Assembly: GCF_011045215.1 (NCBI RefSeq)
Contig: NZ_CP049201.1
DNA length: 64,000 nucleotides
Origin: Escherichia coli
GTDB taxonomy: Bacteria > Pseudomonadota > Gammaproteobacteria > Enterobacterales > Enterobacteriaceae
Reading direction: 5' to 3' (one strand)
In this document: one piece after another, positions 1 through 64,000 of the stretch
Position numbering within the stretch: the first letter of the stretch is position 1
How the letters are laid out: each line of letters opens with the position of its first letter
Position numbers and translations under genes: made by a program
The notes under the pieces: generated by a model
What the model saw: the letters and a program-made list of their open reading frames with translations, nothing else
What the model was told of the DNA's origin: nothing
The model's database searches: none

Positions 1-56
1 GCACTGCTGGACACCCAGCCCACATCCTGACGCGCTTCGCTTGTCTGCTGCTTCGC

Positions 57-81
57 CGGGGCATAAAAAATTTATGCCCCG
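57..81. other. Perfect inverted repeat / stem-loop (CGGGGCATAAA-aaa-TTTATGCCCCG)
   Basis: 11-bp arms read directly; no adjacent T-tract, so not a canonical intrinsic terminator. Confidence 0.5.
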
Positions 82-560
82 ACTCTCCAGCTCCTGTATC
101 AATCAGATAATTTCACGACGTCTTCCAGCTTATTGCCATCATCGACGGTCAGGCTCTTACGCAATCCCATCGCGCTGACTGCATGTTCTCGCCGCCTCAG
201 TGCGATTTTGACGGCCTTATCTGCCACCCCATCAAATCAAAAGCCCTCACGTCTTTTTCACGCTCAGCGTGAGAAATACAGCCATTCTGTTGTGTTGCTG
301 CGACATCGTTCAGGGGATGCTATTTATCCCCTGAAACGCGGGCTGTTCCCCCGTCACCTGCGCGCAGAAAAAACGCGTTTTTTTGTGCACGCACGGATCC
401 TTGACGGATCCAGCCGCCACGGGGGCCGGAAGGGCAAAAAGTCGTTCAAAAAAATTGTGCAAATTTGTGCACTATCGTGCAGTGTGCATCGTGCTGTTTT
501 CTGCGCAAAAAACGGATGGTAAATTTGTTCGTAGCAGGGAAATTTTAATGAGCGCAAGAC

Positions 561-1091
561 ATGAAGAAAGATTCATATCCTTATTTGATTTGCATGACTG
601 TTTCAGTGCTAGGGATTATTTTCCTCTTTTACTGGTGGAGGGCAGATATCTACAGGATTACATATCTTAATTCGCGTATATCCAATTATTACATCTTGTG
701 TAGTATGGGTATGTCCTTTTTCTTCTCCTTGTTTCTGGTGAAGAGGGGGGTAGTGAAGCAAAGTGGCTGGAAAGGACTGTCGGAATACCTGAAGGTTTAT
801 GCTGGCTCTTGCATTCTTACAGGGATATTCCTGATTATTCCTCTTATGATGGTGACTTATTTTTTACCAGGAGTAACATCATCATATGTTGCACCGTATG
901 AGTATACATCTGGTAGTTCAAGAAGCTGTTCCGGAGCGTTTGTTGATGATCCCGAACTGCATAAAAATATTCTTATTTGCTATCCGTATGGTAACTATGA
1001 ATATGACAATATTATCTATGTTGAAAAGAAAACTAATGCATTGGGCGTTGTTGTGACGTATGCACAGACTGCACGAGACGATGCTGAATAA
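561..1091 (+). CDS. Hypothetical polytopic membrane protein (about 3 predicted TM helices, soluble C-terminal ~80 aa); AT-rich cargo gene
   Basis: 176-aa ORF with three long hydrophobic segments; strongly AT-rich relative to flanking DNA; no family recognised. Confidence 0.5.
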   Translation: MKKDSYPYLICMTVSVLGIIFLFYWWRADIYRITYLNSRISNYYILCSMGMSFFFSLFLVKRGVVKQSGWKGLSEYLKVYAGSCILTGIFLIIPLMMVTYFLPGVTSSYVAPYEYTSGSSRSCSGAFVDDPELHKNILICYPYGNYEYDNIIYVEKKTNALGVVVTYAQTARDDAE

Positions 1092-1282
1092 GATACTACA
1101 GATATAGTCCACTTTTTTGTTTATTTGTCGGGATAAAAACAAATTACCCCGACTCACCATGTATTAATCTTCCGCTTTAAGTTAGTATTTTAGCTGCGCT
1201 GTCCTGCTATTCAGCAAAGCGGCGTACTTTAATGCGTCCTGTGCTTTCTGGAATTTAAGTGCATAGTCAGTGGCGATTTTTT

Positions 1283-1564
1283 CTAGTTCAGCGATTCGGT
1301 TGTTTTTGGTTTCCAGCCAATCAAGTAGCGCCAATACTTCAGGATCCCGACATCCAACACTGTTACGCGTGATTTTTCATAATGTTCGTCGGCAAGAGTT
1401 CGGCCAATTTTGAAATCTCCATCATCACCATAACCGGAGCAGGCATAAACAACCTGTGCTCCAGATATTCGCTGAATTGACATTTCCTCGCCGCAAATAG
1501 GGCATTTCGGTACTGGCACAGGTGAATAACGTTCACGTAATGCCTGATAGTTGATTTCGCTCAT
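1283..1564 (-). CDS. Small zinc-ribbon protein (CPICG...CSG); probably frameshifted, coding signal continues in another frame to 1185
   Basis: 93-aa ORF with CxxC...C motif; protein-like translation continues in a second frame (DPEVLALLDWLETKNNRIAELEK...) past the stop at 1283. Confidence 0.4.
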   Translation of the reverse strand: MSEINYQALRERYSPVPVPKCPICGEEMSIQRISGAQVVYACSGYGDDGDFKIGRTLADEHYEKSRVTVLDVGILKYWRYLIGWKPKTTESLN

Positions 1565-1627
1565 TAAGTCGTTCTCCTTGTTTATGTTCTGAGGTGGAGA
1601 GCAGGGCGAACTCGCCCTGATGTTGTG

Positions 1628-1939
1628 TTATTCAGGAAATAACGCCCGGATATTTCCGGCCATCTGACTGGTTATCTGTGCGGTTGATACTGGCTGTGAT
1701 GCGGGGCGTTCTGTCCTGGTTTGTGTCACTGATAACGCTTCATCATCAGCCCATGCAGCTAGTCGGTAAGCCTCTGCCGGATTCATTTTCAGAAGTGCCA
1801 GCCCGGCCAGAAAAGCCACACGTTGGCCGCTTTTGCGGGCTTCTGGTGTAAGGCTGTCCAGCCAGGCGCATGCTTCGCCTTCGTTCTTGACGGCGGCGGG
1901 CTTCAGATAGAAACTTATCCGTCTGGTTGGTGTCGTCAT
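1628..1939 (-). CDS. parR: ParR (StbB)-like centromere-binding protein
   Basis: 103 aa from Met at 1939; resembles plasmid R1 ParR (from memory); AAGGAG RBS; starts 4 nt after parM stop. Confidence 0.55.
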   Translation of the reverse strand: MTTPTRRISFYLKPAAVKNEGEACAWLDSLTPEARKSGQRVAFLAGLALLKMNPAEAYRLAAWADDEALSVTQTRTERPASQPVSTAQITSQMAGNIRALFPE

Positions 1940-1943
1940 TGGT

Positions 1944-2903
1944 TTACTCCTTGTCCATTGCGTACAGCCCATTAACCAGAGCAAACTGTGGCACCCCGTC
2001 CGCGATGAAAGTCGCATTAACTCCGCAGGCTTCGCGGATAGCGGGTGCCACAATCTCCGCCCCGCCACCGACAACCATCACCCGCCCGTAACCCGAAAAA
2101 ACCGCCAGCGCGCGGATCACGCGTTGTTTCAGTGTTTCTTCCTTTTCACGAATAACCGCCATCAGGCTGGCGTAATGCGCGTCATTGTGGATGTGTTGGC
2201 GCAACCAGGCTTCATCATGGCGATGTTCGATAATGGTATTGGCGATGTGGTGACTGGTACGCATACCGTTAGCGGCCATCACCGACAGCACGGCACCGGC
2301 CATCAGGGAGACGCCTACGTGTGGATCGCAAAACACCTGGCTGATACCTGCCAGTTGCCCCTGAACCTTTGCCACATCCAGCGTGGTTCCGCCTAAATCC
2401 ACAATCAGCAGGGATTCAAACGGACTCATGTCAGCCAGTGCTTTAAAGCCAGCCGGAATGGATTCAGGCATAACCCGCACGTTACGGATAGTGAATGCTT
2501 CGCCGTTCTGGTACTCCACCGGGCGCATAACGTTCGCTTTTTTGCGGTTGATGTTGGCCATGTCCGGCTGTGCGTTTGTGTCGAAATACTCGCTCAGTGG
2601 CAGGGTGACAACCACATCCACCTCCTGTGGCGTGATGCCTGATTTGACCAGCGTGTGATGAATGGCGATTACATTCACATCGCTGTACTGGTATTGCGTG
2701 TCGGTCGTCTGGACAAAGCGATCGCTGACCGGATCAAAACCATAGCGCACGCCATCAAGCATGTAGTTCGCGGGCTGCATGCCACCGAACGGCGCAGATC
2801 ATTCCGACTTGAAGCTGTTCGGGCTGATGGCGTTGCGGCGTTCGCCATTCTCAGTCCATGCCAGCTTGATGTTGGTGGAGCCGTCGTCGATACAAATTTT
2901 CAT
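1944..2903 (-). pseudogene. parM: ParM (StbA)-like actin-type partition ATPase, interrupted by in-frame TGA at 2799-2801
   Basis: N-terminus MKICIDDGSTNIKLAW...NSFKSE then TGA, then in-frame continuation SAPFGGMQPANYML...; strong similarity to R1 ParM (from memory), where this position is Trp. Confidence 0.75.
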
Positions 2904-2932
2904 GTCGCTTTTCCTTATGTTGATTAATTAAT

Positions 2933-3050
2933 CGTTTACGGGATTCTGAAATCCCGTTTTTGCCTGTTTTGTGTGCGCTTCATATATCGCGGCGCGTTTT
3001 TTGCTCATTTACGGGATTTGTGAATCCCGTTTCTGTCTGTTTTTTGTTTC
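2933..3050. repeat. Two copies (2933-2975, 3006-3050) of a ~45-bp repeat, each with palindrome ACGGGATT-N4-AATCCCGT; candidate parC-like centromere/operator
   Basis: Direct repeat with internal inverted repeat, immediately upstream of the parM start. Confidence 0.6.
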
Positions 3051-4533
3051 CACTGGTCAGGCCACCCCGCAGCAGGTCTGCTTTGCGGCGGGCACGTTCA
3101 GTGGTTTCACTGATTCTCTGTGCGTGCTCTGCGTCGCGGATGGCGCGCAGCATGTCAGAAAGCACGGTAACGGGGGTTTTCATGGTGTTCTGGTCCTGCT
3201 GAAGTGTGGATGCCAGACGTGCGGCGGCTTCGAGGTCTGATGCCCCCAGCTGTTCCAGATAGCTGGCGACCGGGTTATGGCGGATCTCCGTGCTGCTTAC
3301 GCCGTGATTACGGCTCAGGCGCTGCCAGAGCTGCGTGATTCGGCTGTCCGGGCGGGTATCCGGTTTGCGTACAATTTCAAATCCCTGCGGTGCAATGATG
3401 CTGCCGTCAACGTACAGGCTGCCGCCCCGTAACAGGTGCTGCATCTGCTGTTCACCGATATGCATGCCGAGAGATTCGGCAGATTCCCGCCATTCTTTAG
3501 CGAGTAATTCGTGGTTATCAGGCAAAGGCCGCTGCTGTTTGCGGCTCTGTGTCCAGCTCTGCATTTCATCACTGCTGTTTTTTGCCTGTTTGTCACGCAG
3601 CGAACGCATCAGCGCCCGGCGTTCGTGCCGTTTCAGTGAGCGCACCCATTCATCCACATCAACGCCGTCAGGAAGCTGCGGCCACGGTGCTGGCCGTTCT
3701 TCCGGCTGTTCTGTCCCGTTGTTGTCCGTTTCCTGTACACGGGGACAGTTATTGCCACGAGTCCAAGGGGCGGCAGGGCCGCTCTGAAGGTCAAAACCAT
3801 TTTCGCGGGAGCTGTCTTCCGCTTCCGGTTTGCGTCTTACCAGCTTCCAGTTATCCGGATGCGTGCATACGCGGGAAGACTCCCCGATGAGCGGCGACCA
3901 GATCCCGTAAATCTGTACACTCTGCTCACCGTAATCGTTCAGTTCATCTGCGAGGTCGTAGGCGGTGCGAATCAGGTAGTCTTTGCGTGGAACAAGCACG
4001 CCACCCTGTTTTTCAATGTAGGTGGCAAAACACCCGGCATCAGCGGCAGCGAGTACCGCATCCATTGCGTCATCCTTCAGCCGTTGCGGGCCTTCCGGGT
4101 TGCGTGCCATCTGGCTGGCAAGGCGGCGCAGTTCACGCCACACCTGACGGGAGGGGATACCAAAGAACTGGAACTGGCGGACCCGGTGAAGGCGCGCCCA
4201 GCCGATGGCGCGTTCCACGCTCTCGGCCATTGATTTTCCGGTTTCGTGGTCAACGCGTGGCTTGCCCGTTTTCGGGTCGATGCCATCCACGGCGCGGCTG
4301 TCCAGGTTCTTTCCGATGTAGGTGGCGATGTAGCTGGTTGGCGTGCCTTTTGAGCCGTCGACGTACTCCGCCTTAAAACGCGGAGTTATGTCATCGCCCA
4401 GCTCGTGGCGGTCTTCCTGAATGGCAATATCGCAGACGTGGGACACGATGGTTTCAATCTCGTCCGGATGTGCAAAGACCATCATATGCCAGTGCACAGT
4501 GCCGTCATGGTGAGGCTCCAGCGGTGTATTCAC
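2980..4533 (-). pseudogene. HUH-motif rolling-circle replication initiator, P2 gpA-like; apparently 5'-truncated
   Basis: 517-aa ORF begins at GTG right at the motif HHDGTVHWHMMVFAHPDE, preceded by in-frame TGA; upstream 300 bp is coding-like in two other frames. Confidence 0.5.
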
Positions 4534-4686
4534 TCAGCGAGGCACACCCGCCAGCAGTGTGATGCGCCAGCATTGCCGCAAATACGGAGGCCGGGGAGTC
4601 GTAATACGCCAGCAGTGATTCGCCATGCGGTGTCAGGCAGCGCAACGCCAGCCCGTGTGGTGTTAAGTCCACGCGGTAGCAGTCGT

Positions 4687-4836
4687 CTACTGTGAAATAA
4701 AGGGTGAGCGTTGTTCTTTAGCTGCCATTTCATCAATGACGGCTCGCTCTTCGAGGGACAGCCGAAGTGCCAGTCTTGGACCTGTGGCGGTGTTACGCGG
4801 AATGCGTGATCTGGTATCGTGAAGAACTTGTTTCAT
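4687..4836 (-). CDS. Small 49-aa ORF divergent from the XRE gene (possible Cox/excisionase-like or RHH regulator)
   Basis: ATG at 4836 to TAG at 4687; below the 60-aa ORF-track cutoff; position equivalent to cox in a P2-type early region. Confidence 0.3.
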   Translation of the reverse strand: MKQVLHDTRSRIPRNTATGPRLALRLSLEERAVIDEMAAKEQRSPFISQ

Positions 4837-4878
4837 AGTGGTATATTGTGATCATCTAATAGCTCATGAAATCATTTT

Positions 4879-4896
4879 GGTATCAAAAAAGATACC
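4879..4896. promoter_or_regulatory. Palindrome GGTATC-N6-GATACC in the divergent promoter region; candidate operator
   Basis: 6-bp perfect inverted arms with A6 spacer between divergent starts at 4836 and 4912. Confidence 0.35.
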
Positions 4897-4911
4897 TGTC
4901 AAGGTTTTTGT

Positions 4912-5316
4912 ATGAAAAATGATATTGGTCAGCGGTTGCGTGAGGAAAGGGAAAGATTGGGGCTTAGTCAAGTTGCTATGAGCGACATTGGTGGAGTCAA
5001 AAAGCTAACTCAGCTTAGATATGAGAAAGGAGATAGCTTTCCTGATGCTGCGTATTTGGCAGCGCTGTCTCGTTTTGGCCTTGATGTTCAGTATGTTGTG
5101 TTGGGAATTCACTCACCTGAAACTTATAACGATGATGAGCAGGAGTTGATTACTCGCTTTCGAGCAGCTTCGTTAGATGTAAAAAACGCGGTGATCGGGG
5201 CTTTAAAAGGTGCGGGCAGTGAAAAGGAAACTCAGCCATCAGGGCGTGAGTTAAATATTTCTGGTGGTAATAACCGTATCGCTGGTCGTGACTATAACGA
5301 AACTAAGGGTAGGTGA
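4912..5316 (+). CDS. XRE-family helix-turn-helix protein (repressor-like) with C-terminal tail carrying an NNRIAGRDYNE motif
   Basis: N-terminal HTH signature (IGQRLREERERLGLSQVAMSDIGGVKKLTQLRYEKG); low GC. Confidence 0.7.
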   Translation: MKNDIGQRLREERERLGLSQVAMSDIGGVKKLTQLRYEKGDSFPDAAYLAALSRFGLDVQYVVLGIHSPETYNDDEQELITRFRAASLDVKNAVIGALKGAGSEKETQPSGRELNISGGNNRIAGRDYNETKGR

Positions 5317-5331
5317 TAGTAGGGAGGTGAC

Positions 5332-5982
5332 ATGGCCGTCAACTCAAACGGTTCAAACAATCGCGTTGCTGGGCGTGATTTTCACGAAAAGAATATTCAG
5401 ATAGAGCGATATGATGGTTCTCATACCGTCAATATCGCAATCCCTTCGAATAATGATGATGACGCTCGCCCTTTGCTTAAGGCACAGCGTAAGGAGCTAA
5501 ATAGCTTGGTTGCTGCTATTGCAGAAGCTAGCAATACTGAAGCGTTTATTATTTGGCAAAAAGTACATGCGGAGATTGGTGTAGCTGGTATTGATGATAT
5601 GACAATAAATCAATATAAAACAGCGGAGAGTTTTCTGCATGCAATGCTTGAGCGATGTAAAGATCATGATGCCTGTAAGACTCTTGTAAGTTTATTACTA
5701 CGTAACAGTGAAGACTGTGGACTTCGACAAAAACTTCTGCGGTATTGCCATATCAATTTCGGTACAGGACGTTTAAACGATCTTACTCGTTCTCAGTTAC
5801 AGTCTGCATTGTCGTGGTTAGAGCAACAATCGGTATCAAGCCACTCAGAGAATTCGACCTTACCAGAAGTTCGCCTTCGTGCTTCAGAATTAATCCGATT
5901 TTATCCAAAAGAAATAATATTCTTTATCTGCGTAGGGGTTTTGGTAGGCGGAGCCATTTCTAGGATGTTTTTTAATTTGTAA
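5332..5982 (+). CDS. Hypothetical protein, cytoplasmic domain plus single C-terminal transmembrane anchor; N-terminus repeats the NNRVAGRDFHE motif
   Basis: 216 aa; strong RBS AGGGAGGTGA 5 nt upstream; C-terminal hydrophobic segment IIFFICVGVLVGGAI; low GC. Confidence 0.6.
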   Translation: MAVNSNGSNNRVAGRDFHEKNIQIERYDGSHTVNIAIPSNNDDDARPLLKAQRKELNSLVAAIAEASNTEAFIIWQKVHAEIGVAGIDDMTINQYKTAESFLHAMLERCKDHDACKTLVSLLLRNSEDCGLRQKLLRYCHINFGTGRLNDLTRSQLQSALSWLEQQSVSSHSENSTLPEVRLRASELIRFYPKEIIFFICVGVLVGGAISRMFFNL

Positions 5983-6011
5983 TCTTACTTGAGCTAAATT
6001 GAGGCAATGAC

Positions 6012-6359
6012 ATGAAAGTAAAAAAGGTTCAACTATTAGTTGCTTTTTTATCTATGTTTTCTTTTTCCGCCGTCGCAATGCCTTTTAAAACTATTGAACG
6101 TGAGAGTTTCAATGGAGTATGGCCATTTAATACAGATGAGGTTCAATTGCAGTGTCTTGATGGTAATCCTTATGTGATGAATTTTGACGATAATAAGTTA
6201 TATGCGCTTACAGGTTTGGCTCGAATAAAAGGTAAAACATTTGGTGCGTTACCGTTAGATAACAATAATCCATTTTGGCTAGATAATGATGCCGCCCCAG
6301 GGTTAAAAAAGAATCTGGGGGACGTCACTAAGGCTGCATTTGATTTATGTGATAAGTAA
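6012..6359 (+). CDS. Small secreted/periplasmic protein with signal peptide (tentatively DUF2511/YebY-like)
   Basis: 115 aa; N-terminal signal peptide MKVKKVQLLVAFLSMFSFSAVA; family assignment from memory only. Confidence 0.55.
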   Translation: MKVKKVQLLVAFLSMFSFSAVAMPFKTIERESFNGVWPFNTDEVQLQCLDGNPYVMNFDDNKLYALTGLARIKGKTFGALPLDNNNPFWLDNDAAPGLKKNLGDVTKAAFDLCDK

Positions 6360-6364
6360 CAAAA

Positions 6365-7366
6365 ATGTCGGTTCGTAAAACTCCATCAGGTAAATGGCTT
6401 TGCGAATGTTATCCCTACGGAGCATCGGGAAAACGCATTCGTAAACAGTTTGCGACAAAAAGTGAGGCGCTCTCTTATGAGCGCCGTTTAATGAATAGTA
6501 GAGTTGGAGACGAGTTTCAAGATGGTTCTGGTCCTCGTCTTTCTGAGTTGATTGCTCGTTGGTTTGAGATGTACGGAAAAACCTTGTCCTCTGGTGCAGA
6601 GCGCAAAGTCAAACTTGAGGCGATTTGTTCTAGGCTGGGAGATCCATTTGCTTCTCAGTTTGACAAAAATATGTTTGCTACTTATCGGGAAAGAAGGCTA
6701 TCAGGAGAATGGAATCCCAAGGGGAAGAAAAAACTTAGTGAAGCAACCGTTAATCGCGAGCAGTCATATCTACATGCTGTTTTTGCCGAACTGAAGCGCC
6801 TTGGGGAGTGGTCTGGTGAAAACCCCCTGACTGGAATTCGCAAGTTTCGTGAGGAAGAAAAGGAGCTGGCGTTTCTGTATGTAGATGAGATTGAACGCCT
6901 TTTGATTGCGTGTGATGATTCACGGAATAAAGATTTGGGGGTTGTTGTCCGTATTGGGCTTGCGACTGGTGCTCGGTGGAGTGAAGCAGAAGGATTAAAG
7001 CAATCTCAAGTACTGCCCGGTCGAATCACATTTGTTAAAACTAAAGGAAAGAAGAACCGCACTGTACCGATTTCACCTCAATTGCAGGCTATGCTTCCTA
7101 AAAAACGAGGAGCGCTATTTTCACCATGTTATGAGGCTTTTGACGCTGCAATTAAGAGAGCGAAGATAGAGCTCCCTGATGGGCAATTAACTCATGTGCT
7201 ACGTCACACGTTTGCTAGTCATTTTATGATGCGGGGCGGAAATATTCTTGTGTTGCAAAAAATACTGGGGCATAGCGATATAAAAATGACTATGCGTTAT
7301 GCGCATTTTGCTCCGGGTCATTTAGAGGCTGCTGTTGAATTAAACCCTTTTGACAATAGAGGGTAA
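6365..7366 (+). CDS. int: Tyrosine recombinase, P2-type phage integrase
   Basis: 333 aa; motifs LATGARWSEA, ITFVKTKGKKNRTVPIS, HVLRHTFASHFMMRGGNILVLQKILGH, MRYAHF closely match P2 Int (from memory). Confidence 0.9.
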   Translation: MSVRKTPSGKWLCECYPYGASGKRIRKQFATKSEALSYERRLMNSRVGDEFQDGSGPRLSELIARWFEMYGKTLSSGAERKVKLEAICSRLGDPFASQFDKNMFATYRERRLSGEWNPKGKKKLSEATVNREQSYLHAVFAELKRLGEWSGENPLTGIRKFREEEKELAFLYVDEIERLLIACDDSRNKDLGVVVRIGLATGARWSEAEGLKQSQVLPGRITFVKTKGKKNRTVPISPQLQAMLPKKRGALFSPCYEAFDAAIKRAKIELPDGQLTHVLRHTFASHFMMRGGNILVLQKILGHSDIKMTMRYAHFAPGHLEAAVELNPFDNRG

Positions 7367-7472
7367 AAAGTGGCGATAAAAAGTGACAATAGATTCAAAT
7401 GGCGTCGTATAGAGCTATTTGCAAAGTTAATAAAATCATAAGGTTATGATTTATAAATGGTGGTTGATAGTT

Positions 7473-7527
7473 TTTAAAATCCCTCGGCGTTCGCGCTGTG
7501 CGGGTTCAAGTCCCGCTCCGGGTACCA
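7473..7527 (+). other. leuZ: 3' ~55 nt of tRNA-Leu (leuZ) ending in CCA: attachment-site core; not an intact tRNA
   Basis: TTTAAAATCCCTCGGCGTTCGCGCTGTGCGGGTTCAAGTCCCGCTCCGGGTACCA matches the leuZ 3' part; upstream sequence only partly tRNA-like, no acceptor-stem 5' strand. Confidence 0.8.
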
Positions 7528-7570
7528 TGGGAAAGATAAGAATAAAATCAAAGCAATAAGCAGTGTCGTG

Positions 7571-7596
7571 AAACCACCTTCGGGTGGTTTTTTTGT
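7571..7596 (+). terminator. Intrinsic terminator of the leuZ tRNA operon
   Basis: AAACCACC-TTCG-GGTGGTTT stem followed by T-run. Confidence 0.8.
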
Positions 7597-7722
7597 GCCT
7601 GCAACTTGTCGTTACACCCTCCTTAATTTTTAATCACCGGCAAAGCCACTCAAAAAGTATCTCTGATACGGACCGGCATGTAAGATAGGTGCTGGCGAGT
7701 TGAGATCCACAAGGAAAAGCGT

Positions 7723-8388
7723 ATGAAAACGGGACCGTTAAACGAAAGTGAGTTGGAATGGCTGGACGATATTCTGACCAAATACAACACTGACCACGCC
7801 ATCCTTGATGTGGCGGAGCTGGACGGTTTATTGACGGCAGTGTTGAGTTCTCCGCAAGAGATTGAACCGGCACAGTGGCTGGTTGCCGTGTGGGGTGGGG
7901 CTGACTATGTGCCGCGCTGGGCGTCAGAGAAAGAGATGACGCGCTTTATGAACCTGGCTTTTCAACATATGGCCGATACCGCAGAGCGTCTGAACGAATT
8001 CCCGGAGCAGTTTGAGCCGTTATTCGGCTTGCGAGAAGTTGATGGCAGCGAGCTGACGATTGTTGAGGAGTGGTGCTTTGGCTATATGCGGGGCGTGGCA
8101 CTTTCTGACTGGTCAACATTGCCCGATTCGTTAAAACCAGCGCTGGAGGCGATAGCGCTGCACGGTACTGAGGAAAACTTCGAGCGGGTAGAGAAGATGT
8201 CGCCAGAAGCGTTTGAAGAGAGCGTAGATGCCATTCGACTGGCGGCGCTTGATTTACATGCATACTGGATGGCGCATCCGCAGGAAAAAGCTGTTCAGCA
8301 ACCGATCAAAGCAGAAGAGAAACCGGGGCGTAACGATCCTTGTCCGTGCGGCAGTGGTAAGAAATTTAAGCAGTGCTGCCTGCATTAA
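7723..8388 (+). CDS. yecA: UPF0149 protein YecA with C-terminal SEC-C zinc motif
   Basis: 221 aa; C-terminal [13 protein letters not shown]; K-12 synteny. Confidence 0.9.
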
Positions 8389-8449
8389 GAAGTCAAATTG
8401 GGTGTCAGCGTTAATTCTGGCACCCAATAAGGAATTTGAGGCTATCTAA

Positions 8450-9661
8450 TCACCCCACTTCTGGTAACAACCCTGCCGCAATCAAAAATTGCACGCCAAT
8501 CACAGCAATACCACAGAGAAACACCACCACCAGCGCCGGACGACCACCTTTGACCCGGTAACCCGCTTGAGGATTGTGCCTTCTGCTTTGCCAGGTCAAC
8601 AGCGAAGGGATAATCAATGCCAGTACCGCCAGCGCCACACCGGCGTAACCCAGCGCCATCACAAATCCTCGTGGATAAAACAGTGCAAACGCCAACGGCG
8701 GCAGAAAGGTAATTGCTCCAGTTTGCAATCGTCCACCAACGGTATTTGAACGCTGAAACAAATCAGCCAGATAATCAAATAAGCCTAACGCAACGCCGAG
8801 AAATGACGTGGCGAGGGCTAAATCAGCAAATAAATGCACTGCCAGCTCAACATGCGGAGAGGCCACCATTTCGCGTAACGCCTGTAACAGCCCGTTTAAT
8901 CCGGCATGATTAGCCAGCAATCCCATAAAGGTTGTTGAATCAATGCTGCCAAGCGTCGCCACCTGCCAGAAAATATATGCCACCAGGGGGATCGCACTAC
9001 CGATTATAAACACCCAGCGTAGCTTACGAATGTTGCCATCCATATAGCTGACAATACTCGGCACGCTACCGTGAAAACCAAACGACGTAAAAATCACCGG
9101 GATTGCAGACAGTGCCAGCCCCTGTTGCAACGGCAGGGTTAAAAGATTCACTTTGTGAATATGCGGTAGCAGCAATACCAACATCACCACCAAAAAAATA
9201 ATTTTGGCGCTGAACAGAAAACGGTTAAATAAATCGACCAGCGATGTTCCAACACAAACCACGCCACCGGCAACAAAAGTGAACAACAGCACGCCAGCGG
9301 TTGCCGACATTGAAATACCTGTCCAGTCGCTGATGCTGGAGGCCAACAATTCACCGGCACCGCTGATGTATGCCGCAGTCAGAGCATACATTAAGAACAT
9401 CATACTGAAGCCCGTCAGCCATTGACCGTAGCGTCCCAGATAGCGTTTTGCCAGCGTGCCCAGACCGGTATCTGCCGGAACATGCTGGTACACCTCCAGC
9501 AGTAATAGCGCCGTGTAGCACATCAACGCCCAAAGCCCAATCAACAAGATTAACGTAACGCTAAAACCAACACCGGCCGCAGCCAGCGGCATTGCCAGCA
9601 TGCCTGCGCCAATTGTGGTTCCCGCCACGATAAAAACACTTCCCAGGGTTCTGTTTTTCAC
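8450..9661 (-). CDS. tyrP: Tyrosine-specific transport protein
   Basis: 403 aa polytopic permease; synteny. Confidence 0.95.
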
Positions 9662-9752
9662 GCTTTCTTCTGTCCTGACGATCTTTATGAGTGATATCTG
9701 CGGCGCAGGTTAAGGCATAACGGCTGCTTCGTCAAACCGACGTTACATATGG

Positions 9753-9770
9753 TGTAAATATAAATGTACA
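9753..9770. promoter_or_regulatory. TyrR box upstream of tyrP (TGTAAA-N6-TGTACA)
   Basis: One mismatch to TGTAAA-N6-TTTACA consensus, in tyrP promoter region. Confidence 0.5.
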
Positions 9771-9852
9771 ATAAAAAGCATTCAGTCCTGCGCTGGCGCA
9801 AAGTCTTCATAAGCGGCAATCGCTACGCTAGGCTTTTTTTTGAGGAGGAACG

Positions 9853-10092
9853 ATGGACTCTATTCACGGTCATGAAGTGTTAAATATGATGATTGAATCA
9901 GGCGAGCAATATACGCATGCCAGTCTGGAAGCTGCGATTAAAGCGCGTTTTGGTGAACAGGCACGTTTTCACACTTGCTCGGCAGAAGGGATGACAGCGG
10001 GAGAGCTGGTAGCGTTTCTGGCAGCAAAAGGCAAATTGATAGCTTCAGAAGAAGGTTTTTCGACCGATCAGAGTAAGATTTGCCGTCACTGA
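9853..10092 (+). CDS. yecH: Small protein YecH
   Basis: 79 aa; synteny. Confidence 0.85.
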   Translation: MDSIHGHEVLNMMIESGEQYTHASLEAAIKARFGEQARFHTCSAEGMTAGELVAFLAAKGKLIASEEGFSTDQSKICRH

Positions 10093-10129
10093 TTTGAAAC
10101 GGCGGCAGAAAACCTGCCGCCTGAGAGCA

Positions 10130-10627
10130 TTAGTTTTGTGTGTCGAGGGTAGAGAGTTCTTTGTCGATAAAATACAGACCTTCGCCGCTTTTGCCTGCCA
10201 GGCTTAATTTATCAATAATCGATTTGAACAGTTTCTCTTCTTCATGCTGCTCAGAAACATACCATTGCAGGAAATTAAATGTTGGGTAGTCCTGATTGGT
10301 CATTGCAGCATGAGCCAGTTCGTTAATTTTCTGGGTGATTAATTGTTCGTGTTTATAGGTTTCCTGGAATAATTCATCAAGTGAGGAATATTCAGCAAAC
10401 GGAGATTCAACGGTATTAATACGCGGTAAATTGCCGGTATCAGTCAGGTAATCAAACAGACGCTGCATATGCGTCATCTCTTCCTGGGCGTGACGGCGCA
10501 GGAACGCGGCAGCACCTTCGAAGGTATGATAGCTGCACCAGGCGCTCATTTGCTGATAAAGCAGTGAAGAGTACAGTTCCAGGTTCATCTGCTCATTAAG
10601 TTTTTCAATCATTTCTGGTTTCAGCAT
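10130..10627 (-). CDS. ftnA: Ferritin
   Basis: 165 aa from [13 protein letters not shown]; ORF-track start is 5 codons upstream. Confidence 0.95.
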
Positions 10628-10797
10628 GATAGTGCTCCACAAAGGTTATATTTGTTGCTGTGGCGTCACTATAATTTGTTATTTTATTATTTGCAAAAGG
10701 TAAAATATAAACTTCAATTATTAAAAATACGAATGGGAATAAAACGCATTACCGCTATTTCTTTAATCAGCGAAGATCCCCTCGCTGATTAAAATAT

Positions 10798-11121
10798 TTA
10801 GAGAAAGACAGGGAAGGCGGAATGATGGCACTGATATGACAAAGTGAATTCCGTATTCAAACATAAGGAACCCGCAAAAAGGCTACAGTTGCCTACTGGC
10901 TGACCAAAGGGGATCGCGTGGGTATAGCCTTCCTGCTGGCATGCGCGATCGGCGATCCCGCGACTGACATAACGATCGGTATGGGCATGCTGCAAAAAAG
11001 CCTGGTCATAAACCAACCGTACAATACCTGTTGCCGCGTCAACTTCGCTCACATGGGCCTGGCGAGTAACTGTACACCCCGCCAGCGTTATTAATGAAAG
11101 AGTCAGAATCAGAAGTCTCAT
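10798..11121 (-). CDS. yecR: Lipoprotein YecR
   Basis: 107 aa; signal peptide with lipobox LAGC. Confidence 0.85.
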   Translation of the reverse strand: MRLLILTLSLITLAGCTVTRQAHVSEVDAATGIVRLVYDQAFLQHAHTDRYVSRGIADRACQQEGYTHAIPFGQPVGNCSLFAGSLCLNTEFTLSYQCHHSAFPVFL

Positions 11122-11285
11122 GGTCCAGCCAGAAGAGTAAGAGAAAGCACTATTTTACGCGTTACAGCGCTGCGACAATGGCCGGAAAAGACGCCTGGCA
11201 GGCGCTATTTCTTGCCATCTGTAGGTGTCAGAAATAGGGGGGCTGTTTTTGGATTATCATTTTTATAACATTAAAGGGGTATTTA

Positions 11286-11301
11286 TGTGATTTGTATCAC
11301 A
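11286..11301. promoter_or_regulatory. CRP binding site (TGTGA-N6-TCACA) upstream of azuC
   Basis: Perfect match to CRP half-sites. Confidence 0.6.
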
Positions 11302-11383
11302 TAAAGATTGATTTTTGTGATGGTTGTCATATTATAAGCGCAAAGACAATAACACCTGTATAACAAATGGTCGGAGTGCCGCG

Positions 11384-11470
11384 ATGAAACTGCGCAAAAT
11401 CCTGAAAAGTATGTTCAATAACTATTGCAAGACGTTCAAAGACGTACCGCCAGGCAATATGTTCCGATAA
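11384..11470 (+). CDS. azuC: 28-aa small protein AzuC (dual-function AzuCR/IsrB RNA)
   Basis: ATG...TAA encodes MKLRKILKSMFNNYCKTFKDVPPGNMFR; absent from ORF track (<60 aa). Confidence 0.85.
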   Translation: MKLRKILKSMFNNYCKTFKDVPPGNMFR

Positions 11471-11474
11471 CAAA

Positions 11475-11499
11475 AAACCTGCTCCGGCAGGTTTTTTTG
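11475..11499 (+). terminator. Intrinsic terminator of azuC
   Basis: ACCTGC-TCCG-GCAGGT stem then T7. Confidence 0.8.
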
Positions 11500-11584
11500 T
11501 GTCCTGATGACGGTGGATGTGACTATCGTTGAAGATGTGAAGCCGCTACTATAACGGTTTTCAAAATGCTATCAGGAGTTTACG

Positions 11585-11836
11585 ATGTCCCAGCCGCTGA
11601 ATGCCGATCAGGAACTGGTTTCTGATGTGGTTGCTTGCCAGTTGGTTATCAAACAAATTCTGGATGTTCTCGATGTAATCGCGCCCGTTGAAGTTCGCGA
11701 AAAAATGTCCAGCCAGCTGAAGAATATCGACTTTACTAACCATCCCGCCGCCGCAGACCCGGTCACCATGCGGGCAATCCAAAAAGCCATCGCGCTGATT
11801 GAACTCAAGTTTACCCCACAGGGCGAATCCCATTAA
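11585..11836 (+). CDS. yecJ: Small protein YecJ
   Basis: 83 aa; synteny. Confidence 0.85.
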
Positions 11837-11914
11837 AAAACCGCTGCTTCAAAAAGATGAGGCAGCGGTTTCTCAAAAACTTCATCGGCGCAATGCATTA
11901 GCGCCGATGTATGA

Positions 11915-12418
11915 TCAATGCAGCTGATGCGACACGACATTCAGAACATGTTGGTCGGTCTGCACTGGGCACATACCCGCAAGTTTCGCACTGCGCACTT
12001 CATCAAGAATGGTTTGCAGCAACAGGCCATCATGCTGCTGTTCTTTTTCCAGATCGCGCAGGAAATTGACGGTTGAATCATCATTCAGTTCTTTCGCTTC
12101 ATCGGCTAACTGCGCCAGCGTGCTTGAACGTTGCTCGTATTCTTCCATCGTTTTTTGGAACAGTTCTTCCAGAGAGTTCAGTTTTTCACCAGGAACATCA
12201 ATGGCTTTAACGATGGGGGTAGCGCCGACACTCTTCATAAAGTTAAACATGCGCATCATTTGGGTCACATTACTCTGTGCCTGGGCGCGAAGGAAAGTGG
12301 CGGTGCCGTTCAGACTCTGTTCAGAACACCAGTTACTCAGGTGAAGGTAGAGATTGGATGCGTAAAACTCGCGGTTCATTTGAGAGTTGAGTTTGAGAAG
12401 CATTCCAGCGGTTGCCAT
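11915..12418 (-). CDS. ftnB: Ferritin-like protein FtnB
   Basis: 167 aa ferritin-fold. Confidence 0.9.
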
Positions 12419-13214
12419 ACCTAATATCCTTATATCCAGAAGTGGAGAGGTGCAAGATAAATCAAAACACCATAATTACTGTTTGCAGAATAATTCCTTT
12501 CTGCCGGTCCGAAATGTGATCGTGGAGTCAATTCTGACGATGATCTGAAATAAGAATAACGTCTGAACGGGTATAAGAAAATGCTTAAATCATCAAGTTT
12601 ATATATTTTTACATTTCATTGATGAAATCAATGTAACTGCAATGAATTTTAATGATAGTGCTTTTTGTATCTTGTTGATATTAATCGATGAATTTGAATT
12701 CATGATGAAGTGATGATTTTATAAAACGTTTTTTCATTTTTGCGAGATGGCTCTCATTATACGTGTTCTGTTAATTAATGAGCACAGTGATAATTAATGG
12801 CGAAATGAATGACGCGCATTTTCCACATCTTTGAGTTGTGGTTATTACACCATTTCAAAAACTCAACGCCAGGTAATGCGGCCTATTGACTGGTTAAAAA
12901 GAAGACATCCCGCATGGGTACCAAAGACAACAAGGATTTCCAGGCTAATCTTATGGATTAATCTGCTGTGCATTCGACAATTTGTCTGACAAATTGGCTT
13001 TCCCTTATGTCTTTTCCCGCTAAATTTATGCACGTTCTCACTGTAATTCTGCGATGTGATATTGCTCTCCTATGGAGAATTAATTTCTCGCTAAAACTAT
13101 GTCAACACGGTCACTTATCTTTTAGTTAAAAGGTAATGCTTTGTTTTCCGATTAATTTAACGAATGTCATTCGTTTTTGCCCTACACAAAACGACACTAA
13201 AGCTGGAGAGAACC

Positions 13215-14204
13215 ATGCACAAATTTACTAAAGCCCTGGCAGCCATTGGTCTGGCAGCCGTTATGTCACAATCCGCTATGGCGGAGAACCTGAAGCTCGG
13301 TTTTCTGGTGAAGCAACCGGAAGAGCCGTGGTTCCAGACCGAATGGAAGTTTGCCGATAAAGCCGGGAAGGATTTAGGGTTTGAGGTTATTAAGATTGCC
13401 GTGCCGGATGGCGAAAAAACATTGAACGCGATCGACAGCCTGGCTGCCAGTGGCGCAAAAGGTTTCGTTATTTGTACTCCGGACCCCAAACTCGGCTCTG
13501 CCATCGTCGCGAAAGCGCGTGGCTACGATATGAAAGTCATTGCCGTGGATGACCAGTTTGTTAATGCCAAAGGTAAGCCAATGGATACCGTTCCGCTGGT
13601 GATGATGGCGGCGACTAAAATTGGCGAACGTCAGGGCCAGGAACTGTATAAAGAGATGCAGAAACGGGGTTGGGATGTCAAAGAAAGCGCGGTGATGGCG
13701 ATTACCGCCAACGAACTGGATACCGCCCGCCGCCGTACAACGGGTTCTATGGACGCACTGAAAGCGGCCGGATTCCCGGAAAAACAAATTTATCAGGTAC
13801 CTACCAAATCTAACGACATCCCGGGGGCATTTGACGCTGCCAACTCAATGCTGGTTCAACATCCGGAAGTTAAACATTGGCTGATCGTCGGTATGAACGA
13901 CAGCACCGTACTTGGCGGCGTACGTGCAACCGAAGGTCAGGGCTTTAAAGCAGCCGATATCATCGGTATTGGTATTAACGGTGTGGATGCCGTAAGCGAA
14001 CTGTCTAAAGCACAGGCAACCGGCTTCTACGGTTCCCTGCTGCCAAGCCCGGATGTTCATGGCTATAAATCCAGCGAAATGCTTTACAACTGGATAGCAA
14101 AAGACGTTGAACCGCCAAAATTTACCGAAGTTACCGACGTGGTACTGATCACGCGTGACAACTTTAAAGAAGAACTGGAGAAAAAAGGTTTAGGCGGTAA
14201 GTAA
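13215..14204 (+). CDS. araF: L-arabinose ABC transporter periplasmic binding protein
   Basis: 329 aa from MHKFTKALAAIGLAAVMSQSAMA. Confidence 0.95.
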   Translation: MHKFTKALAAIGLAAVMSQSAMAENLKLGFLVKQPEEPWFQTEWKFADKAGKDLGFEVIKIAVPDGEKTLNAIDSLAASGAKGFVICTPDPKLGSAIVAKARGYDMKVIAVDDQFVNAKGKPMDTVPLVMMAATKIGERQGQELYKEMQKRGWDVKESAVMAITANELDTARRRTTGSMDALKAAGFPEKQIYQVPTKSNDIPGAFDAANSMLVQHPEVKHWLIVGMNDSTVLGGVRATEGQGFKAADIIGIGINGVDAVSELSKAQATGFYGSLLPSPDVHGYKSSEMLYNWIAKDVEPPKFTEVTDVVLITRDNFKEELEKKGLGGK

Positions 14205-14273
14205 TTTGCCGGAAAAATTCCCCTCTGCATGATGCAGAGGGGGTGTGAACGACCAGTGATTCACGGAGACGTT

Positions 14274-15788
14274 ATGCAACAGTCTACCCCGTATCTCTCA
14301 TTTCGCGGCATCGGTAAAACGTTTCCCGGCGTTAAGGCGCTGACGGATATTAGTTTTGACTGCTATGCCGGTCAGGTTCATGCGTTGATGGGTGAAAATG
14401 GCGCAGGAAAATCAACTCTCTTAAAAATCCTCAGCGGCAACTATGCGCCAACCACGGGTTCTGTAGTGATTAATGGGCAGGAAATGTCCTTTTCCGACAC
14501 GACCGCAGCACTTAACGCGGGTGTGGCGATTATTTACCAGGAACTGCATCTCGTGCCGGAAATGACCGTCGCGGAAAACATCTATCTCGGCCAGCTGCCG
14601 CATAAAGGCGGCATTGTGAATCGCTCATTGCTGAATTATGAGGCGGGTTTACAACTTAAACATCTTGGTATGGATATTGACCCGGACACGCCGCTGAAAT
14701 ATCTCTCCATTGGTCAGTGGCAGATGGTTGAAATTGCCAAAGCCCTGGCGCGTAATGCCAAAATTATCGCCTTTGATGAGCCAACCAGCTCCCTCTCTGC
14801 CCGTGAAATCGACAATCTTTTCCGCGTTATTCGTGAACTGCGAAAAGAGGGGCGGGTGATCTTATACGTTTCTCACCGTATGGAAGAAATATTTGCCCTC
14901 AGCGATGCCATCACCGTCTTTAAAGATGGGCGTTATGTCAAAACCTTTACCGATATGCAGCAGGTTGACCACGACGCGCTGGTGCAGGCGATGGTCGGGC
15001 GCGACATTGGCGATATCTACGGCTGGCAACCGCGTAGTTATGGCGAGGAGCGCCTGCGTCTTGATGCTGTGAAAGCACCAGGCGTGCGTACGCCAATAAA
15101 TCTGGCGGTTCGCAGTGGTGAAATTGTTGGGCTGTTTGGTCTGGTAGGGGCGGGGCGTAGCGAATTAATGAAAGGCTTGTTTGGCGGGACGCAAATCACC
15201 GCCGGTCAGGTTTATATCGACCAACAGCCGATCGATATTCGTAAACCGAGCCACGCCATTGCCGCAGGCATGATGCTCTGCCCGGAAGATCGCAAAGCGG
15301 AAGGCATTATTCCCGTGCACTCCGTTCGCGACAATATCAACATCAGCGCCAGACGTAAACATGTGCTCGGCGGTTGTGTAATCAACAACGGTTGGGAAGA
15401 AAACAATGCCGATCACCACATTCGTTCGCTCAATATCAAAACGCCGGGCGCGGAGCAACTGATCATGAATCTCTCAGGCGGAAATCAGCAAAAAGCCATT
15501 CTGGGCCGCTGGTTATCGGAAGAGATGAAGGTCATTTTGCTGGATGAACCTACGCGCGGTATTGATGTTGGCGCTAAGCACGAAATATATAACGTAATTT
15601 ATGCGCTGGCGGCGCAGGGCGTGGCGGTGCTGTTTGCCTCCAGCGACTTACCTGAAGTCCTCGGCGTTGCCGACCGGATTGTGGTGATGCGGGAAGGTGA
15701 AATCGCCGGTGAATTGTTACACGAGCAGGCAGATGAGCGTCAGGCACTGAGCCTTGCGATGCCTAAAGTCAGCCAGGCTGTTGCCTGA
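14274..15788 (+). CDS. araG: L-arabinose ABC transporter ATP-binding protein
   Basis: 504 aa from [15 protein letters not shown]; duplicated ABC domains. Confidence 0.95.
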
Positions 15789-15802
15789 GTAAGGAGAGTA
15801 TG

Positions 15803-19155
<3,353 letters not shown>

Positions 19156-19161
19156 GAGCGG

Positions 19162-19590
19162 TTAATCTCCCGTAAGTGGAACTAACAGCACATCGACCTC
19201 ACTTGAGGCAATAACTCTTTTCGCCGAGCAGGATGCTCGCGAAAAGAAACTGTGATTGTGATTACCGCAAATCACCAAATCGAAATGATGTTTGTGACAT
19301 ACTTCCAGAATATGTTCGCTTAACTCACCGTAGGCAATAAACGTCTTGTCAACGGGATACCCCGCATCCTGAATTAACTTATCAAGAAAGCTTTGCGTTT
19401 CTTCCTGCATCACGCTGCGTAAATCTTCAAGCATCGGCGCAGCTAATTGATTGTACATTTCCGGGTCGGAAGCGAGAGTAATTAAACTGATGTGTCCCTT
19501 TACTGGCCTGGCGATAGATACCGCTTTTGCCAGCAGTTGCTGACTTTCCGGTGTAACCGCAACAGCGACAAGAATATTGCTATAGCTCAT
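19162..19590 (-). CDS. uspC: Universal stress protein C
   Basis: 142 aa. Confidence 0.9.
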   Translation of the reverse strand: MSYSNILVAVAVTPESQQLLAKAVSIARPVKGHISLITLASDPEMYNQLAAPMLEDLRSVMQEETQSFLDKLIQDAGYPVDKTFIAYGELSEHILEVCHKHHFDLVICGNHNHSFFSRASCSAKRVIASSEVDVLLVPLTGD

Positions 19591-20369
19591 AACCTGTTCC
19601 TTATTCTGTGAACTTCAGGTGACATTAAAGCTTTACTCCTAATGGAGAAACGACGCAATCCCAACTCGGTCAAACAGGTAAATATTAGTCTGATTATTAG
19701 TAAAGACAATTAATCAATCACTCCCGGTGATCATATAATTTCAAATGTAATTATAAGAAAATAGTGTACTGATTCTCCGCATTAAACAAGTGGTTAATAT
19801 ATGTAAAACATTTCATTAACATTAAGTTGATTGTTGCCTTTCTTTGTATTTAATTAGTTTGTTGTGCGGTAAGTGTCTGTTTAAAAATAGCTTATCTGGT
19901 ATTGCATGAAAGTGATTATTTATAGCAGATGATTATTTACGGTGAGTTATTTTAACTGTGCGCAACATCCCATTTCGATTATTCCTGTTTCATTTTTGCT
20001 TGCTAGCGTAGCGAAAAACTTTTTAACAGATTGAAATACACCCAAAACAAAAGTATGACTTATACATTTATGTTAAGTAATTGAGTGTTTTGTGTGATCT
20101 GCATCACACATTATTGAAAATCGCAGCCCCCCTCCGTTGTATGTGCGTGTAGTGACGAGTACAGTTGCGTCGATTTAGGAAAAATCTTAGATAAGTGTAA
20201 AGACCCATTTCTATTTGTAAGGACATATTAAACCAAAAAGGTGGTTCTGCTTATTGCAGATTATCGCAACTATTCTAATGCTAATTATTTTTTACCGGGG
20301 CTTCCCGGCGACATCACGGGGTGCGGTGAAACCGCATAAAAATAAAGTTGGTTATTCTGGGTGGGAATA
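19591..20369. promoter_or_regulatory. flhDC upstream regulatory region (AT-rich, ~780 bp)
   Basis: Long AT-rich intergenic region upstream of flhD; no transposase ORF present. Confidence 0.6.
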
Positions 20370-20720
20370 ATGCATACCTCCGAGTTGCTGAAACACATTT
20401 ATGACATCAACTTGTCATATTTACTACTTGCACAGCGTTTGATTGTTCAGGACAAAGCGTCCGCTATGTTTCGTCTCGGCATAAATGAAGAAATGGCGAC
20501 AACGTTAGCGGCACTGACTCTTCCGCAAATGGTTAAGCTGGCAGAAACCAATCAACTGGTTTGTCACTTCCGTTTTGACAGCCACCAGACGATTACTCAG
20601 TTGACGCAAGATTCCCGCGTTGACGATCTCCAGCAAATTCATACCGGCATCATGCTCTCAACACGCTTGCTGAATGATGTTAATCAGCCTGAAGAAGCGC
20701 TGCGCAAGAAAAGGGCCTGA
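20370..20720 (+). CDS. flhD: Flagellar master regulator FlhD
   Basis: 116 aa from MHTSELL (alternative start 20361). Confidence 0.95.
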
Positions 20721-20722
20721 TC

Positions 20723-21301
20723 ATGAGTGAAAAAAGCATTGTTCAGGAAGCACGGGATATTCAGCTGGCAATGGAATTGATCACCCTGGGCGCTCGTTTG
20801 CAGATGCTGGAAAGCGAAACACAGTTAAGTCGCGGACGCCTGATAAAACTTTATAAAGAACTGCGCGGAAGCCCACCGCCGAAAGGCATGCTGCCATTCT
20901 CAACCGACTGGTTTATGACCTGGGAACAAAACGTTCATGCTTCGATGTTCTGTAATGTATGGCAGTTTTTACTGAAAACCGGTTTGTGTAATGGCGTCGA
21001 TGCGGTGATCAAAGCCTACCGTTTATACCTTGAACAGTGCCCACAAGCAGAAGAAGGACCACTGCTGGCATTAACCCGTGCCTGGACATTGGTGCGGTTT
21101 GTTGAAAGTGGATTACTGCAACTTTCCAGCTGCAACTGCTGCGGCGGCAATTTTATTACCCACGCTCACCAGCCTGTTGGCAGCTTTGCCTGCAGCTTAT
21201 GCCAACCGCCATCCCGGGCAGTAAAAAGACGTAAACTTTCCCAGAATCCTGCCGATATTATCCCACAACTGCTGGATGAACAGAGAGTACAGGCTGTTTA
21301 A
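20723..21301 (+). CDS. flhC: Flagellar master regulator FlhC
   Basis: 192 aa; zinc site CNCCGG...CSLC. Confidence 0.95.
21232..21258 (+). promoter_or_regulatory. Sigma-28 (FliA) promoter for motAB-cheAW, inside the 3' end of flhC
   Basis: TAAACTTT-N11-GCCGATAT, two mismatches to TAAAGTTT-N11-GCCGATAA. Confidence 0.5.
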
Positions 21302-21326
21302 CTGATACGGTGAGGCGCAACATTCC

Positions 21327-21359
21327 AGCAGCGGTAACGACGTACCGCTGCTTTTTTTT
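21327..21359 (+). terminator. Intrinsic terminator after flhC
   Basis: CAGCAGCGG...CCGCTGC stem followed by T8. Confidence 0.75.
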
Positions 21360-21427
21360 GCCCCAATCGCGCGTTAACGCCTGACGACTGAACATCCTGT
21401 CATGGTCAACAGTGGAAGGATGATGTC

Positions 21428-22311
21428 GTGCTTATCTTATTAGGTTACCTGGTTGTTCTCGGTACAGTTTTCGGCGGTTATTTGATGACCGGTGGAAGCC
21501 TTGGAGCACTCTATCAACCCGCTGAACTGGTGATTATTGCCGGTGCAGGGATTGGGTCGTTTATCGTCGGCAATAATGGCAAAGCGATTAAAGGCACGCT
21601 GAAGGCGCTGCCGTTGCTGTTTCGTCGCTCCAAATACACCAAAGCAATGTATATGGATCTGCTGGCTCTGCTTTATCGGTTGATGGCGAAATCGCGGCAG
21701 ATGGGGATGTTTTCGCTGGAACGTGATATTGAAAATCCCCGTGAGAGCGAGATCTTCGCCAGCTACCCACGCATCATCGCGGATAGCGTCATGCTTGATT
21801 TTATCGTCGATTATCTGCGCCTGATTATCAGCGGTCACATGAACACCTTCGAAATCGAAGCCCTGATGGATGAAGAGATTGAGACGCACGAAAGCGAGGC
21901 AGAAGTCCCGGCGAACAGTCTGGCGCTGGTCGGGGACTCACTTCCGGCGTTTGGTATTGTCGCGGCTGTAATGGGGGTCGTTCACGCGTTAGGTTCAGCC
22001 GATCGTCCTGCCGCCGAGCTGGGGGCGCTTATCGCACATGCGATGGTGGGGACTTTCCTCGGCATTTTATTGGCTTACGGATTTATTTCCCCATTAGCGA
22101 GTGTTTTACGTCAGAAAAGCGCCGAAACCAGCAAAATGATGCAGTGCGTCAAAGTCACACTGCTTTCTAATCTGAACGGTTACGCACCGCCTATCGCCGT
22201 TGAGTTTGGTCGCAAAACGCTCTATTCCAGCGAACGTCCGTCGTTTATTGAACTGGAAGAGCATGTGCGTGCGGTGAAAAATCCGCAACAACAGACGACA
22301 ACCGAGGAAGC

Positions 22312-22315
<4 letters not shown>
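21428..22315 (+). CDS. motA: Flagellar motor stator protein MotA
   Basis: 295 aa. Confidence 0.95.
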
Positions 22316-25207
<2,892 letters not shown>

Positions 25208-25227
25208 ATGAGTAAAAAGGTAACAAT

Positions 25228-25731
25228 ATGACCGGTATGACGAATGTAACAAAGCTGGCCAGCGAGCCGTCAGGCCAGGAATTTCTGGTATTTACCCTTG
25301 GTGATGAAGAGTACGGTATTGATATCCTGAAAGTGCAGGAGATCCGTGGCTACGATCAGGTAACACGGATTGCGAACACGCCGGCGTTTATCAAAGGCGT
25401 CACGAATCTGCGCGGCGTTATTGTGCCGATTGTTGACTTACGAATTAAGTTCAGCCAGGTGGATGTGGACTATAACGACAACACGGTAGTTATCGTCCTG
25501 AATCTCGGACAGCGGGTGGTCGGCATCGTGGTTGACGGCGTTTCAGACGTGCTTTCATTGACGGCGGAGCAAATTCGTCCGGCACCAGAGTTTGCCGTGA
25601 CGCTTTCAACAGAATATCTCACTGGACTGGGCGCACTGGGCGACCGTATGTTGATTCTGGTGAACATCGAAAAACTGCTGAACAGCGAAGAGATGGCGCT
25701 GTTAGATAGCGCGGCGTCAGAAGTGGCGTAA
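25228..25731 (+). CDS. cheW: Chemotaxis coupling protein CheW
   Basis: 167 aa. Confidence 0.95.
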
Positions 25732-25759
25732 TTCTCCCGATTTCCTCAATTGAAATAAA

Positions 25760-25787
25760 CCCGATGATCTGCGCATCGGGTTTTTTA
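25760..25787 (+). terminator. Intrinsic terminator after cheW
   Basis: CCCGATG...CATCGGG stem then T6. Confidence 0.75.
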
Positions 25788-25817
25788 TTTCAATTTCGCG
25801 GCGGGTGGCATCAGCAA

Positions 25818-25844
25818 TAAAGTTTCCCCCCTTCTTGCCGATAA
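25818..25844 (+). promoter_or_regulatory. Sigma-28 (FliA) class III promoter of the tar-tap-cheRBYZ operon
   Basis: TAAAGTTT-N11-GCCGATAA exact consensus match. Confidence 0.8.
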
Positions 25845-25875
25845 TGAGATCAACTTGTTTTCAGGAAGGTGCCTT

Positions 25876-27537
25876 ATGATTAACCGTATCCGCGTAGTCA
25901 CGCTGTTGGTAATGGTGCTGGGGGTATTCGCACTGTTACAGCTTATTTCCGGCAGTCTGTTTTTTTCTTCCCTTCACCATAGCCAGAAGAGCTTTGTGGT
26001 TTCCAATCAATTACGGGAACAGCAGGGCGAGCTGACGTCAACCTGGGATTTAATGCTGCAAACGCGCATTAACCTGAGTCGTTCAGCGGTGCGGATGATG
26101 ATGGATTCCTCCAATCAACAAAGTAACGCCAAAGTTGAATTGCTCGATAGCGCCAGGAAAACATTGGCCCAGGCCGCGACTCATTATAAAAAATTCAAAA
26201 GCATGGCACCGTTACCTGAAATGGTCGCTACCAGTCGTAATATTGATGAAAAATATAAAAACTATCACACAGCGTTAACTGAACTGATTGATTATCTTGA
26301 TTATGGCAATACTGGAGCTTATTTCGCTCAGCCAACCCAGGGAATGCAAAATGCAATGGGCGAAGCGTTTGCTCAGTACGCCCTCAGCAGTGAAAAACTG
26401 TATCGCGATATCGTCACTGACAACGCAGATGATTACCGATTTGCCCAGTGGCAACTGGCGGTTATCGCACTGGTGGTGGTATTGATTCTGCTGGTGGCGT
26501 GGTACGGCATTCGCCGTATGTTGCTTACACCGCTGGCAAAAATTATTGCTCACATTCGCGAAATCGCCGGTGGTAACCTGGCGAATACCCTGACCATTGA
26601 CGGGCACAGTGAAATGGGCGACCTGGCGCAGAGCGTTTCACATATGCAACGCTCTTTGACTGACACCGTCACTCATGTCCGCGAAGGTTCAGATGCCATC
26701 TATGCCGGTACCCGTGAAATTGCGGCGGGCAACACCGATCTTTCCTCCCGTACTGAACAGCAGGCATCCGCGCTGGAAGAAACTGCCGCCAGCATGGAGC
26801 AGCTCACCGCGACAGTGAAGCAAAACGCCGATAACGCCCGCCAGGCCTCGCAACTGGCGCAAAGTGCCTCCGACACCGCCCAGCACGGCGGCAAAGTGGT
26901 GGATGGCGTAGTGAAAACGATGCATGAGATCGCCGATAGTTCGAAGAAAATTGCCGACATTATCAGCGTTATCGACGGTATTGCCTTCCAGACTAATATC
27001 CTCGCGCTGAATGCCGCGGTTGAAGCCGCGCGAGCGGGTGAACAGGGCCGTGGTTTTGCCGTGGTGGCGGGCGAAGTGCGTAATCTTGCCAGTCGTAGCG
27101 CCCAGGCGGCAAAAGAGATCAAAGCTCTCATTGAAGACTCCGTCTCGCGCGTTGATACCGGTTCGGTGCTGGTCGAAAGCGCCGGGGAAACAATGAACAA
27201 TATCGTCAATGCTGTCACTCGCGTGACTGACATTATGGGCGAGATTGCATCGGCATCGGATGAACAGAGCCGTGGCATCGATCAAGTCGCATTGGCGGTT
27301 TCGGAAATGGATCGCGTCACGCAACAGAACGCATCGCTGGTGCAGGAATCAGCTGCCGCCGCAGCTGCGCTGGAAGAACAGGCGAGTCGTTTAACGCAAG
27401 CGGTTTCCGCGTTTCGTCTGGCAGCCAGCCCACTCACCAATAAACCGCAAACACCATCCCGTCCTGCCAGTGAGCAACCACCGGCACAGCCACGACTGCG
27501 AATTGCTGAACAAGATCCAAACTGGGAAACATTTTGA
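25876..27537 (+). CDS. tar: Methyl-accepting chemotaxis protein II (aspartate/maltose)
   Basis: 553 aa from [11 protein letters not shown]. Confidence 0.95.
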
Positions 27538-27582
27538 CGAGTATTTACTAACGCGGTCATTGCCGCCTGATGGGGAGCGTTG

Positions 27583-29184
27583 ATGTTTAATCGTATTCGA
27601 ATTTCGACCACGCTGTTTTTAATTTTGATTCTCTGCGGGATCTTGCAGATTGGCAGTAACGGCATGTCTTTTTGGGCATTTCGCGACGATTTGCAACGAC
27701 TGAATCAGGTCGAGCAGAGCAATCAGCAACGTGCGGCATTAGCGCAAACTCGGGCGGTAATGTTACAGGCCAGTACCGCGCTGAACAAAGCAGGCACTCT
27801 GACAGCGCTTAGCTATCCGGCGGATGACATTAAAACGTTGATGACGACGGCGCGCGCCAGTCTGACGCAATCCACCACGCTGTTTAAAAGTTTTATGGCG
27901 ATGACTGCGGGTAACGAGCACGTCAGGGCATTGCAAAAAGAGACGGAGAAAAGTTTTGCCCGCTGGCACAACGATCTCGAACATCAGGCGACCTGGCTTG
28001 AAAGTAATCAACTTTCGGATTTCCTCACTGCGCCGGTGCAGGGATCACAGAATGCGTTTGACGTTAACTTTGAGGCCTGGCAGCTGGAGATCAACCATGT
28101 GCTGGAAGCTGCCAGTGCGCAAAGCCAGCGTAACTATCAGATTTCGGCGCTGGTGTTTATCAGCATGATTATTGTTGCGGCGATCTACATCAGCAGTGCG
28201 CTGTGGTGGACGCGCAAGATGATTGTTCAACCACTGGCCATTATCGGTAGCCATTTTGACAGCATTGCTGCGGGTAATCTGGCGCGTCCGATTGCGGTAT
28301 ATGGTCGTAATGAGATCACCGCCATTTTTGCCAGCCTGAAGACCATGCAGCAGGCTTTGCGTGGGACGGTGAGTGATGTGCGTAAGGGAAGCCATGAGAT
28401 GCACATTGGGATCGCGGAGATTGTCGCAGGCAATAACGATCTCTCAAGTCGTACCGAACAGCAGGCGGCATCGCTGGCACAAACGGCCGCCAGTATGGAG
28501 CAATTAACCGCCACGGTAGGGCAAAACGCCGATAACGCACGACAGGCGTCGGAACTGGCAAAAAATGCCGCGACAACGGCGCAGGCGGGCGGTGTTCAGG
28601 TCAGTACCATGACTCACACCATGCAGGAGATCGCCACCAGCTCGCAAAAAATTGGCGACATTATCAGCGTTATCGACGGAATTGCTTTTCAGACCAATAT
28701 TCTGGCCCTGAATGCGGCAGTGGAAGCGGCTCGCGCCGGAGAGCAGGGGCGTGGTTTTGCGGTAGTGGCAGGTGAAGTGCGCAATCTTGCCAGCCGTAGC
28801 GCGCAGGCAGCAAAAGAGATCAAAGGGCTGATCGAAGAGTCAGTCAATCGTGTCCAGCAGGGTTCGAAACTGGTGAATAACGCCGCCGCGACCATGACCG
28901 ATATTGTCAGTTCGGTGACCCGCGTGAACGACATTATGGGAGAAATTGCTTCGGCGTCGGAAGAACAACGGCGGGGGATTGAGCAGGTTGCACAGGCTGT
29001 CAGCCAGATGGATCAGGTGACTCAGCAGAACGCCTCGCTGGTAGAAGAAGCGGCGGTGGCAACGGAACAACTGGCGAATCAGGCCGACCATCTTTCGTCG
29101 CGTGTGGCGGTATTTACCCTTGAAGAACATGAAGTAGCACGACATGAGTCGGCGCAGTTACAAATTGCGCCAGTGGTATCCTGA
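27583..29184 (+). CDS. tap: Methyl-accepting chemotaxis protein IV (dipeptide)
   Basis: 533 aa from MFNRIRISTTLF. Confidence 0.95.
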   Translation: MFNRIRISTTLFLILILCGILQIGSNGMSFWAFRDDLQRLNQVEQSNQQRAALAQTRAVMLQASTALNKAGTLTALSYPADDIKTLMTTARASLTQSTTLFKSFMAMTAGNEHVRALQKETEKSFARWHNDLEHQATWLESNQLSDFLTAPVQGSQNAFDVNFEAWQLEINHVLEAASAQSQRNYQISALVFISMIIVAAIYISSALWWTRKMIVQPLAIIGSHFDSIAAGNLARPIAVYGRNEITAIFASLKTMQQALRGTVSDVRKGSHEMHIGIAEIVAGNNDLSSRTEQQAASLAQTAASMEQLTATVGQNADNARQASELAKNAATTAQAGGVQVSTMTHTMQEIATSSQKIGDIISVIDGIAFQTNILALNAAVEAARAGEQGRGFAVVAGEVRNLASRSAQAAKEIKGLIEESVNRVQQGSKLVNNAAATMTDIVSSVTRVNDIMGEIASASEEQRRGIEQVAQAVSQMDQVTQQNASLVEEAAVATEQLANQADHLSSRVAVFTLEEHEVARHESAQLQIAPVVS

Positions 29185-29202
29185 AGTGATTGAGAAGGCG
29201 CT

Positions 29203-30063
29203 ATGACTTCATCTCTGCCCTGTGGGCAAACGTCTTTATTGTTACAGATGACCGAGCGCCTGGCGCTTTCCGACGCGCATTTTCGTCGGATAAGTCAATT
29301 GATCTATCAACGAGCCGGGATCGTTCTGGCTGACCATAAACGCGACATGGTTTACAACCGACTGGTTCGTCGTTTGCGTTCGCTGGGACTGACGGATTTC
29401 GGTCATTATCTGAACTTGCTGGAATCTAATCAGCACAGCGGTGAGTGGCAGGCGTTTATCAATTCGCTGACCACGAATCTGACGGCATTTTTCCGTGAGG
29501 CACATCATTTCCCTCTGCTCGCGGATCACGCACGTCGCCGTTCTGGCGAGTATCGCGTATGGAGCGCGGCGGCTTCGACCGGCGAAGAGCCGTACAGCAT
29601 TGCGATGACGCTGGCTGACACATTGGGCACCGCGCCCGGACGCTGGAAAGTGTTTGCCAGTGATATCGACACCGAAGTGCTGGAAAAAGCCAGAAGCGGT
29701 ATCTATCGCCATGAAGAGTTGAAAAACCTGACGCCGCAGCAACTGCAACGGTATTTCATGCGAGGGACGGGACCGCATGAAGGGCTGGTACGCGTGCGTC
29801 AGGAGCTGGCGAACTATGTTGATTTTGCCCCGCTGAATTTACTGGCGAAACAGTACACCGTGCCGGGGCCGTTTGATGCGATCTTCTGTCGTAACGTCAT
29901 GATCTACTTCGATCAAACTACCCAGCAGGAGATTTTGCGCCGCTTTGTTCCGCTCCTTAAACCCGACGGATTGCTGTTTGCGGGTCACTCTGAAAACTTT
30001 AGCCACCTCGAGCGCCGCTTCACGCTGCGTGGTCAGACGGTGTATGCGCTAAGTAAGGATTAA
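29203..30063 (+). CDS. cheR: Chemotaxis methyltransferase CheR
   Basis: 286 aa. Confidence 0.95.
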
Positions 30064-30065
30064 CG

Positions 30066-31519
<1,454 letters not shown>

Positions 31520-31529
31520 GGATGCGACT

Positions 31530-32174
31530 ATGATGCAACCATCAATCAAACCTGCTGACGAGCATTCAGCTGGCGATATCATTGCGCGCATCGGCAGCCT
31601 GACGCGTATGCTGCGCGACAGTTTGCGGGAACTGGGGCTGGATCAGGCCATTGCCGAAGCGGCGGAAGCCATCCCGGATGCGCGCGATCGTTTGTACTAT
31701 GTTGTGCAGATGACCGCCCAGGCTGCGGAGCGGGCGCTGAACAGTGTTGAGGCGTCACAACCGCATCAGGATCAAATGGAGAAATCAGCAAAAGCGTTAA
31801 CCCAACGTTGGGATGACTGGTTTGCCGATCCGATTGACCTTGCCGACGCCCGTGAACTGGTAACAGACACGCGGCAATTTCTGGGAGATGTACCCGCGCA
31901 TACCAGCTTTACTAACGCGCAACTGCTGGAAATCATGATGGCGCAGGATTTTCAGGATCTCACCGGGCAGGTCATTAAGCGGATGATGGATGTCATTCAG
32001 GAGATCGAACGCCAGTTGCTGATGGTGCTGTTGGAAAACATCCCGGAACAGGAGTCGCGTCCAAAACGTGAAAACCAGAGTTTGCTTAATGGACCTCAGG
32101 TCGATACCAGCAAAGCCGGTGTGGTAGCCAGTCAGGATCAGGTGGACGATTTGTTGGATAGTCTTGGATTTTGA
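31530..32174 (+). CDS. cheZ: CheY-P phosphatase CheZ
   Basis: 214 aa from [12 protein letters not shown]. Confidence 0.95.
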
Positions 32175-32182
32175 TTTGTATT

Positions 32183-32250
32183 GCCTGATGTGGCGTGACC
32201 ACGTCATATCAGGCGGTCTGATAAGGCGATGACGCCGCATCCGACAAACG
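32183..32250. repeat. REP/BIME-type palindromic element
   Basis: GCCTGATG...GACGCCGCATCCGACA REP-like palindromes. Confidence 0.6.
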
Positions 32251-32375
32251 CACACTATGCTTGATGTGTGGCAGCAAAAGCCCTAAATCCCGCCTGTTTT
32301 GCCCCTTACTCAAACCATTGAACGCTTTGCGCTCTGGCATCATTCACGCTTAATACTCTTTCCAGGATTGGCGAC

Positions 32376-33524
32376 GTGTCTGACGAGAGCGACGACAAAA
32401 CAGAAGCCCCCACACCTCACCGACTAGAAAAAGCGCGGGAAGAGGGGCAAATCCCGCGTTCCCGTGAACTGACTTCACTGCTGATTTTGCTGGTGGGCGT
32501 TAGTGTTATCTGGTTTGGCGGTGTGTCGCTGGCCCGTCGATTGTCGGGCATGCTCTCCGCTGGGCTGCATTTTGATCACAGTATTATCAAAGACCCGAAT
32601 CTGATCCTCGGGCAAATTATTCTGCTGATCAGAGAAGCCATGCTGGCGCTGCTACCGCTGATTAGCGGCGTGGTGCTGGTGGCGCTCATTTCTCCGGTTA
32701 TGCTGGGGGGGCTGGTATTTAGCGGAAAATCCTTGCAGCCGAAGTTTTCCAAACTCAACCCGCTACCGGGCATAAAACGGATGTTCTCGGCACAGACTGG
32801 CGCGGAGTTGCTTAAAGCAATTTTGAAAACCATCCTGGTTGGTAGCGTGACGGGGTTTTTTCTCTGGCATCACTGGCCGCAGATGATGCGCTTAATGGCC
32901 GAGTCTCCGATTACCGCCATGGGTAATGCGATGGATTTGGTAGGGCTATGCGCACTGCTGGTGGTGCTTGGTGTCATTCCAATGGTGGGATTTGACGTCT
33001 TTTTCCAAATCTTCAGCCACCTGAAAAAGCTGCGAATGTCGCGGCAGGATATTCGTGATGAGTTCAAACAAAGCGAAGGCGACCCCCATGTTAAAGGACG
33101 GATCCGTCAGATGCAGCGAGCGGCTGCACGGCGTCGGATGATGGCCGATGTGCCGAAAGCGGATGTCATTGTCAATAACCCGACCCACTATTCGGTAGCG
33201 TTGCAGTATGACGAAAACAAAATGAGCGCACCGAAAGTGGTCGCTAAAGGTGCAGGGCTGGTCGCGCTGCGCATTCGTGAAATTGGCGCTGAAAATAACG
33301 TCCCGACGCTTGAAGCGCCGCCGCTGGCGCGAGCGCTGTATCGACATGCGGAGATTGGTCAACAAATCCCGGGTCAACTGTACGCCGCGGTGGCGGAAGT
33401 GCTGGCCTGGGTCTGGCAACTGAAACGCTGGCGTCTGGCTGGTGGACAGCGCCCTGTACAACCTACTCATCTTCCGGTGCCGGAAGCCCTGGATTTTATT
33501 AACGAGAAACCGACCCATGAGTAA
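32376..33524 (+). CDS. flhB: Flagellar export apparatus protein FlhB
   Basis: 382 aa, GTG start. Confidence 0.95.
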   Translation: MSDESDDKTEAPTPHRLEKAREEGQIPRSRELTSLLILLVGVSVIWFGGVSLARRLSGMLSAGLHFDHSIIKDPNLILGQIILLIREAMLALLPLISGVVLVALISPVMLGGLVFSGKSLQPKFSKLNPLPGIKRMFSAQTGAELLKAILKTILVGSVTGFFLWHHWPQMMRLMAESPITAMGNAMDLVGLCALLVVLGVIPMVGFDVFFQIFSHLKKLRMSRQDIRDEFKQSEGDPHVKGRIRQMQRAAARRRMMADVPKADVIVNNPTHYSVALQYDENKMSAPKVVAKGAGLVALRIREIGAENNVPTLEAPPLARALYRHAEIGQQIPGQLYAAVAEVLAWVWQLKRWRLAGGQRPVQPTHLPVPEALDFINEKPTHE

Positions 33525-35595
33525 TCTGGCCGCGATGCTGCGCCTGCCCACAAACCTGAAATCGACACAATGGCAGATCCTTGCTGGACCGATTTTGATC
33601 CTGTTGATCTTGTCGATGATGGTGCTGCCACTGCCCGCATTCATACTCGACCTGTTGTTTACCTTCAATATTGCCTTGTCGATCATGGTGTTGCTGGTGG
33701 CGATGTTTACCCAGCGCACGCTTGAGTTTGCTGCGTTTCCGACCATTCTGTTGTTTACCACGCTGTTGCGTCTGGCACTTAACGTGGCTTCAACCCGTAT
33801 CATTTTGATGGAAGGGCATACCGGCGCAGCGGCGGCAGGGAAGGTGGTCGAAGCGTTCGGTCACTTCCTCGTTGGTGGCAATTTCGCTATCGGTATCGTG
33901 GTGTTTGTCATTCTCGTGATCATCAACTTTATGGTCATTACCAAAGGTGCCGGGCGTATCGCAGAAGTGGGTGCGCGCTTTGTTCTCGATGGTATGCCGG
34001 GTAAGCAGATGGCGATTGACGCCGACCTTAACGCCGGATTGATTGGTGAAGATGAGGCGAAAAAACGCCGCTCCGAAGTCACTCAGGAAGCCGATTTTTA
34101 CGGCTCAATGGACGGGGCAAGTAAGTTTGTTCGCGGCGATGCCATCGCCGGGATCCTCATCATGGTCATTAACGTTGTCGGCGGGTTGCTGGTCGGCGTG
34201 CTGCAACATGGCATGAGCATGGGACACGCGGCGGAAAGTTATACGCTATTGACCATTGGCGACGGTCTGGTGGCACAAATTCCGGCGCTGGTGATTTCTA
34301 CCGCCGCGGGGGTCATCGTTACGCGTGTCAGCACCGATCAGGATGTTGGCGAGCAGATGGTGAATCAGCTTTTCAGTAACCCAAGCGTTATGTTGTTAAG
34401 CGCCGCCGTGCTCGGTTTACTCGGCCTGGTGCCTGGAATGCCGAACCTGGTATTTTTGCTGTTCACTGCCGGATTGCTCGGGCTGGCCTGGTGGATACGC
34501 GGACGCGAACAAAAAGCGCCTGCCGAACCCAAACCGGTAAAAATGGCAGAGAATAATACCGTTGTCGAAGCGACGTGGAACGATGTACAACTGGAAGATT
34601 CTCTGGGAATGGAAGTGGGTTATCGACTGATCCCGATGGTCGATTTCCAGCAGGATGGTGAGTTGTTGGGCCGTATACGCAGTATCCGCAAGAAATTTGC
34701 CCAGGAGATGGGATTTCTGCCGCCAGTGGTGCACATTCGCGACAATATGGATCTGCAACCTGCCCGCTATCGCATTTTGATGAAAGGCGTGGAGATAGGC
34801 AGTGGTGATGCTTATCCGGGGCGCTGGTTGGCGATTAACCCTGGAACCGCTGCCGGGACGTTACCTGGTGAGGCGACCATCGATCCGGCATTTGGCCTGA
34901 ATGCTATCTGGATTGAAAGTGCGCTAAAAGAACAGGCGCAGATTCAGGGGTACACCGTGGTTGAGGCTAGCACGGTGGTAGCAACGCATCTTAACCACCT
35001 CATTAGCCAGCATGCCGCAGAGCTGTTTGGTCGTCAGGAGGCGCAACAGCTGCTGGATCGCGTCGCCCAGGAGATGCCAAAGCTGACGGAAGATCTCGTT
35101 CCTGGCGTCGTCACGCTCACCACACTGCATAAAGTGCTGCAAAATCTGCTCGATGAAAAAGTGCCGATTCGCGATATGCGCACTATTCTCGAAACGCTGG
35201 CGGAACATGCACCCATCCAAAGTGATCCACATGAATTAACCGCCGTCGTGCGCGTGGCGTTGGGACGGGCGATTACCCAGCAGTGGTTTCCTGGCAAAGA
35301 TGAAGTCCATGTTATTGGCCTCGATACACCGCTGGAACGTTTGTTGCTACAGGCGTTGCAGGGCGGGGGCGGACTGGAGCCAGGGCTGGCGGATCGTTTA
35401 CTGGCGCAAACTCAGGAAGCGCTATCCCGTCAGGAGATGTTGGGTGCGCCGCCAGTATTGTTGGTGAACCACGCGCTGCGACCATTATTGTCTCGCTTTC
35501 TGCGCCGCAGCTTGCCGCAGTTAGTGGTGCTGTCGAATCTGGAACTATCTGATAACCGACATATCCGCATGACGGCGACAATTGGCGGTAAATGA
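33517..35595 (+). CDS. flhA: Flagellar export apparatus protein FlhA
   Basis: 692 aa from MSNLAAMLRLPTNLK. Confidence 0.95.
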   Translation: MSNLAAMLRLPTNLKSTQWQILAGPILILLILSMMVLPLPAFILDLLFTFNIALSIMVLLVAMFTQRTLEFAAFPTILLFTTLLRLALNVASTRIILMEGHTGAAAAGKVVEAFGHFLVGGNFAIGIVVFVILVIINFMVITKGAGRIAEVGARFVLDGMPGKQMAIDADLNAGLIGEDEAKKRRSEVTQEADFYGSMDGASKFVRGDAIAGILIMVINVVGGLLVGVLQHGMSMGHAAESYTLLTIGDGLVAQIPALVISTAAGVIVTRVSTDQDVGEQMVNQLFSNPSVMLLSAAVLGLLGLVPGMPNLVFLLFTAGLLGLAWWIRGREQKAPAEPKPVKMAENNTVVEATWNDVQLEDSLGMEVGYRLIPMVDFQQDGELLGRIRSIRKKFAQEMGFLPPVVHIRDNMDLQPARYRILMKGVEIGSGDAYPGRWLAINPGTAAGTLPGEATIDPAFGLNAIWIESALKEQAQIQGYTVVEASTVVATHLNHLISQHAAELFGRQEAQQLLDRVAQEMPKLTEDLVPGVVTLTTLHKVLQNLLDEKVPIRDMRTILETLAEHAPIQSDPHELTAVVRVALGRAITQQWFPGKDEVHVIGLDTPLERLLLQALQGGGGLEPGLADRLLAQTQEALSRQEMLGAPPVLLVNHALRPLLSRFLRRSLPQLVVLSNLELSDNRHIRMTATIGGK

Positions 35596-35987
35596 TGAGA
35601 ACCTTATTAGCAATATTATTGTTTCCGCTGCTAGTGCAAGCAGCCGGGGAGGGGATGTGGCAGGCAAGTAGTGTCGGAATTACGCTAAATCATCGCGGTG
35701 AGTCGATGTCGTCAGCGCCTCTTTCTACTCGACAACCTGCTTCAGGATTGATGACGCTGGTGGCGTGGCGTTATCAGCTTATCGGCCCGACACCTGCAGG
35801 ACTGCGGGTTCGCTTGTGTTCGCAATCTCGTTGTGTCGAATTAGAGGGGCAGAGCGGAACCACCGTGGCCTTTTCCGGTATAGCGGCAGCAGAACCGTTG
35901 CGCTTTATCTGGGAAGTGCCTGGCGGTGGGCGGTTAATTCCACCGCTAAAGGTACAACGGAATGAAGTGATTGTGAATTATCGCTGA
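35592..35987 (+). CDS. flhE: Flagellar protein FlhE
   Basis: ~130 aa with signal peptide. Confidence 0.9.
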   Translation: MMRTLLAILLFPLLVQAAGEGMWQASSVGITLNHRGESMSSAPLSTRQPASGLMTLVAWRYQLIGPTPAGLRVRLCSQSRCVELEGQSGTTVAFSGIAAAEPLRFIWEVPGGGRLIPPLKVQRNEVIVNYR

Positions 35988-36108
35988 AGGACAAATAAAA
36001 ATTACGCGCTCGCGAGCATGTTTAATAACTCAGCGAAAAAGGCTCGATGTTTTGTTGCAATTATTTATCAGGAATAGCTTGCAACAAAACATGCCAAAAA
36101 GATGTGAA

Positions 36109-36597
36109 TTATCCTCTTGTCAAAGGGCTTGGATAAAAATCTTCAGAGTTACGGTATAGCTGCAACTGGCGAGTTCGCGTATTGGTCTGTATGATCATAC
36201 ATGATAGCCATTCTGATTCAGAATAAGGGTCACTTAAATCCTGAACATCCTCATTTGAAAGGATTAATTCACATTCTTTGTCCCTAAAATCCAGCCAGGC
36301 TCGTTGTGATTTTTTAAGCAAGTTAAGTTGTTCGGTATCAGGTTTTTTTGCACCCGTGCGTGGCACTTGTTCTATATAACGATAAGCTTCACCATAAGCT
36401 TTATTTAATTGCGCATCGACGAGATTGTATTCTTGTCGCAGACATGATTTGATCACGTTAATGTCAGTATCATCATCTGAATTTTTTTGCCAACAATCTT
36501 TGATGGCTGAAATGTCATGATCATTTACTATAACCGTATCTTCTGCGTAAGCCTGGCAAGAGATAATGCCTAATGTTAATACAAGAAATTTAAACAC
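36109..36597 (-). CDS. yecT: Secreted protein YecT
   Basis: 162 aa with signal peptide; position between flhE and argS. Confidence 0.75.
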   Translation of the reverse strand: MFKFLVLTLGIISCQAYAEDTVIVNDHDISAIKDCWQKNSDDDTDINVIKSCLRQEYNLVDAQLNKAYGEAYRYIEQVPRTGAKKPDTEQLNLLKKSQRAWLDFRDKECELILSNEDVQDLSDPYSESEWLSCMIIQTNTRTRQLQLYRNSEDFYPSPLTRG

Positions 36598-36718
36598 TGC
36601 GGTATTCCTTAAATTGAACCGTTATCGTTTTCCTGGGCCTGGATATTACGCTTCTGGCCTCTTACTCAACAGTGAGAAAACGATGGCATGTCCGTTTTCA
36701 GAATACATTTAGATGGCA

Positions 36719-36754
36719 ATAAAAAAGCCTGATCGGCTAACCCTGATCAGGCTT
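36719..36754 (-). terminator. Intrinsic terminator downstream of argS
   Basis: AAGCCTGATC...GATCAGGCTT stem with T-run on minus strand. Confidence 0.7.
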
Positions 36755-36773
36755 CACTCTCACGAAAAATCGA

Positions 36774-38507
36774 TTACATACGCTCTACAGTCTCAATACC
36801 CAGCGTATCCAGACCCAGCTTCAGCGTCTTCGCCGTCAGTTGTGCCAGTTTTAGACGGCTGTTACGCACTTCTTCGTTTTCTGCGCTGAGGATCGGGCAG
36901 TGCTCGTAGAAGCCAGAGAACAGACCGGCCAGATCGTACAGGTAAGCACACATTACATGCGGCGTGCCTTCACGGGCAACCACGGTGAGGGTTTCTTCAA
37001 ACTGCAGCAGGCGAGCTGCCAGTTGCGCTTCACGATCTTCACGGATGATAACCGGAGCTGCAGCCAGTTGCTCTTCGTCAATTTCTGCTTTACGGAACAC
37101 GGACAATACACGCGTGTATGCATACTGCATGTATGGCGCGGTATTACCCTCAAACGCCAGCATGTTGTCCCAGTCGAAGATGTAGTCCGTGGTGCGGTTT
37201 TTGGAGAGATCCGCATATTTCACCGCACCAATACCAACCGCGTTAGCCAGTTTTTCCAGCTCGTCGGCTGGCATATCCGGGTTCTTTTCTGCCACCAGAC
37301 GGCGTGCACGTTCCAGGGCTTCATCCAGCAGATCGGCCAGTTTCACTGTACCACCCGCGCGGGTTTTGAACGGTTTGCCGTCTTTACCCAGCATCATGCC
37401 GAACATGTGGTGTTCCAGCGGTACGGATTCCGGTACATAGCCTGCTTTACGGACGATCGCCCATGCCTGCATCAGGTGTTGATGCTGACGGGAGTCGATG
37501 TAATACAGCACGCGATCGGCATGCAGTGTTTCATAACGATATTTCGCACAGGCGATATCAGTGGTGGTGTAGAGATAGCCGCCATCTTTCTTCTGAATGA
37601 TCACGCCCATCGGTTCGCCTTCCTTGTTTTTGAACTCATCAAGGAATACGACGGTCGCGCCTTCACTTTCTACTGCCAGACCTTTGGCTTTCAGGTCCGC
37701 CACGATACCCGGCAGCATTGGGTTGTAGAGGCTTTCACCCATCACGTCATCACGGGTCAGCGTCACGTTGAGACGATCGTAGGTGATCTGGTTCTGCGTC
37801 ATGGTGATGTCGACCAGTTTGCGCCACATCTCGCGGAAATATTCGTCACCGCTTTGCAGTTTTACCACGTAGTTACGTGCACGCTCGGCAAACTCTTCAT
37901 CTTCGTCGTAATGCTTTTTCGCATCGCGGTAGAAACCTTCAAGGTCAGCCAGCTCCATTTCACCGGCGTTTTCCTGCTGCTGCTTTTCCAGCCATGCAAT
38001 CAGCATACCGAACTGAGTGCCCCAGTCGCCGACGTGGTTTGCGCGAATCACTTTGTGACCGAGGAACTCCAGAGTACGCACTGCTGCGTCACCAATAATG
38101 GTAGAGCGCAGGTGACCGACGTGCATCTCTTTCGCCACGTTTGGCGCAGAGTAGTCAACCACAATGGTCTGTTTTTCTGGCGTAGCAACACCGAGACGAT
38201 CGGACGCCAGCGCCTGCTGAACATGTTCAGCCAGGAATGCCGGATCAAGGAAAATGTTGATAAAGCCTGGACCGGCGATCTCAACTTTGCTGGCGATACC
38301 GTTAAGATCCAGATGAGTCAGCACCTGCTCTGCTAATTGTCGCGGTGCCATACCCAGTTTTTTAGCAACTACCATCATGCCGTTAGCCTGATAGTCGCCG
38401 AACTGAACTTTTGCTGACTGACGAACCTGCGGTTCGCAATCCGCAGGCGCGCCTGCCGCAATCATGGCCTGACGGACTTTTTCTGAGAGAAGAGCCTGAA
38501 TATTCAC
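36774..38507 (-). CDS. argS: Arginyl-tRNA synthetase
   Basis: 577 aa; HVGH motif. Confidence 0.97.
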
Positions 38508-38722
38508 CGGAATACCTTACATTGATGAAGCGAGCAAAAATTGCCCGCACCAGTTAAAGAAATTAGGGCGGGAGTATACTGCAAATGGCTGTTTTCGTCA
38601 GCAACGTGCGCGTGGCGTATTGCCGTTTTCACTATTGCATCAGAAGCGGCGTGAAATCAGCGGTTGGTTGGCACAGGGCAACAGGGTAAATTAACGCTTT
38701 TACTGAAAGACGAAGAGTGATT

Positions 38723-39289
38723 ATGGCGAACTGGCAATCTATCGACGAGCTGCAGGATATTGCATCGGATTTACCGCGATTTACCCACGCATTAGATGAA
38801 CTTTCCCGCCGTCTGGGGTTGAATATCACTCCGCTGACTGCCGATCACATTTCTTTGCGTTGCCATCAAAACGCCACTGCTGAACGCTGGCGTCGCGGGT
38901 TTGAACAGTGTGGCGAGCTTTTGTCAGAAAATATGATCAATGGCAGACCGATTTGTCTGTTTAAATTGCATGAACCGGTACAGGTTGCGCACTGGCAGTT
39001 TTCTATTGTAGAGCTACCGTGGCCCGGGGAAAAACGTTACCCACACGAAGGTTGGGAACATATTGAAATCGTTCTGCCGGGTGATCCAGAAACGCTGAAT
39101 GCCCGTGCGCTGGCATTGCTTTCTGATGAAGGACTCAGCCTACCGGGGATCTCAGTGAAAACCAGTTCGCCAAAAGGTGAGCATGAGCGATTACCGAATC
39201 CGACGCTGGCGGTCACCGATGGCAAAACAACTATTAAGTTTCATCCGTGGTCCATTGAAGAGATCGTTGCCAGCGAGCAGTCGGCGTAA
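38723..39289 (+). CDS. yecM: Protein YecM
   Basis: 188 aa from MANWQSIDELQ. Confidence 0.9.
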   Translation: MANWQSIDELQDIASDLPRFTHALDELSRRLGLNITPLTADHISLRCHQNATAERWRRGFEQCGELLSENMINGRPICLFKLHEPVQVAHWQFSIVELPWPGEKRYPHEGWEHIEIVLPGDPETLNARALALLSDEGLSLPGISVKTSSPKGEHERLPNPTLAVTDGKTTIKFHPWSIEEIVASEQSA

Positions 39290-39293
39290 TTAA

Positions 39294-40049
<756 letters not shown>

Positions 40050-40095
40050 TTTTTACCGTTGCATCATGTCGCCCAATATGATGCTTGCTCGTACC

Positions 40096-40128
40096 AGGCC
40101 CCTGCAATTTCAACAGGGGCCTTTTTTT
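40096..40128 (+). terminator. Intrinsic terminator after cutC
   Basis: AGGCCCCTG...CAGGGGCCT stem then T7. Confidence 0.8.
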
Positions 40129-40436
40129 ATCCCTGAACAGTATAAAAAACGAACGATTACCGTGATCTGTTGAGCGGGTGACAGTGCACATAGCGTTGTG
40201 CTAAAAATATTTTATATATTCACATTAATTATGTGATTTAAATTGCTAAAACTGACAAATATATATTCTAAATAACAACTGGATTATTCCTTAGCAATTA
40301 ATGATTACATTGTAATAAATCATATTCTTTAGCGATTATTTCAGGCAGTGTTGTGCCGAATTAAGCAAGTAGTCAATTCGTTGTGTATTTATTTATACAA
40401 TGATTTCGGTGTTCTGGAATTTAATTAGAGGAATCT

Positions 40437-41537
40437 ATGCGAGGGAAAAAACGCATTGGGTTATTGTTTTTGCTGATAGCGGTTGTGGTTGGTGGCGGCG
40501 GGTTATTGCTGGCGCAAAAAGCCTTACATAAAACGTCGGATACAGCATTTTGCCTTTCCTGCCACTCGATGAGTAAACCTTTTGAGGAATATCAGGGAAC
40601 TGTCCACTTTTCGAACCAGAAAGGGATACGTGCGGAATGTGCCGATTGCCATATTCCAAAGTCAGGGATGGATTATTTATTTGCTAAATTAAAAGCATCT
40701 AAAGATATTTATCATGAATTTGTTAGCGGCAAAATAGACAGTGACGATAAGTTCGAAACTCATCGCCAGGAAATGGCCGAATCAGTATGGAAAGAATTAA
40801 AAGCAACTGACTCTGCAACGTGCCGTAGTTGCCATTCTTTTGATGCCATGGATATTGCCTCGCAAAGTGAATCTGCGCAGAAAATGCATAACAAAGCACA
40901 AAAGGGCGGCGAAACCTGTATCGATTGTCATAAAGGCATTGCCCATTTTCCGCCAGAAATAAAAATGGATGACAACGCGGCGCATGAGCTGGAAAGTCAG
41001 GCCGCTACTTCAGTGACTAATGGCGCACATATTTATCCTTTCAAAACTTCTCGCATAGGCGAGCTGGCTACCGTGAATCCTGGTACCGATCTCACCGTCG
41101 TTGATGCCAGTGGCAAACAGCCGATCGTTCTGTTGCAGGGTTATCAAATGCAGGGCAGTGAAAACACGCTCTACCTGGCGGCAGGTCAACGGCTGGCGCT
41201 AGCCACATTAAGTGAAGAAGGTATCAAGGCGCTCACGGTAAACGGGGAATGGCAGGCTGACGAATACGGCAATCAATGGCGTCAGGCGTCTTTACAGGGT
41301 GCGCTTACCGATCCCGCATTAGCGGACCGTAAACCGCTATGGCAATACGCTGAAAAACTTGACGATACCTATTGCGCTGGTTGTCATGCCCCTATTGCCG
41401 CCGACCATTACACCGTCAATGCGTGGCCGTCCATTGCCAAAGGAATGGGGGCACGAACCAGCATGAGCGAAAACGAACTGGACATTTTAACGCGGTATTT
41501 CCAGTACAACGCCAAAGATATTACCGAGAAACAGTGA
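40437..41537 (+). CDS. torY: Membrane-anchored multihaem c-type cytochrome TorY (NapC/NirT family)
   Basis: 366 aa; multiple CxxCH motifs. Confidence 0.95.
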
Positions 41538-41561
41538 TCCTCGTTGATCAGGGAGGAAGTT

Positions 41562-43991
41562 ATGACATTAACAAGACGTGAATTTATTAAACACAGCGGT
41601 ATTGCCGCTGGAGCGCTGGTGGTGACATCGGCAGCACCGCTACCCGCATGGGCAGAAGAGAAGGGCGGTAAAATCCTCACCGCGGGACGTTGGGGAGCGA
41701 TGAACGTAGAAGTGAAGGACGGCAAGATTGTTTCTTCGACAGGCGCGCTGGCGAAAACCATACCGAACTCCTTACAGTCTACGGCGGCGGATCAGGTACA
41801 CACCACGGCGCGTATTCAGCATCCGATGGTGAGAAAAAGCTATCTCGATAATCCACTGCAACCGGCGAAAGGTCGAGGCGAAGATACCTATGTACAGGTG
41901 AGCTGGGAACAAGCATTAAAACTGATTCATGAACAACACGATCGTATTCGTAAAGCTAACGGACCATCGGCCATTTTTGCCGGATCTTACGGCTGGCGCT
42001 CTTCTGGCGTGTTGCATAAAGCGCAAACCTTACTGCAACGTTATATGAACCTGGCGGGCGGTTATTCCGGGCATAGCGGCGATTATTCAACCGGGGCAGC
42101 ACAGGTGATCATGCCGCATGTGGTCGGTTCTGTAGAGGTGTATGAACAGCAGACCTCCTGGCCGCTGATTCTGGAAAACAGCCAGGTTGTGGTGCTGTGG
42201 GGAATGAACCCGCTGAATACCTTAAAAATTGCCTGGAGCAGTACCGATGAGCAAGGGCTGGAATACTTCCATCAGCTGAAAAAATCTGGCAAACCAGTGA
42301 TTGCCATTGATCCTATCCGCTCCGAAACCATCGAATTCTTTGGCGATAATGCCACCTGGATCGCGCCGAATATGGGCACCGACGTGGCACTAATGTTAGG
42401 GATTGCGCATACCCTGATGACACAAGGCAAACACGATAAAGTGTTCCTTGAAAAATACACCACCGGGTATCCGCAGTTTGAAGAATATCTGACAGGTAAG
42501 AGCGATAATACTCCGAAGAGCGCGGCCTGGGCGGCGGAAATTACTGGCGTACCGGAAGCGCAGATAGTCAAACTCGCTGAACTGATGGCGGCGAATCGCA
42601 CAATGCTGATGGCAGGCTGGGGAATTCAGCGCCAGCAATATGGTGAACAGAAACACTGGATGCTGGTGACGCTGGCGGCGATGTTAGGGCAGATTGGTAC
42701 ACCGGGCGGCGGTTTTGGTTTCTCTTATCATTACTCCAACGGTGGCAACCCGACGCGTGTTGGCGGCGTGCTGCCGGAAATGTCTGCGGCGATTGCCGGA
42801 CATGCCAGCGAGGCCGCTGATGATGGCGGAATGACGGCGATTCCTGTTGCCCGTATCGTCGATGCGCTGGAAAATCCTGGCGGCAAATATCAGCATAACG
42901 GTAAAGAACAAACGTATCCGAATATCAAAATGATCTGGTGGGCGGGTGGTGGTAACTTTACCCATCACCAGGATACTAATCGTCTGATCAAAGCATGGCA
43001 GAAACCGGAGATGATCGTCGTTTCTGAATGCTACTGGACTGCAGCTGCTAAACATGCAGATATCGTATTACCGATCACCACATCGTTTGAGCGCAATGAC
43101 TTGACGATGACCGGTGATTACAGCAACCAGCATATTGTGCCGATGAAGCAGGCTGTCGCTCCGCAATTTGAAGCGCGTAACGATTTTGACGTGTTTGCCG
43201 ATCTTGCTGAATTACTGAAACCTGGCGGAAAAGAGATCTATACCGAAGGTAAAGATGAAATGGCGTGGCTGAAATTTTTCTATGATGCCGCTCAGAAAGG
43301 TGCCCGTGCGCAACGCGTCACTATGCCAATGTTTAATGCCTTCTGGCAGCAAAATAAACTGATCGAAATGCGCCGCAGCGAGAAGAACGAACAGTATGTT
43401 CGTTATGGTGATTTCCGCGCCGATCCGGTGAAAAATGCGCTGGGTACGCCAAGCGGCAAAATTGAGATTTACTCCAAAACGCTGGAAAAATTTGGCTATA
43501 AGGATTGCCCGGCACACCCAACCTGGCTTGCGCCTGATGAGTGGAAGGGTACCGCCGACGAGAAGCAGTTGCAGCTTCTGACCGCACATCCGGCACACCG
43601 TTTACACAGTCAGCTTAACTATGCGGAACTGCGTAAAAAATATGCGGTTGCCGATCGTGAACCAATTACTATTCACACCGAAGATGCTGCTCGCTTTGGT
43701 ATTGCGAATGGTGATCTGGTGCGTGTCTGGAACAAACGTGGTCAGATTCTGACAGGTGCGGTGGTGACTGACGGGATCAAAAAAGGCGTGGTATGCGTGC
43801 ATGAAGGTGCATGGCCGGATCTGGAAAATGGCTTGTGTAAAAACGGCAGTGCGAACGTGTTAACGGCGGATATCCCCAGCTCGCAGCTGGCAAATGCATG
43901 TGCCGGTAACTCTGCGCTGGTGTATATCGAAAAATATACGGGTAACGCACCGAAGTTAACGGCGTTTGATCAGCCAGCTGTTCAGGCGTAA
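41562..43991 (+). CDS. torZ: Trimethylamine-N-oxide reductase 2 (molybdoenzyme) with Tat signal
   Basis: 809 aa; N-terminal RREFIK twin-arginine motif. Confidence 0.95.
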
Positions 43992-44040
43992 GACGTGAAT
44001 AGCGCCAGGAAACGGGCGCTGAGGTTATGCAAACGTAAAG

Positions 44041-44142
44041 CTGCCTGATGCGCTATGCTTATCAGGCCTACATAGTCCCTGCAATATATTGAATTAGCAA
44101 GGTTTTGTAGGCCGGATAAGGCGTTCACGCCGCATCCGGCAG
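44041..44142. repeat. REP/BIME palindromic elements
   Basis: GCCTGATGCGCTA...TAGGCCGGATAAGGCGTTCACGCCGCATCCGGCA. Confidence 0.75.
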
Positions 44143-44155
44143 TAATACCAGACCT

Positions 44156-46303
<2,148 letters not shown>

Positions 46304-46355
46304 ACAAACTCCCTTTAAAATGGCCGATGGCACCTGTCTATGATAGGTGGCAAAT

Positions 46356-47174
46356 TCAGAAAAGAGAAGATTGCTGTGGAATAGCCGGAACTGCTCCGAT
46401 CTCTGGAAGCGTTTTACGTAAGTCTTCCCACAGGGTATGTACCAGTTCCGGTGCCTGGGCAATGTCTGGCGTATGTAAAAAAAGATAAGGCGTAGTGGTC
46501 TGATGCCACTGCGCTAATTTCTGTAACCAGACTTGAAATAATTCCCGGTTTTGCGTCATATCATCACTACCGATAAAACGGATCAGCGGATTTGTCGCCG
46601 TCAGTACAGCATGTACCGGAACTTTAGGTTTTTTTCGTTGAGCGTCGCGAATAGCTTCACTGTGTGGACGTGCTGCATGAACCGGGCGGCTGTCTAAAAT
46701 CACCCGATTAACGCCGCGCTGATGTAAACCGCGATTAAGCGTTTGTTCCTCTTCCCCTTTGGCGAAAAACTGTGGATGGCGGACTTCCACACCATAATTA
46801 AATTCGCCAGGGAGAGAATCGAGAAAATGCCAAAGCGCAGGCAGCTCCCGTGGGCCGAATGTGGCAGGCAGTTGCAGCCAGTATTGCCCAATGCGCGGAG
46901 CCAACGGTGACATGCGGGTCAAAAATTCAGTCACTAAATCATCGCAATGTCGTAATGCTGCCTGATGCGAAATGGTCGCCGGAAACTTAAAACAGAAGCG
47001 GAAGTCATCTGTGGTCTGTTCACGCCAGCGCAGGACAACCTCGGGTTTCGGCAGGGCGTAAAGCGTGGTGTTGCCCTCCACGCAGTTAAAGTGGCGGGCA
47101 TACTCTTCAAGGCTGGTGATCCCCAACCGCACCCATTTAGGATGCGACCATTGCGGTAGACCGATGTAAATCAT
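46356..47174 (-). CDS. yecE: DUF72 protein YecE
   Basis: 272 aa. Confidence 0.9.
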
Positions 47175-47737
47175 AACGCGTGAAGGATCTCTTCCACGCT
47201 ACGCACACGGGCGATGCGCGGGTAGATATGATTAATGCTGTTATTGTGTTGCTCGGCGCTGGCGGCACTACAGGCGTCTTCGGCAATCACCAGATTAAAG
47301 CCAAGTTCCCAGGCATTTCGGGCGGTGGATTCAACACCGATATTGGTCGAGATCCCACATAACACTATTGTATCGATACCTCGGCGGCGTAATTGCAACT
47401 CCAGATCTGTACCGTAAAATGCACCCCACTGACGTTTGATGATTTCGATATCACTGTCAGTTGCACCTAATGCAGCTGGATGTTGCCACCAGTTTTCGGG
47501 CAACACTTTAGCGGGGGAGGGGGCATCAACCGGCTGTTTTAATGCTTCGGCGTAATCGGCAGACCAGCCAACTCGCACCAGAAACACGGGCTGACCGCTG
47601 GCGCGAAATTTCGCCGCCAGCTTCCCGGCGCGATTAACTACCTCATCGGCAGTATGTGGACCACCGGCAAAAGGTAAGATGCCTTCTTGTAAATCGATCA
47701 CCACCAGCGCAGTGGTTTTAGCATTAAGTTCAAGCAT
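47171..47737 (-). CDS. yecD: Isochorismatase-family hydrolase YecD
   Basis: 188 aa from [17 protein letters not shown]. Confidence 0.9.
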
Positions 47738-48046
47738 AATGACTCCTGAAAAAACAAAATCGTGCCTCACACCTTAATGCGATTAGCCGATGGCGGAACG
47801 ACAAATTTTGTTAATTTTTATGAGTTCGGGCAACACCTTTATAGCAAACTGGCGTAGAGTCTGATTTCAGGCCCGATATAAAGTGGTAACGAGGCGTCCC
47901 AGCGCGGGCCAGGCTCTTACGGTGCGGCAGAATTTCCAGTATAATAGCCGCCTTTTTTCATTCAGTTGTGACATACAGCTAACGCTGCGACTTGGTCACC
48001 TGCGCAGCAGGGGGCATCCGCCGGCAGCTAAGTTAAGGGATATCTC

Positions 48047-49819
48047 ATGCGTACAGAATATTGTGGACAGCTCCGTTTGTCCCACGTGGGGCAGCAGGTG
48101 ACTCTGTGTGGTTGGGTCAACCGTCGTCGTGATCTTGGTAGCCTGATCTTCATCGATATGCGCGACCGCGAAGGTATCGTGCAGGTATTTTTCGATCCGG
48201 ATCGTGCGGACGCGTTAAAGCTGGCCTCTGAACTGCGTAATGAGTTCTGCATTCAGGTCACGGGCACCGTACGTGCGCGTGACGAAAAAAATATTAACCG
48301 CGATATGGCGACCGGCGAAATCGAAGTGCTGGCGTCCTCGCTGACTATCATCAACCGCGCAGATGTTCTGCCGCTTGACTCTAACCACGTCAACACCGAA
48401 GAAGCGCGTCTGAAATACCGCTACCTCGACCTGCGTCGCCCGGAAATGGCTCAGCGCCTGAAAACCCGCGCTAAAATCACCAGCCTGGTGCGCCGTTTTA
48501 TGGATGACCACGGCTTCCTCGACATCGAAACTCCGATGCTGACCAAAGCCACGCCGGAAGGCGCGCGTGACTACCTGGTGCCTTCTCGTGTGCACAAAGG
48601 TAAATTCTACGCACTGCCGCAATCCCCACAGTTGTTCAAACAGCTGCTGATGATGTCCGGCTTTGACCGCTACTATCAGATCGTTAAATGCTTCCGTGAC
48701 GAAGACCTGCGCGCTGATCGTCAGCCTGAATTTACTCAGATCGATGTGGAAACTTCTTTCATGACCGCGCCGCAAGTGCGTGAAGTGATGGAAGCGCTGG
48801 TGCGCCATCTGTGGCTGGAAGTGAAGGGCGTGGATCTGGGCGATTTCCCGGTAATGACCTTTGCGGAAGCTGAACGCCGTTACGGTTCCGATAAACCAGA
48901 TTTGCGTAACCCGATGGAACTGACCGACGTTGCCGATCTGCTGAAATCTGTTGAGTTTGCAGTATTTGCAGGTCCGGCGAACGATCCGAAAGGTCGCGTT
49001 GCCGCTCTGCGTGTTCCGGGTGGCGCATCGCTGACCCGTAAGCAGATCGACGAATACGGTAACTTCGTTAAAATCTACGGCGCGAAAGGTCTGGCTTACA
49101 TCAAAGTTAACGAACGCGCGAAAGGTCTGGAAGGTATCAACAGCCCGGTAGCGAAGTTCCTTAATGCAGAAATCATCGAAGCCATCCTGGATCGTACTGC
49201 CGCGCAAGATGGCGATATGATTTTCTTCGGTGCCGACAACAAGAAAATTGTTGCCGACGCGATGGGCGCACTGCGCCTGAAAGTGGGTAAAGACCTTGGT
49301 CTGACCGACGAAAGCAAATGGGCACCGCTGTGGGTTATCGACTTCCCGATGTTTGAAGACGACGGTGAAGGCGGCCTGACGGCAATGCACCATCCGTTCA
49401 CCTCACCGAAAGACATGACGGCTGCAGAGCTGAAAGCTGCACCGGAAAATGCGGTGGCGAACGCTTACGATATGGTCATCAATGGTTACGAAGTAGGCGG
49501 TGGTTCAGTACGTATCCATAATGGTGATATGCAGCAGACGGTGTTTGGTATTCTGGGTATCAACGAAGAGGAACAGCGCGAGAAATTCGGCTTCCTGCTC
49601 GACGCCCTGAAATACGGTACTCCGCCGCACGCAGGTCTGGCATTCGGTCTTGATCGTCTGACCATGCTGCTGACCGGCACCGACAATATCCGTGACGTTA
49701 TCGCCTTCCCGAAAACCACGGCGGCAGCGTGTCTGATGACTGAAGCACCGAGCTTTGCTAACCCGACTGCACTGGCTGAGCTGAGCATTCAGGTTGTGAA
49801 GAAGGCTGAGAATAACTGA
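48047..49819 (+). CDS. aspS: Aspartyl-tRNA synthetase
   Basis: 590 aa. Confidence 0.97.
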
Positions 49820-49936
49820 TATGAGTCAAATACACGAAATCATTCGCGTTGCATCGAGGCGGCAACTGAGTGAACTCCCATGAGCATAGATAACTATGTG
49901 AATGGGATGAGCGAAGGCAGTCAACGAAGAGGCAGC

Positions 49937-50389
49937 GTGAAGGATAAAGTGTATAAGCGTCCCGTTTCGATCTTAGTGGTCATCTACGCACAAGATACGA
50001 AACGGGTGCTGATGTTGCAGCGGCGTGATGACCCCGATTTCTGGCAGTCGGTAACCGGCAGCGTGGAAGAGGGTGAAACCGCGCCGCAAGCTGCCATGCG
50101 CGAAGTAAAGGAAGAGGTCACCATTGATGTTGTCGCTGAACAACTGACCTTAATTGACTGTCAGCGCACGGTTGAGTTTGAAATTTTTTCACATTTACGT
50201 CATCGCTATGCGCCGGGCGTGACGCGTAATACGGAATCATGGTTCTGTCTTGCGCTTCCGCACGAGCGGCAGATCGTTTTCACTGAACATCTGGCTTACA
50301 AGTGGCTTGATGCGCCTGCTGCGGCGGCGCTCACTAAGTCCTGGAGCAACCGGCAGGCGATTGAACAGTTTGTAATTAACGCTGCCTGA
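49937..50389 (+). CDS. nudB: Dihydroneopterin triphosphate diphosphatase (Nudix)
   Basis: 150 aa from GTG ([14 protein letters not shown]); Nudix box. Confidence 0.9.
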
Positions 50390-50417
50390 ACAGGCAGGGC
50401 TATCTGGAGATATTTTT

Positions 50418-51158
50418 ATGGCAGGTCATAGTAAATGGGCCAACACCAGACATCGTAAAGCTGCGCAGGATGCTAAGCGCGGTAAAATCTTCACTAAAAT
50501 CATTCGTGAGCTGGTAACCGCGGCTAAGCTGGGCGGTGGCGATCCGGACGCTAACCCGCGTCTGCGTGCAGCGGTGGATAAAGCACTGTCTAACAACATG
50601 ACCCGTGACACTCTGAACCGCGCAATTGCACGTGGTGTGGGCGGTGATGATGATGCGAACATGGAAACCATCATCTACGAAGGTTACGGTCCTGGCGGCA
50701 CGGCAATCATGATTGAATGTCTGTCTGACAACCGCAACCGTACCGTTGCTGAAGTGCGTCATGCATTCAGCAAATGTGGCGGTAACCTCGGTACTGATGG
50801 TTCCGTAGCCTATCTGTTCAGCAAAAAAGGCGTCATCTCCTTCGAGAAAGGCGATGAAGACACTATCATGGAAGCAGCACTGGAAGCAGGTGCTGAAGAC
50901 GTTGTGACCTATGATGACGGCGCGATTGATGTCTACACTGCATGGGAAGAAATGGGTAAAGTGCGCGACGCTCTGGAAGCGGCAGGTCTGAAAGCAGACA
51001 GCGCGGAAGTTTCCATGATCCCGTCTACCAAAGCTGATATGGATGCAGAAACCGCACCGAAACTGATGCGTCTGATCGATATGCTGGAAGATTGCGACGA
51101 CGTGCAGGAAGTTTACCATAACGGTGAAATCTCTGATGAGGTCGCAGCGACTCTCTGA
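50418..51158 (+). CDS. yebC: YebC/PmpR-family transcriptional regulator
   Basis: 246 aa. Confidence 0.95.
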
Positions 51159-51192
51159 TGAGGCCTGCTAAACAGCAAAACGGAGACGCGTG

Positions 51193-51714
51193 ATGGCTAT
51201 TATTCTCGGCATTGATCCGGGTTCGCGCGTGACCGGCTACGGCGTCATCCGCCAGGTAGGTAGGCAACTGTCCTACCTGGGTAGCGGGTGCATCCGCACC
51301 AAAGTGGATGATTTACCGTCTCGTCTGAAACTCATCTATGCGGGCGTGACGGAAATCATCACCCAGTTCCAGCCTGATTATTTCGCCATTGAACAAGTCT
51401 TTATGGCAAAGAACGCTGACTCAGCCCTGAAACTGGGCCAGGCGCGCGGCGTGGCGATTGTGGCGGCGGTGAATCAGGAGTTGCCAGTATTTGAATACGC
51501 GGCACGTCAGGTAAAGCAAACGGTGGTAGGTATTGGTAGTGCCGAAAAAAGCCAGGTGCAGCATATGGTCCGCACCTTGCTGAAACTGCCCGCTAATCCA
51601 CAGGCGGATGCCGCCGATGCGCTGGCGATTGCCATCACCCACTGCCACGTTAGTCAGAATGCGATGCAGATGAGCGAATCGCGGCTGAACCTGGCGAGAG
51701 GGCGACTGCGTTAA
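51193..51714 (+). CDS. ruvC: Holliday junction resolvase RuvC
   Basis: 173 aa from [11 protein letters not shown]. Confidence 0.97.
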
Positions 51715-51715
51715 G

Positions 51716-52318
51716 TTATACCGCCTCGGTCAGTTCCGGCTGAGGCGTTTCCACTCCCTCCGCATGAATCAACACCAAACCCGGATGATGCCACAAACTG
51801 GCTGGCGTGACGGTTTTACGCTCCCACGGAATAGAACCCAGGAACCAGAATTTCCAGAAAGTGAGTTTTGCATTCGGATTGCTATTTAACAATTCTCCAA
51901 ACGTCTCTATTTCACCCACCGGAATACATAGCGCTTCTTTATAAATATCAAAAACAAATTTTGAACAGAACTGGCGCGAAGATTCGTATTTAAAACCGGT
52001 GTGGTAAAGTTTGCGTAGCCGGGAGGGAACCTGTTCAACAATTCGTTGTTTTTGTTGTTCTGTCAGCCCAGCGTCTAATCGCTTTATAGCATAGCGTTGA
52101 TTAGACGAACGTTTAATAAAACGAGATAGCGTGGTGATGGTTGAAAGGGGAACCCGGCTTTCTGCAACCAGGAAGTCTTCACCGTTATGACCGATAATGA
52201 TCCCGACGTGATTACTCCAGCAATTTGATGCAGCTGATATTTGACCAAATAAGGCAGCACCTATACATGTAAAGACGATATCTCCAATTTCATATTCAGC
52301 AGGGTAATTAATATTCAC
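51716..52318 (-). CDS. yebB: Uncharacterized protein YebB
   Basis: ~200 aa assuming GTG start at 52318 (longest ORF runs to 52417). Confidence 0.7.
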
Positions 52319-52524
52319 GTTGTCATTCCATTGAAATAGATACGAATATACGTAATAGCATAAAAAATTTATTTTTTCAGGAGGCACAATGTATATTTTT
52401 ATTACGCATTTCTTCACTGAATATGTAATATTAAAATATTTGCTTCCAATATAACCTGTAGAATAAATTATACTGTGCCATTTTTCAGTTCATCGAGACA
52501 CCTCGCAAGTTTTCTTCATCCTTC

Positions 52525-52540
52525 GCTGGATATCTATCCA
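52525..52540. promoter_or_regulatory. LexA (SOS) box upstream of ruvAB
   Basis: CTGGATATCTATCCAG = CTG-N10-CAG. Confidence 0.7.
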
Positions 52541-52592
52541 GCATTTTTTTATCATACAGCATTATCTTTGATTCATTACGCAGGAGCGTCAT

Positions 52593-53204
52593 GTGATAGG
52601 CAGACTCAGAGGCATCATCATTGAAAAACAACCCCCGCTGGTGTTAATTGAAGTGGGCGGCGTAGGCTATGAAGTGCATATGCCGATGACCTGTTTTTAT
52701 GAACTCCCTGAAGCGGGTCAGGAAGCGATCGTTTTCACCCACTTTGTGGTGCGTGAAGACGCGCAACTGCTGTACGGTTTTAACAATAAACAAGAGCGCA
52801 CATTGTTCAAAGAGTTGATCAAAACCAACGGCGTCGGCCCGAAGTTGGCGCTGGCGATCCTCTCCGGAATGTCAGCGCAGCAGTTTGTTAATGCCGTTGA
52901 GCGTGAAGAAGTGGGGGCACTGGTGAAACTGCCAGGTATTGGCAAAAAAACCGCCGAACGCTTGATTGTTGAAATGAAAGACCGATTTAAAGGTTTGCAT
53001 GGCGATCTCTTTACGCCAGCCGCCGACCTGGTACTCACGTCTCCTGCCAGCCCGGCGACCGACGATGCTGAACAAGAAGCGGTTGCTGCGCTAGTGGCGC
53101 TGGGCTATAAACCACAAGAAGCAAGCCGCATGGTGAGCAAAATCGCTCGCCCTGACGCCAGCAGTGAAACATTAATTCGCGAAGCCCTACGCGCCGCGTT
53201 ATGA
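52593..53204 (+). CDS. ruvA: Holliday junction branch-migration protein RuvA
   Basis: 203 aa, GTG start. Confidence 0.97.
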
Positions 53205-53209
53205 GGTAA

Positions 53210-54223
<1,014 letters not shown>

Positions 54224-54355
54224 GTCGGATTGGTCGCTCGCACCGCATCCGACATTGGCAGTGTGCCTGATGCGACGCTATTCGCGTCTTATCAGGCATA
54301 TACCAGAGATAGCGAACCGTAGGTCGGAAAAGGCGCTCGCGCCGCATCCGACAAA
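54224..54355. repeat. REP/BIME palindromic elements
   Basis: Repeated GCCGCATCCGACA and CTGATGCGACGC REP-type units. Confidence 0.7.
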
Positions 54356-54371
54356 TGTGTTCAGCGATAGA

Positions 54372-55157
54372 TTAGCTGGCCTGCTTTTTCATCATACTGA
54401 TAATAAATAACAGTGCCGCACATAGCACCACCGACGGACCCGCCGGTGTATCGTAAAACGCGGAAAAGGTTAAACCGCCAGTTACTGCCACCATCCCCAC
54501 CAAAACAGCGACACCAGCCATCTGTTCCGGCGTACGGGCAAAGCGACGCGCAGTAGCTGCAGGAATAATCAGCAACGAAGTAATAATCAACGCACCGACA
54601 AATTTCATCGCTACACCAATCGTCAATGCCGTCACCAGCATCAACAACAATTTCACTCGCTGTAATTTCACACCATCAACAAACGCCAGATCCGGGCTAA
54701 TCGTCATCGACAGCAAATTGCGCCATTGCCAGAACAAAATAGCCACCACGATGACCACGCCAATTGCAATAGAGATGAGATCTTCTGGCGTCACTGCCAG
54801 TAAATCACCGAACAGGTAAGCCATCAAATCAACACGAATGTTAGACATCAGACTAACGACCACCAGGCCCAGCGACAGGGCACTGTGCGCCATAATCCCT
54901 AATAACGTGTCGATCGCCAGCTGTGGACGCTTCTCCAGCCATACCAGACCGCCCGCCAGCAGCAGCGTAACGGCAATCACCGCATAGAATGGATTCACGT
55001 CCAGCAACAAACCAAACGCGACACCAAGTAATGAGGCATGAGCCAGCGTATCACCGAAATAAGACATACGACGCCAGACTACAAACGAACCAAGCGGACC
55101 CGCGGCACAGGCGAGCATGATCCCGGCTAACCAACCGGGAAATAATAATTCAATCAT
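54372..55157 (-). CDS. znuB: Zinc ABC transporter permease
   Basis: 261 aa. Confidence 0.95.
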
Positions 55158-55909
55158 GAGCGATCATTTCCCCGACGCAAAACAATTCGTCCCTGTAAAT
55201 CGTGACGATGATTATGATGATGGCGATAGATACCCAGTTGTTCAGCACCACGAGGACCAAACATTGAAATAAACTCCGGATGCAGGGAAACAACTTCCGG
55301 TGTGCCGGAACAACAAATGTGGTGATTCAGGCACAGCACTTCATCGGTTTTTGCCATCACCAGATGCAGATCGTGAGAAACCATAAAAACGCCACAATTC
55401 AGTTCACGACGCAGTTGGTCAATAAGGTCATATAACGCCACCTGGCCATTTACATCCACGCCTTGAGTGGGTTCATCCAGCACTAATAATTGCGGGCGAT
55501 TTAACAATGCTCGCGCTAACAGTACACGCTGCGTTTCGCCACCAGAGAGCTTTTGCATCGGTGCGTTAATCAGGTGCCCGGCCTGGACACGTTTCAGTGC
55601 AGGCAAAATATCTTCTTTATGTGTACCAGGGCGTAAGCGTAAAAAACGGTTTACGGTCAGTGGCAACGTGGTGTCGAGATACAGCTTCTGCGGTACATAG
55701 CCGATGCGCAGTTTTCCGTTGCGCTTGATAACCCCTTCATCGGGTGTTACCAGCCCGAGCACTACCCGTACCAGTGTCGACTTACCTGCGCCATTTGGCC
55801 CAAGTAAAGTCAAAATTTTTCCAGGTTTAAGTTCCAGCGACACATCAGAGAGGACGCGGCGTTGGCCAAAAGAAACCGAGACATTTTCCAGGGAAACCAG
55901 ACTTGTCAT
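55154..55909 (-). CDS. znuC: Zinc ABC transporter ATP-binding protein
   Basis: 251 aa. Confidence 0.95.
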
Positions 55910-55935
55910 GTTAATTTTAGTCTTGCAGTAGTCAT

Positions 55936-55954
55936 GAAATGTTATAATATCACA
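55936..55954. promoter_or_regulatory. Zur box in the divergent znuC/znuA promoter
   Basis: GAAATGTTATAATATCACA matches Zur operator consensus. Confidence 0.75.
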
Positions 55955-55987
55955 CTTCTCATATTCATTACGATGATTGGTCGCATT

Positions 55988-56920
55988 ATGTTACATAAAA
56001 AAACGCTTCTTTTCGCAGCATTATCCGCCGCTCTCTGGGGAGGTGCAACACAGGCCGCAGATGCCGCCGTTGTCGCTTCGCTTAAACCCGTTGGGTTCAT
56101 CGCTTCTGCCATTGCTGATGGGGTAACAGAAACGGAGGTTTTACTTCCTGACGGCGCTTCAGAACATGATTATTCACTGCGTCCATCGGATGTAAAACGC
56201 TTACAGAACGCGGACTTAGTCGTTTGGGTTGGCCCGGAGATGGAAGCGTTTATGCAAAAACCGGTAAGCAAATTACCAGAAGCGAAGCAGGTAACGATTG
56301 CGCAGCTTGAAGATGTGAAACCGCTACTGATGAAAAGTATTCACGGCGATGATGATGATCACGACCACGCGGAAAAAAGTGACGAAGATCACCATCACGG
56401 CGATTTCAACATGCATCTTTGGCTTTCCCCAGAGATAGCGCGGGCTACAGCGGTTGCAATCCATGGAAAATTAGTGGAACTTATGCCGCAAAGTCGAGCC
56501 AAACTTGACGCCAACCTGAAGGATTTTGAGGCACAATTAGCCTCAACCGAAACGCAGGTTGGTAACGAGCTCGCGCCGCTCAAGGGGAAAGGTTATTTCG
56601 TTTTTCACGATGCTTACGGCTATTTCGAAAAACAGTTCGGACTGACACCGCTTGGTCATTTTACCGTTAACCCTGAGATTCAACCTGGCGCGCAGCGTTT
56701 ACATGAAATAAGAACACAGTTGGTTGAGCAAAAAGCAACCTGCGTTTTTGCTGAGCCACAGTTCAGGCCAGCGGTCGTTGAGAGCGTCGCACGAGGGACA
56801 TCCGTTCGTATGGGAACGTTGGATCCCCTGGGGACGAATATCAAACTGGGTAAAACAAGCTATTCAGAATTCCTGAGTCAATTAGCCAACCAGTATGCGA
56901 GCTGCCTGAAAGGAGATTAA
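55988..56920 (+). CDS. znuA: Zinc ABC transporter periplasmic binding protein
   Basis: 310 aa from [18 protein letters not shown]; His-rich loop. Confidence 0.95.
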
Positions 56921-56935
56921 TGAGGAAGTGATTAC

Positions 56936-58258
56936 GTGCAACAGATAGCCCGCTCTGTCGCCCTGGCGTTTAATAATTTACCGCGACCACACCGCGTTAT
57001 GTTGGGGTCGCTCACCGTTCTTACTCTTGCCGTCGCTGTCTGGCGGCCCTATGTTTATCACCGCGATGCCACGCCAATTGTCAAAACCATTGAGCTGGAA
57101 CAGAACGAAATTCGTTCGCTCTTACCTGAAGCCAGTGAGCCGATTGATCAAGCTGCACAAGAAGATGAAGCCATTCCCCAGGACGAACTGGATGACAAAA
57201 TCGCCAGTGAAGCGGGCGTGCATGAATATGTTGTTTCCACTGGCGATACGCTAAGCAGCATTCTCAATCAGTATGGTATTGATATGGGTGATATCACCCA
57301 ACTGGCTGCGGCCGACAAAGAATTGCGTAACCTGAAAATCGGTCAACAACTCTCCTGGACATTAACCGCGGACGGCGAACTGCAGCGCCTCACCTGGGAA
57401 GTGTCTCGTCGTGAAACCCGAACCTATGACCGTACTGCCGCTAACGGTTTTAAAATGACCAGCGAAATGCAGCAAGGAGAGTGGGTTAACAATCTGCTGA
57501 AAGGTACCGTCGGGGGGAGCTTTGTTGCCAGCGCCAGAAACGCCGGTTTGACCAGCGCCGAAGTGAGCGCAGTGATTAAAGCCATGCAGTGGCAAATGGA
57601 TTTCCGCAAACTGAAAAAAGGCGATGAATTTGCGGTATTAATGTCTCGAGAAATGCTTGATGGTAAACGTGAGCAAAGCCAGCTGCTGGGCGTACGTTTG
57701 CGTTCAGAAGGTAAAGATTATTACGCTATCCGCGCTGAAGATGGCAAATTCTACGATCGTAACGGTACTGGTCTGGCGAAAGGATTCTTGCGATTCCCGA
57801 CGGCGAAACAGTTCCGTATCTCGTCTAACTTTAACCCGCGTCGTACTAATCCGGTGACCGGTCGCGTTGCACCACACAGAGGTGTTGATTTCGCCATGCC
57901 GCAGGGTACGCCAGTGCTTTCAGTGGGTGACGGTGAAGTGGTGGTTGCCAAACGCAGTGGCGCAGCAGGTTATTATGTGGCTATTCGTCATGGTCGCAGC
58001 TACACCACGCGTTATATGCACTTGCGCAAGATTCTGGTGAAACCGGGACAGAAGGTGAAACGTGGCGACCGTATCGCGCTTTCCGGTAATACCGGACGTT
58101 CAACCGGGCCGCATCTGCACTATGAAGTATGGATAAACCAGCAGGCCGTAAACCCGCTGACGGCAAAACTGCCGCGTACCGAAGGGCTGACCGGCTCCGA
58201 TCGTCGCGAATTCCTGGCGCAGGCCAAAGAGATTGTTCCGCAGCTACGGTTTGATTAA
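56936..58258 (+). CDS. mepM: Murein DD-endopeptidase MepM (YebA), LysM + M23
   Basis: 440 aa, GTG start. Confidence 0.95.
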
Positions 58259-58273
58259 TTAACATCCATTCGC

Positions 58274-58304
58274 AGCCGGTACGCAGTCAGTACCGGCTTT
58301 TTTT
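58274..58304 (+). terminator. Intrinsic terminator after mepM
   Basis: AGCCGGTAC...GTACCGGCT stem then T7. Confidence 0.8.
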
Positions 58305-58377
58305 ATTTGGTGCGGGGCAAGTTGCGCCGCTACACTATCACCAGATTGATTTTTGCCTTATCCGAAACTGGAAAAGC

Positions 58378-59349
58378 ATGGAAACGAAAAAAAATAATAG
58401 CGAATACATTCCTGAGTTTGATAAATCCTTTCGCCACCCGCGCTACTGGGGAGCATGGCTGGGCGTAGCAGCGATGGCGGGTATCGCTTTAACGCCGCCA
58501 AAGTTCCGTGACCCCATTCTGGCACGGCTGGGACGTTTTGCCGGACGACTGGGAAAAAGCTCACGCCGTCGTGCGTTAATCAATCTGTCGCTCTGCTTTC
58601 CAGAACGTAGTGAAGCTGAACGCGAAGCGATTGTTGATGAGATGTTTGCCACCGCGCCGCAAGCGATGGCAATGATGGCTGAGTTGGCAATACGCGGGCC
58701 GGAGAAAATTCAGCCGCGCGTTGACTGGCAAGGGCTGGAGATCATCGAAGAGATGCGGCGTAATAACGAGAAAGTTATCTTTCTGGTGCCGCACGGTTGG
58801 GCCGTCGATATTCCTGCCATGCTGATGGCCTCGCAAGGGCAGAAAATGGCAGCGATGTTCCATAATCAGGGCAACCCGGTTTTTGATTATGTCTGGAACA
58901 CGGTGCGTCGTCGCTTTGGCGGTCGTCTGCATGCGAGAAATGACGGTATTAAACCATTCATCCAGTCGGTACGTCAGGGGTACTGGGGATATTATTTACC
59001 CGATCAGGATCATGGCCCAGAGCACAGCGAATTTGTGGATTTCTTTGCCACCTATAAAGCGACGTTGCCCGCGATTGGTCGTTTGATGAAAGTGTGCCGT
59101 GCGCGCGTTGTACCGCTGTTTCCGATTTATGATGGCAAGACGCATCGTCTGACGATTCAGGTGCGCCCACCGATGGATGATCTGTTAGAGGCGGATGATC
59201 ATACGATTGCGCGGCGGATGAATGAAGAAGTCGAGATTTTTGTTGGTCCGCGACCAGAACAATACACCTGGATACTAAAATTGCTGAAAACTCGCAAACC
59301 GGGCGAAATCCAGCCGTATAAGCGCAAAGATCTTTATCCCATCAAATAA
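58378..59349 (+). CDS. lpxM: Lipid A myristoyltransferase
   Basis: 323 aa. Confidence 0.95.
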
Positions 59350-59377
59350 AAAAGCCTCTCGCGAGGAGAGGCCTTCG
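59350..59377. terminator. Bidirectional intrinsic terminator between lpxM and pykA
   Basis: A-run, GCCTCTC-GCGA-GGAGAGGC stem, flanked by T/A tracts. Confidence 0.75.
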
Positions 59378-59437
59378 CCTGATGATAAGTTCAAGTTTGC
59401 TTCAGAATATTCGAAATCTGTTGAACTATCATTGAAC

Positions 59438-59475
59438 TGTAGGCCGGATGTGGCGTTTTCGCCGCATCCGGCAAC
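59438..59475. repeat. REP element
   Basis: TAGGCCGGATGTGGCGTTTTCGCCGCATCCGGCA. Confidence 0.75.
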
Positions 59476-59479
59476 GTAC

Positions 59480-60922
59480 TTACTCTACCGTTAAAATACG
59501 CGTGGTATTAGTAGAACCCACGGTACTCATCACGTCGCCCTGGGTGACAATCACCAGGTCACCAGACATCAAGTAACCTTTATCGCGCAGCAGATTAACC
59601 GCTTCGCTGGCAGCTGCTACGCCGTCATTAGCGCTATCAAAGTGCACCGGCGTAACGCCACGATAGAGAGCAGTCAGGTTCAGCGTACGTTCATGGCGCG
59701 ACATGGCGAAAATTGGTAGACCAGAGCTGATACGGGAGGTCATCAGCGCGGTACGACCCGATTCGGTCATGGTAATGATCGCCGTAACGCCTTTCAGGTG
59801 GTTAGCTGCGTACATTGCTGACATGGCAATAGCTTCTTCCACATTGTCGAACTGAACGTCCAGACGGTGTTTAGAAACGTTGATGCTCGGGATTTTTTCC
59901 GCACCCAGGCAAACGCGCGCCATGGCTGCAACAGTTTCTGACGGATACTGCCCAGCGGCAGTTTCTGCAGACAGCATCACAGCGTCAGTACCATCCAGAA
60001 CGGCGTTTGCTACGTCCATGACTTCTGCACGCGTCGGCATCGGGTTAGTAATCATTGACTCCATCATCTGGGTCGCCGTGATTACCGCGCGGTTAAGCTG
60101 ACGCGCACGACGGATCAACGCTTTCTGAATGCCGACCAGTTCCGGGTCGCCAATTTCCACACCGAGGTCGCCACGTGCAACCATTACCACGTCAGAGGCG
60201 AGGATGATGTCATCCATTGCATCCTGGCTGCAAACGGCTTCCGCACGTTCAACCTTGGCAACAATTTTCGCATCACATCCTGCATCGCGTGCCAGGCGAC
60301 GGGCATAGTTCAGATCTTCGCCACAGCGTGGGAAGGAGACAGCCAGGTAATCTACGCCAATCAACGCCGCAGTCTTAATGTCTGCTTTGTCTTTTTCGGT
60401 CAGCGCTTCAGCCGACAAACCGCCGCCAAGTTTGTTGATACCTTTATTGTTGGAGAGGGGACCACCGACGGTGACTTCGGTGAACACTTTCATGCCCTGA
60501 ACTTCCAGTACTTTTAACTGGACGCGACCATCGTCCAGCAGCAGGATGTCACCAGGCACGACGTCAGCAGGCAGGCCTTTGTAGTCGATACCGACTTTTT
60601 CTTTGTCGCCTTCACCTTTACCCAGGTTGGCGTCGAGCAGGAATTTATCCCCAATGTTGAGGAAAACTTTGCCTTCTTTAAAGGTGGATACACGGATTTT
60701 GGGCCCCTGGAGGTCACCCAGAATAGCCACATGACGCCCCAGTTTTGCGGCAATCTCACGAACTTTATCCGCGCGCATTTTGTGATCTTCAGGCGAGCCG
60801 TGAGAAAAGTTCATACGTACAACGTTGGCACCCGCCGCGATAACTTTTTCAAGATTATTATCGCGATCTGTTGCTGGGCCTAACGTGGTAACGATTTTTG
60901 TTCTGCGAAGCCTTCTGGACAT
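59480..60922 (-). CDS. pykA: Pyruvate kinase II
   Basis: 480 aa from [19 protein letters not shown]. Confidence 0.97.
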
Positions 60923-61049
60923 GTAATACTCCGTTGACTGAAACAACCAGGTGTTGCTTGAACATGAAATCCGAATGAAATAACGCCGCGATGGCGATAA
61001 ATTAATCTCATTCGGATGTCGTATAAGATTAGAACAGTGACAGTCGCTT

Positions 61050-61919
61050 TTAGCGATCGTCACTTAAATTAAGTAACTGCTTATCAAAACGCGATTCCTT
61101 CAGCGCTTCCTTGACCCGCTTCAAGTTATCTCTGAATTTTGCACCGCGTCGCAAAGTAAATCCTGTCGCCAGCACATCTATCACGGTCAGCTGTGCAAGT
61201 CGAGAAACCATGGGCATATAAATGTCAGTATCTTCCGGTACGTCGAGGGTAATTGCCAGCGTTGCTTCCCGGGCGAGCGGGGTACCCGCAGAGGTGAGGG
61301 CAATCACCATGGCGTCGTTTTCGCGTGCCAGCTGCGCCAGCTCGACCAGATTTTTTGTTCTTCCAGTGTGAGAAATCAGCACCACCACGTCTCCGTCGCT
61401 ACAATTCATACAACTCATGCGTTGCAGCACGATATCATCGGAGTACACCACCGGAACATTAAAACGAAAGAACTTATTCATCGCATCGTGGGCAACGGCG
61501 GCTGAAGAGCCTAATCCGAAAAAGGCGATTTTTTTTGCCTGAGTGAGCAAGTCGACGGCGCGGTTGATGGCAGATTTATCCAGTGAATGACGGACATGAT
61601 CGAGCGTTGCCATTGCAGACTCAAATATTTTCCCTGTGTATGATTCAACGCTGTCATCTTCATTGACGTTGCGATTAACATAGGGAGTGCCATTCGCCAG
61701 ACTCTGTGCCAGATGAAGTTTAAAATCAGGAAAACCGCGCGTGTCCATGCTGCGACAGAAACGATTCACCGTCGGTTCGCTAACATTGGCTTCCAGCGCC
61801 AGAGCAGCAATACTCGAATGGATCGCGTTATCGGGCGAAGCCAGAATGACCTCGGCAACTTTGCGCTCTGATTTGCTCAAATGTTCCAGCTGAGACTGGA
61901 TTTTTTCCAGCATATTCAT
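61050..61919 (-). CDS. hexR: RpiR-family regulator HexR
   Basis: 289 aa; HTH + SIS domain. Confidence 0.95.
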
Positions 61920-62256
61920 GATGTAAAGAGACTCACGGGTAATGACGATTTCCGCACTGAAAGAAATCGAAATGCAGTTTTGTCAGATATTACGCCTGTG
62001 TGCTGTGTTAATGACAAAAGCAGATAAAAAAGTTGTTATTTTTTTTCATAACATGATCAGTGTCAGATTTTTACCCAATGGAAAACGATGATTTTTTTAT
62101 CAGTTTTGCCGCACTTTGCGCGCTTTTACCGTAATCGCACGGGTGGATAAGCGTTTACAGTTTTCGCAAGCTCGTAAAAGCAGTACAGTGCACCGTAAGA
62201 AAATTACAAGTATACCCTGGCTTAAGTACCGGGTTAGTTAACTTAAGGAGAATGAC

Positions 62257-63732
62257 ATGGCGGTAACGCAAACAGCCCAGGCCTGTGACCTGGTCATTTT
62301 CGGCGCGAAAGGCGACCTTGCGCGTCGTAAATTGCTGCCTTCCCTGTATCAACTGGAAAAAGCCGGTCAGCTCAACCCGGACACCCGGATTATCGGCGTA
62401 GGGCGTGCTGACTGGGATAAAGCGGCATATACCAAAGTTGTCCGCGAGGCGCTCGAAACTTTCATGAAAGAAACCATTGATGAAGGTTTATGGGACACCC
62501 TGAGTGCACGTCTGGATTTTTGTAATCTCGATGTCAATGACACTGCTGCATTCAACCGTCTCGGCGCGATGCTGGATCAAAAAAATCGTATCACCATTAA
62601 CTACTTTGCCATGCCGCCCAGCACTTTTGGCGCAATTTGCAAAGGGCTTGGCGAGGCAAAACTGAATGCTAAACCGGCACGCGTAGTCATGGAGAAACCG
62701 CTGGGGACGTCGCTGGCGACCTCGCAGGAAATCAATGATCAGGTTGGCGAATACTTCGAAGAGTGCCAGGTTTACCGTATCGACCACTATCTTGGTAAAG
62801 AAACGGTGCTGAACCTGTTGGCGCTGCGTTTTGCTAACTCCCTGTTTGTGAATAACTGGGACAATCGCACCATTGATCATGTTGAGATTACCGTGGCAGA
62901 AGAAGTGGGGATCGAAGGGCGCTGGGGCTATTTTGATAAAGCCGGTCAGATGCGCGACATGATCCAGAACCACCTGCTGCAAATTCTTTGCATGATTGCG
63001 ATGTCTCCGCCGTCTGACCTGAGCGCAGACAGCATCCGCGATGAAAAAGTGAAAGTACTGAAGTCTCTGCGCCGCATCGACCGCTCCAACGTACGCGAAA
63101 AAACCGTACGCGGGCAATATACTGCGGGCTTCGCCCAGGGCAAAAAAGTGCCGGGATATCTGGAAGAAGAGGGCGCGAACAAGAGCAGCAATACAGAAAC
63201 CTTCGTGGCGATCCGCGTCGACATTGATAACTGGCGCTGGGCCGGTGTGCCATTCTACCTGCGTACTGGTAAACGTCTGCCGACCAAATGTTCTGAAGTC
63301 GTGGTCTATTTCAAAACACCTGAACTGAATCTGTTTAAAGAGTCGTGGCAGGATCTGCCGCAGAATAAACTGACTATCCGTCTGCAACCTGATGAAGGCG
63401 TAGATATCCAGGTACTGAATAAAGTTCCTGGCCTTGACCACAAACATAACCTGCAAATCACCAAGCTGGATCTGAGCTATTCAGAAACCTTTAATCAGAC
63501 GCATCTGGCGGATGCCTATGAACGTTTGCTGCTGGAAACCATGCGTGGTATTCAGGCACTGTTTGTACGTCGCGACGAAGTGGAAGAAGCCTGGAAATGG
63601 GTAGACTCCATTACTGAGGCGTGGGCGATGGACAATGATGCGCCGAAACCGTATCAGGCCGGAACCTGGGGACCCGTTGCCTCGGTGGCGATGATTACCC
63701 GTGATGGTCGTTCCTGGAATGAGTTTGAGTAA
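62257..63732 (+). CDS. zwf: Glucose-6-phosphate 1-dehydrogenase
   Basis: 491 aa. Confidence 0.97.
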
Positions 63733-63810
63733 TATCTGCGCTTATCCTTTATGGTTATTTTACCGGTAACATGATCTTGCACAGATTGTAGAACAATTTT
63801 TACACTTTCA

Positions 63811-63846
63811 GGCCTCGTGCGGATTCACCCACGAGGCTTTTTTTAT
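63811..63846 (+). terminator. Intrinsic terminator after zwf
   Basis: GCCTCGTG...CACGAGGC stem then T8. Confidence 0.75.
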
Positions 63847-63966
63847 TACACTGACTGAAACGTTTTTGCCCTATGAGCTCCGGTTACAGGCGTTTCACTC
63901 ATAAATCCTCTGAATGAAACGCGTTGTGAATCATCCTGCTCTGACAACTCAATTTCAGGAGCCTTT

Positions 63967-64000
63967 ATGAATCCACAATTGTTACGCGTAACAAATCGAA
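63967..64000 (+). CDS. edd: Phosphogluconate dehydratase, first 11 codons only (continues beyond window)
   Basis: ATG AAT CCA CAA TTG TTA CGC GTA ACA AAT CGA = MNPQLLRVTNR. Confidence 0.8.
   Translation, partial: MNPQLLRVTNR

Follow-up and report, generated by a model that had tools for sequence, protein, structure and literature searches.

The interval between the replication gene A and the portal gene Q of phage P2, next to cos, holds the tin/old locus, and related phages carry differing cargo at the same position. The gpA-gpQ hotspot of P2-like phages has been defined by Rousset et al. 2022 (PMC9122126). According to this study a partition system is present in about a quarter of the P2-like phages, the hotspot also carries cargo unrelated to defence, for example toxins and partition systems, and the exact gene arrangement analyzed here is listed in its Table S5. 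Thus, the locus is real, ordinary and already known as a described cargo hotspot of the P2 family. It shares its position with the P2 tin/old locus but lacks tin and old as well as any other recognised defence gene, and half of the interval is instead a lineage-conserved partition cassette.

Among the closest known systems are the phages P88 and P88_4B11 and the Citrobacter phage phiSM, all of the genus Xuanwuvirus. Their backbone is the same, gene A is directly followed by parM-parR with a nucleotide identity of 95-97%, and, unlike in our sequence, their parM and gene A are intact. Both P88 (PMC5285337) and phiSM (PMC6456863) have been described as functional temperate phages. Between parR and cos, P88 carries a gene for a ClpX-type zinc-finger protein and a hypothetical gene, and phiSM an unrelated membrane protein termed memP. 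The partition genes themselves resemble ParMRC of plasmid R1 and stbAB of NR1, in which likewise the gene of the actin-like ParM is followed by that of a small ParR and repeats are found upstream of parM. In contrast to the plasmid systems, parMR resides here on an integrating phage, there are only two palindromes and no iteron array, and parM is inactivated. Actin-like systems of integrated elements are known as well, namely SrpMRC of the SXT/R391 ICEs (PMC4489591) and AlpAC of the Corynebacterium prophage CGP3 (PMC4446434). In both, a ParM-type motor and a DNA-binding adaptor are reported to be encoded on a normally chromosomal element and to act on its excised or replicating form. The P88-like parMR may resemble these two systems in this respect.

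We analyzed a stretch of 64,000 nucleotides from Escherichia coli (contig NZ_CP049201.1), which we call the window. We suggest that positions 1-2979 are the complete cos-proximal accessory interval of a P88-like prophage, which consists of a fixed partition layer and a hypervariable slot and is decaying. We estimate the probability of this reading at about 85%.

Borders of the interval and state of the prophage

By alignment, the first 30 nt of the window correspond to the terminal 30 nt of the gene annotated as portal in the intact prophage SJ7 (16984-18030 of locus L001), with the stop codon of Q at nt 28-30 (Table 1). Phage P88 has the same layout at the Q end. The other border is formed by gene A from position 2980 onward, and the gene order Q, spacer, variable genes, parR, parM and A is common to SJ7, P88, P88_4B11, phiSM and the window. 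Synteny with SJ7 and P88 agrees with these borders. The first-pass annotation had assumed that the cargo is cut off at the left edge and that part of a system may be missing, which is not supported. In contrast, its placement of the locus at the tin/old position of P2 stands, as the interval is bordered by gene A on one side and portal gene Q on the other. Within our overall reading, the prophage most probably belongs to the P88-like phages (genus Xuanwuvirus, Peduoviridae) of the P2 family and is integrated beside yecA.

The non-coding spacer following Q is conserved even in H45, a P2-like phage without a parMR match. An open reading frame of 42 codons in the spacer (99-227), which is annotated in P88, was rejected as a gene; we treat it as non-coding since the substitutions between the window and SJ7 mostly change amino acids. 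Both ends of the linear P88_4B11 record meet at about position 436/437 of the window, 46 nt from the boundary of the AT-rich cassette, and the joined ends align to positions 357-482 with 96% identity. The ends of this one linear database record would place cos in this part of the spacer. A search with a 19-mer taken as P2 cos, with up to 3 mismatches allowed, gave no match. With Q ending at the left edge and cos at its putative position, the window contains the entire A-Q interval.

Table 1. Features of the A-Q interval and the adjoining part of gene A in the window
Feature	Position (nt)	Strand	Remarks
Portal gene Q, 3' end and stop codon	1-30	+	P2 late gene; left border of the A-Q interval
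Conserved non-coding cos-proximal spacer	31-482	none	kept in P88-like phages and H45
Perfect 11-bp hairpin	57-81	none	just 3' of Q
Putative cos cleavage region	~418-437	none	from the ends of the linear P88_4B11 record
Short repeats, TGTGCA type	451-497	none	repeat search
AT-rich 712-bp cassette	483-1194	none	substitutes for 258 bp of the commoner Ea22-type locus
Membrane-protein gene	561-1091	+	intact, 176 aa, convergent
Ead/Ea22-like pseudogene, N-terminal Cys4 zinc ribbon	1182-1564	-	frameshifted, 3'-truncated
parR (stbB-like centromere-binding adaptor)	1628-1939	-	intact, 103 aa
parM (actin-like segregation ATPase) pseudogene	1944-2903	-	premature TGA at codon 35
Two 43-nt direct repeats	2932-2974, 3005-3047	none	repeat search; region 2932-3047
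Replication endonuclease gene A, 3' part	2980-4533	-	C-terminal 517 of 946 codons
188-bp remnant between two deletions	4519-4706	none	blastn against SJ7

The replication gene named by the first-pass annotation as the neighbor of the cargo is gene A, but only a C-terminal part of it is left. The PHROG 6857/91 profile is covered at positions 357-855 only and the homology to intact gene A stops at nt 4520. With blastn we found positions 22521-23881 of SJ7 (L001) to be absent from the window. Relative to SJ7 there are two deletions of 1361 bp and 3365 bp, by which gene A has lost its N-terminal 433 codons and the prophage its early operon; the deletion junction is absent from all 5426 complete E. 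coli genomes in our collection. Judging from the nonsense mutation in parM, the frameshift in the Ea22-like gene and the two deletions, the prophage is defective and decaying. Within the interval only parR and the membrane-protein gene are intact, an observation which could merely reflect that the decay is recent.

The same lesions, together with the truncation of the Ea22-like gene, would also be expected if the prophage were dead and the entire interval an inert leftover that no longer serves the host. We consider this unlikely: besides the intactness of two genes, the membrane protein is identical to that of SJ7 and its family is under purifying selection. Our reading remains that of a decaying prophage with an accessory interval of two layers.

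The partition cassette next to gene A

The product of parR matches Pfam Plasmid_stab_B (E = 2e-24) and PHROG 2515 "partition protein" (E = 3e-58), and its reading frame begins 4 nt past the stop codon of parM. In parM, translations and alignment show that codon 35 reads TGA (TCA on the plus strand, 2799-2801) where the relatives have TGG. The longest open reading frame left (1944-2780) lacks the N-terminal 41 residues including the conserved DDGSTNIK stretch. The intact SJ7 orthologue shows the StbA_N domain (E = 1e-81) and the ParM C-terminal domain (E = 2e-68). Of a type II partition system, the window thus retains the small ParR encoded downstream, but not an intact ParM.

The partition genes were found in the P88-like phages examined and in 1306 of the 5426 complete E. 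coli genomes (24%), and ParM is at least 98% identical across the 80 best-matching IMG/VR loci that were kept. Being common to the whole lineage, parMR does not belong to the swapped cargo, and the initial listing of these genes among the alternating cargo has to be dropped. We also considered whether these phages are normally carried as plasmids and rejected this as a general rule, since in complete E. coli genomes 1451 of the 1453 parMR copies lie on the chromosome. Stable plasmid carriage is therefore rare at best. A circular record of 34,461 bp is a complete P88-like genome; thus, a free circular form can be assembled.

Upstream of parM two direct repeats straddle the start of parM and the stop codon of gene A. 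Each of them holds a 20-nt palindrome (ACGGGATT..AATCCCGT) and the spacing is 73 nt. The repeats are conserved in all 73 loci examined, which comprise both ParR allele classes. They were also found in 5 of 5 other parMR-bearing loci scanned and were absent from all 7 Salmonella P2-like loci without parMR. A role as parC would have been favoured if the palindromes co-varied with the two classes of ParR alleles, but they do not. We regard the palindromic repeats as a candidate parC or operator. As one palindrome copy lies inside gene A, they may alternatively be origin elements or terminators.

We suggest the following role of these genes. The parM-parR pair constitutes a type II partition cassette next to gene A that is conserved across the P88-like lineage, with the two palindromic repeats upstream of parM as the putative and likely ParR site. 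ParR bound to its site could capture growing ParM filaments, which would push DNA copies apart. In intact phages, parMR would thereby most plausibly position the excised or replicating circular phage genome or secure its inheritance.

The variable slot and its AT-rich cassette

The truly variable slot is confined to the stretch from parR to cos, about 1 kb (483-1627 in the window). Among 55 complete sibling loci and the window, the stretch from parR to Q shows about 40 arrangements of open reading frames, with parMR itself constant. Several sibling slots match models of known or candidate defence systems, namely AbiLi (AbiL), RmrA (Rmr), IetA together with IetS (IetAS), PDC-M04A (PDC-M04) and PDC-M11A (PDC-M11). 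Another slot holds a Fic-like gene beside an antitoxin-like gene; these Fic/Phd labels were read from the translations and agree with the row labels in Table S5 of Rousset et al. This bears out the expectation of the first-pass annotation that relatives swap diverse cargo here, including defence genes as far as model matches indicate. A late gene does adjoin the interval directly at its left side, and the examined relatives do keep parMR, yet positions 483-1627 still hold variable cargo.

In the interval analyzed here the outcome is different. A search of its open reading frames, including the membrane protein, ParM, ParR and the zinc-ribbon frame, against PADLOC-DB v2 returned no family at E values up to 0.1. 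There is hence no recognisable known anti-phage system in this interval, and the defence system initially considered for it was not found. The Cys4 zinc-ribbon frame (1283-1564) is the N-terminal stump of an Ead/Ea22-like gene for a product of 196 aa. The full-length version in sibling locus L036 matches Pfam Ead_Ea22 (PF13935) with E = 2.9e-31 over profile positions 1-134 of 139; the copy in the window fails to give a full-length match. Here one nucleotide is missing from the C-run at 1346-1348, which shifts the frame after codon 73, and the 3' end of the gene is lost at position 1195 to the AT-rich cassette. The SJ7 copy is also annotated in RefSeq as a frameshifted, incomplete ead/Ea22-like gene. 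The slot between parR and cos forms the hypervariable layer of the interval, occupied here by an Ead/Ea22-like stump whose 3' end was probably overwritten by the cassette. The original inventory of the interval was correct as to parMR, a zinc-ribbon reading frame and a convergent AT-rich membrane-protein gene; parM and the zinc-ribbon gene turned out to be pseudogenes.

It has been considered that parMR, the zinc-ribbon protein and the membrane protein act jointly as an unrecognised anti-phage system, as the position in the tin/old hotspot and the defence-model matches in the same slot of sibling loci might suggest. The genes, however, do not travel together. parMR occurs with about 40 different sets of neighbors, and the membrane-protein gene is found without parMR in the Q-A slot of other P2-like prophages of Salmonella and in a prophage remnant near torI. 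Moreover, the window carries two of the four as pseudogenes, and PADLOC matches none of the four. Owing to the missing co-occurrence, a joint system is largely refuted and we deem it highly improbable.

The AT-rich cassette has a GC content of 38% compared with 52% in its flanks. Homology to the L036-type locus ends at position 1195 and picks up again at 482, and among the 55 sibling loci only L003 and L071 carry the cassette. The encoded membrane protein is predicted to have three transmembrane helices followed by a C-terminal beta-rich domain (AlphaFold, mean pLDDT 91.8). Residues C123, C140 and G162 are invariant in 27 homologues, and dN/dS values of 0.08-0.15 against three alleles indicate strong purifying selection. 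Searches of Pfam, NCBIfam and PADLOC with the protein and with 27 family members gave no match, the SMODS-associated effector families of Pfam included. It is also not homologous to memP, the membrane protein in the same slot of phiSM. Fold searches returned uncharacterised relatives only, with one weak Foldseek match to a protein annotated as SMODS-associated 2TM beta-strand-rich effector (E = 2e-7, TM = 0.58). By sequence, the protein shows no match to the family of these CBASS effectors, and the annotated genes of the interval and of the examined stretch of the SJ7 prophage include no nucleotide cyclase.

The cassette thus appears to encode a conserved inner-membrane protein, the beta domain of which is predicted to be periplasmic and probably disulfide-bonded. 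We regard it as a candidate gene for superinfection exclusion or for another lysogenic-conversion trait; the most likely role would be exclusion of other phages at the level of the cell envelope or some other lysogenic-conversion function. A more specific proposal is that the membrane protein alone is a determinant of superinfection exclusion or abortive infection, that is, a novel defence gene in the slot. This would fit its location in the hotspot as a convergent gene on an AT-rich cassette, the strong purifying selection, the reappearance in this slot on differing P2-like backbones, the predicted inner-membrane topology with a Cys-paired beta domain and the weak structural likeness to the SMODS-associated effector. 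In addition, one distant homologue adjoins DUF4062/TPR proteins, whose likeness to STAND-type defence NTPases is our reading of the Pfam families. On the other hand, neither the PADLOC nor the Pfam searches assign the protein to a defence family, a consensus promoter scan of positions 1-3100 found no sigma-70-like promoter, other distant homologues lie outside prophages in ordinary chromosomal contexts and the cargo of the hotspot is not restricted to defence. We therefore hold this proposal only tentatively. The same holds for its extension, that a new single-gene phage-exclusion determinant is hopping, in Escherichia and Salmonella, from the cos-proximal hotspot of one P2-family prophage to that of another, which is possible but doubtful at present.

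Meaning for the P2 family

As a textbook cos-proximal hotspot of the P2 family, the locus matters little beyond its correct annotation. What the comparison adds is that the hotspot is nested. In P88-like phages its gene A-proximal half is occupied by a fixed partition cassette and only about 1 kb beside cos is exchanged; for roughly one in four P2-like prophages of E. coli this narrows down where new defence genes may be sought. The membrane-protein family is small, unassigned in Pfam, NCBIfam and PADLOC, under strong purifying selection and recurrent in the hotspot, and it is thus a candidate for a cheap phage-exclusion assay.

The prophage and its Q-A interval

The genes which the first-pass annotation had named downstream of the replication gene, that is, parMR, a zinc-ribbon gene and a membrane-protein gene, all exist at the coordinates it had assigned to them.

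Features of the prophage segment adjoining yecA, mainly from the ORF listing and family searches
Feature	Coordinates	Strand	Remarks
Divergent patch	100-230		spans a 42-codon minus-strand ORF annotated in phage P88
TGTGCA-containing repeats	451-497		short, clustered
AT-rich cassette	483-1194		712 bp, 38% GC
Membrane-protein ORF	561-1091	plus	176 codons, in a low-GC patch
Zinc-ribbon ORF	1283-1564	minus	93 codons
parR	1628-1939	minus	
parM	1944-2903	minus	
Replication endonuclease ORF	2980-4533	minus	
Remnant between deletions	4519-4706		188 bp
Short Arc-like ORF			left of the repressor-type gene
Helix-turn-helix repressor-type gene			left of the two accessory genes
First accessory gene	5332-5982	plus	216 aa, weak match to flagellar regulator Flk, hydrophobic C-terminal tail
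Second accessory gene	6012-6359	plus	115 aa, DUF2511 protein, signal-peptide-like N-terminus
Integrase gene	6365-7366		directly beside yecA
yecA	7723-8388		host gene

We queried 5,426 complete E. coli genomes by megablast with window positions 1-7700 and found this prophage, integrated at the identical position beside yecA, in 146 of them. The annotated copy in SJ7 (L001) is a complete P2-family prophage. Its late genes, terminase and portal gene Q are followed by a 531-bp hypothetical gene, an ead/Ea22-like pseudogene, a partitioning/stability protein, ParM, a 946-aa replication endonuclease, the early operon, the repressor, the integrase and yecA. In this synteny the interval lies between Q and A, and the first-pass annotation had correctly recognized the gpA-proximal position of the P2 anti-phage locus. 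The closest relatives in the phage collection are Escherichia phage P88, Xuanwuvirus P88_4B11 and Citrobacter phage phiSM, all of the genus Xuanwuvirus. P88 is reported as a functional temperate phage (PMC5285337), and phiSM is one as well (PMC6456863).

According to the alignment to SJ7, the window begins with the last 30 nt of the portal gene. The whole Q-A interval is therefore inside the window, and the earlier view that the cargo is cut off at the left edge is wrong. Mapped onto the window, both termini of the linear P88_4B11 record meet at about position 436/437, where the cos region is thus likely located. A P2 cos string gave no match. The TGTGCA-containing repeats (AAAATTGTGC / AAATTTGTGC and ATCGTGCAGT / ATCGTGCTGT) abut this putative cos site and the edge of the variable cassette and are partly kept in P88_4B11; they are possibly terminase-binding or promoter elements. 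Further to the left, a patch of 130 nt is about 10% divergent from SJ7 (13 differences), whereas the neighbouring sequence differs by about 1%. As the majority of these differences alter the amino acid, the patch is probably non-coding, with a recombination history of its own.

A fixed partition module and an exchanged slot

We searched viral contigs with ParM, found 203 loci and kept the best 80 of them for comparison. Within these best 80 of 203, ParM is at least 98% identical, and gene A is 87-100% identical where it is matched at full length. There are two types of portal protein (at least 98% or about 30% identical) and two allele classes of ParR, with at least 84% or about 50-58% identity to the ParR of the window. 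Mostly ParM is found at 6001-6957 and ParR at 6965-7276 of the respective locus (L003-L082); a near-uniform ParM adjoins a two-class ParR.

Fifty-five of these loci carry parR as well as Q. In them and in the window, the stop codons of parR and Q lie 989 to 4,170 bp apart, with about 40 ORF arrangements in between. The arrangement of the window is common to only two of the 55 sibling loci. Because ParM is near-uniform while the parR-to-Q segment shows about 40 arrangements, we conclude that the hotspot is nested: parMR is fixed next to gene A throughout the lineage, and exchange is confined to a slot of about 1 kb next to cos. The near-uniformity of ParM contradicts the earlier proposal that parMR itself is swapped cargo. 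Among the complete E. coli genomes parMR is present in 1,306 of 5,426, and 1,451 of its 1,453 copies are chromosomal.

In representative sibling loci the cargo matches the PADLOC models AbiLi, RmrA, IetA with IetS, PDC-M04A and PDC-M11A. Fic/Phd-type gene pairs are present as well; we assigned them by reading the translations, in agreement with the labels in Table S5 of Rousset et al. Thus, the reading of this position as a hotspot holds in general, since relatives swap cargo which includes matches to defence models. It does not extend to a known defence system in the window's own interval, where PADLOC matched none of the ORFs.

Both the locus and the very gene arrangement of the window are already published. 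Rousset et al. 2022 (PMC9122126) define the gpA-gpQ region, adjacent to cos, as a hotspot of P2-like phages, place old and tin of P2 there and count 1,650 arrangements among 18,150 loci; their locus list includes SJ7 ParM, membrane protein and ParR together. A 2026 preprint (10.64898/2026.02.27.708500) names the hotspot again, between GpA and the portal gene. In PMC9122126 the accession of the membrane protein appears only in the locus list and is absent from the table of tested systems.

PADLOC matches neither of the two accessory genes that separate the repressor-type gene from the integrase gene. P2 itself has C directly beside int. The segment with the two accessory genes looks like a second cargo slot. 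The SJ7 prophage further carries a serine O-acetyltransferase gene (L001 3357-3929), flanked by tail genes on one side and the tail-fibre assembly gene on the other; this is the position of the second P2 accessory locus (Z/fun).

Decay of the prophage in the window

Codon 35 of parM is TGA in the window and TGG in relatives. The residual ORF begins at residue 42 and is devoid of the N-terminal stretch MKICIDDGSTNIK, presumably the site of the first phosphate-binding motif as in actin-fold ATPases generally. With this stretch missing, parM is a pseudogene, and since parM is broken the partition system is dead in the window. parR is intact (Plasmid_stab_B match). At 2779-2801 (codons 35-42) two adjacent substitutions convert the Ser42 codon of the relatives into ATG, seven codons past the stop. 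This ATG opens the residual 278-codon ORF; it may have arisen by chance or serve as a restart codon.

Sibling loci carry an intact Ead/Ea22-like gene of 196 aa (Pfam Ead_Ea22, E = 2.9e-31), and the zinc-ribbon ORF corresponds to its N-terminal part. In the window this gene has suffered a 1-nt deletion in the C-run 1346-1348, and homology ends at 1195. Here the cassette stands in place of 258 bp of the commoner locus and carries the intact membrane-protein gene. Of replication gene A only the C-terminal 517 codons are left. Two deletions relative to SJ7, 1,361 and 3,365 bp in size, remove its N-terminal 433 codons and the whole early operon and leave the remnant between them (junctions at about 4520 and about 4698-4706). 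Two of the four genes in the Q-A interval are pseudogenes, and the prophage is defective on account of these gene lesions and deletions. The deletion junction was found in none of the 5,426 complete E. coli genomes; the prophage in the window is therefore a unique defective derivative.

The membrane protein and the partition module

The membrane protein belongs to a small family of 47 clusters at 50% identity among 1.8 billion representatives, and its named members come from Enterobacterales and Pseudomonas. Searches of Pfam, NCBIfam and PADLOC gave no assignment. C123, C140 and G162 are invariant in an alignment of 27 sequences. AlphaFold models the protein with confidence (pLDDT 91.8) as three long helices and a C-terminal beta domain of five strands, plus one more strand supplied by the first loop. 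From the charge distribution along the sequence we predict a cytoplasmic N-terminus and second loop and a periplasmic first loop and beta domain; this predicted location would fit a disulfide between the invariant cysteines. Against a 78%-identical E. coli allele, located in a prophage remnant near torI, and two Salmonella alleles, dN/dS is 0.08-0.15, and we therefore regard the family as functional. In Salmonella, P2-like prophages that lack parMR have homologues of 65% and 55% identity in the corresponding slot, oriented as in the window.

More distant homologues are found in non-phage chromosomal contexts, and one adjoins DUF4062/TPR proteins, which in our reading resemble STAND-type NTPases. 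A homologue with 44% identity is encoded on two metagenomic contigs (L095 and L096, genes at 1-4510 and 5688-6539), where it adjoins two large DUF4062/AAA/TPR proteins; on one of the contigs its neighbours also include a protein of metallo-beta-lactamase fold that matches Anti-Pycsar Apyc1 in Pfam. These surroundings suggest a variable island which may be defence-related. Structure searches gave nothing informative except one weak match to a protein annotated as SMODS-associated 2TM beta-strand-rich effector. Most likely the membrane protein serves envelope-level exclusion or another lysogenic-conversion function; we consider an anti-phage role rather doubtful.

The intact ParM orthologue has both ParM domains, and the ParR gene follows 4 nt downstream of parM. 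Upstream of parM two 43-nt direct repeats, 73 nt apart and each with a 20-nt palindrome, span the parM start and the gene A stop. They are kept in all 73 parMR-bearing loci checked and, by pattern scan, in five of five further ones, and are absent from all seven Salmonella P2-like loci without parMR. The palindromes are the same in both ParR allele classes and show no co-variation with them. We regard these repeats as plausible candidates for the site bound by ParR. In R1 ParMRC, ParR on its site caps ParM filaments that drive sister DNA molecules apart. By analogy, ParR bound to its candidate site would cap ParM filaments which push sister phage DNA apart.

A circular E. coli record of 34,461 bp (NZ_CP148288.1, 1-34461), deposited as "plasmid", represents the full genome of a P88-like phage, including integrase, parMR, gene A and the complete set of late genes. 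Records of this kind are rare; this one agrees with a free circular form of a P88-like phage, be it a prophage in the plasmid state or the assembly of an excised or replicating genome. By analogy with the SXT/R391 and CGP3 systems, parMR would act on the circular phage genome after excision or during replication.

Follow-up and report, generated by a model that had tools for sequence, protein, structure and literature searches.

Two stem-loops, the cos region and a variable cargo module in a P88-like prophage of Escherichia coli

Why do two stem-loops that share a nine-nucleotide motif stand on either side of a palindrome-rich non-coding region and a gene for a predicted membrane protein? The question is raised by the start of the window, by which we mean the whole 64,000-nucleotide stretch of E. 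coli DNA that was analysed (contig NZ_CP049201.1). A preliminary description had proposed that hairpins at 57-81 and 1127-1153, each overlapping a copy of CCCCGACTC, mark the ends of a small inserted cassette or represent paired attachment or terminator structures. The account that we consider probable is that the two stem-loops are independent transcript-end hairpins of two transcription units in a P88-like prophage, that CCCCGACTC is most likely shared by coincidence between two GC-rich stem arms, and that the insert is the segment 483-1194.

Prophage setting and gene order

The window starts in the interior of a P88-like prophage (Xuanwuvirus, P2-like), as seen from matches to P88-like phages; several records carry an annotation of this gene order. 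From left to right, the 3´ end of the portal gene is followed by hairpin 1, the cos region, a low-GC membrane-protein gene, hairpin 2, a broken ead/Ea22-like gene, ParR, ParM and a replication endonuclease. The only integrase and the prophage end are found approximately 12 kb away, adjoining yecA. The features of the locus are:

1-30, plus strand: portal gene (gpQ homologue), 3´ end only; the stop codon is 28-30 according to RefSeq and phage records.
25-98, plus strand: portable end-of-operon module of 74 bp that holds hairpin 1 and is kept after the portal gene.
57-81, plus strand: hairpin 1, CGGGGCATAAA-AAA-TTTATGCCCCG, with a perfect 11-bp stem, a 3-nt loop and no T-tract.
77-85, plus strand: CCCCGACTC copy 1, reaching from the 3´ arm of hairpin 1 into 4 nt of its tail.
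99-227, minus strand: small ORF of 42 aa, hypothetical in P88 and P88_4B11 and convergent with the portal gene.
230-482, no strand: palindrome-rich non-coding region, the cos (packaging) region of a P2-like phage, with the portal gene on one side and the cargo hotspot on the other, as in P2, and with its core at 337-481.
447-481, no strand: highly conserved cos-flank block, CAAAAAAATTGTGCAAATTTGTGCACTATCGTGCA, directly after which every cargo variant diverges.
483-1194, plus strand: variable module of 712 bp, a moron-like cargo unit of low GC content, delimited by its junctions against L006 and L007.
515-523, plus strand: candidate extended -10 promoter element, TGGTAAATT, conserved in homologues.
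561-1091, plus strand: gene for a predicted membrane protein of 176 aa, matching phrog_1416 in PHROGs.
1127-1153, plus strand: hairpin 2, GTCGGGATAA-AAACAAA-TTACCCCGAC, with a 10-position stem containing one A.C mismatch and a 7-nt loop.
1147-1155, plus strand: CCCCGACTC copy 2, reaching from the 3´ arm of hairpin 2 into 2 nt of its tail.
1195-1564, minus strand: ead/Ea22-like gene, truncated and frameshifted (Pfam Ead_Ea22 at 1e-14), a pseudogene in RefSeq.
1628-1942, minus strand: ParR-like partition/stability gene (Pfam Plasmid_stab_B at 2e-24).

The portal protein is annotated with this same end in P88, Shae_phiSM, Chuche and E. coli 2011C-4251 in RefSeq and phage records. The small ORF that follows has no family match in Pfam, PHROG, NCBIfam or PADLOC. 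It lies inside the interval that had been described as holding only the palindromic region and the membrane gene, both of which are indeed present. Rfam was searched with positions 1-3000 at E<=1 and returned no known RNA family. A simple scan of the same positions, for promoters by the sigma-70 consensus and for terminators, returned no promoters and called neither hairpin a terminator.

The palindrome-rich stretch is identified with the packaging site. The stretch 86-482 is the essential, conserved cos region, kept in every relative, and its core is conserved even in Enterobacter phage phiT5282H, which belongs to a different genus. Two observations suggest different places for the exact cos cut site: the linear P88_4B11 record terminates at 432/433, but a 17-mer at 342-358 resembles cosL of P2.

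Boundaries and character of the inserted segment

An insertion polymorphism exists within the interval, and in this respect the proposal of a small inserted cassette was sound. Its ends are elsewhere. Relatives always diverge on the left at 481-484 (482/483) and on the right at 1194/1195, at approximately 1576 or at 1625-1633 (approximately 1628), never at the 9-mers. In P88, Shae_phiSM, Chuche and 520873, homology picks up again at 1576-1633, and the ParR-like gene is the point where most relatives rejoin the conserved backbone. Two prophages that are otherwise 97% identical, L006 and L007, lack the module and keep a full ead/Ea22-like gene of 196 aa, the C-terminal part of which has been swapped out for the 483-1194 module in the present prophage. 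The GC content across the module is 35-43%, in a dip that spans 450-1275, against approximately 52-58% in the flanks.

These boundaries bear directly on the idea that the CCCCGACTC hairpins are paired attachment or recombination ends of a 1.07-kb cassette made up of the structured region and the membrane gene. The 9-mer occurs at both positions given for it and nowhere else in the 64-kb window, where 0.26 copies are expected, both copies overlap the 3´ arm of a hairpin, and the interval does contain the polymorphism described above. The mapped junctions (482/483 and 1194/1195, also 1576 and 1628) nevertheless refute such a cassette: relatives show no presence or absence at the 9-mers, an outcome that the preliminary description had itself named as refuting its proposal. 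Copy 1 is 400 bp deep in invariant backbone, and copy 2 falls within the variable module, 40 bp from its edge, so that the repeats do not coincide with the ends of the polymorphic segment. The cassette would also have to include the cos region, and more than 1,000 genomes carry copy 1 without copy 2. The predicted hybrid junction of hairpin 1 and hairpin 2 had no full-length match in 5,426 complete E. coli genomes, where only the parental sites were found, and the 9-mer itself is variable at both sites. We therefore consider this explanation scarcely credible. Two specific versions of it were rejected, prophage attachment sites because the integrase and the prophage end are at yecA, and integron attC or dif-like sites because the boundaries are in the wrong places and no recombinase is adjacent. 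The likeness to attC or att cassettes is superficial, consisting of two imperfectly similar hairpins approximately 1 kb apart around a gene; here, the repeats are off the polymorphism boundaries, there is neither an empty site nor a hybrid junction, no recombinase is adjacent, and the motif is not conserved.

Instead, the 712-bp module fills a known cargo hotspot of P2-like phages. This cos-proximal hotspot lies between gpA and gpQ, holds old and tin in P2, and comprises 1,650 arrangements (Rousset et al., 2022, PMC9122126; Odegrip et al., 2006, as cited there on the cos-proximal cargo and defence hotspot of P2-like phages). At least six cargo arrangements occupy the present site among the relatives L001-L009, with conserved flanks, and the site falls at the location of the hotspot, between the portal gene with cos and the gpA replication operon. 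In the old-tin unit of P2 the transcript starts beside cos, and the module shares this position and orientation, with a cargo gene that is read away from cos. The organization differs from that of P2-like phages in general in that parM, parR and often an ead/Ea22-like gene separate gpA from the hotspot in P88-like phages. It also differs in its cargo, which is an uncharacterised membrane protein without a PADLOC match.

A moron, in the concept of Hendrix, Juhala and colleagues, is a unit of promoter, gene and terminator inserted between backbone genes of temperate phages. The module resembles one in being a discrete low-GC unit that shows presence/absence polymorphism together with deviant composition, in being on the strand opposite to the neighbouring operon, in having a conserved promoter-like element and a 3´ hairpin, and in recurring as the same unit in unrelated lambdoid phages. 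It differs in that its promoter and terminator activities are putative, being read from sequence, and in that hairpin 2 has no T-tail in this lineage. The real insert would thus be a moron-like unit, composed of a candidate extended -10 promoter, the 176-aa membrane-protein gene and hairpin 2, between cos and the early replication operon.

The two hairpins and the shared 9-mer

Hairpin 1 is as perfect as had been described. It begins 27 nt past the portal stop codon, has six G-C pairs in its 11-bp stem, and thus shows the GC-rich stem-loop of an intrinsic terminator; read on the minus strand, the stem is 13 bp long. It folds at -22 and -29 kcal/mol (z-scores -5.1 and -7.9). Directly 3´ of the stem there is no T run, the tail being ACTCTCCAG. 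Across relatives, in a set of only five distinct sequences, 96% of the stem cells are paired and two of the pairs have changed at both positions.

Hairpin 1 is part of the conserved backbone. The region 1-240 is found in 1,158 of the 5,426 complete E. coli genomes, and hairpin 1 is identical past the portal stop in P88, Shae_phiSM, Chuche, 520873 and P88_4B11, all with other cargo and no second 9-mer. In phiT5282H, the corresponding place is taken by a 10-bp GC hairpin. The 74-bp module that holds hairpin 1 is also present 3´ of the ogr/Delta gene in L079, another P2-like prophage, where the stem carries a T-A to A-T swap, and a degenerate copy is found in an island (L080).

The most likely interpretation is that hairpin 1, which stands where the late operon ends, is the counterpart of the P2 tQ terminator. 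The annotated tQ, a putative rho-independent terminator, follows Q at the end of the P operon, and the likeness consists of a GC-rich stem-loop just past the portal stop, with the late operon on one side and cos on the other. In sequence the two are not similar, and tQ has a canonical TTTTTT tail, whereas hairpin 1 runs into ACTCTCC, its runs of A and T lying in the inner stem and the loop. Hairpin 1 may end or stabilise the late terminase-portal transcript ahead of the cos region (approximately 230-482), as its position and conservation suggest.

The second hairpin also exists, in an imperfect and weak form. Its energy is -10 kcal/mol, with z-scores of -0.8 to -2.0. It begins 36 nt past the stop codon of the membrane gene, pairs at nine of the ten stem positions, as a terminator stem-loop would, and is followed directly by TCACCATG with no T run. 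In the lambdoid copies of the module it reads TCGAGGTAA-TATAAT-TTACCTCGA, with a perfect 9-bp stem followed by the moderately T-rich CTCGTTTATTCTGG. Among only seven distinct sequences, 91% of the stem cells are paired; two pairs have changed at both positions and two have become G.U. One of the double changes, from A-T to G-C, divides the P2-like from the lambdoid lineages. The mismatch is mended in L020, and the U.G or G.U changes of L010 and L021 form pairs only in plus-strand RNA. Hairpin 2 is located 40 bp inside the module and travels with the membrane gene into lambdoid phages. It is most likely the 3´ hairpin of the cargo gene, which it would separate from the convergent early operon, and in this lineage it has gained one mismatch and lost its T-rich tail through a 5-nt deletion.

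As neither hairpin has a T-tract here and neither was flagged by the scan, we infer termination from position and conservation only. The earlier suggestion of terminator-type structures is plausible to that extent, and only its notion of paired ends or attachment sites falls away.

The hairpins flank the cos region on either side, and this raises the possibility that they act as DNA, as accessory protein-binding sites for packaging, e.g. of the terminase or a host factor. The strong conservation of the hairpin 1 sequence would agree with such a role. Arguing against it, the great majority of phages with the same cos region are without hairpin 2, only 337-481 of the cos core is common to a different genus, hairpin 1 accepts compensatory changes in its stem and occurs after ogr with no adjacent cos in L079, and the G.U-type changes in hairpin 2 fit a stem in plus-strand RNA. 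We regard a packaging role at the DNA level as quite improbable.

What, then, of the shared CCCCGACTC? Positions 1-1200 hold three repeated 9-mers, against a mean of approximately six per 1,200-bp tile of the window, and since repeated 9-mers are ordinary on this scale, the rarity of this particular one loses weight as evidence. The motif varies independently at the two sites while the stems stay paired. At site 1, L021 has CCCCGGCTC and phage 503458 has CCCCGA-TC; site 2 reads TCCCGACTC in L020, CCCTGACTC in L021 and CCTCGACTC in all lambdoid copies. Within L021, the two sites differ at two of nine positions.

One alternative to coincidence is that the hairpins are diverged copies of a single portable terminator module of approximately 50-70 bp that caps operons in P2-like phages, whether behind the portal gene, ogr or hotspot cargo, and the copies of which might provide short homology for cargo swaps. 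The hairpin 1 module is portable, as its presence after ogr in L079 demonstrates. A local alignment of hairpin 1 with hairpin 2 scores 17 over 50 columns (p<0.0005 against shuffles), with 12 of 13 positions alike around the motif. The exact 13-mer CCCCGACTCACCA is common to hairpin 1 of L079 and hairpin 2 of the window, and BLAST places a synthetic hybrid of both hairpins on the hairpin 2 site, with 89% identity across 52 nt. In view of the extended similarity and the 13-mer, common descent retains a small share of the probability. Against these observations stand the control comparisons, in which unrelated non-hairpin places in the same 64-kb window reach equal scores of 17, 16 and 16, and the score of only 8-9 (p 0.06-0.22) between the lambdoid form of hairpin 2 and hairpin 1. 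The CACCA tail of hairpin 2 comes from a lineage-specific 5-nt deletion, the sequences 3´ of distant Salmonella and Enterobacter homologues of the gene are unrelated to CCCCGACTC, and no junction between relatives falls inside either hairpin. Descent from one module is thus unlikely, and we prefer two hairpins of independent origin that share a motif by chance.

The cargo gene and its movement between phage families

The hairpin-bounded cassette is hereby withdrawn as a lead, and the interval is assigned to features that are well described in P2-like phages: a stem-loop where the late operon ends, cos, and a hotspot cargo gene with its own 3´ hairpin. Each of these is already known in kind for this group.

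The membrane protein has no Pfam, NCBIfam or PADLOC family, and phrog_1416 is its sole match in PHROGs. Its homologues occur only in Enterobacteriaceae, all of them named hypothetical, and the distant ones in Salmonella and Enterobacter P2-like prophages occupy the same slot beside cos. Upstream of the gene, TGnTAAnTT is kept at the position of the promoter candidate in every homologue across the range of 55-100% protein identity, although the sigma-70 consensus scan flagged no promoter.

At 95% identity or more, copies of the module are present in approximately 76 of 5,426 complete E. coli genomes. Copies at 77% identity are found in lambdoid prophages of approximately 920 of these genomes; lambdoid carriers, at 76-77% identity, are 434, 2B8, mEp332 and prophages at ybhC. 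The lambdoid copies retain a recognisable relic of a P2-type cos flank. A block of approximately 1 kb, comprising this relic, the membrane gene and the hairpin, could have passed from a P2-like phage to lambdoid phages such as 434 and settled in their early-left region, a transfer that is better supported than the derivation of both hairpins from one module.

In conclusion, the phrog_1416 family is widespread, both in the cos slot of enterobacterial P2-like prophages and in lambdoid prophages of the complete E. coli genomes. Its spread through both kinds of prophage makes it a reasonable candidate for a function in lysogenic conversion or exclusion, and the cos-flank relic in the lambdoid copies documents the direction of transfer between the two phage families.

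Genomic setting of the two hairpins

Over its first 2 kb, the window is matched by phages and prophages of the P88-like type (genus Xuanwuvirus, family Peduoviridae, P2-like). In the orientation of the window, annotated relatives carry the terminase large subunit, the portal gene (stop codon at 28–30 in the window), a non-coding region, variable genes, and genes for a ParR-like protein, ParM and a gpA-type replication endonuclease; these last three read from the minus strand toward the non-coding region. In E. coli 2011C-4251, which is 98.5% identical to the window over 1–3000, the early operon extends back to a repressor and Cox-like pair and the integrase adjoins yecA, ~12 kb away from the hairpins, which therefore lie far from the prophage ends. 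A putative small ORF of 42 aa at 99–227 on the minus strand, convergent with the portal gene, is “hypothetical” in the P88 and P88_4B11 records and matched no family.

Features of the region (positions in the window unless a related locus is named)
57–81: hairpin 1, perfect stem of 11 bp closed by a 3-nt loop; 13 bp on the minus strand (folding)
515–523: TGnTAAnTT motif TGGTAAATT, conserved upstream of the membrane gene
561–1091: membrane protein, 176 aa, phrog_1416
1127–1153: hairpin 2, stem of 10 positions, one of them an A.C mismatch, closed by a 7-nt loop (folding)
1182–1564, minus strand: remnant of an ead/Ea22-like gene, cut at 1194/1195 by the module that carries the membrane gene and hairpin 2, and also frameshifted; a RefSeq pseudogene
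2778–3736 of L011 (phage 434) and 2846–3804 of L012 (E. coli O157:H7 EC4115): ~1-kb lambdoid block related to the module

The shared 9-mer and the limits of the variable segment

The preliminary description was right that hairpin 1 is perfect and that CCCCGACTC is shared by 77–85 (site 1) and 1147–1155 (site 2). The window has no further copy (expected copies, 0.26). A 9-mer repeated inside 1.2 kb is nothing unusual: this stretch holds three, against a mean of about six per 1,200-bp tile of the window. Nor do the two sites keep a common sequence in relatives. All lambdoid copies have CCTCGACTC at site 2, where some P88-type copies show TCCCGACTC or CCCTGACTC; at site 1, phage 503458 has CCCCGA-TC and L021 has CCCCGGCTC. 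In L021, a near-identical module copy, the two sites agree at only 7 of 9 positions. In distant homologues (55–65% identity; Salmonella, Enterobacter) nothing like CCCCGACTC was found downstream of the membrane gene or the portal gene.

The two hairpins had been proposed as the ends of a 1.07-kb cassette or as attachment sites. An insert does exist, the 712-bp module at 483–1194 (35–43% GC, against 52–58% in the flanks), but it does not end at the hairpins. In pairwise comparisons its left boundary falls at 481–484 in every relative, and its right boundary at 1195 (L006, L007, L008), ~1576 (P88, L009) or 1625–1633 (Shae_phiSM, Chuche, 520873, 503458). Site 1 therefore lies 400 bp inside the invariant backbone and site 2 lies 40 bp inside the module, and comparison of related loci revealed no presence/absence boundary at the 9-mers. 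In L006 and L007, prophages with 97% identity to the window on both flanks, 483–1194 gives way to 258 bp that supply the C-terminal coding part and the terminator of an ead/Ea22-like gene, which is full-length there (product of 196 aa). A search of 5,426 complete E. coli genomes for the junction predicted from recombination between the 9-mers gave only the parental sites and nothing matching it in full, and the prophage ends are far off. The reading of the hairpins as cassette ends or attachment sites thus fails. Most probably they are instead two independent transcript-end hairpins whose GC-rich 3´ arms share nine bases by chance, hairpin 1 being the counterpart of the P2 terminator tQ and hairpin 2 belonging to a cargo gene.

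The variable segment corresponds to a site already described in P2-like phages, the cos-proximal hotspot, which lies between gpA and gpQ and is occupied in P2 by old and tin (PMC9122126). Like P2's old-tin transcript, which starts beside cos, the membrane gene begins beside cos and reads away; it is convergent with the early operon.

Hairpin 1 and the cos region

Hairpin 1 is part of the conserved backbone. P88, Shae_phiSM, Chuche, 520873 and P88_4B11 are identical to the window from the portal stop codon to the 9-mer, hairpin included, and all of them carry other cargo and no second CCCCGACTC; 1–240 is found in 1,158 of the 5,426 genomes, the membrane-gene module (at least 95% identity) in only ~76. 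Folding energies are -22.2 and -28.9 kcal/mol (z-scores -5.1 and -7.9), and across variants 96% of stem cells are paired; at two pairs both partners have changed (U-A to A-U, G-C to A-U). At the corresponding position, 3´ of the portal gene Q and ahead of cos, phage P2 has the annotated terminator tQ, and Enterobacter phage phiT5282H has a 10-bp GC hairpin. Since hairpin 1 has no T-tract and was not flagged by a simple terminator scan, we infer from position and conservation that it ends the late transcript or stabilises its 3´ end.

A 74-bp piece (25–98) recurs directly 3´ of an ogr/Delta gene in another prophage of the P2-like type (L079, E. coli strain 48, 1499–1576), where the stem has undergone a compensatory change and the tail reads ACTCACC, and in degenerate form in an island beside a STY4528-family replication gene (L080, strain SCU-171, 1499–1572). 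The hairpin 1 module is thus demonstrably portable, and an exact 13-mer is common to its L079 copy and hairpin 2; both facts would suit descent of the two hairpins from one portable terminator module. Their likeness does outreach the 9-mer, covering 12 of 13 positions around it, and their local alignment (score 17, 50 columns) exceeds that of every shuffle of the hairpin 2 segment. However, aligning hairpin 1 with unrelated parts of the window that are not hairpins yields scores of 17, 16 and 16, so that chance alone produces equally good matches in the window. Neither the lambdoid nor the more distant versions show the likeness; we regard common descent as improbable. As an independent element, hairpin 1 would close the late operon in the manner of tQ.

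The palindromic structured region that follows is the cos region, as supported by its position, conservation, record ends and likeness to the P2 cohesive end. It occupies the cos position of P2, between Q and the old/tin region; its core (337–481) is conserved in phiT5282H, which belongs to another genus; both ends of the linear GenBank record of P88_4B11 fall at window 432/433; and 342–358, read in the expected orientation, agrees with the P2 cohesive end at 12 of 17 positions. The last two indications place the cut differently, at 432/433 and at 342–358. Block CAAAAAAATTGTGCAAATTTGTGCACTATCGTGCA (447–481) is identical in phiT5282H and nearly so in Salmonella and Enterobacter P2-like prophages, and all cargo variants diverge right after it; it is probably an essential cos-flank, putative terminase-binding, element that fixes the left edge of the hotspot. 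Hairpin 2 is missing from most phages that have this cos region, which makes a DNA-level packaging role for the two hairpins unlikely.

Relatives with minus-strand cargo (L001, L004, L005, L006, L009, L017) have a GC-rich hairpin directly against the cos flank, after this block, and several of these hairpins carry a canonical minus-strand T-tail, e.g. AAAAAAAGCGCCTTATCGGCGCTT. It follows that a cargo unit beside cos generally finishes with a hairpin, which would protect cos from read-through.

Hairpin 2, the membrane gene and their probable transfer

Hairpin 2, a component of the module, is present as first described but weak (~-10 kcal/mol, z-scores -0.8 to -2.0). Its lambdoid counterpart is a perfect 9-bp stem, TCGAGGTAA-TATAAT-TTACCTCGA, followed by CTCGTTTATTCTGG (-12.9 kcal/mol, z-score -2.75). 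Relative to this, the window has one compensatory change (A-T to G-C), one disruption (G-C to A.C) and a 5-nt deletion, through which the T-rich tail is lost and a CACCA arises that resembles the tail of hairpin 1. Among near-identical module copies, L020 has TCCCGACTC, with the mismatch repaired to give a perfect 10-bp stem (-14.8 kcal/mol), CCCTGACTC in L021 gives a G.U pair, and GTTGGG in L010 and L018 gives a U.G pair. Overall 91% of stem cells pair, and two pairs are changed on both sides. The G.U-type changes pair in plus-strand RNA only, which fits a 3´-terminal hairpin of the membrane-gene mRNA. Most probably hairpin 2 is the 3´ hairpin, by now partly decayed, of a moron-like cargo gene that occupies the known cos-proximal hotspot. 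At the other end of the gene, TGnTAAnTT, 38–46 nt upstream of the start codon, is kept in every homologue (55 to 100% identity); the copy at 515–523, missed by a simple consensus promoter scan, is a candidate extended -10 promoter element.

A counterpart of the module, 76–77% identical, is present in ~920 of the 5,426 genomes and in phages 434, 2B8 and mEp332, placed between xis and the TraR/exo genes of lambdoid prophages on the strand opposite the early-left operon. The homology exceeds the module, comprising 419–1196, 253–345 (71% identity, E=7e-9) and a short match at 1271–1321; it includes the P88 backbone cos flank, and 346–418 is absent. Because the lambdoid copies hold this cos flank and the 55–65%-identity homologues of Salmonella and Enterobacter all lie in the cos-adjacent slot of P2-like prophages, the ~1-kb block looks, from sequence comparison, to have reached the xis-exo region of lambdoid phages from a P2-like phage and to have lost the packaging core afterwards, leaving a cos-flank relic.

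The phrog_1416 membrane protein is limited to Enterobacteriaceae and has no annotated function anywhere. Its gene is a recurrent first occupant of the cos-adjacent slot in P2-like prophages of E. coli, Salmonella and Enterobacter, and is a candidate lysogenic-conversion or exclusion gene.

Follow-up and report, generated by a model that had tools for sequence, protein, structure and literature searches.

A probable cos region of the P2 family, with a distal RTGCA block at a conserved spacing, flanked by the portal gene and the cargo hotspot in a P88-like Escherichia coli prophage

The cos sites of P2, P4 and 186 have 19-nt 5' cohesive ends that lie inside a core of 55 bp (Ziermann and Calendar, 1990, as quoted in PMC9594776, PMC5694545 and PMC3931495), and phages of the P2 family, unlike lambda, package their DNA from monomeric circles (PMC2231350). 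In the annotated records of P2, 186 and PSP3, the 19-nt cos is placed just downstream of the portal gene, with an annotated terminator in between in P2 and 186, and in P2 the cargo genes are found on the far side of cos from the portal gene. The P2 hotspot of variable cargo, located between gpA and gpQ, was described as adjoining cos (Rousset et al., 2022; PMC9122126), and P2 and P4 cosmids that carry longer cos flanks were reported to transduce better (PMC9594776). Here, we analyzed a stretch of 64,000 nucleotides of Escherichia coli DNA (contig NZ_CP049201.1), referred to below as the window, the start of which lies inside a P88-like prophage (Xuanwuvirus, P2 family, Peduoviridae). An earlier note on this DNA had drawn attention to a dense cluster of palindromes and TGTGCA repeats at 230-530. 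We propose, with a probability of roughly 85%, that positions 31-560 are the intergenic region that leads from the portal gene to the cargo hotspot of this prophage, and that the core of the region, at about 335-482, is cos. The cos region is a known kind of element, unannotated in P88-type phages, and the one described here is a very common G-type (GTGCA) variant of the P2 family. An unexplained cluster of repeats thereby becomes an ordinary feature, namely the cos region of a prophage type that is present in about one fifth of the complete E. coli genomes.

The layout of the locus, with the portal stop at 30, a conserved core at 335-482 and cargo beyond it, matches the annotated records of P2, 186 and PSP3. 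Positions 1-30 are the 3' end of the portal gene (plus strand; homologue of P2 gpQ), with the stop codon at 28-30; the portal CDSs of P88 and P884B11 end at the equivalent aligned position, and so does, at window position 30, the PGAP portal CDS of E. coli 2011C-4251, an O-serogroup strain whose locus matches the core at 335-490 with 100% identity. The 530 bp between the portal stop (30) and the start of the membrane-protein gene (561) are free of any RefSeq/PGAP annotation in 2011C-4251, in which the PGAP gene order is portal gene, the 530-bp gap, a hypothetical protein (561-1091), an ead/Ea22-like pseudogene, ParM and, on the opposite strand, a replication endonuclease. In the identical E. 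coli locus, the genes of the small (gpM, WP_000632362.1) and large (gpP) terminase subunits are found immediately before the start of the window, and the replication genes within the window point towards cos. Shortly after the portal gene, a hairpin at 57-81 (plus strand; fold of -22.2 kcal/mol, z = -5.4), which is devoid of a U-run, is a putative terminator, judging from its position, which matches that of the annotated P2 tQ and 186 tW.

P88-like phages are 91-94% identical to the window over 100-484, and the match breaks off sharply near 484. The segment that follows the core, 483-560 (plus strand), is the leader of the membrane-protein cassette; it contains extra TGTGCA/CGTGC units and a palindrome at 496-513, and is common to the window and phage 434. 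The cluster as a whole is not the regulatory region of the membrane gene; only 483-560 belongs to the cassette of that gene. A possible extended -10 (TGGTAAATT) was read by eye at 517-525 in this leader, where the consensus promoter scan was negative. The hotspot cargo gene itself (561-1091, plus strand) encodes a membrane protein of 176 aa, the hypothetical protein of the PGAP annotation, which has 79% amino acid identity to a putative membrane protein of phage 434 and matches phrog_1416, a PHROG without assigned function. One neighbouring ORF likewise matches a PHROG without assigned function, and PADLOC returned no match for the membrane protein or for this ORF.

The cluster itself withstood closer analysis: all the motifs that had been named are present where they had been described, and inverted repeats exceed the number expected by chance. 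Allowing loops of at most 12 nt and comparing 230-530 with 1000 dinucleotide-preserving shuffles, we counted 10 inverted repeats with 6-nt arms (1.5 ± 1.6 expected; 0 of 1000 shuffles reach 10), six with 7-nt arms (0.37 expected; 2 of 1000 shuffles reach six) and four with 8-nt arms (0.11 expected; 0 of 1000 shuffles reach four), and when the whole window was cut into 637 tiles, each 301 nt long, only 5 of them reached the count for 7-nt arms. The palindrome TCACGCT-C-AGCGTGA at 258-272, on the portal side of cos, can be extended to 251-279 (GTCTTTTTCACGCT-C-AGCGTGAGAAATAC; fold z = -4.2), and CAGGGGA-N9-TCCCCTG at 311-333 is contained in a perfect palindrome with 10-nt arms that spans 309-335 (TTCAGGGGAT-N7-ATCCCCTGAA; fold z = -5.0). 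A third palindrome, A6-CGCG-T7 (AAAAAACGCG/CGCGTTTTTT), occupies 368-384, the position at which the 55-bp core of P2 and P4 has a GC-rich hairpin. The direct repeat ACGGATCC occurs twice, at 393-400 and 404-411, and GTGCA is found at 385, 457, 467, 477 and 484. Window-wide, RTGCA is rarer than expected (248 found vs 419 expected); the 40 nt of 452-491 contain six copies, both strands counted. Judged by eye only, the palindrome at 251-279 bears a weak resemblance to GCGCTGAGACGCTGAAAAAATAC of P2.

To learn which parts of the cluster are conserved, we searched IMG/VR with an exact 18-mer from the TGTGCA block and obtained 120 loci, of which 106 were aligned. These comprise P88-type loci, recombinants with other sequence in place of 100-334, Novemvirus-like Enterobacter phages, Klebsiella prophages and a satellite group. 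Among the 106 aligned loci, only two stretches, about 328-395 and 421-482, are highly conserved, conservation drops to background from 483, and 335-482 alone is common to all lineages; hence, the palindromes at 251-279 and 309-335 are lineage-specific. Both occur in the P88 type only. The sequence of the former is kept in 75 P88-type loci without compensatory change and is swapped out in other lineages, and the latter is perfect in the window allele only, the pairs 316/328 and 317/327 being A-C mismatches in most P88-type homologues. The two palindromes are a lineage-specific flank. The A6CGCGT7 palindrome is not kept outside the P88 type either, and changes elsewhere break its pairs and do not compensate.

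Within the core, a variable GC-rich spacer at 391-427 carries both copies of ACGGATCC (393-411) and an imperfect dyad, TCCAGCC (409-415)/GGCCGGA (424-430); the spacer sequence is not kept in the satellite or in other genera, and the ACGGATCC repeat is spacer filler. It is followed by a moderately conserved block, GGAAGGGCAAAAA, at 428-440 and by the distal block A7-TT-GTGCAA-N4-GTGCAC-N4-GTGCAG at 448-482, a predicted recognition element and the last element of the backbone ahead of the variable cargo, in which the A7 run (448-454) is highly conserved. Across 17 diverse representatives, the distal block is far better conserved than the spacer flanking it; since these representatives were fetched by an 18-nt exact pattern inside the block, invariance of the 18-mer is built in, and a sample anchored on the portal protein recovers the block independently, with slight variation. 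Of the features listed in the earlier note, the palindromes at 251-279 and 309-335 (P88 type only) and the ACGGATCC repeat (variable spacer) fall outside what is conserved. The core was found in 1148 of 5426 complete E. coli genomes (about a fifth) and is annotated in none of them.

The ORF at 133-522, which overlaps the structures of the cluster and had been regarded as probably non-coding, does not behave like a gene. Its TTG start is absent in 29 of 75 P88-type homologues, about 24 of the 75 have an in-frame stop or a frameshift, the ORF runs past position 482, where homology breaks, and it is absent from the PGAP calls; searches of Pfam with four overlapping ORFs, and of PHROGs with two of them, returned no family, for the ORF at 133-522 included. 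Over 230-482, variability in the frame of this ORF is slightly in excess at third positions. This excess appears, as seen by eye, to come from a few hypervariable columns, and it does not offset the lost starts and the stops. A structured RNA upstream of the membrane gene had also been suggested. Such an RNA could be an sRNA or the 5' leader of that gene, and single hairpins of the region indeed fold better than shuffles (z = -4.2 and -5.0). However, the Rfam and covariance checks gave no family at gathering score and no compensatory pairs. Rfam gave a single match, to gyrA RNA at 36-89, outside the region, and its 22 bits fall short of the gathering score of 45; the three palindromes show no compensatory change in 75-106 homologues, in which variation breaks pairs; the two best hairpins are missing or degraded in other lineages; and all sequence to the left of 483 is kept together with unrelated cargo. 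We hence consider a structured RNA very improbable.

What the lineages do share corresponds to the modules of the known cos sites. We rebuilt the circular junctions of P2, P4 and 186 and made an ungapped alignment, anchored on the T-run-RTGCA, of seven sequences: P2, P4, 186, the Klebsiella type, the window, the satellite and phiT5282H (Novemvirus). All seven have, in the same order, a GCGCGC-like flank, a C-rich block, about 19 nt that form a hairpin in P2, P4 and 186, a run of T4-7 followed by RTGCA, a spacer and RTGCAA-N4-RTGCAC, and the invariant columns are located in the C-run, the T-run and TGCA. The predicted cohesive-end (nicking) site of the window is GGTGACGGGGGAACAGCCC on the minus strand at 340-358 (ends ± 1-2 nt), a presumed homologue of the 19-nt cos of P2, GGCGAGGCGGGGAAAGCAC, and it coincides with the stretch of the upstream block that is conserved best. 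It matches the P2 19-mer at 13 of 19 positions, and its orientation with respect to the portal gene is that of P2 cos; the match alone is not unusual, given that 13 or more positions agree at 18 sites of the 64 kb. The assignment comes from the context and from the Klebsiella-type loci, which bridge the P2 19-mer and the architecture of the window: they carry TTGCTCCCCCGCCTCGCC, with 16 of 19 aligned positions equal to P2 (counted by eye), and otherwise have the same architecture as the window. The P2-like phage phiRSA1, the ends of which have been determined, has GGTGAGGCGGGGTCCAAC, which begins in the same way. The nick positions at 340-358 are predicted by homology. A first register, in which CCGTCAGCGCGCA of P2 corresponded to CCGTCACCTGCGCGCAG of the window and the nick site fell inside A6CGCGT7, was dropped, as the Klebsiella-type loci show the correct one. 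The predicted nicking site is followed by a conserved flank, TGCGCGCAG (359-367), which contains TGCGCGC, and P2, P4 and 186 have GCGCGC beside their 19-mer. The presumed proximal recognition motif, a T-run plus GTGCAC (TTTTTGTGCA from 380; 380-390), is kept by all lineages and reads TTTTAATGCA in P2, P4 and 186.

Some records also bear on where the DNA ends. One food-metagenome contig (168x) begins at TTCCCCCGTCACC, equivalent to position 346 of the window and inside 340-358, which lends weak support to this site. The linear record of Xuanwuvirus P884B11 is opened seamlessly between 436 and 437, within the block at 428-440 and not at 340-358, and 418-436, when read inversely, shows a loose resemblance to P2 cos (9-10 of 19 positions, counted by eye). 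Taken together, the opening and the resemblance may indicate a second candidate nick site; possibly, however, the P884B11 record was opened at an arbitrarily chosen point of the intergenic sequence that precedes the packaging genes. The metagenome scan revealed no contig ending at 418-437, the truncations of IMG/VR loci are scattered, with no cluster that would mark an end, and none of the Klebsiella-type phage records begins at cos.

Two natural comparisons show the core in other surroundings. E. coli NCTC9082 has, between hpt and gcd, a 12.7-kb P4-like island whose genes include an integrase, an Icd-like gene, a toprim primase, an ogr/delta-like gene and a P2-family capsid gene of its own. 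What this island shares is just the core, 335-482, which is 78% identical and is placed between the integrase and the ogr/delta genes; its distal block is intact and the ACGGATCC spacer is replaced, and such sharing of the core parallels P2 and P4, which have only cos in common. The lambdoid phage 434 possesses homologues of 253-344 and 428-560 and of the membrane-protein gene, but is without 345-427, that is, most of the 19-mer, the A6CGCGT7 palindrome and the proximal motif, and its distal block has decayed to TACGCAATTTTGTGTAT. In phage 434, outside a P2-type phage, the cos element is thus neither whole nor intact.

The earlier note had read the cluster as a protein-binding array, for instance an origin or a regulatory region, and had proposed a comparison with origin and oriT regions. 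A conserved protein-recognition array in a P2-like element is retained in our reading, and the origin, oriT or regulatory function is not, because position and module homology point to cos. The dense repeats and palindromes, with TGTGCA at 10-bp periodicity, would be in keeping with a replication origin, an oriT or an iteron array. However, the origin of P2-family phages sits within the coding sequence of gene A, and gene A lies about 2.5-5.5 kb away in the window; there is no relaxase gene nearby and no initiator gene adjoining. Moreover, the iteron-like GGTTACA array of the NCTC9082 satellite stands apart from the cos core, about 200 bp further on, and the homology of the region is to cos, which makes an origin or oriT extremely improbable.

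The shared arrangement of the presumed cos extends well to the right of the predicted nicking site. In the window, exactly 77 bp separate the start of TTTTTGTGCA (380) from the first GTGCA of the distal block (457), and the distance from TTTTAATGCA to ATGCAA-N4-ATGCAC in P2, P4 and 186 is also 77 bp, the spacers being unrelated. Among 118 unique G-type loci, the equivalent distance is 75 in almost all and 74 in one, a few being unmeasurable. In the sample anchored on the portal protein, which involves no motif selection, about 70 of the 78 loci with enough flank share the arrangement. When loci were anchored on the P2 19-mer instead, an RTGC-N6-RTGC doublet was present at offset 95-97 in 73 of 97 unique right flanks and almost absent elsewhere in the 260 nt of those flanks; the spacers of P2-type flanks form 68 clusters with less than 70% identity. 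Proximal and distal motifs moreover agree in type: the P2-, P4- and 186-like sequences have 70 AA vs 4 GA combinations, and G goes with G in the P88, Novemvirus, Klebsiella and satellite types, including 28 of 29 Klebsiella-like flanks. The motifs hence track each other and not the nick site, as the Klebsiella type has G-type motifs next to a P2-like 19-mer. The A and G types largely follow two clades, so that this covariation rests on few independent switches. Finally, a GC-rich dyad is enriched at the midpoint of the spacer, with a stem of at least 5 pairs in 32% of sequences vs at most 6% at other offsets, and the sequences of its arms differ widely between lineages (TCCAGCC/GGCCGGA in the window).

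Two rival explanations invoke transcription. According to the first, the TGTGCA array controls transcription of the cargo, either as an operator or as a promoter of the lambda CII type (TTGY-N6-TTGY). The P88-type block indeed reads TTGT-N6-TTGT-N6-TTGT, the phage 434 record labels its own copy as a consensus CII-binding site, the third repeat of P2 overlaps the -35 of the old promoter, as deduced from annotated transcript starts, and the membrane gene follows downstream, with the same strand orientation. However, the TTGY pattern exists in the P88 type only, ATGCA of P2, P4 and 186 breaking it, and the degenerate copy is precisely that of phage 434, where the promoter would act. The block is kept regardless of the cargo or its direction, also in the satellite, and in P88 the next genes converge on it. 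A consensus scan of 1-1300 detected no sigma-70-like promoter and no -10 there, and a strict spacing to cos is unexpected for a promoter. Control of cargo transcription is hence a quite unlikely main function of the array. By eye, an Ogr-type late promoter (TGT-N12-ACA) does not fit, nor does an IHF site.

The second explanation is that the distal block serves mainly as a terminator or insulator against minus-strand transcripts of the early operon or of the cargo that would otherwise enter cos. A terminator scan flags 472-457 on the minus strand, with GTGCACAAATTTGCAC followed by AATTTTTTTG, i.e., a weak hairpin plus T7, and the A7 run at 448-454 is highly conserved; the replication genes of the window run towards cos, and in P4 the stem of the psu terminator appears, by eye, to consist of the second and third repeats. 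Yet the stem has 5 pairs only and folds no better than shuffles (z = -1.8), P2 and 186 have no T-run at this place, and in 186 a distinct terminator, t95b, is located further out. Compensatory changes would be tolerated in a terminator, whereas the sequence is nearly invariant, and the fixed 77 bp and the A/G co-variation with the proximal motif would be left unexplained. Termination is therefore unlikely to be the main function of the block, although it may be a secondary one. In some lineages the distal block may also act in transcription; such uses vary, and the motif and its spacing do not.

Returning to cos, we tentatively put forward, with the odds standing somewhat against it, that a functional cos of the P2/P4 family measures about 140 bp and that the distal doublet at 77 bp, the GC-rich co-varying dyad in the middle of the spacer and the matched A/G motifs, the latter conferring specificity between helper and satellite, are all obligatory. 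If this extended reading is true, the TGTGCA repeats of the window would be the G-type specificity element. The extended architecture goes beyond the 55-bp core that is quoted in the open literature, and it may already be contained in Ziermann and Calendar (1990).

Based on the comparison of sequences, packaging could proceed as follows. The terminase complex (gpM and gpP) would bind the right arm of cos, where it would contact the proximal T-run-GTGCAC (380-390) and the distal GTGCAA-N4-GTGCAC-N4-GTGCA (457-481), and the fixed 77-bp GC-rich spacer with its central dyad would keep the two motifs apart. Staggered nicks about 19 nt apart at 340-358 would then yield 5' cohesive ends of about GGTGACGGGGGAACAGCCC. 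The extended architecture, with its 77-bp spacing, distal doublet and matched A/G motifs, suggests why longer flanks improve transduction by cosmids, and it amounts to a testable rule for the compatibility of satellites with their helpers and for the design of cosmids for P88-type particles. The position of cos furthermore fixes the left edge of the P2-type cargo/defence hotspot.

As in the cargo/defence hotspots described for the P2 family (Rousset et al., 2022, PMC9122126; Dodd and Egan, 1996, as quoted in PMC5694545), the homology breaks, here at 482, and a strain-specific gene follows. Compared with those hotspots, the cargo here is one membrane protein without a PADLOC match. In lambda, cos is composed of cosQ, cosN and cosB, with R sites for the small terminase subunit and an IHF bend. 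There is no sequence similarity between the lambda cos and the window, and a check by eye of the spacer showed no IHF consensus; the two nevertheless resemble each other in being multipartite, with a nicking site flanked by repeated motifs for recognition by the small subunit (predicted ones in the window) and a fixed helical spacing. The closest counterparts are the cos sites of P2, P4 and 186, from which the window differs in its 19-mer (only 13 of 19 positions shared with P2), in the A6CGCGT7 palindrome that replaces the GC-rich hairpin, in having GTGCA motifs where theirs are ATGCA, and in the distance from the 19-mer to the T-run (22 nt vs 20 nt in P2). With the cos sites of P2, 186 and P4 it has in common the position after the portal gene, the order of the modules, the distance of 77 bp, the sharing between helper and satellite and the adjoining cargo hotspot.

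Between the proximal and the distal RTGCA motifs, many P2-, P4- and P88-type cos regions carry a GC-rich inverted repeat at the midpoint of the spacer, located at 409-430 in the window and at the equivalent offset in comparison loci L010-L334. Its arms vary widely (CGCCAG/CTGGCG, CCGCGCC/GGCGCGG, CCGCC/GGCGG, TCCAGCC/GGCTGGA), and a stem of at least five pairs was found at the mid-spacer offset in 32% of the sequences, with other offsets reaching at most 6%.

We also considered where deposited sequences of related phages begin and end. Xuanwuvirus P884B11 (NC_049391; loci L002 and L005) has a linear GenBank record that is opened exactly at the position corresponding to window 436/437, at a distance of approximately 80 bp from where the nick is predicted, and the ends of the record join without a lost or doubled base. 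These ends represent either measured termini or the arbitrary opening of a circular assembly. Moreover, a contig from a food metagenome, NODE-1067 (L338; 4243 bp, 168x coverage), starts at position 1 with TTCCCCCGTCACC, which is 6 nt into the predicted 19-nt cohesive-end block (window 340-358, minus strand), and this contig start may be a physical end of phage DNA.

On the other side of cos, 5' of the membrane-protein gene, the palindrome GTTTTCTGCGCAAAAAAC is accompanied by a possible extended -10 element, TGGTAAATT (window 496-525). By eye, both the palindrome and the candidate -10 seem to be retained almost unchanged in phage 434, and together they may serve as the cassette's own promoter and operator. 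The lambdoid phage 434 (L006, OL657226; 1114-1868) carries, beside xis, a copy of window 253-1091, i.e., of the P2-type cos-flank and the membrane-protein cassette, and its membrane protein shares 79% amino-acid identity with that of the window. The copy is without the equivalent of window 345-427, an 83-bp deletion of the cos core, and its TGTGCA block is degenerate. The phage 434 locus looks like cargo that a lambdoid phage acquired from a P2-like one, cos having been inactivated. Further along the cargo region of the window, PGAP annotation of the identical E. coli locus marks 1194-1564 (minus strand) as a frameshifted and truncated ead/Ea22-like pseudogene; hence, the 93-aa ORF at 1283-1564 is a fragment, and decay is visible in the cargo region.

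A P88-type cos is also present on a P4-like satellite island located between hpt and gcd in E. coli NCTC9082 (NZ_LR134080; L214 1685-14192; L008 3980-4150 and 4360-4680). The island encodes an integrase, an Icd-like protein, a toprim primase and an ogr/delta-like protein, as well as a P2-family major capsid protein of its own, an upstream protein of 236 aa and a MazEF pair. Approximately 200 bp beyond cos lies a dense array of GGTTACA/TGTAACC repeats, which is probably the origin of the satellite.

On the portal side of cos, a 42-aa ORF (window 99-227, minus strand), annotated as "hypothetical protein" in P88 and P884B11, stays open in ~60 of 75 homologues. Its three codon positions vary to about the same extent (0.050, 0.056 and 0.047), the ORF yielded no family match and no PGAP call, and it is probably not a gene. 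In some P88-type prophages (L140, L149 and L155), an extra insert of ~570 bp lies between the portal gene and cos, with ~570 bp from the portal stop to the cos core. This insert would represent a second cargo slot on the portal side, such as was reported for phiCTX and phiRSY1 (PMC5694545).

Follow-up and report, generated by a model that had tools for sequence, protein, structure and literature searches.

A widespread three-helix membrane protein of the gpQ-gpA cargo locus in P2-like prophages as a possible superinfection-exclusion factor

What does a small AT-rich gene for a membrane protein do for the Escherichia coli prophage that carries it, and might it act against other phages? The gene lies close to the start of the window, by which we mean the whole 64,000-nucleotide stretch of contig NZ_CP049201.1 (assembly GCF_011045215.1) that was analysed. 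Working from the sequence alone, the original prediction had described the product as an orphan protein with three hydrophobic helices in a variable region of a prophage, and had suggested that it may belong to the superinfection-exclusion or abortive-infection factors, as such proteins frequently do.

The open reading frame starts with ATG and encodes 176 residues, without a single difference from the RefSeq protein. An in-frame TGA at 549-551 makes ATG-561 the earliest possible start. In the family alignment all homologues open with the motif MK(K/N)xSYPYL; therefore, the N-terminal extensions of 12-24 aa in some records, often those of the phage 434-type allele, are probably wrong and find no support in family conservation. 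The copy in strain 2011C-4251 differs from the window gene at one base, and the change is synonymous. The open reading frame is a real gene under strong purifying selection: compared to the phage 434 allele, with DNA identity of 76% and protein identity of 79%, the dN/dS is 0.10 over the whole gene and falls to 0.079 for the C-terminal domain. The AT-richness seen in the first reading is confirmed, as the gene has a GC content of 38.4%, compared to 53% at window positions 1-483, 56% at 1600-4600 and 50% over the whole window, which places it at the 4th percentile among 531-nt stretches. This low GC marks the gene as foreign cargo. The coordinates of the gene and its neighbours are collected in Table 1.

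Table 1. The membrane-protein gene and the elements that surround it (window coordinates).
Feature	Position	Strand	Basis or remark
CDS, 176-aa membrane protein, identical to WP_000711113	561..1091	+	ORF call, RefSeq annotation, alignment, AlphaFold2 model, dN/dS
DNA shared with phage 434 and other lambdoid prophages	283..1196	+	76% identity; 346-423 missing there
P2-type cos cleavage region, approximate	417..455	.	inferred from record ends
Cassette-specific upstream region	484..560	+	P88-like backbone homology ends ~484
Stem-loop GTCGGGATA...TACCCCGAC	1127..1153	.	35 nt past stop codon
Ea22-like pseudogene, frameshifted, convergent with the gene	1182..1564	-	ORFs and annotation
ParR-like gene	1628-1939	-	annotation
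parM with W35 stop (TGA at codon 35)	1944-2903	-	sequence comparison

The window opens at the end of the portal gene (~30) of a P2-like prophage of the P88/Xuanwuvirus type, followed by a hairpin (57-81), the cos region, the gene, an Ea22-like remnant, the ParR-like gene, parM and gpA. In a near-identical locus (L001), the RefSeq annotation lists portal, the gene, Ea22-like remnant, ParR, ParM and replication endonuclease in this order. The gene thus falls into the interval from gpQ (portal) to gpA (replication), beside cos, where hotspot cargo is found. P88-like phages match the window from 1 to ~484 and then diverge, and many of them lack the gene; this divergence, together with a GC content of 38% against 53-56% in the flanks, identifies it as atypical cargo. 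The ParR-like gene and parM (1628..2903) take up the space that is left in the hotspot before the truncated gpA (from 2980), and neither the open reading frames nor the annotation revealed another defence gene in the gpQ-gpA locus of this window. The convergence of the gene on the parMR operon, as stated in the original prediction, holds for the orientation; however, the Ea22-like pseudogene lies in between, and parM itself is interrupted by a nonsense codon.

In P2, old and tin occupy the gpQ-gpA interval. A study that counted 1,650 gene arrangements in 18,150 loci showed this interval to be a hotspot for anti-phage systems (Rousset et al. 2022, PMC9122126). When additional systems of the P2 hotspot were cloned, defence was seen for three of eight (PMC9122126). 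WP_000711113 appears among the P2 loci in Table S5A of that study, and a homologue of ~55% identity (P0048), labelled '3 TM' and found in 470 loci, is no. 4 by prevalence in Table S5B; both are absent from Table S2, which gives the tested systems (PMC9122126). In P2-like phages that otherwise differ from each other, the gene immediately behind that of the portal is P0048 or one of the Salmonella alleles P0037 and P0046, each on the strand of the portal and convergent with the gpA operon. Counting E. coli and Salmonella, four allele classes with protein identities of 55-99% occupy this post-portal site, and the family is among the commonest cargoes of the gpQ-gpA locus. The original reading of the variable prophage context is right, and the case for it is stronger than first supposed. 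The gene also occurs as an opposite-strand moron of lambdoid phages.

The upstream region specific to the cassette contains a 31-nt block (497-527) that is nearly identical in phage 434. The sequence TGgTAAATT at 517-525 matches TGnTAA(A/T), a motif kept in five allele classes at 35-40 nt upstream of the start, around which the upstream DNA has otherwise diverged; such conservation suggests a candidate extended -10 promoter. A scan for consensus sigma-70 promoters upstream of the gene found none, and the ribosome-binding site is weak. On the downstream side, the stem-loop is kept in phage 434 through a compensatory G:C to A:T change, and it is a 73% repeat of the post-portal hairpin (60-89). 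It was rejected as a canonical intrinsic terminator, given that neither strand has a T-run. A sub-threshold Rfam match of the portal terminator hairpin to gyrA-RNA was taken as chance. The approximate position of cos was derived from the linear record of the P88-like phage P884B11, which begins at window ~436.

An allele with 79% protein identity is present in phages 434, 2B8 and mEp332, as well as in lambdoid prophages integrated beside ybhC, at the lambda attachment site. There it is flanked by xis and exo and is encoded opposite to the pL operon. The homology to phage 434 comprises two segments, window 283-345 and 424-1196, which take in ~125 nt of the backbone that all P88-like phages share up to ~484 whatever their cargo. 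The 78 nt between the two segments also belong to the P88-like backbone and are missing from the phage 434 copy. A broken remnant of the P2-type cos flank is therefore present in the lambdoid copy and indicates a transfer from a P2-like into a lambdoid phage. The stretch at 283-1196 is the unit that has moved between phage types. A lack of homologues in other mobile elements had been named as evidence against an anti-phage role; many homologues are found, in P2-like and lambdoid phages alike.

Homologues are present in 998 of the 5426 complete E. coli genomes (18%), always on the chromosome. At the DNA level, 76 of these genomes carry a copy with at least 99% identity and 918 a copy with 60-80% identity. 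The word 'orphan' thus fits the gene as a solitary single-gene cassette, but not as a protein without relatives. The carriers include O157:H7 and O55:H7 strains and an outbreak-type strain, HUSEC2011, and the WP_000711113 allele itself occurs in O103, O45 and O121 strains. In an O157:H7 strain, the gene is intact within a decayed lambdoid prophage whose int is frameshifted and whose bet is truncated. Similarly, the prophage of the window is defective: compared to its intact relative L001 it is missing about 1.4 kb and 3.4 kb (about 4.7 kb), with the 5' part of gpA and the early operon, yet the membrane-protein gene is intact and its protein unchanged. Persistence in broken prophages indicates that the gene does not depend on a working phage.

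We predicted the structure of the protein by AlphaFold2. An input of nine homologues gave a pLDDT of 74, and an input of 32 diverse homologues raised it to 92.5, with a pTM of 0.79. The latter model has helices at residues 6-29, 38-61 and 71-101, in line with the three hydrophobic helices originally read from the sequence; the hydropathy profile backs helices 1 and 3. The helices are followed by a C-terminal β domain (residues 104-171) of five strands, all between residues 105 and 171. In addition, loop 1 contributes a three-residue strand at 34-36. Since the C-terminal strands are its sole pairing partners, loop 1 and the C-terminal domain should lie on the same side of the membrane. According to the model, the C-terminal region is a folded five-strand β domain and no low-complexity tail. 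It had been called rich in Tyr and Gly, of which the Tyr holds (9 of 73 residues, against 19 of 176 in the full protein) and the Gly does not (5 of 73).

Further analysis of charge and conservation points to a defined orientation in the membrane. The Lys and Arg residues amount to two in the N-terminus, three in loop 1 and five in loop 2, and loop 2 is basic in nearly every member of the 32-sequence alignment; the net charge of the C-terminal domain is -5. By the positive-inside rule, these basic residues predict an N-in/C-out topology, in which the N-terminus and the Lys/Arg-rich loop 2 are probably cytoplasmic and the β domain periplasmic. The three transmembrane helices and a β domain with two cysteines recur in each of the 32 aligned members. 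At identities down to 24%, the only invariant columns of the alignment are Cys123, Cys140 and Gly162. Cys123 and Cys140 flank a hairpin formed by the strands 125-130 and 135-140, and a disulfide between them probably staples the periplasmic domain; the presence of the pair in every member fits an oxidising compartment. A lipoprotein signal at Cys11 was rejected, as this residue has no proper lipobox and is not conserved.

The protein had been assigned to no recognised family, and for characterised families this stands. Pfam gave zero matches for the query (E<=10) and for any of the 32 members (E<=0.1), NCBIfam gave none, the known and candidate defence models of PADLOC-DB v2 yielded zero families at E<=10, and the PDB sequences were matched neither by a single-sequence nor by a profile search. 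PHROG 1416, a family of unknown function, is the sole family match, covering residues 90-175 with an E-value of 2.6e-45. No annotated PHROG family was matched, the hit to PHROG 8515 being non-significant at an E-value of 0.37; this collection should hold the families of Imm, Sp, SieB, RexB, Cor, Llp and HK97 gp15. When 1.84 billion cluster representatives were searched exhaustively with a profile, only 57 proteins were returned, nearly all of ~170 aa and of the same architecture. One of the 57, a 3074-aa repeat protein (P0104) with 11 weak matches to residues 122-161, was dropped and judged a repeat-summed chance resemblance (CxGxxC...ITYPxG). A related-locus search with the family alignment A2 recovered only the two E. 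coli allele classes that were already known.

Structural similarity search of the PDB using Foldseek and the model of pLDDT 92.5 revealed nothing below an E-value of 0.1. The top matches, with E-values of at least 0.12, are OB folds (RPA, ExoVII, LEF-3 and RNase R), and are taken solely to describe the predicted fold as OB-like. Against AFDB50, the search found the family in Escherichia, Pantoea, Mixta, Hafnia, Proteus and Pseudomonas. Family members in AFDB50 are always named 'uncharacterized' or 'transmembrane protein'. Weaker global matches in AFDB50, with E-values of 1e-8 to 1e-6, TM-scores of 0.55-0.68 and identities of 13-20%, are uncharacterised proteins of ~190 aa with transmembrane and β-rich parts, one of which bears the name 'SMODS-associating 2TM beta-strand rich effector'.

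Beyond E. coli, the family ranges over Salmonella, Enterobacter, Pantoea, Hafnia, Proteus, Providencia and Pseudomonas, and its distant members are located in chromosomal islets outside phages. One distant member adjoins DUF4062-STAND NTPases and an Apyc1-like gene. Another, probably from Hafnia, lies in an islet between the gluconate dehydrogenase operon and phoPQ, and the gene after it encodes a lipoprotein whose C-terminal domain is that of TolA and which is itself a member of a phage PHROG. Other distant members are found near GGDEF/EAL and chemotaxis genes. Searches of the literature by accession, phage name and topic found no experimental work on family members, and the family is absent from the supplements of two later screens as far as these are searchable.

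The original description of the gene is largely right, and its interpretation plausible. We tentatively favour a protein that is expressed by the lysogen and blocks the entry of phage genomes, namely superinfection exclusion at the envelope, a reading to which we give a little less than an even chance. Expression in the lysogen is probable, and the prophage would produce the small inner-membrane protein from the gene's own promoter. The three transmembrane helices would anchor the OB-like β domain, stapled by Cys123-Cys140 and complemented by the strand of loop 1, toward the periplasm. There the domain may bind a conserved component of the genome-entry route: perhaps a factor of the host's inner membrane or periplasm, perhaps a conserved piece of the incoming phage's tail tip or ejection apparatus. 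Binding would stop the phage DNA from crossing the inner membrane, and the cell would survive. The gene would act as a self-contained, AT-rich single-gene cassette of the gpQ-gpA hotspot that has also been copied into lambdoid phages.

Several observations favour exclusion: the position in the hotspot, the opposite-strand moron placement in lambdoid phages, and the retention in decayed prophages; the TolA-domain lipoprotein beside the Hafnia homologue would be another protein related to entry through the envelope. On the other hand, no homology to any known exclusion protein is detectable, distant members reside in ordinary chromosomal islets, and the hotspot argument is guilt by association, as defence was found for three of eight systems and the site also houses ParMR and Ea22. 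The high conservation of the periplasmic domain is unlike an arms race with fast-evolving phage proteins. It favours a conserved partner, either of the host or of an import machinery, and such a partner suits a lysogenic-conversion factor not aimed at phages just as it suits exclusion. The former would be a periplasm-facing protein that alters envelope physiology, for example by immunity or tolerance to colicins, tailocins or type VI effectors, or by modulating a host envelope protein in the gut or in STEC, and we regard it as possible but doubtful. It would explain why the gene is kept in the decayed O157:H7 prophage and in this defective one, why distant members occur in non-phage islets, and why the periplasmic domain is so strongly conserved, which suggests a conserved host or toxin partner. 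Moreover, the immunity proteins of pore-forming colicins have the format of three-TM, N-in/C-out inner-membrane proteins, and group A colicins and Ff phages use domain III of TolA, to which the Hafnia neighbour is related by its C-terminal domain, as their import hub. However, no locus that was seen has a toxin gene as a neighbour, no immunity family of Pfam or NCBIfam shows similarity to the protein, and both positions occupied in phages are those where anti-phage cargo concentrates.

The other outcome named in the original prediction, an abortive-infection or toxic effector, would require the protein to oligomerise and permeabilise the inner membrane on sensing infection, like RexB or the S-2TMbeta protein Cap15. 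We consider this unlikely. The hotspot context speaks for it as much as for exclusion, the name of the weak AFDB50 match points in its direction, and where known systems contain a transmembrane protein, it is usually believed to act as a suicide effector (PMC9122126). Against it, no cyclase, sensor or partner gene was seen in any context examined, and a single gene lacking partner, sensor or enzyme domain fits a passive blocker better than a triggered suicide. S_2TMBeta is not matched in Pfam even at E<=10, the search of PADLOC, which is believed to include CBASS effector models, came out empty, and no Cap15 structure is among the Foldseek matches in the PDB. A β domain that is predicted to be periplasmic, with its invariant Cys pair, could not bind a cytoplasmic signal, and 18% of complete E. 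coli genomes carry the gene constitutively and stably, dead prophages included; the domain's predicted location and this carriage make exclusion preferable to abortive infection. A function in the lytic cycle of the phage itself, such as genome ejection, lysis timing or packaging next to cos, would account for the place immediately beside cos and on the portal's strand in P2-like phages; we nevertheless hold it to be very improbable. The gene is absent from many P88-like and other P2-like phages with the same flanking backbone, it occupies a different place in lambdoid phages on the strand opposite to the early operon, and its low GC is that of foreign cargo. It is also intact in prophages no longer able to replicate, and such retention after decay argues for a benefit to the lysogen.

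Exclusion may be part of a wider function. Possibly, though this is doubtful, the family provides single-protein envelope immunity, in which an anchored, disulfide-stapled OB-like domain blocks or masks a conserved step in the import of macromolecules, that of the phage genome and perhaps of colicins or tailocins, and thereby protects broadly. Broad protection, if true, would explain the shuttling between prophages of the myovirus (P2-like) and siphovirus (lambdoid) types, and the survival of the cassette beyond that of its prophages in E. coli and Salmonella genomes.

The existence of the gene and its abundance at the P2 hotspot are already published in a supplementary table (PMC9122126). Apparently new, as far as we could find, are the predicted structure and topology, the invariant Cys pair, the range of the family, the transfer from P2-like to lambdoid phages with its cos relic, and the persistence in dead prophages. 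If exclusion is true, the family would be a further form of the known prophage membrane exclusion proteins. Homologues reside in about one in five complete E. coli genomes and related alleles in P2-like prophages of Salmonella, and among the cargoes of the best-studied prophage defence hotspot the sister allele ranks fourth by frequency; an exclusion factor of this kind would be a common single-gene barrier, relevant to phage therapy and phage typing of pathogenic E. coli. Should it prove to have no effect on phages, the gene would be a plain example of hotspot cargo that is very abundant yet does not serve defence. The confident model offers a concrete and cheaply testable hypothesis, a predicted periplasmic β domain on a three-helix anchor.

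Two families of known proteins share the general architecture. Short NfeD proteins of the YbbJ/YuaF type (PF01957) have three N-terminal transmembrane helices and a C-terminal five-stranded OB-fold within ~150-175 aa. Their likeness to the window protein is one of architecture only, and membership was rejected, with no match in Pfam, no NfeD protein among the PDB sequence and fold matches, and no SPFH/stomatin neighbour. Cap15 and other S-2TMbeta proteins (PF18153) also combine N-terminal transmembrane helices with a small β-rich domain at a similar size. Compared to Cap15, however, the window protein has three helices instead of two, its β domain is predicted to be periplasmic and carries the conserved, predicted disulfide, and it has five strands, where the β domain of Cap15 is reportedly an eight-stranded barrel. 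Membership of this family was likewise rejected, as there is no Pfam or PADLOC match and no CD-NTase (SMODS) cyclase in the loci inspected.

The best functional analogue for the proposed mechanism is, in our view, SieA of phage P22. [quoted passage not shown] The window protein, for which an inner-membrane location is predicted, agrees with SieA in size and in the number of transmembrane segments, and would share its action. The two differ in that SieA has no C-terminal β domain and possesses a conserved motif, FxRYPxEAxxFNK, that is predicted to be cytoplasmic. This motif, shared by SieA types A-C, is absent from the window protein, and homology was rejected at an hhalign probability of 0.2% (alignment A3 against SieA).

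The closest comparisons are within the family itself. In phage 434, the gene is annotated as CPT_434B_36, 'putative membrane protein', and the similarity extends from the coding sequence to the upstream region and the downstream hairpin; it differs in its setting between xis and exo, in its siphovirus rather than myovirus host, and in the broken P2-type cos-flank relic. The '3 TM' cargo of Rousset et al. belongs to the same family, with 54-57% identity over the full length and an E-value of 4e-53. In PMC9122126 it is given by this label alone, with no structure or topology. It also forms a single-gene cassette and, like the window gene, comes right behind the portal gene and on the portal's strand. 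As a different allele class, it shares its locus with an SSB gene, whereas the window gene is accompanied by ParMR and the Ea22-like remnant.

The copy of the gene for the 176-aa membrane protein in phage 434 and related lambdoid prophages is preceded by about 125 nt of P88-like backbone that normally flanks cos, from which 78 nt (window 346-423) are missing. This relic of the cos flank indicates that the membrane-protein cassette came from a P2-like phage. A small "putative membrane protein" annotated across the relic, CPT_434B_35, is probably not a gene. Exchange between P2-like and lambdoid phages at this locus finds further evidence in a lambdoid-type Ea22-like remnant situated within the P2-like hotspot, the cos-proximal interval between the portal gene gpQ and the replication gene gpA.

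Several repeats lie near cos or the cargo gene. The two copies of a 30-nt direct repeat, both ending in CCCCGACTCnCCA, link the hairpins 3' of the portal gene and 3' of the membrane-protein gene, and bracket cos together with the cargo gene; the pair may mark the recombination boundaries of the hotspot, or else may be a chance similarity. The inferred cos site is flanked by inverted repeats whose partners are about 115-125 nt apart. A series of repeats containing GTGCA is also present, and these elements may be packaging signals.

Features of the membrane-protein locus and of related loci
Feature	Position	Strand	Remarks
Direct repeat, 30 nt	window 60-89 and 1130-1159		73% identity
Cos-flank relic	window 283-345 and 424-484 = L002 (phage 434) 5807-6000		
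Inverted repeats	window 362-389 and 497-512		GCGCAGAAAA / TTTTCTGCGC and TTTTTTGTGCA / TGCGCAAAAAA
Repeats containing GTGCA	window 451-497		series
Ea22-like pseudogene	window 1182-1564	-	frameshifted
parM	window 1944-2903	-	TGA stop, codon 35
Site of missing blocks	window about 4520-4706 vs L001 (intact relative prophage) 13121-18036		locus comparison
Small co-oriented genes, 81, 119 or 123 aa	L019 and L021-L023, about 5100-5890		Salmonella P2-like prophages
Lipoprotein, 134 aa	L014 7571-7975		lipobox LVGC; TolA C-terminal domain, PF06519; PHROG 5772 (unknown function)

Compared to L001, the window prophage lacks two blocks of about 1.4 kb and 3.4 kb, which together remove the 5' part of gpA along with most of the early operon; it is a defective (cryptic) P2-like prophage. 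Sequence comparison with the intact parM product of strain 2011C-4251 (WP_000686553) revealed a W35* change. Any product made by a restart at Met42 would be missing the N-terminal sequence IDDGSTNIK, presumed to be the actin-fold phosphate-binding motif. The partition system of this prophage is probably dead.

In the Salmonella P2-like prophages, the small genes separate the family member from the portal gene. They are not found in the other loci and are therefore probably independent cargo; the 119-aa product weakly matches PHROGs that carry the annotations phosphoheptose isomerase and polynucleotide kinase.

More distant family members have other neighbours. Immediately downstream of the one in L014, a contig probably from Hafnia, sits the TolA-domain lipoprotein, a candidate periplasmic decoy of TolA domain III that could block the import of colicins or filamentous phages. 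In L007-L009 (1-5510), two large STAND-type genes (DUF4062 / AAA_16 / TPR) adjoin the family member, and one variant also carries an Apyc1-like gene of the metallo-beta-lactamase fold, a setting that looks like an islet of defence and counter-defence.

Follow-up and report, generated by a model that had tools for sequence, protein, structure and literature searches.

The Ea22 protein of phage lambda is a tetramer that favours lysogeny, with a coiled coil between a short N-terminal domain and a C-terminal domain (PMC10834534, PMC7093339); the pro-lysogenic activity has been shown for the Ea22 proteins of lambda and of Stx phages, i.e. for lambdoid phages (PMC7093339, PMC10834534). The lambda gene is located in the lambdoid exo-xis region, whereas a P2-like version of the family is found in the gpA-portal hotspot; for P2-like phages, the gpA-gpQ interval has been described as a gene-turnover hotspot (PMC9122126). 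In phage P88_4B11 (Xuanwuvirus, Peduoviridae), the P2-like version is gp56 (YP_009877445.1; 196 aa), which follows gpA, ParM and a ParR-like gene and precedes the portal gene or the genome end.

The window, i.e. the whole stretch of 64,000 nucleotides of Escherichia coli DNA analyzed here (contig NZ_CP049201.1), contains a P88/P2-like (Xuanwuvirus) prophage that adjoins yecA and tyrP, with the gene order gpA, ParM, ParR-like, Ea22-like, cassette, portal; this order fits that of cargo in the P2-like gpA-gpQ hotspot, next to cos, and places the Ea22-like gene at the position of P88_4B11 gp56. We consider the Ea22-like locus, with a probability of about 0.93, to be a doubly damaged Ead/Ea22-like accessory pseudogene in the gpA-portal region of this prophage, which many strains have inherited in this state and which is neither an error nor a case of recoding. 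Its two lesions are a 1-bp deletion in a G run and a 3' truncation by a cassette. The features of the locus and of the neighboring prophage genes are summarized in Table 1.

Table 1. Features of the Ead/Ea22-like locus and of neighboring prophage genes (positions are those of the window)
Feature	Position	Strand	Remarks
Ead/Ea22-like pseudogene, whole remnant (start codon to second-frame stop)	1182..1564	minus	PF13935 at 103.9 bits with one G restored
Frame-A ORF, 93 aa, MSEINYQ...CPICGEE...YACSG...TESLN	1283..1564	minus	TAG at 1283-1285
Frame-B segment, DPEVLALLDWLE...TAQLKY	1185..1346	minus	Stop 1182-1184; PF13935 profile positions 66-111
G3 run, site of the 1-bp deletion	1346..1348	minus (CCC on plus)	Sole gap column in alignment
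Shine-Dalgarno-like AAGGAG	1574..1579	minus	9 nt upstream of ATG at 1564; read from sequence
3' truncation breakpoint	1194..1195		RTAQ-QTNN becomes RTAQ-LKY-stop; BLAST against L005 (O26:H11, full-length gene), protein P0001
712-bp cassette, 38% GC	483..1194		Replaces L005 3008-3265
Cassette gene, 176-aa hypothetical membrane protein (WP_000711113.1-like)	561..1091	plus	Convergent with pseudogene
ParM gene nonsense mutation, W35 to stop (TGG to TGA)	2799-2801 (gene 1944-2903)	minus	Splits gene into 34-aa and 278-aa ORFs
1361-bp deletion, removes 5' part of gpA	junction ~4519-4520		Relative to intact O103:H2 prophage; leaves 517-aa ORF
3365-bp deletion, early genes up to repressor region	junction ~4698-4706		Relative to intact O103:H2 prophage

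The 93-aa ORF is authentic family sequence in residues 1-73, and its residues 74-93 are out-of-frame read-through to the TAG codon. The second frame of the minus strand reads DPEVLALLDWLETKNNRIAELEKIATDYALKFQKAQDALKYAALLNSRTAQLKY to the stop at 1182-1184 (with other end points, DPEVLALLDWLETKNN...TAQLKY) and covers the conserved DP-V-LLD motif and the first part of the coiled coil. When searched against the Pfam profile PF13935 (Ead_Ea22; gathering score, 27 bits), the 93-aa ORF alone scored 55.5 bits (residues 2-72, profile positions 1-63) and the second-frame peptide alone 36.8 bits (E 7e-9, profile positions 66-111); since each piece by itself passes the gathering score, the coding signal in both frames is not a chance signal. 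The restored 127-aa protein, with one G added, gave a single stretch at 103.9 bits, compared to 109 bits for the full-length protein P0001; an NCBIfam scan of the restored protein yielded no family-level match. We read the 93-aa ORF and the second-frame peptide as the two halves of one Ead/Ea22-like gene, and the orthologous loci in RefSeq are annotated as 'ead/Ea22-like family protein', pseudo. The subfamily-invariant residues C21, C24, C42, H61, D74, P75, V77, L80 and L81 are all encoded, those from D74 onward in the second frame only. No uninterrupted frame across the PF13935 domain was found, as the domain is broken by the 1-bp deletion at 1346-1348 and by the 3' truncation at 1194/1195. 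The initial annotation had described, correctly also in its coordinates, a coding signal that carries on in a second frame over 1182-1564, and had placed the junction near a GGG/CCC run at about 1341-1350, where the CCC was indeed found on the plus strand at 1346-1348. A separate translation of the 50-aa second-frame ORF (TTG at 1334) was considered and rejected; this ORF is not preceded by a Shine-Dalgarno sequence, and its peptide merely continues the family domain.

The closest intact homologue, P0001 (196 aa; 97% identical; 486 member sequences), is represented in O26:H11 by WP_001289969.1, and P88_4B11 gp56 is 98% identical; both proteins are 97-98% identical to the window copy over its retained part. 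The window copy differs from gp56 in that the last ~72 codons are swapped for the 712-bp cassette and in that one G is lost at codons 73-74. The full length of about 125 aa that had been expected initially therefore agrees with that of the immediate in-frame allele (127 aa) alone, whereas the true full-length gene encodes 196 aa. In an alignment of 23 family members, the N-terminal ~83 residues are strongly conserved and are followed by variable coiled-coil and C-terminal domains; the C-terminal domains of the aligned proteins are highly mosaic. An AlphaFold model of the 196-aa protein (mean pLDDT 66) predicts a CxxC turn, then a beta hairpin, a helix with H61, a long helix (75-123) and a small alpha/beta C-terminal part. 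According to this modelled and aligned domain layout, the frameshift falls precisely on the boundary that separates the N-terminal module from the coiled coil.

The gene had been labelled a zinc-ribbon gene, and this label is plausible for the N-terminal module: the CxxC (residues 21 and 24), C42 and H61 are invariant in the 23-member alignment, and in the model the CxxC is placed ahead of the beta hairpin and H61 in a helix (pLDDT of the Cys3His region, ~58-76). However, all zinc-ribbon matches in Pfam were below the cut-off (E 0.005-0.14), a sequence search of the PDB retrieved no relative, and a Foldseek search of the PDB with the AlphaFold model, which is of moderate quality, gave no match at E below 0.1.

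Lambda Ea22 (NP_040612.1; L015 1351-1896) belongs to the same Pfam family; its first 11 residues are identical at 10 of 11 positions, and its LLDE-plus-coiled-coil region is clearly homologous (profile-profile probability 99.4%, E 2e-21). In contrast to the P2-like protein, it does not contain the ~60-residue Cys-Cys-Cys-His module (residues 12-72 of the P2-like protein), and its C-terminal domain is unrelated to that of the P2-like version. By analogy with lambda Ea22, and by inference only, the ancestral P2-like protein may have been a similar oligomeric accessory regulator. Lambda Ea22 is the only structurally studied member of the family, and it is without the CxxC...C...H module that is invariant in the aligned Ead/Ea22-like proteins; this subfamily with an invariant Cys-Cys-Cys-His module missing from lambda Ea22 is of modest general interest.

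When the window was aligned with close loci of three E. coli strains (M8, W13-16 and UTAK-6), a single gap column was observed, located in the G run: M8 and W13-16 read GTC GGG GAT CCT, whereas the window and UTAK-6 read GTC GGG ATC CT. All complete RefSeq genomes of E. coli were searched with short queries centered on the G run; the exact GGGG 64-mer was found in 174 complete genomes and the exact GGG 63-mer in 21. The latter are mostly O103:H2, O45:H2 and related Shiga-toxigenic strains, and are the same 21 genomes that best match window positions 1-12000 among complete genomes.

The annotation was read for two of the GGG genomes, those of UTAK-6 and of O103:H2 strain 129, in which RefSeq (PGAP) calls the GGG allele 'ead/Ea22-like family protein; frameshifted; incomplete'; the two loci (ABH545_RS18160 and ACZ5M0_RS12995, respectively; 'frameshifted; incomplete; missing C-terminus') resemble the window in the gene, the truncation by the cassette and the GGG frameshift. 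They differ in that the shifted frame runs to 111 aa in their lineage and to 93 aa in the window lineage, where a change of CTG to CTA, synonymous in the true frame, makes a TAG in the shifted frame, i.e. the terminating TAG is specific to the window's lineage. Furthermore, ParM and gpA are intact in the UTAK-6 and strain 129 prophages, unlike in the window. Over window positions 500-2250, only about 11 positions differ from the O103:H2 GGG lineage, and the flanks are more divergent; the low divergence around the gene is as expected if the deletion arose once and other parts of the prophage were later exchanged in a mosaic fashion. Three substitutions in the gene are private to the window lineage; each lies downstream of the shift, and the 216 nt preceding it contain no such change. 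A relaxation of selection following the frameshift was considered as an explanation, but the substitution numbers are too small for significance.

The 3' truncation was assigned by comparison with the full-length locus of O26:H11, in which the cassette replaces 258 bp, i.e. the last 220 nt of the gene and a 38-nt spacer, so that the last ~72 codons are missing from the window copy. The GC content of the cassette is 0.38, compared to 0.55 for the flanking prophage DNA. For the 176-aa protein encoded in the cassette, no Pfam or PADLOC family was found, and its C-terminal half alone matches phrog_1416 (function not known). PADLOC also gave no match for the Ea22-like, ParM and ParR-like proteins, hence no recognizable anti-phage defence system was found among the four proteins searched in the gpA-portal interval. 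Given its place in a defence hotspot, the 176-aa cassette gene could be a putative uncharacterized exclusion gene.

When the truncation junction was searched among complete genomes, the cassette junction was found in 76 and the full-length junction in 162, and the cassette was covered in all 21 GGG genomes. This nesting (162 full-length; 76 with the cassette; 21 with the cassette and G3), which is a comparison of counts and not a formal phylogeny, suggests that the truncation came first and the frameshift second.

The two lesions are best explained by stepwise decay. The lesions themselves, where they lie and how they are distributed among genomes are shown directly, whereas their order, slippage as the cause and the loss of function are inferred. 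The ancestral gene would have encoded a 196-aa protein with the N-terminal Cys-Cys-Cys-His module (residues ~1-70), a long helix or coiled coil starting from DP-V-LLD (residue 74) and a small C-terminal domain. In a first step, a cassette exchange, explained by the location in a documented turnover hotspot, would have swapped the last ~72 codons for the 712-bp AT-rich segment with the membrane-protein gene, leaving a 127-aa ORF. In a second step, replication slippage would have deleted one G of the GGGG at codons 73-74. Translation now leaves the true frame at the boundary of the N-terminal module and the coiled coil, adds 20 out-of-frame residues and ends at the TAG, and the broken allele is passed on vertically. 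The initial annotation had offered a decay mutation as one of two readings, and this reading stands: the lesion, the loss of one base from a GGGG run, is inherited within a lineage, and its neighbors in the prophage are damaged as well.

The 93-aa remnant, without the coiled coil, is most likely inactive. Its conserved N-terminal module is complete and its Shine-Dalgarno sequence good, and it may have residual or altered activity; that the product, as a Cys3His module released from the coiled coil, is still synthesized and active in its own right is considered very unlikely. If it were, the 93-aa product might, for example, interact with the partner of full-length Ea22-like proteins encoded by co-resident lambdoid prophages, and such activity could account for the persistence of the broken allele in two lineages of E. 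coli.

An error of sequencing or assembly, in which the source genome has GGGG and a G was dropped from the window at the homopolymer, would be in line with the typical indel errors of some long-read platforms and with the several apparent decay mutations that were flagged initially in the same window. However, a run of three to four G is short for homopolymer errors, and the neighboring ParM lesion is a base substitution and not an indel. A protein identical to the 93-aa product is recorded as P0121, 'putative EA22-like protein [Escherichia coli]', within a cluster of frameshift products, and the identical product is indexed in 72 blocks of a public assembly collection. Eight contigs were fetched, from different samples and from NCBI assemblies as well as Logan read-set assemblies; all eight encode the 93-aa product, with 99.85-99.89% identity to the window over 4.5 kb and 100% identity over the 456-nt gene region, GGG included, and the ParM substitution is co-inherited in them. 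The GGG allele is present also in the 21 complete genomes of the second lineage. Because identical independent assemblies share both the GGG and the ParM base-substitution lesion, the mutation is inherited and not an error of a single assembly. Judged by these assemblies, which support the homopolymer length in the window indirectly, the GGG is a real mutation rather than a read error, and we regard an error as very unlikely.

A programmed -1 ribosomal frameshift, in which the ribosome slips one base back on the GGG and the GGG allele yields a 127-aa protein, had also been proposed in the initial annotation. It would account for authentic family sequence in both frames and for a needed shift of exactly -1 at a short G run. 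However, the site (GUC GGG AUC) does not contain an X XXY YYZ slippery heptamer, and the Gly tRNA would face CGG after a -1 slip. Nor was downstream RNA structure beyond that of shuffled sequences detected, the 93 nt folding at an MFE of -9.7 kcal/mol compared to a shuffle mean of -10.9 (z +0.47). Close alleles are mostly in frame (174 exact GGGG against 21 GGG), and in all 23 aligned, more distant family members a single frame runs through the site, with D74 and P75 invariant. With the 3' truncation of the gene, and with its location in a prophage damaged by a nonsense mutation and by deletions, the programmed shift proposed initially is not borne out and is held to be extremely improbable.

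Phase-variable homopolymer tracts are typically seven or more residues long and show frequent, scattered length changes. A functional shortened gene, in which the 93-aa N-terminal Cys3His module is kept as useful, or a reversible on/off switch at the G run, would be compatible with the break exactly at the predicted domain boundary, with the intact start codon and Shine-Dalgarno sequence, and with the persistence of the GGG allele in two lineages, but is scarcely credible given that the run of three to four G is far shorter than known phase-variable tracts, that the G3 carriers form a single group of close relatives (clade-like, not scattered), that the out-of-frame tail is not conserved (93 aa and 111 aa between lineages), and that the surrounding prophage genes are likewise decaying.

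The locus is thus an ordinary lineage-inherited pseudogene with two lesions, whose frameshift is already annotated in RefSeq; its correct annotation is a single pseudogene (ead/Ea22-like, frameshifted and 3'-truncated), rather than a pair of small genes or a site of recoding. The locus neatly illustrates the stepwise decay of a prophage, and how an exchange of cassettes in the P2-like gpA-portal hotspot can truncate an adjacent gene.

A few broken products (P0010 and P0026) were included among the best homologue matches. In the Shigella boydii copy (P0010, 158 aa), two frame changes unlike that of the window (…YACSVMVMMEISKLAELLLTNIMKKSRV…) and another premature end seem to be present; the gene seems to have undergone separate decay in this lineage.

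Decay of the neighboring prophage genes includes the ParM nonsense mutation, whose 34-aa/278-aa split is also found in the eight close relatives from public assemblies, and the two deletions in gpA and in the early region (Table 1), the junctions of which share only short microhomologies, of 2 bp and of ~5 bp (imperfect). The eight relatives with the Ea22 frameshift still encode a 946-aa gpA product, therefore the gpA and early-region deletions are newer than the frameshift.

A perfect hairpin (CAGGGCGA-GT-TCGCCCTG; 8-bp stem, 2-nt loop) is located at window positions 1602-1619 on the minus strand, just past the stop codon of the ParR-like gene and before the start of the Ea22-like gene; it is not followed by a T run, and could be a putative terminator-like or protein-binding element.

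Follow-up and report, generated by a model that had tools for sequence, protein, structure and literature searches.

A heritable nonsense codon in the parM gene of a plasmid-type parMR module carried by a decaying P88-like prophage of Escherichia coli

Plasmid-type partition genes have been described before in P2-like phages. Rousset et al. (2022; PMC9122126) recorded that about a fourth of these phages carry a putative plasmid partitioning system, classed this system among "other functions" and suggested that it serves plasmid maintenance; the gpA-gpQ hotspot in their survey carries old, tin, retrons and other defence genes as cargo. In the paper on the phiSM prophage of Citrobacter rodentium, the module is given merely as "fitness" cargo. 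Actin-like filaments have also been studied in the Corynebacterium glutamicum prophage CGP3, where the AlpAC system is induced early, tethers circular phage DNA to the filaments and is needed for efficient CGP3 replication (Donovan et al. 2015; PMC4446434). Our own counts show how common the parMR module is. It is present in 1306 of 5426 complete E. coli genomes (24%), in agreement with the estimate of Rousset et al. of about a fourth of P2-like phages, and 1451 of its 1453 places in complete genomes are chromosomal. It is also found in 14 deposited phage genomes with 94–98% nucleotide identity, carriers including P88, P88_4B11, phiSM of C. rodentium, Chuche and 520873, and the phage records that we read with a genus assignment belong to Xuanwuvirus in the family Peduoviridae. 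RefSeq already labels the product "plasmid segregation protein ParM," beside a "replication endonuclease" (P2 gpA). The original prediction had called a type II partition system on a chromosomally integrated P2-like element unusual in itself; this part of it does not hold, since these genomes, phage records and publications make the module a standard cargo of P88-like phages.

The DNA analysed here, which we call the window, is a stretch of 64,000 nucleotides from E. coli (contig NZ_CP049201.1 of assembly GCF_011045215.1). Judging from nucleotide identity and gene order, the element in it is a P88-like (Xuanwuvirus, P2-family) prophage that is integrated beside yecA and carries the module in the gpA-gpQ cargo hotspot. 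Positions 1–4520 are 97–98% identical to the related locus L001 and to P88, with the P88 synteny of portal, accessory genes, parR, parM, gene A, immunity region and integrase, so the placement of the module on a chromosomally integrated P2-like element was right. The first 30 nt of the window are the end of the portal gene (1..30, plus strand), from which the prophage extends leftwards past the window; the structural genes lie outside. The same positions 1..4520 correspond to 12780..8261 of a draft contig, L005, with 99.9% identity, and the portal gene there occupies 12751–13797. Downstream of parR lies an Ead/Ea22-like accessory gene of 93 aa (1283..1564, minus strand), for which PF13935 was found on the identical gene in L005. 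At the other end, an intact tyrosine integrase of 333 aa (6365..7366, plus strand) adjoins the chromosomal yecA gene (7723–8388). Among complete genomes, the best match to the chromosomal flank is 99.2%, and the chromosomal proteins are identical to E. coli sequences.

The parM pseudogene occupies 1944..2903 on the minus strand (319 codons, 320 with the terminal stop) and corresponds to an actin-like segregation ATPase of the R1 ParM/StbA type, its translation beginning MKICIDDGSTNIKLAW. From the ATG at 2903..2901, 34 sense codons, MKICIDDGSTNIKLAWTENGERRNAISPNSFKSE, lead to a premature TGA at codon 35 (2799..2801, minus strand), which is TGG (Trp) in relatives. Past it, a further 284 sense codons in the same frame run up to the stop at 1946..1944. 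The N-terminal fragment of 34 codons (2802..2903, minus strand) holds the phosphate-1 ATP-binding motif D6-x-G8-S9-x-x-x-K13, and the 278-aa downstream ORF (1944..2780, minus strand), which begins at the internal Met42 (codon 42), is without this ATP-binding loop. The original prediction had placed the ATG at 2903, the TGA at 2799–2801 and the continuation of the frame into the 278-aa ORF, and these coordinates and the frame proved exact. When the TGA was repaired to Trp, the product matched R1 ParM (PDB 1mwk and others) over its full length with an E-value of 2.8e-92, residues 2–316 aligning to R1 residues 2–318, and matched PHROG 691 ("partition protein") from end to end. Pfam StbA_N/ParM_N was found on the identical parM fragments of another draft contig, L004; NCBIfam gave no useful matches for any protein of the locus. 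The match to R1 ParM and the assignment of ParR to PF10784 bear out a type II ParM/ParR module. By homology, the parM-parR gene content is of the type II (ParMRC) kind, but the ParM frame is broken here.

In the alignment with R1, the column of the stop is R1 Trp36, in the context "SPNSFKREW." This column and the TGG of the relatives confirm that parM was inactivated by a single TGG-to-TGA change. To describe conservation beyond the close relatives, we searched 1.84 billion proteins and aligned 80 diverse full-length ParM representatives from the result. The phosphate-binding loop is near-invariant among them (D6 in 77/80, G8 in 79/80, S9 in 73/80 and K13 in 76/80), and Trp35 is present in 12 of the 80. 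Trp at the stop position is thus, as far as the alignment indicates, conserved in the R1-like ParM subfamily only; the description of this Trp as conserved is good for R1 Trp36 and close relatives but not for the family as a whole. Because the stop splits the ATP-binding loop (residues 6–13) from the remainder of ParM, no functional ParM filament protein would be encoded. Selenocysteine insertion or another programmed recoding at the TGA was considered and rejected, since the relatives all encode TGG.

TGG stands at parM codon 35 in E. coli 2011C-4251, the closest complete genome, in phage P88 and in 7 further relatives (8 intact parM copies in all), so related elements do carry an intact gene. 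Of the 1247 complete E. coli genomes in which the region is present, none contains an exact copy of a 57-mer centred on the TGA (the best match was 98.2%, with one mismatch), and an exact-pattern scan of the GTDB species-representative genomes with a TGA 36-mer found none. Being absent from both collections, the TGA allele is rare, as it would be if it were a sequencing or assembly error and parM were intact in the organism. Such an error is nevertheless extremely improbable in our judgement, since exactly the same TGA occurs in three independent NCBI draft assemblies, GCA_050549705.1, GCA_900480435.1 and GCA_019374725.1 (L003, L004 and L005), whose prophage is 99.9% identical to that of the window and lies at the same site beside yecA/tyrP. 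L003 and L004 were found via contigs encoding an identical integrase and L005 via a look-up of the 278-aa fragment. The collection lists the deposited form of this fragment in 58 blocks, and the neighbourhood is the same in all 24 contigs that we read; the window's fragment differs from it by one residue (V268), and exact protein look-up with the window's own 278-aa and 517-aa ORFs gave no match. Since the identical TGA is shared by three independent assemblies, it is a heritable allele of one prophage lineage and not an assembly error.

We considered whether the broken gene could still supply ParM. The 278-aa ORF starts at an ATG 7 codons past the stop, and gene callers annotate a CDS there, which would suit a functional, N-terminally shortened ParM beginning at Met42. 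There is hardly any chance that such a protein functions: It would be missing the near-invariant DxGSxxxK phosphate-binding loop, and no spaced Shine-Dalgarno sequence precedes Met42. Moreover, all homologues use the upstream Met, and codon 42 is Thr or Ser in 7 of the 8 intact relatives; the original prediction, which had taken the upstream ATG as the start, was correct on this point. The stop could also be leaky. Among the stop codons of E. coli, UGA is read through most easily, usually by tRNA-Trp. Misreading by near-cognate tRNA-Trp would insert the ancestral Trp, and low amounts of wild-type ParM could then let the module work at reduced dose, parR being unchanged. While trace full-length ParM may arise through UGA readthrough, a module that works in this manner seems to us quite improbable. 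Polymerisation requires a critical ParM concentration, and the early promoter region is also deleted in the window's prophage. The substitutions on the TGA branch argue in the same direction: Apart from the nonsense change, the branch has 3 nonsynonymous changes (A84T, D203G and T211A) and 1 synonymous change, and this 3:1 is the neutral expectation from the site ratio of 735:222, unlike the background nd/sd count ratio of 0.20 in intact parM. These counts, tiny as they are, favour true loss of function over efficient readthrough.

The intact copies present a different picture. Their mean pairwise dN/dS is 0.054 (Nei-Gojobori method; 8 copies, 28 non-independent pairs), a low value from which it follows that parM is functional and constrained, under strong purifying selection, in integrating phages. 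The spread of the null allele can be considered from the same genomes. The window's prophage differs from those of L005 and L003 at 4 of 4520 and 3 of 2694 positions, respectively, while in the neighbouring yecA-tyrP part of the chromosome 45 of 2678 positions (1.8%) are different. Since the prophages are near-identical and their flanks are 1.8% apart, the prophage must be much younger than the divergence of the host flanks. The simplest reading of these differences is that the parM-null phage entered at least two host backgrounds as a lysogen, each time at the same att site, and on this reading ParM would be dispensable for transmission. Local recombination is an alternative to horizontal spread of the parM-null phage.

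The prophage of the window carries further lesions. As a side observation, the original prediction had overlooked these other defects, namely the missing 5' end of gene A and the deletion of cox and early genes. What is left of gene A, a P2-type replication endonuclease gene, is a 3' remnant at 2980..4520 on the minus strand, which corresponds to about residues 434–946 of the 946 aa in relatives and matches PHROG 91/6857 at profile positions of about 357–855. A first deletion has its junction at 4519..4520, where 1363 bp are missing relative to L003 and L001; it removes the 5' 1.3 kb of gene A (about 433 N-terminal codons) together with the 3' end of an upstream 129-aa ORF. A second deletion has its junction at 4698..4706, with a 9-bp microhomology, and about 2073 bp are missing relative to L003. 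It removes a Cox-like excisionase/repressor gene, DUF4761, DUF4754 and other early genes, the deleted 67-aa ORF being PHROG 575 (Cox-like, E = 1.2e-27). An immunity-repressor-like HTH gene of 134 aa (4912..5316, plus strand; PHROG 8/4/3, transcriptional repressors) is located as in L003, and this gene, the integrase and parR are all intact. Without the 5' portion of gene A and without the cox/early block, the window's prophage is grounded and decaying. In the other strains that carry the TGA, gene A encodes all 946 aa, and the prophage looks complete as far as it is visible. Because the TGA occurs there with an intact gene A, the parM mutation came first and the deletions later. Taking these results together, we consider it very probable that the locus is a parM-parR module with a real, inherited nonsense mutation in parM, in a prophage that was grounded by later deletions.

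parR follows parM closely, starting 4 nt past the parM stop. It is intact (1628..1939, minus strand) and is predicted to encode a ribbon-helix-helix-type adaptor of 103 aa of the StbB/ParR family, with matches to Pfam PF10784 (Plasmid_stab_B; E = 2e-24) and to PHROG 2515; a PDB sequence search with ParR gave no match. The exact ParR sequence of the window is present on at least 1000 contigs. There are two strongly divergent ParR alleles, the divergence in the related locus L013 and in ST131-type prophages setting in after codon 18. Both alleles share the first 18 residues and a C-terminal "NIxxLFPE" tip, and the accompanying ParM stays about 98% identical. The shared ends would suit a DNA-reading strand and a ParM-contacting tip that have both been conserved.

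Upstream of parM we found a 43-nt repeat in exactly two copies, with no others in a complete 34.4-kb phage genome. The proximal copy (2932..2974, with its palindrome at 2938–2957) falls within the 76 bp that separate gene A from parM and is a candidate ParR-binding (parC-like) site; the distal copy (3005..3047, palindrome at 3011–3030) lies within the 3' end of gene A. Each contains a 20-bp palindrome, ACGGGATT-N4-AATCCCGT, and the copies are 73 bp apart. A classical iteron-type parC is not evident upstream of parM, where there are two sites and no iteron array; the homologous par locus of an IncL/M plasmid has the classical arrangement, with AT-rich iterons of ~10 bp that are clustered in a 240-bp spacer, and the palindrome motif is absent from it. 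The palindromes are mostly invariant in relatives, the variants that do occur there are not compensatory, and both repeat copies resemble intrinsic terminators on the plus strand. Since there are two sites, with non-compensatory variants and a terminator-like appearance, the parC label for the palindromes is one that we infer. A GC-rich hairpin just past the parR stop (1602..1619; -13.8 kcal/mol) is likewise terminator-like on the plus strand, and plus-strand transcription converges on parR at this hairpin. In the interval between gene A and parM, a crude consensus scan revealed no sigma-70-like promoter, and there was no minus-strand terminator. The lack of both between the two genes suggests that the module is co-transcribed with the early, repressor-controlled operon. 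The module is oriented like the early genes.

We suggest a mechanism by which the module could act in intact phages. P2-type phages replicate by gpA-initiated rolling-circle replication, which is of the lytic type, with gene A in the repressed early operon, and they package monomeric circles. In our scheme, the early promoter would drive a transcript common to gene A and parMR, ParR would bind the paired 20-bp palindromes upstream of parM, and the palindrome-bound ParR would couple circular phage DNA to ParM-ATP filaments. The module would act on excised or infecting circular genomes and not on the integrated prophage, and replicating circles could be spread or positioned as AlpAC does for prophage CGP3. 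Such a separation of circles would plausibly aid replication, packaging or inheritance by both daughter cells. If the module is idle on the integrated prophage, this would explain why its loss is tolerated in lysogens. For this combination of ParR-palindrome-ParM filament coupling, early co-transcription and action on non-integrated circles, we would put the chances somewhat below even. A broader idea is more doubtful, though possible: ParMR could be a phage cytoskeleton that distributes or positions circular genomes, or an aid in a transient plasmid state, and the TGA lineage could be a natural knock-out that spread between hosts all the same. If this is true, the pattern of a 99.9% identical prophage in strains with flanks 1.8% apart would show that ParMR is a fitness accessory and not essential, and the lineage would supply ready-made isogenic material for functional tests.

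Another possibility is that the phages are facultative phage-plasmids, in which the module lets the prophage persist as a low-copy plasmid. This was suggested in print by Rousset et al. (PMC9122126), and it would be consistent with the purifying selection on parM. Our search for episomes gave a single circular record of 34.4 kb, a complete P88-like genome that was deposited as a plasmid, which could be an excised replicative form; the other near-identical plasmid matches were prophages in large replicons or a linear fragment. This last, a Shigella boydii "plasmid" match, was rejected as an episome because it is a linear, IS1-riddled phage fragment. Against a plasmid life, all but two of the 1453 places counted above are chromosomal, and the integrase is kept in every relative examined. 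Among 439 genomes matching the phage ends, we found no unbroken attP junction, in a search that is blind to circular records split at their own start. In addition, replication from gene A is of the rolling-circle, lytic kind and belongs to the repressed early operon. We therefore think the facultative phage-plasmid unlikely. The phage-plasmid ancestry or repurposed actin-like module of the original prediction is speculative, and the idea had already been published. The location of the module in the gpA-gpQ hotspot, together with old, tin, retrons and other defence genes, raises the thought of a device for competition or defence, for example one that destabilises plasmids or phages with related centromeres. 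No PADLOC model matched ParM, ParR or four neighbouring proteins at E-values up to 0.01, the proteins are full-length, orthodox ParM and ParR, and Rousset et al. put the module among "other functions"; a defence role thus appears decidedly improbable, and we prefer the coupling of circular phage DNA to ParM filaments described above.

What we describe is a lineage-specific pseudogene of a known and widespread prophage module in a decaying prophage. The finding itself is minor: It amounts to a further pseudogene in a decaying prophage, and the module had already been annotated and published. Its wider interest is that about a quarter of E. coli P2-like prophages keep plasmid-type actin segregation genes under strong purifying selection despite integrating. 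In addition, the natural parM-null allele in an otherwise complete prophage, as in strains of the L003 and L005 type, would be a convenient start for a study of function.

The closest known relatives of the locus are the parMR genes of P88 and other Xuanwuvirus phages (NC_026014 gp17/gp18; parM/parP in phiSM). With 94–98% nucleotide identity, they share with the window the order of gene A, parM, parR, accessory genes and portal, as well as the 76-bp spacer and the palindromes. They differ from it in that codon 35 is TGG and gene A is complete; the window's copy has the nonsense codon there and has undergone two deletions. Among true plasmids, the nearest copies of the module reach only about 66% identity at the DNA level. 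ParMRC (StbAB) of R1 shares with the window the ATP-binding loop, the Trp36 column and the Pfam family of ParR, as well as the order of parM then parR and the presence of upstream repeats. The R1 system is plasmid-borne, with ~10 direct iterons flanking its promoter, whereas the module of the window resides on an integrating phage and has two 20-bp palindromes and no recognisable promoter of its own. Segregation modules are also borne by other phages: P1 ParABS and N15 SopAB are type I (Walker ATPase) partition systems on prophages that never integrate. The window is like these in having a phage-borne segregation module but unlike them in that this is a type II system, on a phage that has an integrase and is integrated in more than 99% of its occurrences. 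In the gpA-gpQ ("tin/old") hotspot of P2, the locus is the same and the characterised cargo is mostly anti-phage defence, whereas parMR is without a defence-model match. AlpAC of prophage CGP3 belongs to a different actin-like family, has alpA before alpC and works in a Gram-positive host; like the P88-type ParMR, it combines an actin-like ATPase with a DNA-binding adaptor on an integrated prophage. By this likeness, AlpAC would be the best functional analogy and the closest tested precedent for the ParMR of P88-like phages.

Relative to near-identical prophages, the window prophage carries two deletions, one of 1363 bp with its junction at 4519-4520 and one of about 2073 bp with its junction at 4698-4706; together they have removed the 5' part of the replication endonuclease gene A, the Cox-like excisionase gene and early genes, and a 188-bp island of a 129-aa ORF is left over between them. 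The window prophage is grounded. When we compared the window with two of the draft assemblies whose near-identical prophages carry the same TGA allele (L003 and L005), the prophage (1-7400) was 99.9% identical to these copies in other strains, whereas the adjoining chromosome (7723-10400) was only 98.2% identical. This difference suggests transfer between E. coli backgrounds, either of the parM-null phage itself or of a recombined segment with its end at the prophage.

The stretch that separates the par module from the portal gene holds a gene for a predicted membrane protein of 176 aa (561-1091; PHROG 1416), whose 90% cluster contains 176-aa and 112-aa forms, each on about 1000 contigs. From the end of the portal gene to the start of this gene, about 530 bp (31-560) are without a convincing ORF; by position, a P2-like phage would be expected to have its cos site here. 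Two cargo genes separate the repressor-like gene from the integrase, encoding a Flk_N-domain protein of 216 aa (5332-5982; PHROG 5825) and a 115-aa YebY-like protein (6012-6359; PHROG 2950).

The record deposited as Escherichia phage 503458 also has a broken parM (911-1857): indels, seen as 4 gap openings against the window, split the gene into three annotated pieces, and parR is disrupted too. This par copy is either another decayed copy or low-quality sequence. A second, highly divergent parR allele, for which dS is saturated, is found in phage vB_EcoM-569R5 (432-746) and in ST131-type prophages (matches H23-H39). In this allele the whole sequence after codon 18 is replaced, while the accompanying parM is still about 98% identical; what the two ParR alleles still share is limited to the first 18 aa, an "AFLAGLAL" core and a C-terminal "NIxxLFPE". 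Finally, NZ_CP148288.1, a circular record of 34,461 bp submitted as an E. coli Z1323PEC0009 plasmid, contains a complete P88-like phage genome, integrase and parMR included; this circle may be either a genuine episome or a replicative form produced by excision.

Follow-up and report, generated by a model that had tools for sequence, protein, structure and literature searches.

A pair of palindromic repeats upstream of parM as a candidate centromere of the ParMR cassette in P88-like prophages of Escherichia coli

Background

The ParMRC system is the textbook actin-like machine for plasmid segregation. Centromeres of the R1/pB171 family hold 10 to 35 iterons; pB171 carries two of them, each with numerous short repeats in direct orientation. 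In R1, parC is a 159-bp region with two repeat clusters upstream of parM, and the 39-bp spacer between them holds the par promoter, which is repressed by ParR (PMC2241845). A centromere of another design, srpC of SXT/R391, has four direct and inverted repeats, of which pairs are bound, a lone half-site giving no stable binding (PMC4489591). Among phages, the AlpAC/alpS system of the Corynebacterium glutamicum prophage CGP3 joins an actin-like protein to a site-specific DNA-binding adaptor and has been connected with the transport and replication of phage DNA, not with plasmid inheritance (PMC5539076). A search of the literature available to us found no study of a P88-like or CP-933T ParMR system or of its centromere. 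To our knowledge, the cis site of the ParMR version carried by integrating P2-like prophages has never been defined.

In this report, we analyzed the junction between a gpA-like replication gene and parM in a 64,000-nucleotide stretch of E. coli DNA (contig NZ_CP049201.1), referred to below as the window, together with 83 close relatives taken from IMG/VR and phage records. A preliminary description of the window had pointed to two direct repeats at this place as a candidate centromere/operator. Our main conclusion is that these repeats, each 43 bp long, probably serve a type II (ParM/ParR) partition cassette as its parC-type centromere.

Results

A parMR cassette in a decayed prophage

The locus belongs to a P88-like prophage (Xuanwuvirus, Peduoviridae, P2 family), with all genes on the minus strand. 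Only two parts of P88, 7236-10186 and 10900-11383, were matched in the window by blastn, which indicates that the early genes are gone and that the gene for the gpA-like replication endonuclease (2980 to 4523, minus strand; PF05840, E 1e-128) lacks its first ~426 residues, what is left being a 3' remnant equivalent to about residues 427-940 of the P88 protein. Beside it lies parM (1944 to 2903, minus strand, with the ATG at 2903-2901), whose product is an actin-like partition ATPase that matches the Pfam families StbA_N (E 1e-82) and ParM_C (E 1e-68) as well as R1 ParM (PDB 1mwk, E 9e-93). The gene is a pseudogene here: codon W35, a residue that is otherwise invariant in the ParM alignment, is TGA at 2801-2799. 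Because parM carries this nonsense mutation and gpA is truncated, the system in the window is to be regarded as a relic. The parM leader (2904 to 2931, minus strand) contains a Shine-Dalgarno sequence, AAGGAA (2916-2911), and a conserved box, ATTAATCAA (2928-2920), which does not vary among the P88-like, Hafnia and Plesiomonas sequences of the alignment.

The third gene, parR (1628 to 1939, minus strand), is intact and encodes a ribbon-helix-helix adaptor of 103 amino acids belonging to the StbB/ParR family (PF10784, the family of R1 and pB171 ParR; E 1.6e-24). A profile of these prophage ParRs matches pB171 ParR (2JD3) at E 4.7e-16, and the best PDB match of the predicted ParR model is again 2jd3_A (probability 0.98, TM 0.55/0.62) at a sequence identity of 18%; the identity to R1 ParR is 34% over 56 amino acids (E 2e-8). 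The protein has TRRISFYLKP in its N-terminal part and the C-terminal tail NIRALFPE.

P88-like prophages carry the cassette as cargo, in a slot flanked by replication gene A and the portal gene. PADLOC, which contains no model of ParM or ParR, returned no matches for these two proteins or their neighbours. A 3.5-kb probe running from parR through parM into the remaining 3' portion of gpA was compared with 5,426 complete E. coli genomes; it matched 1,427 of them, 690 at a coverage of at least 80%. The element is thus widespread in E. coli prophages, and the copy in the window is no more than a fossil.

Anatomy of the two repeats

The repeat search yielded a single direct-repeat family with two copies of 43 nt, 81% identical, at a start-to-start spacing of 73. 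Copy 1, the proximal block (2932 to 2974, minus strand; sense strand CACAAAACAGGCAAAAACGGGATTTCAGAATCCCGTAAACGA), lies within the 76-bp intergenic region between gpA and parM. Copy 2, the distal block (3005 to 3047, minus strand), lies under the last codons of the gpA open reading frame (ORF), inside the final ~24 of them. The 30-bp spacer between the blocks (2975 to 3004, minus strand) includes the gpA stop codon at 2982-2980. Within each copy, repeat and pattern searches located a perfect 8-4-8 palindrome of 20 nt, ACGGGATT-N4-AATCCCGT, to which no strand is assigned; the proximal one is at 2938 to 2957, and the distal one, 73 bp from it, is at 3011 to 3030. The proximal palindrome begins 34 nt upstream of the parM ATG, and the C of CGGG in the proximal site is 53 nt from this ATG. 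The two direct repeats with palindromic cores that had been reported upstream of parM are therefore real, with the 73-bp spacing that the preliminary description gave them; the sequence strings quoted for them end where it had placed their ends and start at 2935 and 3008, not at 2933 and 3006.

These sites are rare. When up to three mismatches are allowed, the palindrome pattern occurs at two places only in the 64-kb window, against 0.24 expected, and in the whole P88 genome (35.8 kb) it is confined to the two homologous positions; neither in the window nor in the P88 genome were there further copies of the site above chance. The repeat search also found no tandem 11-bp array in the window.

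We interpret each palindrome as two putative ParR half-sites in inverted orientation, with the core CGGGA / TCCCG and 12 bp apart from centre to centre. The half-sites are AAACGGGAT and ATCCCGTAAA, with the core YGGGA, and beside them in each block is an A-rich flank that resembles degenerate iterons of the AAATAG type seen at a distant locus, L223 (see below).

The repeats accompany parMR, not gpA

The E. coli prophages N58 (L094) and EC130 (L095) have a gpA that is 94-97% identical and no parMR, and both sites are absent from them; in their slot, an IetA/IetS or PD-Lambda-5-like methylase-ATPase pair takes the place of parMR. For the parMR-less prophages H23 and H24, megablast matches stop at about 3080-3095 of the window. 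Taken over the parMR-less gpA prophages, homology decays at 3050 to 3095 (no strand assigned), which we take as the approximate upstream boundary of the parMR cassette. The repeats are thus part of this cassette and not of gpA.

The C-termini of gpA follow the same division. The protein of N58, where parMR is absent, ends in ...DKGNSEKKK*, and that of the window in ...SGNKKQTETGFTNPVNEQKTRRDI*; the parMR-less end ...GNSEKKK aligns with ...SGNKKQ in the window. Among relatives that have parMR, L073 has its gpA stop after ...SENKK, which leaves both copies intergenic, and in L085 a 73-bp deletion fuses copies 1 and 2 and gpA ends in ...KTGFKNPVTD*. Since the tails of relatives with and without parMR differ in this manner, the last ~18 codons of gpA (about 3036-2983) are read-through into the parMR cassette. 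The suspicion, voiced beforehand, that the tail of this ORF is read-through rather than real coding sequence is in this way supported, parMR-less gpA ending earlier and the stop of L073 preceding copy 2. Moreover, L073 retains copy 2 even though its gpA stops before it, so the conservation of copy 2 is not due to coding constraint. A cassette boundary at this place, together with read-through, would explain the variable C-terminal gpA tails in annotations of the P88-like clade.

The two-site layout in distant cassettes

ParM homologues of 54-63% identity are found between gpA and the portal gene in P2-like prophages of Hafnia, Plesiomonas and Serratia and in metagenomic contigs. The Hafnia and Plesiomonas proteins are ~62% and 63% identical to ParM of the window, and upstream of both genes there is a pair of YGGG-N10-CCCR sites. 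The two sites are 73 bp apart in the window and likewise in Hafnia, and 72 bp apart in Plesiomonas, with the proximal one 53 nt (window), 56 nt (Hafnia) and 60 nt (Plesiomonas) from the parM ATG. The preliminary description had proposed a look for the same repeat architecture upstream of parM homologues, and the two-site layout is indeed kept across three genera. When each 230-nt region was put through 20,000 dinucleotide shuffles, at least two sites arose at a frequency of at most 5e-5 and a pair 70-75 bp apart arose in none; P88 and the window contain the relaxed YGGG-N10-CCCR motif only about once per 14 kb. When five sequences are aligned, invariant columns gather on GGGA, CCC and an ATTAAT box, and the remainder has diverged; the inner arms of the palindrome (ATT/AAT) are not kept in Hafnia and Plesiomonas. 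Scans of IMG/VR gave no locus with the Hafnia ParM as query and one locus with the Plesiomonas ParM.

The sites stay beside parM even where the gene order differs. Another ORF stands between parM and gpA in Hafnia, and in L221 and L222 other genes, including a methyltransferase, do so.

More remote cassettes have related cores in other arrangements. At L223, Tandem Repeats Finder detected a period-11 array upstream of parM, with 9.2 copies of the unit ATGGGAACGAA and a GGGA core, which has the layout of a textbook iteron centromere and is putatively one. Seven Serratia-type loci share an invariant AAAAYGGGAAC-GAWATAGAAAAA block with an inverted partner, placed around a variable spacer; the blocks read AAAAYGGGAACGAWATAGAAAAA and have the core YGGGA(A/T) in common with L223 and the window. 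A weight matrix built from ten L223 iterons gave a weak enrichment: in 181 nt of the sense strand, eight hits exceeded the 99th percentile where 1.8 would be expected, a count that is inflated by the A-rich composition; it placed the half-sites of the window in the top 0.13%, a moderate result. Sites rich in ATAGAAAAAT go with ParRs that start NRK(C/I)SFY, and CGGGA(T/C) sites with TRR(I/V)SFYL, a covariation that is anecdotal.

Variation among close relatives

Copy 1 was found in all 83 close relatives, and both copies are nearly always there. Their palindromes are kept less strictly: copy 1 is a perfect palindrome in 40 of 83 relatives, copy 2 in 35 of 82, and both are in 19 of 82. The changes, which amount to 27 distinct variants considered on both strands, are all single-sided and none is compensatory, the only invariant pairs being the central GG/CC. 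Palindromic cores, which the preliminary description had treated as a defining feature of the repeats, cannot be upheld as such, given that both are perfect in those 19 relatives only and that Hafnia and Plesiomonas keep the outer GGG/CCC alone. What is conserved is a pair of inverted half-sites, and not a hairpin.

Among 73 distinct sequences of the P88 clade, the diversity (pi) of the 147-bp region is 0.053, compared to 0.054 and 0.075 at third codon positions; diversity within the clade is so close to that of third codon positions that purifying selection is not demonstrable at this depth. Per site, in the same 73 sequences, diversity ranges from 0.03 to 0.075 in the arms and from 0.10 to 0.25 in the loops. 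Copies within a lineage are more alike than copies between lineages, and in L036 and L050 parallel changes are present in both copies. This pattern suggests concerted evolution, as is typical of repeated binding sites.

As for ParR, variants that are ~52% identical occur downstream of identical repeats, and their N-terminal strand TRRISFYLKP is invariant. We found no association between ParR type and repeat haplotype in the P88 clade, a comparison that is no test of specificity because the DNA-reading strand TRRISFYLKP is invariant throughout.

Discussion

Comparison with known partition systems

The locus has the general organization of a type II system: cis sites immediately upstream of parM and followed by parM and then parR, as in all six plasmid controls; repeated sites, in the form of two blocks with two inverted half-sites each; and a ribbon-helix-helix ParR with an actin-like ParM, the latter with a stop at W35 in the window. 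With parC of R1 (R100 stb), it shares the order of sites, parM and parR and the presence of two blocks with a spacer, over ~150 bp here. Likewise, the iteron core of R1, AAACCCA (TGGGTTT), resembles the half-site ATCCCG (CGGGAT) of the window.

The differences concern the form of the sites and their surroundings. The six plasmid controls, which include an R1-type locus, have, upstream of parM, 10-11-bp iterons grouped into two clusters, and R1 itself has 2 x 5 direct 11-bp iterons, whereas the window has 2 x 1 inverted half-site pairs with degenerate flanks; two sets of five direct 11-bp iterons are not present in the window. In R1, the promoter lies in the 39-bp spacer, whereas the 30-bp spacer of the window holds the gpA stop codon and no predicted promoter. 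Indeed, a consensus scan of the minus strand from 1500 to 4480 detected no sigma-70-like promoter between or beside the repeats, so that the operator role which goes with such a promoter between the repeat sets in R1 finds no support in the window, and by eye there was no TAnnnT/-35 pair in the 30-bp spacer and the leader; a promoter that is weak or not of the sigma-70 type may have escaped notice. Of the earlier proposal of a candidate centromere/operator, the centromere half thus gains from the linkage to the cassette, the architecture across genera and the iteron arrays with the same core, all of them features read from DNA sequence, and the operator half is unsupported, no promoter being predicted. 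R1 is moreover a plasmid replicon, whereas the window holds an integrating P2-like phage in which the distal block overlaps the upstream ORF.

The phasing of A-tracts was also compared. At 10-11.5 bp it is significant in the R1 control (p 0.018), and not in the window (p ~0.13), Hafnia or Plesiomonas; R1-like phased A-tracts, or curvature, were accordingly dropped as a feature of the window.

With regard to pB171, the predicted structure of ParR leads us to expect a similar ribbon-helix-helix dimer that would read DNA by its N-terminal strand; the sites differ, as pB171 has many short direct repeats and the window two palindromic site pairs. The srpMRC system of SXT/R391 is a comparable case of type II partition on an element that is normally integrated in the chromosome, and it resembles the window in the small number of its repeats, four that work in pairs, but its SrpR has no recognisable similarity to ParR, the element is conjugative and its repeats are unrelated, whereas the window has a PF10784 ParR in a phage. 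Related gpA-linked cassettes are L223 and the Serratia type (L099, L104, L142, L143, L221, L222), which have the same position between gpA and parM, the same ParR family and an (R/K)(I/V)SFYL strand. They differ in the arrangement of their sites, L223 having a direct 11-bp array and the Serratia type one long-range inverted pair of two-iteron blocks, against the two compact palindromes of the window. AlpAC has unrelated proteins and sites and a Gram-positive host, and offers a functional analogy only.

A model of the centromere

If the two repeats are a centromere, ParR dimers would bind the half-sites via their N-terminal strand TRRISFYLKP, and binding would be cooperative, with a dimer of dimers on each block. 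The 73-bp spacing of the blocks is about seven helical turns, and therefore all sites would face one side of the DNA. The conserved C-terminal tail of ParR would capture the ends of ParM filaments, and these would move the extrachromosomal phage genome. Transcription of parMR would come from the early operon by read-through across gpA, the ORF of which enters the distal block; co-transcription of parMR with gpA is probable because a promoter is not detectable. ParR binding, its stoichiometry, centromere activity and co-transcription are what we infer for the locus.

Some observations do not favor a centromere. The locus has only four half-sites, which is few for the R1/pB171 family. The autoregulatory half of parC function is either missing or undetected. 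Finally, ParR variants of ~52% identity sit on identical repeats, though the N-termini by which they would read DNA are the same.

Alternative explanations

One could regard the two copies as left over, with no function, from a tandem duplication of 73 bp where gpA ends, their likeness being historical rather than selected. Copy 1 in the +1 frame encodes KQAKTGFQNPVND*, which is like KKQTETGFTNPVNEQ, the gpA tail encoded by copy 2; the single fused copy of L085, with its gpA ending ...KTGFKNPVTD*, and a regional diversity similar to that of third codon positions are also in line with such a history. Nevertheless, we consider it very unlikely. The 72-73-bp period, the GGG-N10-CCC cores and the distance to the ATG persist at 62-63% ParM identity, where the flanks are unalignable, and the gpA homologues from prophages with no parMR have no tail, from which it follows that the gpA tail derives from the cassette and not the reverse.

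Little credence can be given to a pair of tandem intrinsic terminators on the plus strand, which would stop convergent late or cargo transcription before its antisense entry into the replication gene. It is true that a consensus scan flags both copies, and that the window haplotype, though only this one, combines a G+C-rich hairpin with a U-tract: the stems are of 8 bp with four G-C pairs, the T-rich tails are TTTTGCCTGT and TTCTGTCTGT, each hairpin has about -10 kcal/mol, and the A-rich flank of the repeat would serve as the U-tract. But the plus-strand folds are ordinary compared to shuffles (z -1.4 and -1.5), more than half of the close relatives do not have the perfect copy-1 palindrome (40 of 83 do), and the copy-1 variant GCGGGATTTAAAAATCCTGT, present at 13 of 83 loci, disrupts the plus-strand stem with two A-C mismatches. 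Neither a stable hairpin (-3.2 and -6.5 kcal/mol) nor a T-tract is present in Hafnia and Plesiomonas, yet the sites are kept. Nor do the repeats lie at the 3' end of a conserved plus-strand unit: no plus-strand gene ends here, and an antisense frame that ends 21 nt from the parM ATG is unconserved in Hafnia, Plesiomonas and Serratia. The sites also move with parMR, and not with convergent genes. In annotation, the two plus-strand 'terminators' of the consensus scan are probably protein-binding sites.

Folding of the sense mRNA at the gpA/parM junction gives better scores, as the sense folds beat shuffles (z -2.5 and -3.2) and the two copies can pair over a long range (z -3.5); in addition, the common copy-1 variants (A1 to G and C18 to T) make G-U wobbles on the sense strand. 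Hairpins acting there as processing or stability elements, or in the translational coupling or attenuation of parM, are hardly probable even so. There is no compensatory double change in the 27 distinct variants, and those of copy 2 mostly disrupt the sense stem, 4 of 12 having a C-A mismatch at pair 7-14. Beyond the invariant GG/CC pairs, the inner stem is lost in Hafnia and Plesiomonas (-3.2 and -6.5 against -10 to -11 kcal/mol here), while the direct iterons of L223 and the long-range inverted iterons of the Serratia type would be unable to form the same hairpin. Rfam gave no family match, the sole match, outside the repeats, being a chance one to a plant miRNA at E 0.96. As hairpins are not conserved, both the terminators and the RNA hairpins are disfavored.

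Least probable of all are sites for a protein other than ParR, such as a gpA replication origin or the sites of a phage regulator (C, Cox, Ogr) or a host factor: the origin of P2-family phages does lie inside gene A, and copy 2 falls within the gpA ORF, but prophages with a 94-97% identical gpA and no parMR have neither site, the sites are beside parM even when other genes part it from gpA (Hafnia; L221, L222), and from lineage to lineage the core of the site shifts along with the ParR N-terminal arm, the last point being anecdotal.

Conclusions

A centromere for ParMR is the reading we retain for the two repeats. To judge from sequence, its two palindromic site pairs, in place of an array of short direct repeats, are most likely a new centromere architecture of a known type of element. 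At 150 bp, with four half-sites and no embedded promoter, the candidate centromere would offer a minimal substrate for the question of how few ParR dimers are enough for the capture of a ParM filament.

A further proposal, which we put forward as doubtful, is that the ParMR cassette, instead of being a device for inheritance in the plasmid manner, is an exchangeable accessory module of the P2-family hot spot for anti-phage cargo, the slot taken by IetAS or PD-Lambda-5 in sister prophages. There, its centromere and ParR would serve either the positioning or separation of replicating phage genomes after induction, as has been proposed for AlpAC, or interference with the partition of a competing plasmid or phage with related sites. 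If this were true, the hypervariable middle of ParR next to an invariant DNA-reading arm, and a ParM that is 99-100% conserved, would reflect an arms race and not drift. The 150-bp candidate centromere also bears on the question of why an integrating phage needs a partition system.

Decay of the prophage in the window

The parM gene of the window (1944-2903, minus strand) is a pseudogene: a TGA at 2799-2801 stands in place of the codon for W35, a ParM residue that is invariant across the eight homologues compared, and because of this stop an ORF finder gives only a 278-aa parM fragment. The prophage itself is also defective. Its gpA remnant (2980-4523) corresponds to about residues 427-940 of the replication endonuclease of the P2-family phage P88, and the early region, from cox to the 5' half of gpA, is wholly absent between this remnant and a C-repressor-like gene (4912-5316), that is, at 4524-4911. 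Further on, the prophage integrase gene (6365-7366) adjoins a yecA-like gene (7723-8388).

Constancy and variation in the parMR region

Among P88-like prophages (loci L004, L006 and L008-L087), ParM is 99-100% identical, whereas ParR (parR, 1628-1939 in the window) comes in types that are only some 52% identical. These types have in common the N-terminal arm and strand MTTPTRRISFYLKP, the next helix in part, and a C-terminal tail, NIxAxFPE; at the DNA level, the recombination break between them lies about 18 codons into parR.

Enterobacterial ParM loci were also encountered on genome contigs of MAGs labelled Collinsella, Lachnospiraceae and Clostridiales (L102, L108, L115, L118 and L122), one of these ParMs being 99% identical to that of P88; binning contamination is the most likely origin of such loci.

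The parM leader contains a 9-nt box, ATTAATCAA (2920-2928, minus strand), with the proximal palindrome upstream of it and the parM Shine-Dalgarno sequence downstream. The box does not vary among the P88-like, Hafnia and Plesiomonas loci, while the adjacent bases do, and it cannot be recognised as a -10 element. In the minimum-energy fold of the minus-strand RNA 2895-3075 (-42.7 kcal/mol, z -3.5), the two 43-nt repeats upstream of parM, copy 2 (3005-3047) and copy 1 (2932-2974), pair with each other across about 70 nt. Since the arms are identical in both palindromes, this pairing is probably a trivial outcome of the repeats, not a selected structure.

Convergent with parR, on the plus strand, lies a gene for a 176-aa predicted membrane protein (561-1091), for which PADLOC returned no match; the segment that holds it (485-1575) has no match in P88. 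Phage Shae_phiSM carries at the equivalent place, just downstream of parR and likewise convergent, a gene labelled 'putative promembrane protein'.

A cargo slot downstream of gpA

The slot that immediately follows gpA is a hot spot for cargo genes. In N58 (L094:1-2262) it is occupied by IetA/IetS, and in EC130 (L095:1-2212) by a PD-Lambda-5-like methylase-ATPase pair; a PDC-S20-like KAP NTPase (L221:4911-6257) and, in Serratia, HicAB (L099:5450-6084) adjoin parMR. Anti-phage systems and the parMR cassette use one and the same slot.

Iterons of prophages and plasmids

A gpA-linked cassette from metagenome SRR28800612 has tandem iterons, ATGGGAACGAA (11 bp x 9.2), upstream of parM (L223:172-272); this array appears to be a canonical parC, undescribed so far. 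The iterons of Serratia-type prophages (L099, L142, L143, L221 and L222), ATAGAAAAAT, are like AGAAAAATAC, the iterons found in pOXA-48-like plasmids and in IncF plasmids; the plasmid loci compared are L088 and L089 (IncL/M and IncF plasmids). The N-terminus NRK(C/I)SFY is also common to the ParRs of these prophages and of the IncL/M and IncF plasmids. Given these likenesses, prophage and plasmid centromeres may possibly engage in cross-talk or incompatibility.
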